A DNA stretch of 3,795 nt from Enterobacteria phage P-EibD. Position numbers and translations under genes: made by a program. This document shows positions 1 through 3,795 of this stretch, piece after piece. Numbering within the stretch: the first letter of the stretch is position 1; each line of letters starts with the position of its first letter. The stretch lies in sequence record AF151675.1. The stretch is one strand, 5' to 3'. The notes under the pieces were generated by a model. The model had not been told where the DNA came from. It did no database searches and saw only the letters and a list, made by a program, of their open reading frames with translations.

Positions 1-23
1 GCGCGCATACTGACAGACAGGAG

Positions 24-611
24 ATGAACATGAATGTGGAAAAAATAAGCAATCCGCAATGGGCAGATAAAGAGCACACTGCTGTCAATTGCATGGTGAA
101 GTTTGAGCACATTGAGCAGGCGGTTCCTTTCACTGCAACAGCCAGCGATACCGAAGCATACGGGCGGGATATTTATGCCGCTTGTCTGAGAGGAGAGGCC
201 GGTGAAATTGCAGAATATGCACAGCCATCCATCAGCCCGGAAAAAGCCAGAGAACTCAAAACCGCCGGGATCAACGCCTGGCGTAATGCGATGGAAGCGG
301 CGAACTACACGTTTGAGCACAATGGGCGTAAATGGGACTACGGGAAGTCAACGCAGACGCGTCTTGAGCCGTCGGTGGCGGCAGCGAAAGCGGGGAAACT
401 GCCGGAGGCGTTTTTCTGGACGGATGCGGACAATAATGACGTACCGATGGACGCTGAAACACTGATTGCTCTGAGTGCTGCTGCAGAGCAGGCGATGTTT
501 ACCAAAGGGATGGAAATCCACGTCCGGCAGCGCACCATGAAGAAAGAGCTGGAAAAGCTGACCAGTGCGGATGAGATACTGGCATACAGGGTTGGCTGGG
601 CACAGGAATAA
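24..611 (+). CDS. Hypothetical prophage-associated protein, 195 aa; possibly a tail-fibre assembly/chaperone-like protein, but this is a guess from position only
   Basis: Uninterrupted 195-codon ORF ending TAA 609-611, with enterobacterial-looking codon usage and no N-terminal signal peptide or hydrophobic segment. AGGAG at 19-23 abuts the ATG at 24 and is better spaced (6 nt) for the in-frame ATG at 30, so the true start may be 30. The ATG at 24 overlaps a TGA at 25-27 in another frame (ATGA), which may mark the end of an upstream gene. I do not recognise the protein family. Confidence 0.7.
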   Translation: MNMNVEKISNPQWADKEHTAVNCMVKFEHIEQAVPFTATASDTEAYGRDIYAACLRGEAGEIAEYAQPSISPEKARELKTAGINAWRNAMEAANYTFEHNGRKWDYGKSTQTRLEPSVAAAKAGKLPEAFFWTDADNNDVPMDAETLIALSAAAEQAMFTKGMEIHVRQRTMKKELEKLTSADEILAYRVGWAQE

Positions 612-974
612 CAGATAAAAATATGGGGGAAACATTTCTTTCCCTCATGAACTATTCCTCCTGTAAATATTTCATGTTAACTGAATAGTTAATTTTTTCT
701 GATGTTGTAATTTTGTTCACAAATTACAGTGTAAGCAGATGTGAAACAGCAAGTCTGACTGGGGTAAGTTTTTTCTGATATCTGTTCCGGCGGTGTGGTC
801 GTATGCGTGAGCAGGTATGCCCAGAATAATGTAAGACAAATCCTAAATTTATAAAATTAATTTTTAAATTTATTTTCGGAATATCCTGAAAAAAGCCGTA
901 ATTAATCAGACTTTTTTATGAGTGTGAGGTGTTGCGGCTGATTTGTATACAGATAATTTAACAGGATATCCATA
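612..974 (+). promoter_or_regulatory. AT-rich intergenic control region upstream of the adhesin gene; promoter not pinpointed
   Basis: 363 bp with no convincing ORF. Hand counts give 12 G/C in 841-900 and 14 G/C in 661-720 (20-23% GC), far below the flanking coding DNA. It contains AT-only symmetric motifs at 845-873 and an AGGA (963-966) 8 nt before the ATG at 975. I could not place -35/-10 hexamers reliably by eye. Confidence 0.5.
625..646 (+). terminator. Weak candidate hairpin downstream of the first ORF
   Basis: GGGAAA (627-632), loop CATTTC, TTTCCC (639-644), extendable by G625-C646 and a G-U pair. It is not followed by a T-run, so it is at best a weak terminator. Confidence 0.2.
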
Positions 975-1052
975 ATGAGTAAAAAGTTTACAATGACACT
1001 CCTGTCATCTTCTCTGGCCGGGCTTCTGGTGATGAGTGGTGGAGTGAGTGCG
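975..1052 (+). other. Signal peptide coding segment of the adhesin (26 aa, predicted cleavage after VSA)
   Basis: Basic n-region MSKK, hydrophobic core [16 protein letters not shown], and c-region SGGVSA with small residues at -3 and -1. Confidence 0.65.
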
Positions 1053-2510
1053 CAGAATGGTACATATTCAGTGTTGCAGGATGATTCGCAGAAGAGCGGA
1101 CCGGTTAAATATGGCAGCACCTATGAAGTTGTAAAGACAGTCGATAATGGTAACTTCAGATACGAAGTAAAAGAGAAAAAAAACGACAAGAGGACACTTT
1201 TCAAATTTGATTCAGAAGGTAATGTGACCGTTAAAGGTAAGGGTATCACCCATACACTTCATGACCCGGCGCTGAAAGATTTTGCAAGGACTGCTGAGGG
1301 TAAAAAAAATGAACAAAATGGAAATACTCCACCTCACAAGCTGACAGACAGTGCTGTTCGTGGCGTGTACAACAAGGTGTATGGCCTGGAAAAAACAGAA
1401 ATTACAGGTTTCAGCGTCGAAGATGGGGAGAATGGGAAGGTTTCTCTGGGTAGCGATGCGAAAGCCTCTGGTGAGTTCTCAGTAGCTGTTGGTAACGGTG
1501 CTAGGGCTACAGAAAAAGCGTCAACAGCAGTGGGCTCATGGGCTGCTGCGGACGGTAAACAAAGTACAGCTCTGGGAGTGGGAACATATGCTTATGCAAA
1601 TGCATCTACAGCCCTGGGAAGCGTTGCATTTGTTGATAACACGGCTACATATGGCACGGCAGCAGGTAACCGAGCCAAAGTTGATAAAGATGCAACAGAA
1701 GGTACTGCGTTAGGGGCAAAGGCAACAGTAACAAATAAAAACAGTGTTGCATTAGGTGCTAATTCTGTAACCACTCGTGATAACGAAGTTTATATTGGCT
1801 ATAAAACCGGAACCGAAAGCGATAAAACATACGGCACCCGTGTTCTTGGTGGCTTAAGCGATGGTACGCGTAACAGTGATGCGGCAACTGTTGGGCAGTT
1901 AAACCGGAAAGTTGGTGGAGTTTATGATGATGTTAAAGCCCGTATAACTGTTGAGTCAGAGAAGCAGAAAAAATACACAGACCAGAAGACCAGCGAGGTT
2001 AACGAAAAAGTTGAAGCCCGCACAACGGTTGGTGTTGATTCCGACGGAAAACTTACCCGTGCAGAAGGTGCGACTAAAACTATCGCCGTCAATGACGGTC
2101 TCGTTGCTCTGTCTGGCAGAACAGACCGTATTGATTATGCAGTTGGTGCCATTGATGGCCGTGTCACCCGTAACACGCAATCCATTGAGAAAAACAGCAA
2201 GGCGATTGCAGCCAATACCCGTACGCTGCAGCAACATTCAGCACGTCTGGACAGCCAGCAGCGCCAGATTAATGAAAACCACAAGGAAATGAAGCGTGCA
2301 GCAGCACAGTCTGCGGCCCTGACAGGTCTGTTCCAGCCGTACAGTGTGGGTAAATTCAACGCCACGGCAGCGGTTGGTGGTTACAGCGACCAGCAGGCAC
2401 TGGCAGTGGGTGTGGGTTACCGCTTCAACGAGCAGACCGCAGCGAAAGCAGGCGTGGCATTCAGTGATGGCGATGCCTCCTGGAACGTTGGTGTGAACTT
2501 CGAGTTTTAA
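975..2510 (+). CDS. eibD: Eib-family immunoglobulin-binding trimeric autotransporter adhesin (YadA-like), 511 aa; paralogue assignment eibD is tentative
   Basis: 511-codon ORF. The N-terminus [29 protein letters not shown] is a typical Sec signal peptide. Residues ~155-276 carry degenerate 14-residue SxAxG repeats typical of a YadA-like head. A neck-like motif [21 protein letters not shown] is followed by a long heptad-rich stalk (aa ~311-440). The C-terminus [15 protein letters not shown]...[34 protein letters not shown] is glycine/aromatic-rich and ends in F, as in YadA-type beta-barrel anchors. The length matches what I recall for EibD (511 aa), but I cannot distinguish EibC/D/E/G without alignment. 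Confidence 0.9.
1437..1802 (+). repeat. Degenerate tandem repeats encoding the YadA-like head (about 14-residue SxAxG units)
   Basis: Successive units in the translation: [83 protein letters not shown]. Boundaries are approximate. Confidence 0.55.
2295..2510 (+). other. YadA-type C-terminal membrane anchor (translocator) coding segment
   Basis: The last ~70 residues show alternating hydrophobic/small residue beta-strand patterning and a terminal aromatic residue, consistent with the 4-strand-per-monomer anchor of trimeric autotransporters. Confidence 0.75.
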
Positions 2511-2535
2511 TTGCTGAAGGTGACATGAAGTATGA

Positions 2536-2567
2536 CGGCAGGCGCAGGACTCTGGTCTGCCGTTTTT
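2536..2567 (+). terminator. Rho-independent terminator downstream of the adhesin gene
   Basis: Stem CGGCAG (2536-2541) pairs with CTGCCG (2557-2562) around a 15-nt loop, followed directly by TTTTT (2563-2567); it lies 26 bp after the TAA stop. Confidence 0.55.
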
Positions 2568-2598
2568 CATGGGGCATAAAAAACAGGAAGGTGCTGCG

Positions 2599-3069
2599 AT
2601 GAAGGTGATTCTGGCTACCAGGAACCGCTATCTGGAGTATGGTCTGCAGGCGTTACTGAAGGGGCACAGTGTGATACTGGCGAGGGAGTTTTTCCTGCCG
2701 GAGAACCGCCGTTATATCCCGGACTTTGACGAATCCTGGCTGATAATCAGTGATGGCCTGCTGGGCAGGCTGATGCGCTGTATGTTCCAGGGGCGTCATT
2801 TTCTGCAACTGGATGCGGAGTTGCTCCGTGATGGTGAGCAGATAAGTGATGCCATACACAACGGCGTCTGGACGTATAACAGTGCTGCCCGCCCGCTGAC
2901 GATGTCAGAGATGGTGGTGATGTTCGGTTATGTCTACCGCCAGTCGAGACCCTGCCGCCTTGCCAGTGAAATGGGTATCCACACGAAGACGGTGAATACC
3001 TTTCTGTATACGGGAATGGCGAAAAACGGGCTGTATGGTGTGAGCGTCAGACGGCTTGTTGGTGCCTGA
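2599..3069 (+). CDS. LuxR-type HTH transcriptional regulator with a degenerate receiver-like N-terminus (GadE/YhiF(DctR)-like), 156 aa
   Basis: AGGAAGG at 2585-2591 sits 7 nt before the ATG at 2599. The longer ORF from ATG 2569 starts inside the upstream terminator T-tract with no SD, so 2599 is preferred. The C-terminal LTMSEMVV...LASEMGIHTKTVNTFLYTGMAKNGL fits the LuxR/FixJ HTH pattern. The N-terminal MKVILATRNRYLEYGLQALL...WLIISDG resembles the truncated receiver-like region of GadE/YhiF proteins as I recall them. Stop TGA at 3067-3069. Confidence 0.75.
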   Translation: MKVILATRNRYLEYGLQALLKGHSVILAREFFLPENRRYIPDFDESWLIISDGLLGRLMRCMFQGRHFLQLDAELLRDGEQISDAIHNGVWTYNSAARPLTMSEMVVMFGYVYRQSRPCRLASEMGIHTKTVNTFLYTGMAKNGLYGVSVRRLVGA

Positions 3070-3251
3070 TGGCGGTCCTGCCGGATGCGCAGAATCTTCT
3101 GATAGTTCAGAAGGTGCAGATGATGAATAAAGAGAGATGCCGGACAATCGGAAGAAAACGTTACACCACAGGCGCAATGTGCTTCATGCTGTTTGTGTGG
3201 CTTGGTGGTGTGCTGGCTCTTGTTGCTACAGCTGCGGTGGTAATGCAGTAA
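3069..3251 (+). CDS. Small predicted membrane protein (60 aa from ATG 3069, or 43/42 aa from ATG 3120/3123) with one C-terminal transmembrane helix
   Basis: The ATG at 3069 overlaps the regulator stop (TGATG), suggesting translational coupling. Alternatively AAGGTG (3111-3116) precedes ATG 3120/3123. A basic stretch (KERCRTIGRKRY) is followed by a ~21-residue hydrophobic segment (AMCFMLFVWLGGVLALVATAAVV). Stop TAA 3249-3251. Family not recognised. Confidence 0.4.
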   Translation: MAVLPDAQNLLIVQKVQMMNKERCRTIGRKRYTTGAMCFMLFVWLGGVLALVATAAVVMQ

Positions 3252-3275
3252 AAAAAGGGGAGCAACATGCTCCCC
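3250..3275 (-). terminator. Rho-independent terminator oriented for minus-strand transcripts (possibly bidirectional)
   Basis: Perfect 7-bp GC-rich stem GGGGAGC (3257-3263) / GCTCCCC (3269-3275) with loop AACAT. On the minus strand the hairpin is followed by seven T (complement of A 3250-3256). On the plus strand the hairpin is preceded by the A-tract and followed by GACCAGAAG, which is not U-rich. Confidence 0.6.
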
Positions 3276-3313
3276 GACCAGAAGAAAGACGTTTGATAAC
3301 AATTAGTGAGTTG

Positions 3314-3388
3314 TTACGTCTTGTCCAGAATATCATAGCAACACTCTGTTGCAGTGATACCGATCGCGATTTTAGCGAATTCCATCAT
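3314..3388 (-). CDS. Candidate small ORF (24 aa, MMEFAKIAIGITATECCYDILDKT); could instead be the body of a small RNA
   Basis: Hand translation of the minus strand gives ATG ATG at 3388-3383 preceded by GGGGA, and a TAA stop at 3316-3314. It lies 37 bp upstream (in minus-strand sense) of the minus-oriented terminator. It is very short and I found no convincing promoter. Confidence 0.2.
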   Translation of the reverse strand: MMEFAKIAIGITATECCYDILDKT

Positions 3389-3431
3389 AAATCCCCTGAT
3401 TTTTAAGCCTGAAGCAGTCAAAGGAATTTCT

Positions 3432-3795
3432 ATGCCCTATATCGATATCACCACGATGCGTGGGATGATGCCGCGCGTTGTGACATCCATGCTGCCCGAG
3501 CATTCCGCTGTACTGGCGGAGGACTGCCATTTCCGGTTTGGTGTTATTACACCAGAACGTCAGATATCCGGGGTTGAGAAAACATTCACAATTAAGCCAA
3601 AAACAATTTTTCATTACCGTGACGATTTCTGGTTTGCATGGCCGGATGTGGTGGATGTGATCCGCAGTCCGATCGCTCAGGACCCCCACGGGCGTATTTA
3701 CTACACTGACGGGCGTTTTCCTAAAGTGACGGATGCGACCATTGCCACAAAAGGGGACGGGAATCACCCGACATCATCGTATCGTCTTGGGATCC
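3432..3795 (+). CDS. Hypothetical protein, 5' partial (first 121 codons; continues beyond the window end)
   Basis: AGGA at 3422-3425 sits 6 nt before the ATG at 3432. The frame stays open to the window end (MPYIDITTMRGMMPRVVTSMLPEHSAVLAEDCHFRFGVITPERQISGVEKTFTIKPKTIFHYRDDFWFAWPDVVDVIRSPIAQDPHGRIYYTDGRFPKVTDATIATKGDGNHPTSSYRLGI), with protein-like composition and no signal peptide. The antisense 131-aa ORF (3372-3767) is Cys/His/Arg/Trp-rich and looks spurious. Family not recognised. Confidence 0.6.
   Translation, partial: MPYIDITTMRGMMPRVVTSMLPEHSAVLAEDCHFRFGVITPERQISGVEKTFTIKPKTIFHYRDDFWFAWPDVVDVIRSPIAQDPHGRIYYTDGRFPKVTDATIATKGDGNHPTSSYRLGI

Follow-up and report, generated by a model that had tools for sequence, protein, structure and literature searches.

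The closest known relatives of the protein analyzed here are the Eib proteins of Escherichia coli. They are characterized as binders of the Fc part of IgG and IgA that confer serum resistance (PMC7247748; PMC12511318). Strain ECOR-9 carries eibA, eibC, eibD, and eibE, which are expressed in static culture (PMC4352079; PMC5450701). Expression has been described for uninduced, static or stationary cultures of this strain (PMC5450701), and it is enhanced by IbrB or, respectively, IbrAB (PMC7649339). EibD is a homotrimer, as documented by crystal structures and by SDS-stable multimers (PMC13534694, PMC5450701). According to PMC12511318, its passenger begins with an N-terminal domain, followed by a left-handed YadA-like beta-roll and a neck; the coiled coil is right-handed up to a saddle and left-handed beyond it. 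Immunoglobulin binding has been mapped to the stalk (PMC13534694). The chains and clumps formed by EibD-producing cells arise from homotypic contacts of the heads (PMC12511318). EibG resembles EibD in that its head is bipartite and that it causes chain formation (PMC12511318). The prototype of the trimeric autotransporter adhesins is YadA of Yersinia, which has head repeats, a neck, a coiled coil, and an anchor like EibD. However, EibD contains an additional N-terminal domain, is encoded by a phage instead of the pYV plasmid, and binds immunoglobulin, whereas YadA binds collagen.

The DNA under study, here called the window, is a stretch of 3,795 nt. Its central gene is an ORF on the plus strand (975-2510) that starts with ATG, is preceded by a Shine-Dalgarno motif, AGGA, at 963-966, 8 nt 5' of the start codon, and encodes a product of 511 aa. 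The first-pass annotation, which was made from the letters of the sequence, had named this gene as probably eibD, and it had based this on the length of the product and on a stalk resembling that of the Eib proteins. This naming proved to be correct. In a look-up of exact sequences, the 511-aa product was found to be a member of the UniRef100 cluster EIBD_ECOLX, "Immunoglobulin-binding protein EibD". A search of all PDB chains yielded 2xqh_A with 100% identity in an alignment of residues 158-418, and 2xzr_A, which aligned with residues 381-442 and was 100% identical in its EibD-derived part (from about residue 391). Both PDB entries carry the name "Immunoglobulin-binding protein EibD" and represent crystallized fragments or constructs, so that the stalk of the window's protein is identical to the one that was crystallized. 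The other Eib proteins were clearly less similar, with identities of 87% (EibC), 72% (EibE), and 43% (EibA).

Not a single difference from the deposited EibD was found. EibD of the ECOR-9 prophage P-EibD (Swiss-Prot Q9MCI8 / EIBD_ECOLX) and ORF-191D, which is encoded upstream of it, are both identical to the respective proteins of the window. In addition, the gene order is shared with the sister records from ECOR-9, i.e. P-EibC (AF151674), P-EibA (AF151091), and P-EibE (AF151676), all of which contain orf-191, a stem-loop, an eib gene, a second stem-loop, orf-156, and orf-60. Because of the exact protein matches and this common gene order, the window is assigned to the eibD locus of P-EibD. 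Overall, the best explanation, about which we have hardly any doubt, is that 975-2510 corresponds to eibD of P-EibD, an allele that was originally reported from E. coli ECOR-9. The gene, the structure of its product, immunoglobulin binding, and the location on a prophage have all been published already, and Swiss-Prot describes the protein, in agreement with the initial view that this is a known family and not a new system. The locus is useful as a clean positive control, because reading the raw sequence alone led to the correct allele.

The first-pass annotation had also proposed the complete layout of a YadA-like protein, from the signal peptide to an anchor ending in phenylalanine, and all of these parts were found. 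The N-terminus of EibD has a basic n-region, a hydrophobic core, and a VSA|Q cleavage site and thus fits a Sec signal peptide of 26 residues (aa 1-26, 975-1052); in agreement, the mature protein begins with Q27 in published constructs (PMC12511318). It is followed by the N-terminal domain of the head (aa 27-149, 1053-1421, borders taken from PMC12511318), which is the allele-specific part of the protein. The segment between this domain and the stalk (1422-1892) contains five stretches that match Pfam YadA_head (E 2.7e-13), with S/TxAxG head repeats spanning residues 162 to 262, and it is 100% identical to 2xqh. The coiled-coil stalk, comprising the right-handed part, the saddle, and the left-handed part, extends over aa 307-452 (1893-2330). 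A check against Pfam models of the YadA head, stalk, and anchor was thus positive for the head and the anchor, but YadA_stalk gave no match at E <= 0.01. As this model was silent, the assignment of the stalk rests instead on the solved structures, i.e. on the 100% identity of the neck and the coiled coil to the crystallized constructs 2xqh and 2xzr. The beta-barrel membrane anchor (aa 453-511, 2331-2507) matched PF03895 YadA_anchor over model positions 1-60 of 60 (E 5.2e-16), and the PDB search additionally retrieved the YadA anchor 2lme for the C-terminus (E 2.8e-18), which ends with NFEF. With a Sec signal peptide, a passenger of head, neck, and stalk, and a C-terminal anchor, EibD has the features of a trimeric autotransporter adhesin (type Vc). 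It is not YadA itself, because it scored 106 bits with the NCBIfam YadA model, far under the cut-off of 750. A PADLOC scan gave spurious coiled-coil matches to EibD only and none to the small ORFs.

The biochemical steps by which EibD acts are established in the literature for exactly this protein or for its family. By these steps, the 26-residue signal peptide would direct passage via Sec, three C-terminal anchors (aa 453-511) would together form a 12-stranded outer-membrane barrel, and the passenger would be exported through its own barrel and would then fold into the trimeric "lollipop". The stalk would bind IgG Fc, around D387-Y388, as well as IgA in a non-immunological manner. EibD would contribute to serum resistance, and its head would lead to homotypic aggregation and chain formation. 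The D387-Y388 pair for IgG Fc is intact in the window (nt 2133-2138) and is located in the left-handed coiled coil. In PMC13534694, the Fc-binding residues of EibD are printed as "D378-Y388". However, residue 378 of EibD is an alanine and the equivalent residues of EibG, D391 and A392, are adjacent, and thus "D378" is apparently a digit swap for D387.

The comparison with the other alleles revealed which part of the gene is variable. The DNA of P-EibC was about 100% identical to the window at 1-1000 and at 1700-3100, whereas the identity was 62-97% (mostly 62-87%) at 1000-1700, with 62-83% at 1000-1400, and the two sequences are unrelated past about 3200. At that point P-EibC has the autotransporter gene eaaC 3' of orf-60, whereas the window has a virion gene. 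At the protein level, EibC and EibD are 100% identical in the signal peptide, 59% in the N-terminal domain, 89% in the head and neck, and 100% in the stalk and anchor. EibC also differs at the beginning of the beta-roll head, and the two proteins are identical from about residue 250 onwards, a stretch that comprises the end of the head, the neck, the stalk, and the anchor up to the C-terminus. EibE likewise has the same signal peptide (100%) and an N-terminal domain with 59% identity, and it reaches 72% overall. The anchors of EibA and EibE are 87-97% identical to that of EibD (EibA 97%), and the stalk motif region is common to these proteins; EibA, with only 43% overall identity, lacks the beta-roll head and has an alanine in place of Y388. 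Two prophages of other strains, KY173 and PhiR12_3, were also compared, in which the flanking DNA is about 100% identical to the window (81-100% in PhiR12_3), while the DNA of the eib gene is 42-97% identical and the encoded Eib proteins have 73% and 74% identity to EibD, respectively. None of the complete RefSeq genomes of E. coli contained the eibD-specific N-terminal region with an identity above 92.1%. Judged by these alignments, eibD is a mosaic that has the flanks, the stalk, and the anchor of eibC and a different N-terminal head. The head is regarded as the allele-specific part because the identity profiles drop only there.

This distribution bears on the question of which activity of the protein is under selection. 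Antibody binding might be incidental, and the selected role might be aggregation, chain formation, colonization of surfaces, or a serum resistance that does not involve immunoglobulin. The chains and clumps driven by the EibD head (PMC12511318) favor a role in aggregation, and a point mutation in EibG separates chain formation from Fc binding (PMC13534694). Moreover, it is the head with its N-terminal domain that diverges fast between the alleles, and not the immunoglobulin-binding stalk. However, EibC and EibD do not differ in the stalk with the Fc motif (100% conservation), and EibA has retained most of it, which fits selection acting on the stalk. Taken together, we regard an incidental nature of antibody binding as possible but rather unlikely.

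That the gene is carried by a prophage, as had been proposed at the outset, was confirmed by three prophage contigs (L006, L008, and L009) that hold the entire window with 3795 of 3795 identical positions. They represent a short-tailed, Stx-phage-like prophage with the gene order P22-type portal, capsid, SU10 adaptor, a tail fiber of 662 aa, DUF4376, EibD, ORF-156, and ORF-60, followed by a 541-aa protein, a tail tip protein, Lom, Hok, and a giant LPD5 protein. A fourth contig (L007) is a lambda-like siphovirus prophage that encodes an identical EibD protein and has 99.1% DNA identity over positions 1-3221 of the window. Its gene order is tape measure, M, L, K, I, J, tail fiber, DUF4376, EibD, ORF-156, ORF-60, and an autotransporter of the Eaa/SPATE type, and the prophage adjoins aspS-nudB-yebC-ruvC. 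Min27, VT2-Sakai, and many other Stx phages with the same backbone as the short-tailed prophage match the window only from about 3207 onwards and are devoid of eib. Close relatives of the eibD locus were also found in phage records. Because two prophage types carry eibD, while Stx phages with the same backbone match only past about 3207, the location is an exchangeable one: eibD is cargo in the hypervariable tail-fiber region of lambdoid prophages.

The genes flanking eibD fit this location. The window begins with the last codons and the stop of a tail-fiber gene on the plus strand (1-13, frame-2 stop at 11-13); the corresponding gene of L006 (7051-9039) encodes 662 aa in the identical contigs and ends at the point that matches window position 13. 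The next gene is orf-191D (24-611, plus strand), which belongs to the tail-fiber or tail-fiber-assembly class. Its product is identical to AAF63039.1, "ORF-191D [Enterobacteria phage P-EibD]", and matched Pfam DUF4376 (E 1.7e-19) and PHROG 1141, "tail fiber protein" (E 3e-79). At the other end, the plus strand contains the 5' portion of a further phage structural gene (3432-3795), the open frame of which runs past the end of the window. It corresponds to the L006 gene 12458-14083, which encodes 541 aa in the identical contigs, and it matched PHROG 17680 and PHROG 511, the latter being an internal virion protein, so that it is placed in this class. Of the features for which a check of the flanking DNA had been suggested, phage tail genes are present, whereas an att site was not found within the window.

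eibD thus lies between phage late genes, has a deviant base composition, and is equipped with its own terminator, all of which are characteristics of a moron. The lambda-type morons lom and bor are likewise genes for outer-membrane or serum-resistance functions that lie among late or tail genes and have an atypical GC content and their own terminator, and a lom gene is present in the same prophage a few kb 3' of eibD. In contrast to the lambda-type morons, the eibD unit includes a gene for a putative regulator, orf-156, and its promoter is presumed. The location between the tail-fiber and tail-tip genes could alternatively mean that the eibD product is a component of the virion, i.e. a phage tail adhesin, and not a bacterial surface protein of the lysogen; also, the weak eibD matches phrog_17426 and phrog_26246 are filed under "tail". 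However, the signal peptide for Sec and the beta-barrel that anchors the protein in the outer membrane oppose this, as do the terminator of its own and the upstream region of low GC content. Furthermore, Eib proteins have been detected on ECOR-9 cells (PMC5450701), and the unit of adhesin and orf-156 is also found on plasmids that have no phage genes. A function of EibD as a virion tail adhesin is thus very unlikely. In a moron-like manner, the lysogen would express eibD without recourse to the late operon.

The surroundings that had been described initially, i.e. a phage-like upstream ORF, an AT-rich region, and a strong terminator, were all recovered, and the latter two were analyzed with regard to expression. 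The presumed control region of eibD is the intergenic region 612-974 on the plus strand, which was characterized by its GC content, sequence, predicted folds, and blocks conserved among six eib-like loci. Its GC content is 33%, compared with 43% for the region encoding the N-terminal domain and 52-54% for the neighboring genes. It contains a hairpin at 622-649 and, about 270 nt 5' of the ATG, a CRP-like site TGTAATTTTGTTCACA at 706-721 with one mismatch to TGTGA-N6-TCACA. This consensus has two matches in the window at an expectation of 0.24, which is only mildly unexpected by chance. At the same alignment position, perfect TGTGA-N6-TCACA sites are present upstream of eibA (L003, 3646-3661) and of the PhiR5_2 adhesin gene (L014, 4136-4151), and the site at 706-721 may have a CRP function. 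An AT-rich palindrome at 844-872 is annotated as a stem_loop in the sister records. Its folding was no better than that of shuffled sequences (dG -3.7, z -0.3), and it is therefore not a credible RNA hairpin; it may be an element acting at the DNA level or a protein-binding element. The palindrome TGTATACA at 944-951 is conserved across diverged loci, and the same is true for several further upstream blocks among the six eib-like loci.

Downstream of eibD, the terminator scan revealed an intrinsic terminator on the plus strand (2534-2567) that consists of a GC-rich hairpin (2534-2564) and U5 and has a dG of -27.8 kcal/mol (z -3.6). Conservation of the stem extends to seven eib-like loci, one of them a plasmid, and the sister records list terminators of this type as stem_loop. 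A promoter scan of the plus strand upstream of eibD did not find a sigma-70 consensus, and consequently the gene's own promoter remains the inferred part of the moron model. As no such consensus was detected and published work points to IbrAB as well as to static or stationary growth, eibD probably needs activators.

The gene following eibD, orf-156D (2599-3069, plus strand), is predicted to encode an atypical NarL/FixJ-like DNA-binding protein with a truncated receiver-like domain and a LuxR-type helix-turn-helix. It starts 31 nt (2568-2598) after the U-run of the eibD terminator, and its expression probably depends on read-through of this terminator. Its stop codon overlaps with the start codon of orf-60D (ATGA), which is located at 3069-3251 on the plus strand and encodes a small protein that has a hydrophobic helix at its C-terminus (PHROG 9340, "unknown"). 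The 3' end of orf-60D is also conserved in Stx phages without eib. orf-156D, orf-60D, and the partial gene at the 3' end gave no Pfam or NCBIfam matches. orf-156D belongs to PHROG 6585 ("unknown"), is unannotated in every record examined, and its homologs are at most called "hypothetical protein" and stem from E. coli wherever a source organism is named. A search of an ORF-156 alignment profile against 1.84 billion representatives retrieved no more than 37 proteins, of which many were fragments and none was a canonical LuxR protein or response regulator, so that sequence alone leaves the family unlinked to known regulators. In the alignment, the C-terminus contains the conserved motif LTMSEMVVMFGY...LA.EMGI..KTVNTFLYTGMAKNGL. 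When the profile was compared with the PDB, only four weak matches (E 0.05-0.3) were obtained, all of which were LuxR-family/GerE proteins that aligned on this C-terminal motif.

An AlphaFold model of orf-156D (pLDDT 82.7, pTM 0.76) shows four beta-alpha units that are followed by four helices. The top PDB matches in Foldseek were full-length response regulators of the NarL/FixJ type with probabilities of 0.9-0.99; the matches comprised FixJ, StyR, DesR, LiaR, RcsB, VraR, and EvgA. The modeled C-terminus includes a helix-turn-helix of the LuxR/GerE type, with K130-T131-V132 in the predicted recognition helix. The receiver domain (DD...D...T/S...K) is incomplete, as it has four beta-alpha units only, with T7-R8-N9 in place of the acidic pair and without beta5 or the lysine, and D52 at the end of beta3 is the only conserved element. 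Because the acidic pair, beta5, and the lysine are missing, the domain is receiver-like and orf-156D is not a canonical response regulator. From the model, the protein is probably an atypical LuxR-type DNA-binding protein that acts independently of phosphorylation.

Homologs of orf-156 tend to be found next to adhesin genes. A homolog with 68% identity lies 3' of a YadA-like gene encoding 383 aa in a lambda-like prophage, and one with 67% identity lies 3' of a YadA-like gene on Rep3/CcdAB plasmids, the 367-aa product of which is 60% identical to residues 161-511 of EibD. The unit of orf-156 and an Eib-type adhesin gene is thus present on plasmids as well as in prophages with two unrelated backbones. 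A paralog with 55% identity has no adhesin gene next to it; it is a solitary gene adjacent to hpaBC, with a PerC gene nearby. A literature search on orf-156, orf-191, and ibrA returned nothing relevant. It is conceivable, albeit doubtful, that orf-156D is an orphan, phosphorylation-independent factor of the NarL/FixJ-like type that is part of a mobile two-gene unit with Eib-type adhesins, is produced by read-through, and controls the adhesin or genes of the host, possibly acting through the upstream blocks that are conserved. The linkage of orf-156 or the conserved CRP-like site could help to explain why Eib expression depends on the conditions, i.e. on static or stationary growth and IbrAB. 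That diverged YadA-like genes are present in related prophage and plasmid loci, and that non-binding relatives of Eib are known (PMC13534694), could also suggest an Eib-like trimeric autotransporter without immunoglobulin binding that resembles Cla or Yal, adhesins that were separated from the Eib group only recently, but this was rejected as extremely improbable in view of the exact EibD sequence, its identity to crystallized EibD, and the intact D387-Y388 pair.

An Rfam scan of the window gave no matches at E <= 1. Between orf-60D and the next structural gene, a GC-rich hairpin is located at 3257-3275 (dG -15.4 kcal/mol, z -3.7). Because it is preceded by A7 on the plus strand, it would be terminator-like on the minus strand, with a tail of T7. 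The only minus-strand ORF upstream of this hairpin is 3372-3767, which has 131 aa and a full-length match to PHROG 24576. In comparison with Shigella phage 75/02, 29 of the 39 substitutions in this region were found at position 3 of the codons of the plus frame, and 12 of 112 amino acids were changed in the plus frame versus 32 of 112, plus a stop, in the minus frame. As the substitutions follow codon position 3 of the plus frame, the minus-strand ORF was rejected as not coding. The stem of the hairpin is invariant in Min27 and Stx2_EH0337, while its flanks diverge.

An identical eibD allele, together with orf-191, orf-156 and orf-60, was found in two unrelated prophage backbones (window 1-3221). 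The first backbone, present in the contigs L006, L008 and L009, is a short-tailed, Stx-phage-like prophage, whereas the second (contig L007) is a lambda-like siphovirus, in which an Eaa/SPATE autotransporter gene comes next. The recombination boundaries in the window are sharp. When the window was compared with the sister ECOR-9 record P-EibC, the DNA was about 100% identical outside of positions 1000-1700, and the diverged segment comprised the N-terminal domain and the first part of the head. The KY173 and PhiR12_3 prophages of other strains had flanks nearly identical to those of the window (81-100% for PhiR12_3), and their eib genes were diverged throughout.

Homologues of ORF-156, a predicted LuxR/NarL-type HTH regulator, were found at three further loci (L019, 3763-5474; L023, 3815-5483; L015, 5001-5495). 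The arrangement of an Eib-like YadA-family gene followed by an ORF-156 homologue was observed in a lambda-like prophage as well as on Rep3/CcdAB plasmids, which suggests that the adhesin and the predicted regulator form a mobile unit. A solitary ORF-156 paralogue (55% identical) neighbours hpaBC, with a PerC gene nearby. The start codon of orf-60D (3069-3251, plus strand) overlaps the stop codon of orf-156D in an ATGA motif, and the gene encodes a small protein with a hydrophobic helix at its C-terminus. Because its 3' end is conserved, albeit unannotated, in the Stx phage Min27 (L010, about 4994-5044), which lacks eib, orf-60D may belong to the phage backbone and not to the eib unit.

About 270 nt upstream of eibD, the plus strand contains the CRP-like site TGTAATTTTGTTCACA (706-721). 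At the aligned position, a perfect CRP consensus is present both upstream of eibA (L003, 3646-3661) and at the PhiR5_2 adhesin locus (L014, 4136-4151). Diverged eib-like loci also share conserved blocks just 5' of the start codon (944-951 and 900-974), among them the perfect palindrome TGTATACA and the motif CATCAGAyTTTyTTTA. An all-AT palindrome at 844-872 is annotated as "stem_loop" in sister GenBank records. However, its fold was no more stable than those of shuffled controls (z -0.3), and a DNA-level feature within the AT-rich control region is therefore the likelier reading.

Downstream of orf-60D, a GC hairpin (3257-3275) with an A7 run ahead of it on the plus strand looks like an intrinsic terminator for the minus strand. 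Min27 and other Stx phages carry the stem unchanged, whereas the neighbouring sequence diverges; a search for a minus-strand gene that would explain the hairpin found none. Despite its full-length match to PHROG 24576, the 131-aa minus-strand ORF at 3372-3767 is an annotation artefact: substitutions follow the plus-strand frame, and the minus frame gains a stop codon in a relative.

The Fc-binding residues of EibD have been given as "D378-Y388" (PMC13534694). "D378" is probably a digit transposition, since residue 378 of the EibD encoded in the window is Ala and the Asp adjoining Y388 is D387 (nt 2133-2138).

Follow-up and report, generated by a model that had tools for sequence, protein, structure and literature searches.

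The question raised by this locus is what stands behind the adhesin gene eib: whether the small open reading frame that follows it, ORF-156, is a genuine gene, what kind of protein it encodes, and on which promoters that protein might act. The regulation of the Eib/EibG adhesins is poorly understood: their expression is weak and dependent on growth conditions (PMC4352079), and the known activation of eib depends on IbrAB, the only named activators, which are encoded elsewhere (Sandt et al. 2002, as cited in PMC6008420). We have analysed a stretch of 3,795 nucleotides from Enterobacteria phage P-EibD (AF151675.1), referred to throughout as the window, whose main features are the following.

24-611, plus strand: ORF-191-type tail-fibre/assembly-like gene (Pfam DUF4376, E 1.7e-19)
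612-974, plus strand: eib upstream/promoter region, AT-rich (~33% GC), with three conserved blocks
975-2510, plus strand: eib, EibD-type trimeric autotransporter adhesin of 511 aa (Pfam YadA_anchor and YadA_head)
2534-2567, plus strand: intrinsic terminator of eib, a hairpin of -22.3 kcal/mol followed by U5
2585-2591, plus strand: Shine-Dalgarno element AGGAAGG of ORF-156, read from the sequence; a purine-rich element is retained in divergent loci
2599-3069, plus strand: ORF-156, 156 aa, ATG at 2599 and TGA stop at 3067-3069
3120-3251, plus strand: core of ORF-60, a single-pass membrane peptide (conserved 42-43 aa with basic N-terminus and TM segment GAMCFMLFVWLGGVLALVATAAVV)
3257-3275, minus strand: perfect 8-bp GC-rich hairpin at the 3' end of the cassette, with T7 on the minus and A7 on the plus strand
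3432-3795, plus strand: start of the next phage late gene (933W-type 'hypothetical', PHROG 17680/511)

The gene at 24-611 (PHROG 1141 'tail fiber protein', E 2.9e-79; annotated orf-191C in P-EibC) is the last phage structural gene before the adhesin cassette, while the gene that begins at 3432 runs off the cloned fragment, whose end is GGATCC. The eib product is 87% identical to EibC, and a note in the phi24B record names P-EibD. The window contains no Rfam matches.

An initial annotation had placed a 156-residue regulator on the plus strand at 2599-3069, directly downstream of the adhesin gene; position, strand and length all hold, with a gap of 88 nt between the eib stop codon (2508-2510) and the ATG of ORF-156. 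An alternative in-frame ATG at 2569 has no support from homology or conservation; since it lies inside the U-run of the terminator and the homologues begin with MKVIL, 2599 is the real start. Minus-strand ORFs overlapping 2653-3302 were likewise discarded as genes for want of homology or conservation. ORF-156 is a real gene under purifying selection: 44 homologues were found in E. coli, dN/dS against homologues at 46-71% identity is 0.13-0.30, and both the ribosome binding site and the start codon are conserved among homologues. It is annotated under the same name in the sister GenBank records P-EibA, P-EibC and P-EibE, and PHROG 6585 matches it across its full length (E 4e-99). The family is nevertheless small, as a profile search of 1.84 billion protein cluster representatives found just 37 members, with none of the matches at E<=1e-3 being an annotated LuxR protein, and a scan of the GTDB species-representative genomes found no relatives. 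In the searched literature, to which the original Sandt & Hill papers do not belong, we found no function assigned to ORF-156, in keeping with the earlier statement that regulatory links are not established for Eib loci.

What kind of protein is encoded is indicated by a predicted structure rather than by domain libraries. Pfam and NCBIfam scans of ORF-156 itself return nothing (Pfam not even at E<=10, so that the gathering cut-off of GerE is not reached), and adding PADLOC and PHROGs yields at most a family whose function is unknown. The AlphaFold model (pLDDT 84, pTM 0.76), in contrast, consists of a truncated receiver-like domain and a four-helix HTH of the GerE/NarL type, in the order typical of NarL/FixJ response regulators:

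2599-2883, plus strand: truncated pseudo-receiver, residues 1-95 (AlphaFold model)
2893-3066, plus strand: GerE-type four-helix HTH, residues 99-156 (AlphaFold model)
residues ~129-142, plus strand: recognition helix, within the GerE-type HTH

The best 43 Foldseek matches of this model in the PDB are all receiver (REC)+LuxR regulators, among them StyR, LiaR, FixJ, RcsB, EvgA and VpsT; NarL, EvgA, RcsB, StyR, LiaR and VraR provide the best structural matches to both domains and to the overall architecture. The BFVD viral fold library gave only weak REC+HTH matches. The predicted C-terminal four-helix bundle superposes at 1.5 Å on NarL-C taken from NarL's DNA complex. Its recognition helix is the most conserved segment of the family (KTV..(F/H)..Y....KNG is retained), and the invariant T131, V132, L136, Y137, K142 and N143 fall within it.

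Profile comparisons are in line with the model. The initial annotation had let its reading depend on detectable similarity to LuxR-family HTH domains, and a family profile (A2) searched against the PDB finds GerE (1fse, E 4.5e-4), then VraR, VqmA and EvgA; every match with E<0.5 is a LuxR or a sigma-70 region 4 protein. Individual members of the family approach or exceed the GerE cut-off of 23.5 bits, with scores of 28.4 (P0073), 22.2 (P0049) and 19.7 bits (P0050, which also scores 27.7 bits on Sigma70_r4_2); as a reference, K-12 GadE itself reaches only 26.3 bits. A GerE protein encoded next to P0050 was rejected as a paralogue, the alignment being confined to the HTH. Overall, the predicted fold, the Foldseek matches, the family profile and the GerE scores of relatives bear out the proposed LuxR-type HTH with a short, degenerate receiver-like N-terminus: at the superfamily level ORF-156, as modelled, is a very divergent LuxR/FixJ (NarL)-type regulator, for which DNA binding is predicted.

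The receiver probably cannot be phosphorylated in the normal way, judging from secondary-structure positions in the model and conservation in the family alignment. T7-R8-N9 occupy the place of the acidic pair after beta1, and neither a conserved Thr/Ser after beta4 nor a Lys after the vestigial beta5 can be recognized in model or alignment; of the phosphoacceptor pocket only D52, at the end of beta3, is kept (>=90% conserved). The original remark that an obvious phosphoacceptor context is lacking was thus mostly right, except for the retained aspartate. Compared with canonical NarL/FixJ regulators (~200-220 aa), the protein has a pocket reduced to this Asp, a truncated receiver with vestigial beta5 and no alpha5, and no partner kinase nearby; no cognate histidine kinase occurs within the cassette in any genomic context examined. 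The only kinase seen, a LytS-type protein at locus L011, lies past the end of the prophage, in the flanking host DNA.

A closer placement, as a GadE/YhiF-like protein, had also been proposed, and it stands only in part. In favor of it, GadE (YhiE) and DctR (YhiF) of the E. coli acid fitness island are also small (175-176 aa), and of the same general class of FixJ/NarL-type proteins that are probably not phosphorylatable, and the N-domain of ORF-156, like theirs, opens directly at beta1 with the clade's beta1-alpha1 signature hhhhhT[KR][DN]xhhhxG, keeps the Asp after beta3 without the acidic pair, and is followed by a C-terminal GerE-type HTH, with no adjacent kinase. Against the GadE family, the opening ~24 residues reach an hhalign score of 32.6 over 24 columns, a value attained by 0/200 column shuffles (null 11.2 +/- 2.3); the corresponding score with DctR is 18.7 (reached by 1/200 shuffles), and these two are the best for the N-domain among eight K-12 LuxR proteins. 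On the other side, BLASTP gives no alignment with K-12 GadE or DctR, full-length hhalign probabilities are 62% (E 7e-5) for the GadE family and 26% for DctR, as against 99.7% between GadE and DctR, and the HTH is closer to EvgA (35.2), BglJ (34.3), CsgD (32.3), MatA (30.4) and RcsB (25.8) than to DctR (17.8) and GadE (14.9), which rank near the bottom of the K-12 LuxR proteins compared. The N-domain is also ~17 residues shorter than in GadE/DctR, and the gene lies in prophage cargo.

The statement that prophage homologues of this subgroup are known as Psr regulators was mistaken: PsrA and PsrB are of the AraC/XylS type and act by inducing GadE and YhiF (PMC10877973), whereas the fold of ORF-156 is LuxR-type, with no AraC-family match. 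The resemblance is one of setting. PsrA, PsrB and PatE of EHEC, although non-homologous and with an HTH of the AraC/XylS family, are likewise encoded in the cargo regions of lambdoid prophages beside effector or Pch/PerC genes, as one clade of the ORF-156 family lies by NleG/NleH and another near a PerC homologue. VqmA of phage VP882, by comparison, is a lysis-lysogeny regulator with a PAS ligand-binding domain, while ORF-156 has a pseudo-receiver and occupies the late/cargo region.

On which promoters this regulator might act is addressed by its genomic contexts. In 37 of 55 loci (a redundant set) a YadA-anchor gene ends 86-94 nt upstream of the regulator gene, and such pairs occur in several prophage backbones and at several insertion sites; one, at 46% identity, resides in an IS-flanked non-phage island. 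The terminator between the two genes, which in P-EibD has a fold z-score of -4.5 and is also found by the terminator scan, is retained across loci: its stem persists with compensatory changes in L011 and L016, and L068 has a non-homologous hairpin and U-run in the equivalent position. The new observation is the repeated arrangement of adhesin, strong terminator, ~90 nt and regulator, seen on several prophage backbones as well as in an island flanked by IS elements, and at identities as low as 46%.

An alignment of 14 non-redundant adhesin upstream regions defines the conserved blocks of the eib promoter region, in which three elements could be recognized.

832-845, plus strand: RcsAB-box-like site 1, TAAGACAAATCCTA, 11/14 to TaAGaatatTCctA, fitting TNRGAN4TCYNA
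876-889, minus strand: RcsAB-box-like site 2, TCAGGATATTCCGA, 11/14; on the plus strand this is the GGAATATCCT block
942-959, plus strand: block TTTGTATACAGATAATTT, ~20-35 nt upstream of the eib ATG; it includes a -10-like hexamer, GATAAT, and the palindrome TGTATACA

The box consensus was taken from PMC3950696, and the sites at 11/14 include all of its strongly conserved positions; both recur in most Eib-type promoters. Chance would give 0.17 matches in the window; site 1 is the only one, and it lies, as the best-scoring site, ~131-148 bp before the ATG in 10 of the 14 promoters, with three more apparent in the alignment; the block TTTGTATACAGATAATTT is conserved in 12-13 of the 14. Such boxes are sparse elsewhere in the loci and absent from loci without an adhesin, and the distant island adhesin, L069, has none either. 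A search for an operator common to all contexts of the family found that the RcsAB-like boxes, GGAATAnCCT and TGTATACA occur only in promoters of Eib-type adhesins; the boxes and TGTATACA are missing near the adhesin-less members, so that a locus-specific operator of this kind is no family-wide feature.

Taken together, these results lead us to favor, tentatively and at slightly less than even confidence, the explanation that ORF-156 is an orphan atypical LuxR/FixJ regulator, expressed by read-through and most likely acting on the adhesin promoter. The promoter scan found no sigma-70-like promoter on the plus strand of the whole window, and inspection of 2511-2598 by hand gave only badly spaced hexamers for ORF-156. 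Apparently without a promoter of its own and ~30 nt past a strong intrinsic terminator, the gene would be expressed only by transcripts that extend past that terminator; it is solely from the absent promoter consensus that we infer this mode of expression. Read-through from the adhesin promoter would give a low level in lysogens, and full expression would come under phage late antitermination. The protein would bind DNA either as a homodimer or as a heterodimer with a LuxR-type protein of the host, RcsB for example; its most likely target would be the H-NS-type AT-rich adhesin promoter with its two conserved RcsAB-box-like sites, and the outcome would be a terminator-gated feedback loop, activating or repressing, on adhesin expression. 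Local control of the adhesin is plausible from the arrangement of the genes, with the conserved synteny speaking for it and the adhesin-less members against it.

These members give weight to a different reading, according to which ORF-156 mainly targets host chromosomal regulons (acid resistance, LEE/T3SS, motility, surface structures) and its place by the adhesin reflects a moron-style insertion at the tail-fibre end of lambdoid prophages. Some relatives, with the NleG-linked gp25 of phage 2B8 among them, lie beside NleG/NleH/EspM2 effector genes and a lone one near hpaABC and a PerC homologue, all without an adhesin; at least three different cargo contexts and one lone member share an identical recognition helix. 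The identities of regulator and adhesin anchor are uncoupled (97% and 81% in L004, 71% and 95% in L016), indicating frequent recombination between the two genes, and prophage regulators that hijack host networks have precedents in PsrA/B, PatE and RgdR (PMC10877973). We consider this reading possible but on the whole rather unlikely, because the order and spacing of adhesin, terminator and regulator, kept to 46% identity and also outside phages, are hard to explain without functional coupling; moreover, distant members too follow genes for surface or secreted proteins, either an RTX protein gene or a 690-aa ORF with a terminator.

Less likely still is the proposal that ORF-156 is a prophage-borne partner of RcsB, forming a phosphorylation-independent heterodimer on composite sites (an RcsB half-site and its own half-site) in the manner of RcsA, BglJ, GadE, MatA and DctR, and thereby tying the cargo of prophages (Eib adhesins and perhaps also effectors) into the Rcs network and opposing H-NS silencing. 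The proposal narrows the favored explanation and is not a strict alternative to it. The known auxiliary regulators of RcsB (RcsA, BglJ, MatA/EcpR, GadE, DctR) are FixJ/NarL-type proteins that are independent of their own phosphorylation, and several of them activate H-NS-silenced, horizontally acquired or surface-structure genes (PMC5651002, PMC3950696); by the fold evidence ORF-156 has the same architecture class (PMC5651002), although it is phage-encoded and much shorter than BglJ (225 aa) and MatA (196 aa), against which its HTH scores well. The only similarity specific to GadE falls in beta1-alpha1, the region of the NarL-like dimer surface that is reported to be required on the RcsB side (Ile14; PMC5651002). 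Further points in favor are the two conserved sites in Eib-type promoters, at 11/14 to the RcsA-RcsB box, and the recognition helix, whose invariance in all genomic contexts would fit a common host partner or target. Against this, the candidate boxes are near-symmetric, like RcsA-RcsB or RcsB-RcsB sites, and could equally serve host RcsB or RcsA-RcsB alone; the NleG-type and hpa-type loci and L069 have no such boxes; and the profile similarity to GadE and DctR is weak.

The neighboring ORF-60 enters the proposal that ORF-156 is a non-DNA-binding decoy or anti-activator titrating a host LuxR-type regulator, or forms a membrane-tethered signalling pair with ORF-60. The annotated start of ORF-60 at 3069 overlaps the stop codon of ORF-156 (TGATG), but its first 17 codons are not conserved, PHROG 9340 covers only residues 18-60, and in other loci stop codons precede the core; dN/dS is 0.04-0.23. 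The 3257-3275 hairpin sequence is also found 3' of the ORF-60 homologue in L040. Translational linkage or adjacency of the two genes, found together in all 34 adhesin-type loci in which the region is available, and an HTH divergent enough for Pfam GerE to miss are consistent with this proposal. We regard it as very unlikely, given the fit of the predicted HTH to DNA-bound NarL-C, the conservation of the recognition helix, and the absence of ORF-60 wherever the regulator occurs without an adhesin. Finally, that ORF-156 is a decaying passenger gene without current function is hardly credible: truncated remnants are common in Stx phages (933W/phi24B-type phages retain only 93 aa, so that the phage can dispense with the gene), PGAP marks some family copies as partial and the family is rare, but the divergent homologues are intact ORFs under the selection described above, with a confidently predicted fold and a conserved ribosome binding site and start.

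These results assign a gene that has carried the label 'hypothetical' since 2000 to the LuxR-type regulators, with confidence at the level of the fold, and its family could become a new annotation domain family because Pfam, NCBIfam and PGAP all miss it. The gene is part of a conserved cassette of adhesin, terminator and regulator, and the two RcsAB-box-like sites offer concrete targets for mutation. A bolder and quite improbable extension is that the family consists of RcsB co-regulators, or of autonomous LuxR-type anti-silencers, placed behind the terminators of surface-protein genes, so that stochastic read-through would set up a positive-feedback, possibly bistable switch for cargo (Eib-type adhesins, perhaps NleG/NleH), wired into Rcs envelope stress and with ORF-60 as a possible input; if true, it could explain the poor and heterogeneous expression of eib. 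Because the gene accompanies adhesin or effector cargo in E. coli prophages, it is a plausible candidate switch for this cargo. Members of the family adjoin T3SS effector genes in prophages of the EPEC/EHEC type, and 933W-type Stx phages carry a remnant; a regulatory role, if true, would thus add to the prophage regulators known to couple virulence cargo with host networks.

The 156-aa gene that the initial annotation placed, with exact coordinates, at 2599-3069 is the long-known, uncharacterised ORF-156. The window ends at a BamHI site, and all the genes listed here are on the + strand:

24-611, +, DUF4376 tail-fibre-type gene
between this gene and the adhesin gene, AT-rich spacer
975-2510, +, eib, YadA-type trimeric autotransporter adhesin of 511 aa
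2599-3069, +, ORF-156, 156 aa
3069-3251, +, ORF-60, 60 codons, overlapping the ORF-156 stop
3432 onward, +, further phage gene, start only

The order orf-191, eib, orf-156, orf-60 is annotated alike in the sister GenBank records P-EibA, P-EibC and P-EibE. ORF-156 is a real gene: a Shine-Dalgarno-like AGGAAGG lies 8 nt 5' of the ATG at 2599, there are 44 homologues (every one an E. coli "hypothetical protein"), and dN/dS is 0.13-0.30 against relatives at 46-71% identity. An alternative in-frame ATG at 2569 was rejected, as it falls within the U-run of a terminator and the homologues start with MKVIL. In the literature covered, which did not include the original papers on eib and on its activation by IbrAB, neither a function for ORF-156 nor a LuxR-type regulator at eib loci was found.

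Pfam and NCBIfam scans of ORF-156 gave no match, even at E<=10, and PHROG 6585, which does match, is a family of unknown function. Since these direct searches seemed to leave the protein with no similarity to LuxR-type HTH domains, deeper tests were called for. The AlphaFold2 model, based on an alignment of 24 sequences, is confident (pLDDT 84, pTM 0.76), with an N-domain consisting of β1 (2-6), α1, β2, β3 (47-51), an α helix, β4 (67-72), another α helix and a vestigial β5, followed by four C-terminal helices at 102-153. In a Foldseek search of the PDB, places 1 to 43 are all taken by NarL/FixJ-type regulators with receiver and LuxR domains, among them StyR, LiaR, FixJ, RcsB, DesR, EvgA, VpsT, VraR and DosR. 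A first family profile retrieved exclusively LuxR-type proteins from the PDB, yet with E of about 0.07; once the profile includes P0049 and P0050, two distant full-length members recovered by exhaustive profile search, the match to GerE improves to E 4.5e-4. Individual family members score 28.4 bits (P0073, above the cut-off) and 22.2 bits (P0049) on Pfam GerE, and 27.7 bits on Sigma70_r4_2 (P0050); for comparison, GadE of K-12 scores just 26.3 on Pfam GerE. Most of the family's invariant residues fall in the recognition helix, KTVNTFLYxGMxKNG. Thus the similarity that is absent from direct scans is present by profile and by fold, and the proposed combination of a LuxR-type HTH with a degenerate receiver-like N-terminus is borne out by the model, the Foldseek ranking and the GerE match; we consider this predicted fold identity very probable. 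The suggestion that a phosphoacceptor context is lacking also largely holds: D52, after β3, is conserved, and the rest of the pocket is lost, with T7-R8-N9 in place of the acidic pair and the Thr/Ser and Lys positions not conserved in the family. No histidine kinase linked to ORF-156 was found.

Assignment to the GadE/YhiF (DctR) subgroup fares less well. BLASTP against authentic K-12 GadE and DctR gave no match. In profile-profile comparisons using alignments built for the GadE and DctR families, ORF-156 matches GadE with 62% probability (E 7e-5, collinear across 144 columns) and DctR with 26%, versus 99.7% between GadE and DctR themselves. The N-domain does resemble β1-α1 of GadE (24 columns, score 32.6, reached in 0 of 200 column shuffles; null 11.2 ± 2.3), and GadE and DctR rank best for this domain among eight K-12 LuxR-type proteins; for the HTH, however, they are among the weakest tested (EvgA 35, BglJ 34, CsgD 32, MatA 30, RcsB 26, DctR 18, GadE 15). 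The likeness is therefore one of overall design and a single short N-terminal motif; membership in the subgroup is not established, and on the domain-split and full-length results we place ORF-156 outside the GadE/DctR clade, in a new family of atypical LuxR/FixJ-type regulators that has diverged very far. The statement that the prophage-encoded Psr proteins are homologues of this subgroup is mistaken: PsrA and PsrB are of the AraC/XylS type and work through induction of GadE and YhiF (PMC10877973).

With 37 representatives at E<=1e-3 in a search of 1.84 billion proteins, the family is tiny; it was found in E. coli-type sequences alone, with no match among GTDB species representatives. Four genomic settings can be distinguished over 55 loci, a set that is redundant and whose members are not independent:

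Setting 1, 37 loci: adhesin gene, hairpin and T-run, 86-94 nt, regulator, ORF-60 core
Setting 2, lambda-like prophages of EPEC/EHEC-type strains: tail fibre, 180-aa homologue, then NleG, EspM2 or NleH effectors
Setting 3, chromosomal island with hpaABC on one side and a PerC homologue on the other: carries the family member P0032
Setting 4, 933W/phi24B-type Stx phages: 93-aa truncated ORF-156 remnant at the same position

Setting 1 occurs on podovirus-like 933W-type, lambda-like J/tail-fibre and tailspike backbones, at varying insertion sites, often the prophage end beside dinI. Setting 2 has neither adhesin nor ORF-60; in E. coli 2015C-4136CT1 and phage 2B8 (gp25; L061/L063) the homologue lies between tail-fibre genes and NleG, EspM2 and NleH, its ORF intact, yet PGAP labels parts of it pseudogene fragments. 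P0032 (164 aa, 55% identity), the most abundant member, stands alone in the hpaABC island (L006-L010), where tblastn revealed no adhesin remnant; it is preceded by an unannotated gap of ~1.1 kb beside hpaC and followed by DcuA/B fragments and the PerC-family gene. The remnant, vb_24B_38 in phi24B (L062 3968-4249), concerns about 150 Stx phage records; in these Stx1/Stx2 phages it sits between tail-spike/fibre genes and a 567-aa gene, without eib or ORF-60, and the phi24B record annotates it as "identified in 933W and Enterobacteria phage P-EibD".

The adhesin-regulator pair is also found outside phages, in an IS-flanked island with a 345-aa YadA-anchor protein, a different hairpin plus U-run and a regulator at 46% identity. 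The most distant members (31-37% identity) lie about 90-120 nt 3' of a same-strand gene, which encodes an RTX-repeat protein in one case and in the other an unknown protein of 690 aa, with a terminator hairpin. Starting 22 nt after P0050, a second gene (L067 2699-3208) encodes a canonical GerE-domain protein of 169 aa (50.7 bits), which aligns to ORF-156 across the HTH only; the tandem is reminiscent of yjjQ-bglJ. About 6 kb downstream of P0049 is a PAPS_reduct plus DUF3440 gene (L064/L065 9548-9678), with the same domain pair as IbrA, which is known to activate eib; the proximity may be coincidental or may reflect a link.

Within the cassette, identities of regulator and adhesin anchor are uncoupled (97%/81% in L004, 71%/95% in L016); the cassette is therefore repeatedly reshuffled with its order nonetheless kept. 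This independent variation, seen across the adhesin-type loci, indicates frequent recombination inside the cassette, probably where the anchor, the terminator and the 5' region of the regulator are conserved.

The strong hairpin 3' of eib (-22.3 kcal/mol, z -4.5, then U5), whose stem is maintained by compensatory changes in diverged loci, ends only ~30 nt from the start of ORF-156, and a promoter scan of the + strand found no sigma-70-like site. ORF-156, and then ORF-60, would be expressed through terminator read-through: in lysogens this would start at the adhesin promoter, and in lytic growth it would be part of the antiterminated late transcript. ORF-60 (dN/dS 0.04-0.23) accompanies the adhesin-type cassette in each of the 34 loci that could be assessed, and it is missing wherever the regulator occurs without adhesin. 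What is conserved is its core (3120-3251, +), a membrane peptide of 42-43 aa that has a basic N-terminus and passes the membrane once, through a TM segment; because other loci carry stop codons ahead of this core, the start annotated for the 60-codon ORF is probably incorrect. Abutting the ORF-60 stop, a perfect GC hairpin (3257-3275, -), with T7 on the minus strand only, is a strong predicted minus-strand terminator. Upstream of it on that strand is a 24-codon ORF (MMEFAKIAIGITATECCYDILDKT; 3321-3392, -) with the Shine-Dalgarno AGGGGA. The arrangement has no Rfam match; it may be transcribed as an antisense RNA or for a small protein, or it may act as a 'reverse' terminator guarding the late operon. 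E. coli G1/2 has an insertion 5' of its adhesin promoter (L002 ~4110-4400) with two more hairpins built alike, an A-run plus GGGGAG...CTCCCC, which suggests a repeated element or minus-strand terminator family in these prophages.

Alignment of 14 non-redundant, otherwise divergent Eib-type upstream regions shows three common blocks:

832-845, +, RcsAB-box-like site 1, TAAGACAAATCCTA, sole TNRGAN4TCYNA match in the window (0.17 expected by chance)
876-889, -, RcsAB-box-like site 2
942-959, +, third block, TTTGTATACAGATAATTT, palindrome and -10-like hexamer

The block at 942-959 (+), TGTATACA/GATAAT, is conserved in Eib-type adhesin promoters. Both RcsAB-box-like sites fit the published RcsA-RcsB box, TaAGaa|tatTCctA (PMC3950696), at 11 of 14 positions, including all the strongly conserved ones. 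Since RcsB operates with small LuxR-type auxiliary partners (RcsA, BglJ, GadE, MatA, DctR; PMC5651002), ORF-156 might by analogy act at these boxes, alone or with RcsB. Equally, host RcsB or RcsA-RcsB could use them without ORF-156, and NleG-type, hpa-type and distant island loci have no such boxes near the regulator; the motif is therefore a property of Eib-type promoters. As regards ORF-156 it is a lead only, and the conserved sites hint that eib may belong to the Rcs regulon irrespective of ORF-156.

Local regulation of eib by ORF-156 is plausible from synteny. The most likely mechanism overall, tentative at somewhat below an even chance, is that ORF-156 would be a phosphorylation-independent LuxR-type DNA-binding regulator, its level gated by the adhesin terminator, that feeds back on the adhesin promoter. 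The chief value of ORF-156 is as a concrete entry point for testing how eib is regulated, and its family as unannotated regulators in cargo regions of prophages from pathogenic E. coli.

Follow-up and report, generated by a model that had tools for sequence, protein, structure and literature searches.

A predicted small membrane protein gene closes the mobile Eib-type adhesin cassette of Escherichia

Introduction

The gene for the small membrane protein SafA is co-transcribed with the regulator gene ydeO, and in Klebsiella the small membrane protein RmpD, which has an N-terminal helix and a basic C-terminus, binds the capsule kinase Wzc. Small membrane proteins encoded or acting beside regulators include the 58-residue RmpD of the Klebsiella pneumoniae rmpADC locus (rmpA-rmpD-rmpC), which modulates the chain length of the capsule polysaccharide, and SafA and MgrB, which act on the sensor kinase PhoQ and do so largely through a periplasmic segment (PMC12648545). 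The regulation of the Eib adhesins of Escherichia is poorly understood, and the expression of EibG responds to static versus shaken growth (PMC4352079).

The locus analyzed here, referred to as the window, is a stretch of 3,795 nucleotides from Enterobacteria phage P-EibD (AF151675.1), in which an adhesin gene is followed by ORF-156, the gene of a presumed regulator, and by a small gene predicted to encode a membrane protein. The nearest analogue by architecture would be the Klebsiella rmpA-rmpD-rmpC locus, which shares a small membrane protein gene directly after a LuxR-like regulator gene, a location in a mobile virulence locus and an association with a surface structure. The order of the helix and the basic segment is reversed in the Eib small protein relative to RmpD, however, and the surface structure is an adhesin. 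SafA and MgrB are also small inner-membrane proteins that cross the membrane once and connect or modulate regulatory systems, but the Eib small protein is predicted to have one residue beyond its helix, leaving no segment for periplasmic contacts, and has no homology to a known connector family (Pfam and NCBIfam, E <= 1; profile search of 1.84 billion proteins).

The arrangement also resembles ECF sigma/anti-sigma pairs, where a gene with a sigma-region-4/LuxR-type helix-turn-helix is followed by one for an N-in membrane protein, often with a stop/start overlap, and the automated PGAP name of a 34%-identical ORF-156 homologue is 'sigma factor-like helix-turn-helix DNA-binding protein'. Anti-sigma domains comprise several helices, whereas the predicted cytoplasmic part of the Eib small protein, at ~17 residues, is far too short for such a domain, and the N-terminal domain of ORF-156 is receiver-like and not sigma region 2. 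What is new in this analysis is a corrected start codon, proof of constraint, co-occurrence at the level of the cassette and a reorientation of the hairpin that follows the gene. It adds modestly to the list of known small membrane proteins and holds no new principle, but offers a good lead for experiments on Eib regulation: ORF-156 and the small gene, the latter often missed by genome pipelines, are two candidates for the regulatory or accessory functions still lacking, and both are easy to delete.

Results

Gene order and identity of the small gene

The window is a cloned E. coli prophage fragment that ends in GGATCC (Table 1). The product of its adhesin gene matches the Pfam families YadA_anchor and YadA_head, and the match to PDB entry 2xqh, the immunoglobulin-binding protein EibD (E = 2e-154), identifies it as EibD. 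The 60-codon open reading frame reported in the first-pass annotation is present in the sequence. Its product had not been recognized there, but orf-156 and orf-60 are annotated, with no function given, at the equivalent positions in GenBank records AF151674 (P-EibC) and AF151091 (P-EibA), and the small ORF is 77% identical to orf-60A and orf-60C over 60 codons and occupies the same place after orf-156. Judged by sequence and position, the small gene is the already known hypothetical gene orf-60 of the Sandt and Hill records. The product also matches PHROG 9340 (function unknown; E = 9.6e-30), with residues 18-60 corresponding to profile positions 1-43, and by these comparisons its family membership holds for PHROG 9340 and the orf-60 family only. 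There were no matches in Pfam or NCBIfam (E <= 1) or in PADLOC, and no study of either gene came up in a literature search covering orf-60 and orf-156, eib regulators and autotransporter-associated small membrane proteins.

Table 1. Positions of genes and other features in the window
Feature	Position	Strand	Basis
DUF4376 tail-fibre-assembly-like gene	24-611		Pfam/PHROG
eibD, trimeric autotransporter adhesin, 511 residues; first of three cassette genes	975..2510	+	
Terminator-like hairpin with T-run, between eibD and ORF-156	2544..2567	+	consensus scan
ORF-156, degenerate receiver-like domain and LuxR-type helix-turn-helix; presumed transcription regulator	2599..3069	+	
60-codon small ORF as first reported	3069-3251	+	
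In-frame 5' extension of the 60-codon ORF; probable intercistronic spacer	3069..3122	+	comparative evidence
Conserved 42-codon CDS, orf-60 / PHROG 9340 / WP_256737684.1; stop 3249-3251	3123..3251	+	
Predicted transmembrane-helix segment, residues 37-59 of 60-residue numbering	3177..3245	+	hydropathy, AlphaFold2, invariant columns
A7 run, then 8-bp GC-rich hairpin; 3' edge of cassette	3250..3275	.	
Internal-virion-protein-like gene, start only	from 3432		

A three-gene cassette and its distribution

Every locus was scored for the adhesin anchor, an ORF-156 homologue and the core of the small protein. On this comparison of sequences a mobile Escherichia cassette consists of an Eib-type adhesin gene, ORF-156 and, in third and final place, the small gene. 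The small gene was present in 12 of the 12 lineages in which an adhesin anchor lies directly upstream of ORF-156 and downstream DNA was available. The complete cassette occurs in 62 of 5,426 complete E. coli genomes, and the contexts in which it is found include prophage ends beside dinI, chromosomal junctions, islands flanked by IS21/IS3 and a contig on which plasmid-type (RAQPRD) and ShlB-type genes are found as well. In a paralogous cassette (L066), the final gene encodes another kind of small membrane protein, a member of the YqaE/Pmp3 family.

A word-indexed search of 5.8 billion proteins returned 28 clusters, and every cluster with a source name was from E. coli. The profile search, run against 1.84 billion representative proteins, gave 10 matches to the small protein, eight of which are obvious relatives, some truncated or frameshifted; the weakest, a 1215-residue protein, lies outside that count. 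As far as these searches reach, the small-protein family is restricted to Escherichia and narrowly distributed. A 216-residue protein (P0029), considered as a natural ORF-156/ORF-60 fusion, is a frameshifted read-through in the wrong frame.

Loci that have ORF-156 and lack the adhesin also lack the small gene. These include the L031-41 type, with an intact ORF-156 of 180 residues, and L075 (Escherichia sp. MOD1-EC7003), and no small membrane ORF was found after the distant plasmid homologues of ORF-156 (L064, L065), which likewise have no adhesin. Stx phages that have lost the cassette keep a remnant of the small gene: in 933W and Sakai Sp5-type phages, TGATG, its last 12 codons and the hairpin come after a truncated ORF-156 (L0123), while phage Stx2_EH2011 has a small gene with an internal deletion. 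The small gene is never kept alone. This distribution is suggestive of a small gene that is missing or decays whenever the adhesin is lost, even beside a surviving ORF-156, although no more than three or four independent losses underlie it. As ORF-156 homologues are retained in its absence, the small gene appears to be tied to the whole adhesin cassette and not to the regulator alone. Additionally, the adhesin-anchor lineages are shuffled relative to the ORF-156/small-gene lineages, and the small gene of L009/L010 joins a P-EibC-like 5' half to a window-like 3' half, both of which point to recombination within the cassette as a common event.

Constraint on the reading frame

DNA for about a dozen lineages was gathered from IMG/VR, NCBI, ENA and RefSeq. 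Over the last 32 codons (10 lineages), pairwise dN/dS ranges from 0.04 to 0.24, with dS from 0.7 to saturation, and the variable sites at codon positions 1, 2 and 3 number 16, 9 and 28, respectively. Within the most conserved 20 codons, RKRYTTGAMCFMLFVWLGGV, the window and P-EibC differ by five synonymous and no non-synonymous changes. The combination of low dN/dS and nearly saturated synonymous sites argues for a translated protein under strong purifying selection and excludes constraint on DNA or RNA alone as the explanation. A gene on the minus strand was considered as the source of the conservation and ruled out, as the variation is concentrated at plus-strand third positions.

The first-pass annotation had left open whether the ORF is translated at all, had named constraint at synonymous sites as a check and had held that tolerated frameshifts in homologous loci, together with no translation signal, would speak against the gene. 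The check came out strongly in favor of the last 32 codons; the first 17 codons differ between lineages by indels that break the frame. The small gene product is almost certainly translated, as read from these patterns of substitution, and it is highly probable that the small ORF is real and that its product is a membrane protein.

A conserved start codon within the reported ORF

All 11 tabulated lineages have an in-frame ATG at a distance of 14-17 codons upstream of the AMCF motif, which would give products of 39-42 residues. The window has this conserved start at ATG 3123 and a further ATG at 3120. A Shine-Dalgarno sequence, AAGGTG (3111-3116), falls inside the 5' extension of the 60-codon ORF, and the anti-Shine-Dalgarno pairing for ATG 3120/3123 is -4.7 kcal/mol, reaching down to -7.4 kcal/mol in other lineages. 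The PGAP pipeline calls the 42-residue form (WP_256737684.1), and the PHROG 9340 profile, with 43 positions, covers residues 18-60 and is thus without the extension. The start of the 42-residue form is likely to be the functional one.

Predicted membrane topology and conserved motifs

The first-pass annotation described a basic segment followed by one C-terminal transmembrane helix, and this description was borne out by charge, hydropathy and structure prediction. The 23-residue hydrophobic stretch at residues 37-59 has a position-independent Hessa sum of -2.1 kcal/mol (-2.1 to -3.0 kcal/mol in six lineages) and a mean Kyte-Doolittle value of 2.4. The N-terminal flank has a net charge of +5 in the window, while the C-terminal flank consists of a single Q in the window and a single Q or R in all lineages. 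AlphaFold2, using the small family alignment, predicts one continuous helix from residue 4 to 41 of the 42-residue form, with pLDDT > 90 in the transmembrane part. With fewer than ~50 residues and one predicted membrane-spanning hydrophobic helix, the protein falls within the class of small single-pass inner-membrane proteins.

Conservation in the alignments is highest in the N-terminal half of the helix segment, AMCFMLFVWLGG. The protein also has a conserved juxtamembrane motif, [KR][KR]xY[TI][TA]GAM, and the invariant positions comprise Y-T-T-G-A-M at the membrane interface and CFMLFVWLGG in the first half of the helix. A small-xxx-small spacing (G46...A/T50) accompanies these positions, while the second half of the helix requires hydrophobicity alone. 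By the positive-inside rule, the basic N-terminus of ~17 residues would be cytoplasmic, leaving the protein with virtually no periplasmic domain. Given this topology, and as the ~17 cytoplasmic residues are variable, we infer that the protein works by contacts within the membrane and at its interface.

ORF-156 and its linkage to the small gene

The gene upstream of the small gene had been called a regulator in the first-pass annotation, a name that its predicted fold supports and that Pfam (including GerE) and NCBIfam do not, as neither returned a match; PADLOC likewise gave nothing. ORF-156 belongs to PHROG 6585 (E = 4e-99), a family of unknown function. The AlphaFold2 model built from the family alignment (mean pLDDT 86) places a helical domain after an alpha/beta domain of four strands, and the top Foldseek matches are all response regulators of the NarL/FixJ type (StyR, LiaR, DesR, FixJ, EvgA, VraR, RcsB and VpsT), with E from 1e-3 to 2e-2 and probability up to 0.99. 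The family profile matches LuxR-family helix-turn-helix chains among PDB sequences weakly (E = 0.08), and PGAP names the 34%-identical homologues on E. coli plasmids "LuxR C-terminal-related" or "sigma factor-like HTH". The receiver-like domain is incomplete, with four beta strands only and with T-R-N, not acidic residues, at positions 7-9; D52, at the end of strand 3, is conserved. From the model and these matches, ORF-156 is probably a phosphorylation-independent LuxR-type DNA-binding protein. A tblastn search with ORF-156 of 72,556 plasmids found Escherichia records only, and when one genome per species was scanned, the regulator turned up in just one further Escherichia species, where it is without adhesin or small gene.

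The small gene always lies directly after ORF-156, but the distance from the ORF-156 stop to the conserved start varies by lineage. In lineages whose ORF-156 homologue has 170-175 residues the two abut or overlap, at -4 nt (ATGA) in L020/L069 and L060/L061, -1 nt (a 1-nt overlap) in L058 and +5 nt in L071, while the spacing is +43 to +67 nt in the window and in the P-EibA/C, L018, L062, L021, L029 and L073 types. The translational coupling proposed for the window consequently does not apply as drawn, although the short form overlaps or abuts the regulator stop in four other lineages, which argues for co-expression with the regulator. Based on this arrangement, ORF-156 and the small gene look like one co-transcribed pair. 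A stem_loop is annotated in AF151674 and AF151091 at the place equivalent to the hairpin upstream of ORF-156 (2544-2567). This hairpin is a possible attenuator dividing the adhesin from the pair. A scan of positions 2400-3795 found no promoter-like site for the pair, which may be fed by read-through from eib.

The hairpin at the 3' edge of the cassette

A strong hairpin directly after the gene was correctly noted in the first-pass annotation, but it is not a canonical terminator for the plus strand. It spans 3257-3275, with six G-C pairs among its 8 bp and a folding energy of -15.4 kcal/mol (z = -5.6; none of 200 shuffles fold as well). It is preceded by an A7 run (3250-3256), which on the minus strand becomes a U7 after the hairpin, and the plus strand has no U-run. 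Among the lineages compared, the A-run always comes before the hairpin and a T-run never comes after it, a layout that would make a canonical intrinsic terminator for minus-strand transcripts only. On the plus strand it would be, as far as sequence can tell, at most a U-less stabilizing hairpin or one of weak termination.

The window and the L021, L018/L062, L060/61 and L058 types share an outer stem, GGGGAG/CTCCCC, after the stop codon, with no variation in its six pairs. Depending on the lineage, the seventh pair is C-G, T-A or T.G, and the loops differ; this covariation, at one pair, was read from the folds and not formally counted, since the differing loop lengths put the MAFFT alignment out of register. 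Downstream of the stop codon, the sequence differs in P-EibA and P-EibC. The hairpin is kept in Stx phages without the cassette, and in L018/L062 the convergent dinI gene ends ~37 nt away. We read the hairpin as a boundary element at the 3' end that would insulate the cassette from convergent transcription.

Discussion

The explanation that best accounts for these observations as a whole is a real 42-residue protein that serves as an accessory of the regulatory module of the cassette, and the chances of this being correct are about even. The specific regulatory mechanism proposed for it should be regarded as tentative and is less likely than not. The protein would act inside the inner membrane through helix-helix contacts and the motif at the membrane interface, and would tether or modulate ORF-156 or connect it to a membrane sensor of the host. 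Adhesin expression could in this way follow the state of the envelope or the growth conditions. Once the adhesin is lost, the small gene would have no role and decay, while ORF-156 could persist. The stop/start overlaps, the apparently separate unit of ORF-156 and the small gene and the dependence of EibG on growth conditions all fit a regulatory role. Conversely, the short cytoplasmic segment is variable except beside the membrane and offers little surface for binding a regulator, and the pair has no promoter-like site of its own. The intact ORF-156 homologues that lack the small gene (L031-41, L075 and those on plasmids) indicate that the small protein is not an obligate partner of the regulator, and simple linkage would also explain why the ORF-156 and small-protein lineages co-vary.

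A further version of the regulatory role, which is unlikely, would make ORF-156 and the 42-residue protein the two parts of a minimal switch tethered to the membrane. The tail-anchored helix would hold or release ORF-156 at the inner membrane, or plug it into a sensor of the host, with envelope or surface cues as the trigger. If correct, this could explain the expression of Eib adhesin in static but not in shaken growth, and would represent a new two-protein signaling design whose membrane partner lacks any extracytoplasmic domain.

As the main alternative, the small protein may serve the adhesin, independently of ORF-156, by assisting Eib export or assembly at the inner membrane (the Sec/YidC stage) or by buffering envelope stress. 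The co-occurrence with the adhesin fits such a helper better than it fits a regulatory accessory, as the small gene tracks the adhesin and not the regulator, being present in all 12 intact cassettes and absent or decayed in every locus without adhesin, including those with an intact ORF-156. A small membrane protein, that of the YqaE/Pmp3 family, also stands at the end of the paralogous cassette. The strength of this pattern is tempered by the small number of independent losses, and the shuffling of adhesin-anchor lineages against small-protein lineages leaves no specific pairing apparent. Further, a protein with a single residue past its helix and essentially no periplasmic domain gives a helper no structural rationale, and SadB, a known autotransporter helper, is a lipoprotein that faces the periplasm. 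Taken together, a helper function is possible yet somewhat doubtful.

In another reading, termination and reinitiation at TGATG would yield the 60-residue form as the real product. The overlap noted in the first-pass annotation does exist (TGA 3067-3069 shares its A with ATG 3069-3071), the frame is open and the GenBank phage records annotate 60 residues from this start. The same ATG is common to the P-EibA/P-EibC type, and L062 has an in-frame GTG at the overlap. As a functional start, however, the overlap ATG heads a sequence without constraint, and the conserved start lies 51 nt past the regulator stop. The 17 codons of the extension (3069-3119) differ by indels of 2, 3 and 1 nt among the window, L018/19 and L062 lineages, such that the same DNA is read in different frames over the first ~six codons. 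No start codon is found at the overlap in L018/L019, GTG is the only one in L062, and the extension is wholly absent from seven further lineages. Between the window and P-EibC, the extension has four non-synonymous and no synonymous differences, and the anti-Shine-Dalgarno pairing at ATG 3069 (-2.8 kcal/mol) equals the window mean of -2.8 kcal/mol. The extension, by this comparison, behaves as non-coding and unconstrained sequence, and it is quite improbable that the 60-residue form is the real product. Some of it may also be made by reinitiation at TGATG, and if so the extra residues would be unconstrained.

A role for the small gene that belongs to the mobile element, unrelated to adhesin or regulator, is suggested by a product that is small, hydrophobic and prophage-borne, and could take the form of a type I toxin-like, holin-like or superinfection-exclusion peptide. 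The terminator for the convergent strand right after the stop codon also recalls some toxin-antitoxin layouts with 3' overlap, but a minus-strand terminator at this position would end transcripts before they reach the gene and so implies no antisense overlap. No minus-strand promoter-like site was found for an antisense RNA, no Rfam family was detected in the window (E <= 1) and PADLOC gave no match, leaving neither a cognate small RNA nor a known toxin family to place the gene in a type I toxin-antitoxin system. The gene lies outside any lysis cassette, decays upon loss of the cassette (933W and Stx2_EH2011) and is never found alone, and the same three-gene unit also occurs in contexts that are not phage. 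An autonomous role of this kind is very unlikely.

That the ORF is spurious, with its conservation due to constraint on DNA or RNA or to recent common descent, may draw on the omission of the small ORF by PGAP in several RefSeq genomes, but as judged from the alignments this is close to refuted by a protein core that is invariant while synonymous sites are nearly saturated, by variation that falls mostly at third codon positions and by a start codon at a fixed distance in the 11 tabulated lineages.

Recombination, remnants and relatives of the cassette

The cassette comprises the small gene (orf-60), the presumed LuxR-like regulator gene ORF-156 and the Eib-type adhesin gene upstream of them. 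The small gene of L009/L010 is mosaic when compared with the window and L001, combining a 5' half of the type found in the sister prophage P-EibC with a window-type 3' half, which implies recombination inside its conserved core. Across loci, adhesin-anchor lineages and ORF-156 lineages also occur in shuffled combinations.

Stx phages such as 933W and those of the Sakai Sp5 type retain a scar of the cassette, in which L0123, an N-truncated homologue of ORF-156, is followed by TGATG, the final 12 codons of orf-60 (MLLVATAAMIMQ and the stop) and the hairpin as in the window. In Stx2_EH2011, the homologue of orf-60 is shortened by an internal deletion.

A paralogous cassette (L066) consists, in order, of an apparently frameshifted adhesin, a 70-residue ORF, two LuxR-like genes, one of which is 43% identical to ORF-156, and a 62-residue membrane protein of the YqaE/Pmp3 family. 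The terminal position is likewise taken by a small membrane protein, but a different one from that of the Eib cassette. IncF plasmids carry homologues of ORF-156 with 34% identity. The genes immediately upstream of them are very large hypothetical genes in L064 and a hemolysin-activation (ShlB-type) gene in L065, and neither homologue is followed by a small membrane ORF. The ORF-156 regulator family may generally be attached to type V secretion loci.

Table. Coordinates of features in the window and comparison loci
Feature	Sequence	Coordinates	Strand	Context
Terminator-like hairpin with T-run	window	2544-2567	plus	between eibD and ORF-156
Open frame upstream of small ORF	window	2970-3068		33 codons
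Hairpin after small-gene stop codon	window	3250-3275		conserved across lineages
Mini-ORF (MMEFAKIAIGITATECCYDILDKT)	window	3314-3385	minus	between hairpin and next gene
Cassette scar (L005), with window region	window; L005 (phage 933W)	3218-3795; 2380-2640
Mosaic small gene	L009/L010	647-829
Paralogous cassette	L066	1838-4879
Regions with ORF-156 homologues	L064; L065	1-4070; 1130-4512		IncF plasmids
Unannotated small-gene copies	L067; L068; L069	2325-2450; 2325-2450; 2317-2445

Expression and annotation of the small gene

The terminator-like hairpin upstream of ORF-156 suggests that partial read-through accounts for expression of the ORF-156/small-gene pair; the scan of window 2400-3795 gave no promoter-like site. 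The seventh pair of the hairpin that follows the small gene covaries between lineages, and because the A-run is always on its 5' side in the lineages compared, this hairpin is a canonical terminator for the minus strand only. Beyond it, the first 12 codons of the mini-ORF and the region upstream are nearly identical in 933W, while the C-terminus differs. The mini-ORF may encode a protein; alternatively, it may be conserved only because it lies in the 5' leader of the plus-strand gene that follows.

Upstream of the small ORF, its reading frame remains open for 33 more codons, which overlap ORF-156 at its 3' end but in a different frame; the P-EibA/C and L062 lineages show the same, and this is probably due to chance. 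Intact small genes of 41-42 codons are left unannotated by NCBI's annotation pipeline in several complete RefSeq genomes, and are called by it in others (e.g., WP_256737684.1 in L003).

What the first reader, a model, noticed from the sequence alone, without database searches (positions are those of the whole stretch)
3250..3388. Minus-strand terminator with a possible convergent 24-aa ORF or small RNA
The hairpin at 3257-3275 is canonical only for the minus strand (stem followed by seven U), so some transcript must arrive from the right. The nearest candidate is a 24-codon ORF (3388 to 3314) with GGGGA just upstream of its ATG ATG. The room for a promoter is tiny and would overlap the start of the next + strand gene, so the transcript may instead be an sRNA or an antisense RNA originating inside or beyond that gene. 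Either way it is an unannotated convergent transcription unit.
Basis: seen in the sequence. Interest (0 to 1): 0.45.

Follow-up and report, generated by a model that had tools for sequence, protein, structure and literature searches.

The report
Orphan terminator from a lost gene
The hairpin is a real, conserved minus-strand transcription terminator, but here it and the about 100 bases beside it are only the leftover tail of a deleted convergent ykgJ-type gene, and the 24-codon reading frame is an accident, so the finding is ordinary.

Summary
The window is the eibD cargo locus of a 933W-like E. coli prophage. Its gene order is tail-fibre assembly gene, eibD, ORF-156, a 43-aa membrane peptide, then an internal virion protein gene.

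GGGGAGC-AACAT-GCTCCCC (3257-3275) followed by T7 on the minus strand is a canonical intrinsic terminator, and no T-tract follows it on the plus strand.

The same hairpin and T-tract recur in all seven distinct alleles I folded. The stem is kept and the loops differ. In relatives it sits 12 nt after a convergent dinI-like gene or about 96-118 nt after a convergent YkgJ-family gene.

Window 3149-3371 is collinear with one such locus. The homology stops exactly at the ykgJ stop codon (window 3372-3374). So 3276-3374 is the old ykgJ 3'UTR. Its coding sequence and promoter are gone, and the leader of the next plus-strand gene takes their place.

The 24-codon ORF lies mostly inside that former 3'UTR:
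- It is cut to 18 codons in 933W, has a nonsense mutation in one allele and is split by an IS66-type element in another.
- It shows 6 replacement or nonsense changes against 2 silent ones.
- It has no homologue outside this locus.

No promoter, Rfam match or Hfq-bound sRNA was found. Verdict: a vestigial terminator plus gene relic. A live small RNA is not excluded but has no support.

The parts
3120..3251 (+). Gene for a 43-aa tail-anchored membrane peptide. It was deposited as a 60-aa ORF starting at 3069 and is the last gene of the eibD / ORF-156 / small-peptide cassette. Its stop codon TAA (3249-3251) forms part of the A-run.
   Evidence: PHROG 9340 matches residues 18-60, E 1e-29. There are 32 homologues, and the 15 aligned share the invariant motif YT.GAMCFMLFVWLGG. 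One source names it 'oRF-60D'. It is found on at least 1000 contigs.
3250..3256 (-). T7 (U7) tract of the minus-strand intrinsic terminator.
   Evidence: At least 5 T after the stem is kept in every allele: TTTTTTT, TTTTTTC, TTTTTAT, TTTCTTT and (A/G)TTTTTT.
3257..3275 (-). GC-rich terminator hairpin: GGGGAGC(A)-loop-(T)GCTCCCC.
   Evidence: -15.4 kcal/mol, z -4.2. Seven distinct alleles fold at -11.5 to -17.7 kcal/mol. The GGGGAG/CTCCCC core is invariant, the seventh pair varies (C-G, U-A or U.G) and the loops are unrelated.
3276..3374 (-). Relic of the 3'UTR of a deleted convergent YkgJ-family gene, including its old stop codon TAA (3374->3372 on the minus strand).
   Evidence: A search of E. 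coli genomes places window 3276-3371 next to a YkgJ-family gene (E 1e-7). Local blastn shows window 3149-3371 collinear with L096 2874-3097 (E 3e-35), ending at the ykgJ stop codon. The same 3'UTR and terminator follow intact ykgJ genes that have other left-hand neighbours (L098/L102).
3314..3388 (-). 24-codon ORF (MMEFAKIAIGITATECCYDILDKT). It is a fortuitous ORF: codons 1-4 lie right of the deletion breakpoint, and codon 5 onwards lies in the former 3'UTR, out of frame with the old stop codon.
   Evidence: It is 18 codons long in the 933W allele and has E15stop in L019. An IS66-family element is inserted after codon 5 in PPwrbA_EC3734. tblastn finds it only at this locus. The 35-aa TTG-start version was called once among about 15 billion proteins, and the 24-aa form never.
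3332..3340 (-). Extended -10-like element TGcTATGAT. It is the best promoter-like score on the minus strand but is not significant and is absent from the 933W allele. It is listed only as the candidate start of a hypothetical ~75-nt RNA.
   Evidence: My position-weight-matrix scan gives 10.5 bits; 12 sites of at least 9 bits occur in the 7590 positions of the window.
3375..3431 (+). Leader of the next plus-strand late gene, with the Shine-Dalgarno sequence AAGGA at 3421-3425.
   Evidence: It is 100% identical between the window and 933W alleles. Homology with the ykgJ loci stops at 3371-3375.
3432..3795 (+). 5' part of the 541-aa internal virion protein gene (933W L0124, Sakai ECs_1232).
   Evidence: PHROG 511, E 2e-279. 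PGAP starts the gene at this ATG. Homologues in Pectobacterium genomes and in unassigned viral contigs, 63-67% identical, align from residue 1 of this ATG.

Best explanation
The hairpin and T7 tract form a genuine Rho-independent terminator that acts on minus-strand transcription only. It marks the junction between two convergent units found in many E. coli prophages. On the left is the eib / ORF-156 / 43-aa-peptide cargo cassette (plus strand). On the right is a minus-strand cargo gene, either dinI-like or YkgJ-family, whose transcript the hairpin ends.

In this window (prophage P-EibD, 933W-like) the right-hand gene was a ykgJ-type gene that has been deleted. Only its stop codon, its ~96-nt 3'UTR (3276-3374) and its terminator remain. 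They now abut the leader of the internal virion protein gene.

Nothing obvious now feeds the terminator. At most it passively stops stray antisense transcription from the late genes before it enters the eib cassette. The 24-codon ORF is an accidental reading frame across the breakpoint and the former 3'UTR.

Shown: the terminator anatomy and its conservation; the homology to ykgJ 3' ends that stops at the stop codon; the non-conservation of the ORF; the absence of a consensus promoter.
Inferred: that the terminator is currently idle.
For: - Canonical anatomy on the minus strand only.
- The hairpin follows the 43-aa gene in every context, with a conserved stem, variable loops, a conserved upstream A-run and unrelated, never T-rich sequence after it.
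- In relatives a dinI-like gene stops 12 nt from the hairpin. A YkgJ-family gene stops about 96-118 nt from it.
- Window 3149-3371 is collinear with L096 2874-3097 (E 3e-35), and the homology ends at the ykgJ stop codon.
- Intact ykgJ genes with a different left-hand neighbour carry the same 3'UTR and a GGGGAGC...GCTCCC-T7 terminator.
- Other alleles upstream of the same virion gene still hold YkgJ residues 77-105 on the minus strand (83% identity, E 1e-14), with a minus-strand terminator of their own.
- The sister prophage P-EibE of the same strain has the cassette, the hairpin, a stretch resembling the 3' end of the dinI-like gene and a ykgJ C-terminus.
- ORF decay is documented.
- No sigma-70 promoter was found on either strand of 2400-3795. 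The best weight-matrix hit is not significant.
- No Rfam match and no EcOnc sRNA at Sakai 1,287.5-1,287.8 kb.
Against: - No expression data for this allele could be examined, so a weak or non-sigma-70 promoter cannot be excluded.
- Three -10-like hexamers lie on the minus strand between 3389 and 3332.
- In 36 kb of the 933W late region my scan lists seven minus-oriented terminator-like sites. Of the three strong ones (at least five T in the tail), one lies where AsxR maps, about 282 bp 3' of stx2AB, one belongs to a two-way terminator, and the third is this one. So such a terminator can mark a live sRNA.
- The hairpin and T-tract stay intact in the 933W allele, although 33 nt on one side and 70 nt on the other have diverged by about 20-40%. 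This could mean continued selection rather than mere survival.
Confidence: 0.72

Rival explanations
1. A live small RNA. The relic 3'UTR plus terminator is still transcribed from a promoter inside or just right of it. Candidates are TGcTATGAT at 3340->3332, TAAAAT at 3374->3369 and TATGAT at 3389->3384. The product would be a ~75-130-nt convergent RNA with an Hfq-type 3' end. It would be antisense to the read-through mRNA of the eib cassette, or act in trans as AsxR and AgvB do.
For: - The strong terminator with U7 is preceded by a U/C-rich single-stranded stretch.
- The best minus-strand promoter score lies at a sensible distance from it.
- There is a precedent for convergent sRNAs beside cargo genes in the same phages, and AsxR's site has the same kind of lone minus-oriented terminator.
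- The minus strand of 3240-3440 folds better than shuffles (z -3.7).
Against: - The consensus scan finds no promoter, and the weight-matrix hit is expected by chance about once per 600 nt.
- The TGcTATGAT element is missing in the 933W allele, and the internal hairpins are not kept between alleles.
- There is no Rfam match at E <= 10 and no similarity to AsxR.
- The Hfq-CRAC table for Sakai, which carries the 933W allele, lists no peak here.
- The sequence is explained by descent from a 3'UTR.
Confidence: 0.12
2. A translated 24-aa micro-protein, MMEFAKIAIGITATECCYDILDKT, expressed from the GGGGA ribosome-binding site.
For: The ORF is intact, with an SD-like GGGGA 6 nt before the second ATG. 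One genome annotation once called the 35-aa TTG-start version.
Against: - Among near-identical alleles there are 5 replacement changes, 1 nonsense change and only 2 silent ones.
- The C-terminal half is replaced and the ORF shortened to 18 aa in 933W.
- An IS66-family insertion follows codon 5 in one phage.
- tblastn finds no homologue outside the locus, and Pfam and PHROG give no hit.
- The supplementary files of the Sakai study of small intergenic genes that are held as text contain neither these coordinates nor the peptide.
- Most of the ORF derives from a 3'UTR, and no promoter was found.
Confidence: 0.03
3. A plus-strand role. The hairpin, 5-6 nt after the stop codon of the 43-aa gene, protects the 3' end of the eib-cassette mRNA from exonucleases after Rho-dependent termination or processing. 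On this view the A-run is incidental.
For: The hairpin travels with the cassette into contexts that have no convergent gene (window, 933W, L077). It always lies directly after the stop codon. The cassette has no plus-strand intrinsic terminator after its last gene.
Against: - The A-run, which is needed only for minus-strand termination, is kept in every allele, while the plus-strand downstream sequence is never T-rich.
- The same 3'UTR and a hairpin of the same type (core GGGAGC/GCTCCC) follow ykgJ genes where the cassette is absent.
- A stabilising role would not need a canonical terminator geometry.
- This role could co-exist with the main explanation.
Confidence: 0.1

Closest known systems
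Rho-independent terminators placed between convergent genes
   Same: GC-rich 7-9-bp stem, 3-8-nt loop and a U-tract. In relatives it sits between the convergent 43-aa gene and a dinI-like or ykgJ-type gene and ends the minus-strand one.
   Different: It works in one direction only, because no U-tract follows on the plus strand. In this window the gene it served is gone, so it is an orphan.
Decayed prophage cargo genes (pseudogene relics at mosaic junctions of lambdoid phages)
   Same: Homology to intact ykgJ loci ends abruptly at a breakpoint. Sister alleles hold longer or shorter remnants, and 933W itself carries a decayed eib cassette.
   Different: What survives here is purely non-coding (stop codon, 3'UTR and terminator). 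It therefore looks like a small gene or sRNA rather than an obvious pseudogene.
AsxR/AgvB anti-sRNAs of Stx phages (Tree et al. 2014, PMC4104026)
   Same: Minus-strand orientation relative to the late operon, a position beside a cargo insertion, and a Rho-independent terminator.
   Different: There is no sequence similarity, no Rfam hit, no Hfq-CRAC peak listed at the Sakai position and no recognisable promoter.
3'UTR-derived sRNAs such as DapZ, MicL and CpxQ (recalled from my own knowledge)
   Same: The surviving segment is a 3'UTR with its terminator, which is the raw material of that class.
   Different: No internal promoter or processing site is conserved, and the parent mRNA no longer exists here.
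Type I toxin-antitoxin pairs with convergent 3' overlap, such as txpA/RatA and bsrG/SR4 (recalled from my own knowledge)
   Same: A small hydrophobic peptide gene faces a possible convergent RNA that shares the hairpin.
   Different: The sequence to the right of the hairpin is unrelated in several contexts of the peptide gene. No conserved antisense partner therefore exists.

Membership tests
Rho-independent (intrinsic) terminator, minus strand | GC-rich stem of at least 5 bp with a 3-8-nt loop | tested here: met
   8 pairs, 6 of them G-C, loop of 3 nt; -15.4 kcal/mol, z -4.2.
Rho-independent (intrinsic) terminator, minus strand | U-tract immediately 3' of the stem | tested here: met
   U7 on the minus strand and none on the plus strand. 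The tract is kept in all alleles.
Rho-independent (intrinsic) terminator, minus strand | Lies downstream of a gene on the same strand | tested here: inconclusive
   Met in relatives (dinI-like gene 12 nt away, ykgJ-type gene about 96-118 nt away). In this window only the old stop codon and 3'UTR remain.
Rho-independent (intrinsic) terminator, minus strand | RNA 3' end mapped at the U-tract | not testable with these tools
YkgJ-family gene relic | Collinear homology to the 3' flank of intact ykgJ genes, ending at a breakpoint | tested here: met
   Window 3149-3371 matches L096 2874-3097, E 3e-35, ending at the stop codon. The 3'UTR and terminator also align with L098 and L079.
YkgJ-family gene relic | Residual similarity to the YkgJ protein | tested here: not met
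   tblastn gives nothing significant in the window (best E 1.7). It is met in the sister alleles L032/L035 (E 1e-14). The relic here is non-coding only.
Protein-coding small ORF | Reading frame kept across alleles, with an excess of silent changes | tested here: not met
   18 codons in 933W; nonsense mutation in L019; IS insertion in PPwrbA_EC3734; 6 replacement or nonsense changes against 2 silent ones.
Protein-coding small ORF | Homologues elsewhere or a family assignment | tested here: not met
   tblastn hits only this locus. No Pfam or PHROG family. It is a singleton cluster.
Protein-coding small ORF | Ribosome-binding site at a suitable distance | tested here: met
   GGGGA lies 6 nt before the second ATG. 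On its own this is weak evidence.
Prophage convergent Hfq-dependent sRNA (AsxR/AgvB type) | Own promoter upstream of the terminator | tested here: not met
   No consensus site. The best weight-matrix hit is within chance and absent from 933W.
Prophage convergent Hfq-dependent sRNA (AsxR/AgvB type) | Sequence or structure match to the family | tested here: not met
   Rfam gives nothing at E <= 10 in 3240-3440. blastn against the AsxR locus finds only 7-8-nt words.
Prophage convergent Hfq-dependent sRNA (AsxR/AgvB type) | Hfq binding or detected transcript | tested here: not met
   Table S2 of PMC4104026 has no entry near Sakai 1,287,531-1,287,751. The nearest is EcOnc53 at 1,292,386. That table reports only peaks more than 100 nt from, or antisense to, a coding region, and only the growth conditions used.
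Type I toxin-antitoxin (43-aa peptide plus convergent antisense RNA) | Conserved linkage of the peptide gene with one antisense RNA gene | tested here: not met
   The sequence right of the hairpin is unrelated in the L0124, ykgJ, dinI and L077 contexts.

The most novel reading that the evidence does not exclude
The orphaned ykgJ 3'UTR and terminator have been taken over as a small convergent RNA of about 75-130 nt. It would start at one of the -10-like elements between 3389 and 3332 and be carried by P-EibD and 933W-type Stx phages. It could act as antisense to read-through transcripts from the eib cassette, or in trans through its U-rich Hfq-type 3' end.
Probability: 0.1. Interest if true: 0.35.

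Novelty: new member of a known kind. Interest (0 to 1): 0.1.

Why it matters
Mostly as a caution. A perfect terminator facing the wrong way, with a small ORF in front of it, looks like a hidden gene or sRNA. Comparison with relatives shows it is the surviving tail of a deleted cargo gene.

It also helps annotation. The terminator and the relic are unannotated. The long GTG start given to the downstream virion gene in several Stx-phage records runs through the relic. The 43-aa peptide gene is real and always accompanies eib genes.

If the residual sRNA reading were true, it would add one more convergent phage sRNA to Stx phages. That would be of modest interest.

Tried and rejected
- Rfam over the whole window at E <= 10: nothing in 3240-3440.
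- Conserved RNA structure in the body 3276-3345: the window and 933W alleles fold differently, with no compensating changes.
- AsxR-like family: no similarity.
- Type I toxin-antitoxin with the 43-aa peptide as toxin: the right-hand sequence is unrelated between contexts, and there are no PADLOC, NCBIfam or Pfam hits.
- The hairpin as the ordinary terminator of prophage dinI-like genes: in genomes without the cassette the dinI-like matches start at that gene's stop codon, not at the hairpin.
- Programmed -1 frameshift on A AAA AAG plus hairpin: the heptamer lies after the stop codon, and its G is not conserved.
- An N-terminal extension of the virion protein from GTG 3354, as annotated in 933W, phage 86 and 24B: the more distant homologues (63-67% identical) start at the ATG at 3432. 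Upstream of it they share no similarity with the window and carry a plus-strand terminator 51 nt before the start.
- Literature: no entry for this region in Tree 2014 Table S2 or in the held supplements of Hucker 2017, and nothing found for ECs1231, L0123/L0124 or vb_24B_38/39.
- A formal pair count on the hairpin alignment was dropped, because MAFFT mis-registered the short stems. Each allele was folded separately instead.
- A search for a full-length ykgJ gene directly beside the virion gene: not found among 43 viral loci.

Full report
**What the window is.**
The 511-aa YadA-like protein (975-2510) is EibD. It matches PDB 2xqh, 'immunoglobulin-binding protein EibD', at E 2e-154. One source names the 60-aa ORF 'oRF-60D', and the phage 24B record mentions 'phage P-EibD'.

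The gene order on the plus strand is:
- a DUF4376 tail-fibre assembly gene (24-611);
- eibD;
- ORF-156 (2599-3069, PHROG 6585, no known function);
- a small membrane peptide gene (3069/3120-3251);
- the 5' end of a 541-aa internal virion protein gene (from 3432, PHROG 511).

Positions 3218-3795 are 93% identical to phage 933W between L0123 and L0124, and to Sakai prophage Sp5.

**Checking the observation.**
All the coordinates are right.
- GGGGAGC/GCTCCCC at 3257-3275 is followed by U7 on the minus strand. It is the best terminator-like site in 2400-3795 (6 sites found against 1.1 expected).
- It folds at -15.4 kcal/mol, z -4.2.
- GACCAGAAG follows on the plus strand, so only the minus strand has a canonical terminator.
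- The 24-codon ORF (3388->3314) and the GGGGA before it exist. ORFs of this size are common here, with 53 of at least 20 codons in the window.

**The ORF is not a gene.**
I collected 66 related loci through the downstream virion gene and compared the upstream 260 nt.
- Within the window-type alleles the ORF carries 5 replacement changes (M2V, A13T, D22G, K23E, T24K), 1 nonsense change (E15stop in L019) and 2 silent changes. This is roughly the neutral ratio.
- In the 933W allele the second half is replaced, and the frame stops after 18 codons.
- In phage PPwrbA_EC3734 an IS66-family element sits just after codon 5.
- tblastn against 50,697 phage records finds the peptide only at this locus. 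Pfam and PHROG find nothing.
- Among about 15 billion predicted proteins, the 35-aa TTG-start form was called once and the 24-aa form never.
- No annotated record shows a minus-strand gene here.

**No sign of a promoter or a known RNA.**
- The consensus scan finds no sigma-70 site on either strand of 2400-3795.
- My weight-matrix scan gives its best minus-strand hit at TGcTATGAT (3340->3332). The score is 10.5 bits, and the window holds 12 sites of at least 9 bits in 7590 positions, so about 0.2 would be expected in a region of this size. The 933W allele lacks the element.
- Rfam gives nothing.
- The Hfq-CRAC table for Sakai lists Sp5 sRNAs at 1,255.6, 1,266.9, 1,268.4-1,268.5, 1,292.4, 1,301.4 and 1,308.4-1,308.7 kb. 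None is near 1,287.5-1,287.8 kb.
- Predicted hairpins in the body of the putative RNA are not kept between alleles.

**Where the hairpin belongs.**
The small plus-strand gene that ends at the A-run is real. PHROG 9340 covers residues 18-60. Thirty-two homologues were found, and the 15 I aligned share the invariant motif YT.GAMCFMLFVWLGG.

Looking up its relatives showed that eib, ORF-156/157 and the peptide gene form a cassette with several different right-hand neighbours:
- the same virion gene, but behind an unrelated 206-nt spacer (L077);
- a convergent CxxCxxCC/YkgJ-family gene followed by host genes (L079-81);
- a convergent dinI-like gene followed by prfC, smpB or a sensor kinase gene (L082-91).

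In every case the stop codon is followed by an A-run and a GGGGAG...CTCCCC hairpin. The loops are different, the seventh pair is C-G, T-A or T.G, and the sequence after the hairpin is unrelated and never T-rich. All seven distinct alleles I folded give -11.5 to -17.7 kcal/mol.

The dinI-like gene stops 12 nt from the hairpin. The ykgJ-type gene stops about 96-118 nt from it. So in those contexts the hairpin is the terminator of a real convergent gene. In genomes without the cassette, the dinI-like matches start at that gene's stop codon and do not include the hairpin.

**The segment between the hairpin and the next gene.**
- A sensitive search of E. coli genomes with 3276-3431 gave one out-of-context hit beside a YkgJ-family gene (E 1e-7; annotation).
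- Local alignment shows window 3149-3371 collinear with L096 2874-3097 (E 3e-35). The match covers the peptide gene, the hairpin and a 96-nt spacer. It ends exactly at the ykgJ stop codon (L096 3096-3098 = window 3372-3374).
- Intact ykgJ genes that have a different left-hand neighbour (L098/L102) carry the same 3'UTR and a GGGGAGC...GCTCCC-T7 terminator.
- So 3276-3374 is the 3'UTR of a ykgJ-type gene, with the old stop codon. The coding sequence and promoter are gone. tblastn with YkgJ finds nothing significant in the window.
- Other alleles upstream of the same virion gene (L032/L035) still encode YkgJ residues 77-105 on the minus strand and have a minus-strand terminator of their own.
- The sister prophage P-EibE of strain ECOR-9 shows the cassette, the hairpin, a stretch resembling the 3' end of the dinI-like gene, and a ykgJ C-terminus.
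- ykgJ-like genes are common, and often decayed, convergent partners of tail-fibre assembly genes at prophage ends.

**Mechanism and how sure I am.**
The hairpin is a one-way terminator that served a convergent cargo gene. In this window it is an orphan and can only stop stray antisense transcription. I put this at 0.72.

Two observations keep a live small RNA open, at about 0.12:
- In 36 kb of the 933W late region my scan lists seven minus-oriented terminator-like sites. Of the three strong ones, one lies where AsxR maps, about 282 bp 3' of stx2AB.
- The hairpin and T-tract stay intact in 933W, although the flanks have diverged.

A plus-strand role in protecting the mRNA 3' end (about 0.1) could co-exist with the main explanation. 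A translated peptide is very unlikely (0.03).

**Novelty and verdict.**
This is an ordinary intrinsic terminator plus a non-coding gene relic, neither of which is annotated. Its inference of a convergent unit is true of the ancestors and relatives of this locus, but is not supported for the window itself. Interest is low (0.1).

Noticed in passing
window 975-3251; loci L077-L091, L095, L096, L097: eib, ORF-156/157 and a 40-60-aa tail-anchored membrane peptide (invariant YT.GAMCFMLFVWLGG) always travel together as a three-gene cassette, with at least four different right-hand neighbours. The two small partners have no Pfam, NCBIfam or PADLOC family. The deposited 60-aa start of the peptide is probably too long: PHROG 9340 is 43 aa, which fits the ATG at 3120.
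   Followed up: partly
window 619-650 (hairpin 627-644, minus strand): A second minus-oriented terminator-like hairpin lies directly after the tail-fibre assembly gene (CATGAGGGAAAGAAATGTTTCCCCCAT ATTTTTAT). It is homologous to the hairpin that ends a convergent ykgJ gene in loci with a tail-fibre assembly gene and ykgJ but no eib cassette (L107/L109). The eib cassette therefore seems to have been inserted between two such junctions. This hairpin explains the weak Rfam STnc540 hit at 572-693.
   Followed up: partly
window 2544-2568: A plus-strand intrinsic terminator-like site (GCAGGACTCTGGTCTGC CGTTTTTCAT) lies 34 nt after the eibD stop codon. ORF-156 and the peptide gene are then transcribed by read-through or from a promoter of their own. 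The sister record AF151676 annotates a stem_loop 25 nt after the eibE stop codon, the corresponding place.
   Followed up: no
L002 4638-5080 (933W 40220-40660): The 933W segment from L0123 to L0124 is a decayed eib cassette. L0123 is a truncated ORF-156 homologue. It is followed by a fragment of the ORF-156 C-terminus and only the last 11 codons of the peptide gene. eib itself is absent. The short plus-strand ORFs annotated across the hairpin in some Stx-phage records look spurious.
   Followed up: partly
window 3354-3432; 933W L0124, phage 86 gp25, 24B vb_24B_39: The start of the internal virion protein gene is annotated inconsistently. Older phage records use GTG at 3354, giving 566-567 aa. 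PGAP uses ATG at 3432, giving 541 aa. The 26-codon extension is the antisense of the ykgJ 3'UTR relic and is absent from the more distant homologues, so the ATG at 3432 is the likely start.
   Followed up: yes
L071 about 2630-5130 (phage PPwrbA_EC3734): An IS66-family element (523-aa transposase plus accessory ORFs) is inserted within a few bases of the position where homology to ykgJ loci ends in the window (about 3375).
   Followed up: partly
L047/L037/L053, 90-110 nt upstream of the virion gene start: An 18-bp palindrome, CAGATTTCnnGAAATCTG, lies upstream of the virion gene in the other alleles. It turned out to be the last codons (KYRFPEI) plus the stop codon of the ykgJ remnant, not an obvious operator.
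   Followed up: partly
NC_002695.2 1,287,460-1,287,755 (locus L075): Locus tag ECs_1231 is missing between ECs_1230 and ECs_1232 in the current Sakai annotation. An ORF once called in this intergenic region appears to have been withdrawn. No paper in the library mentions it.
   Followed up: partly
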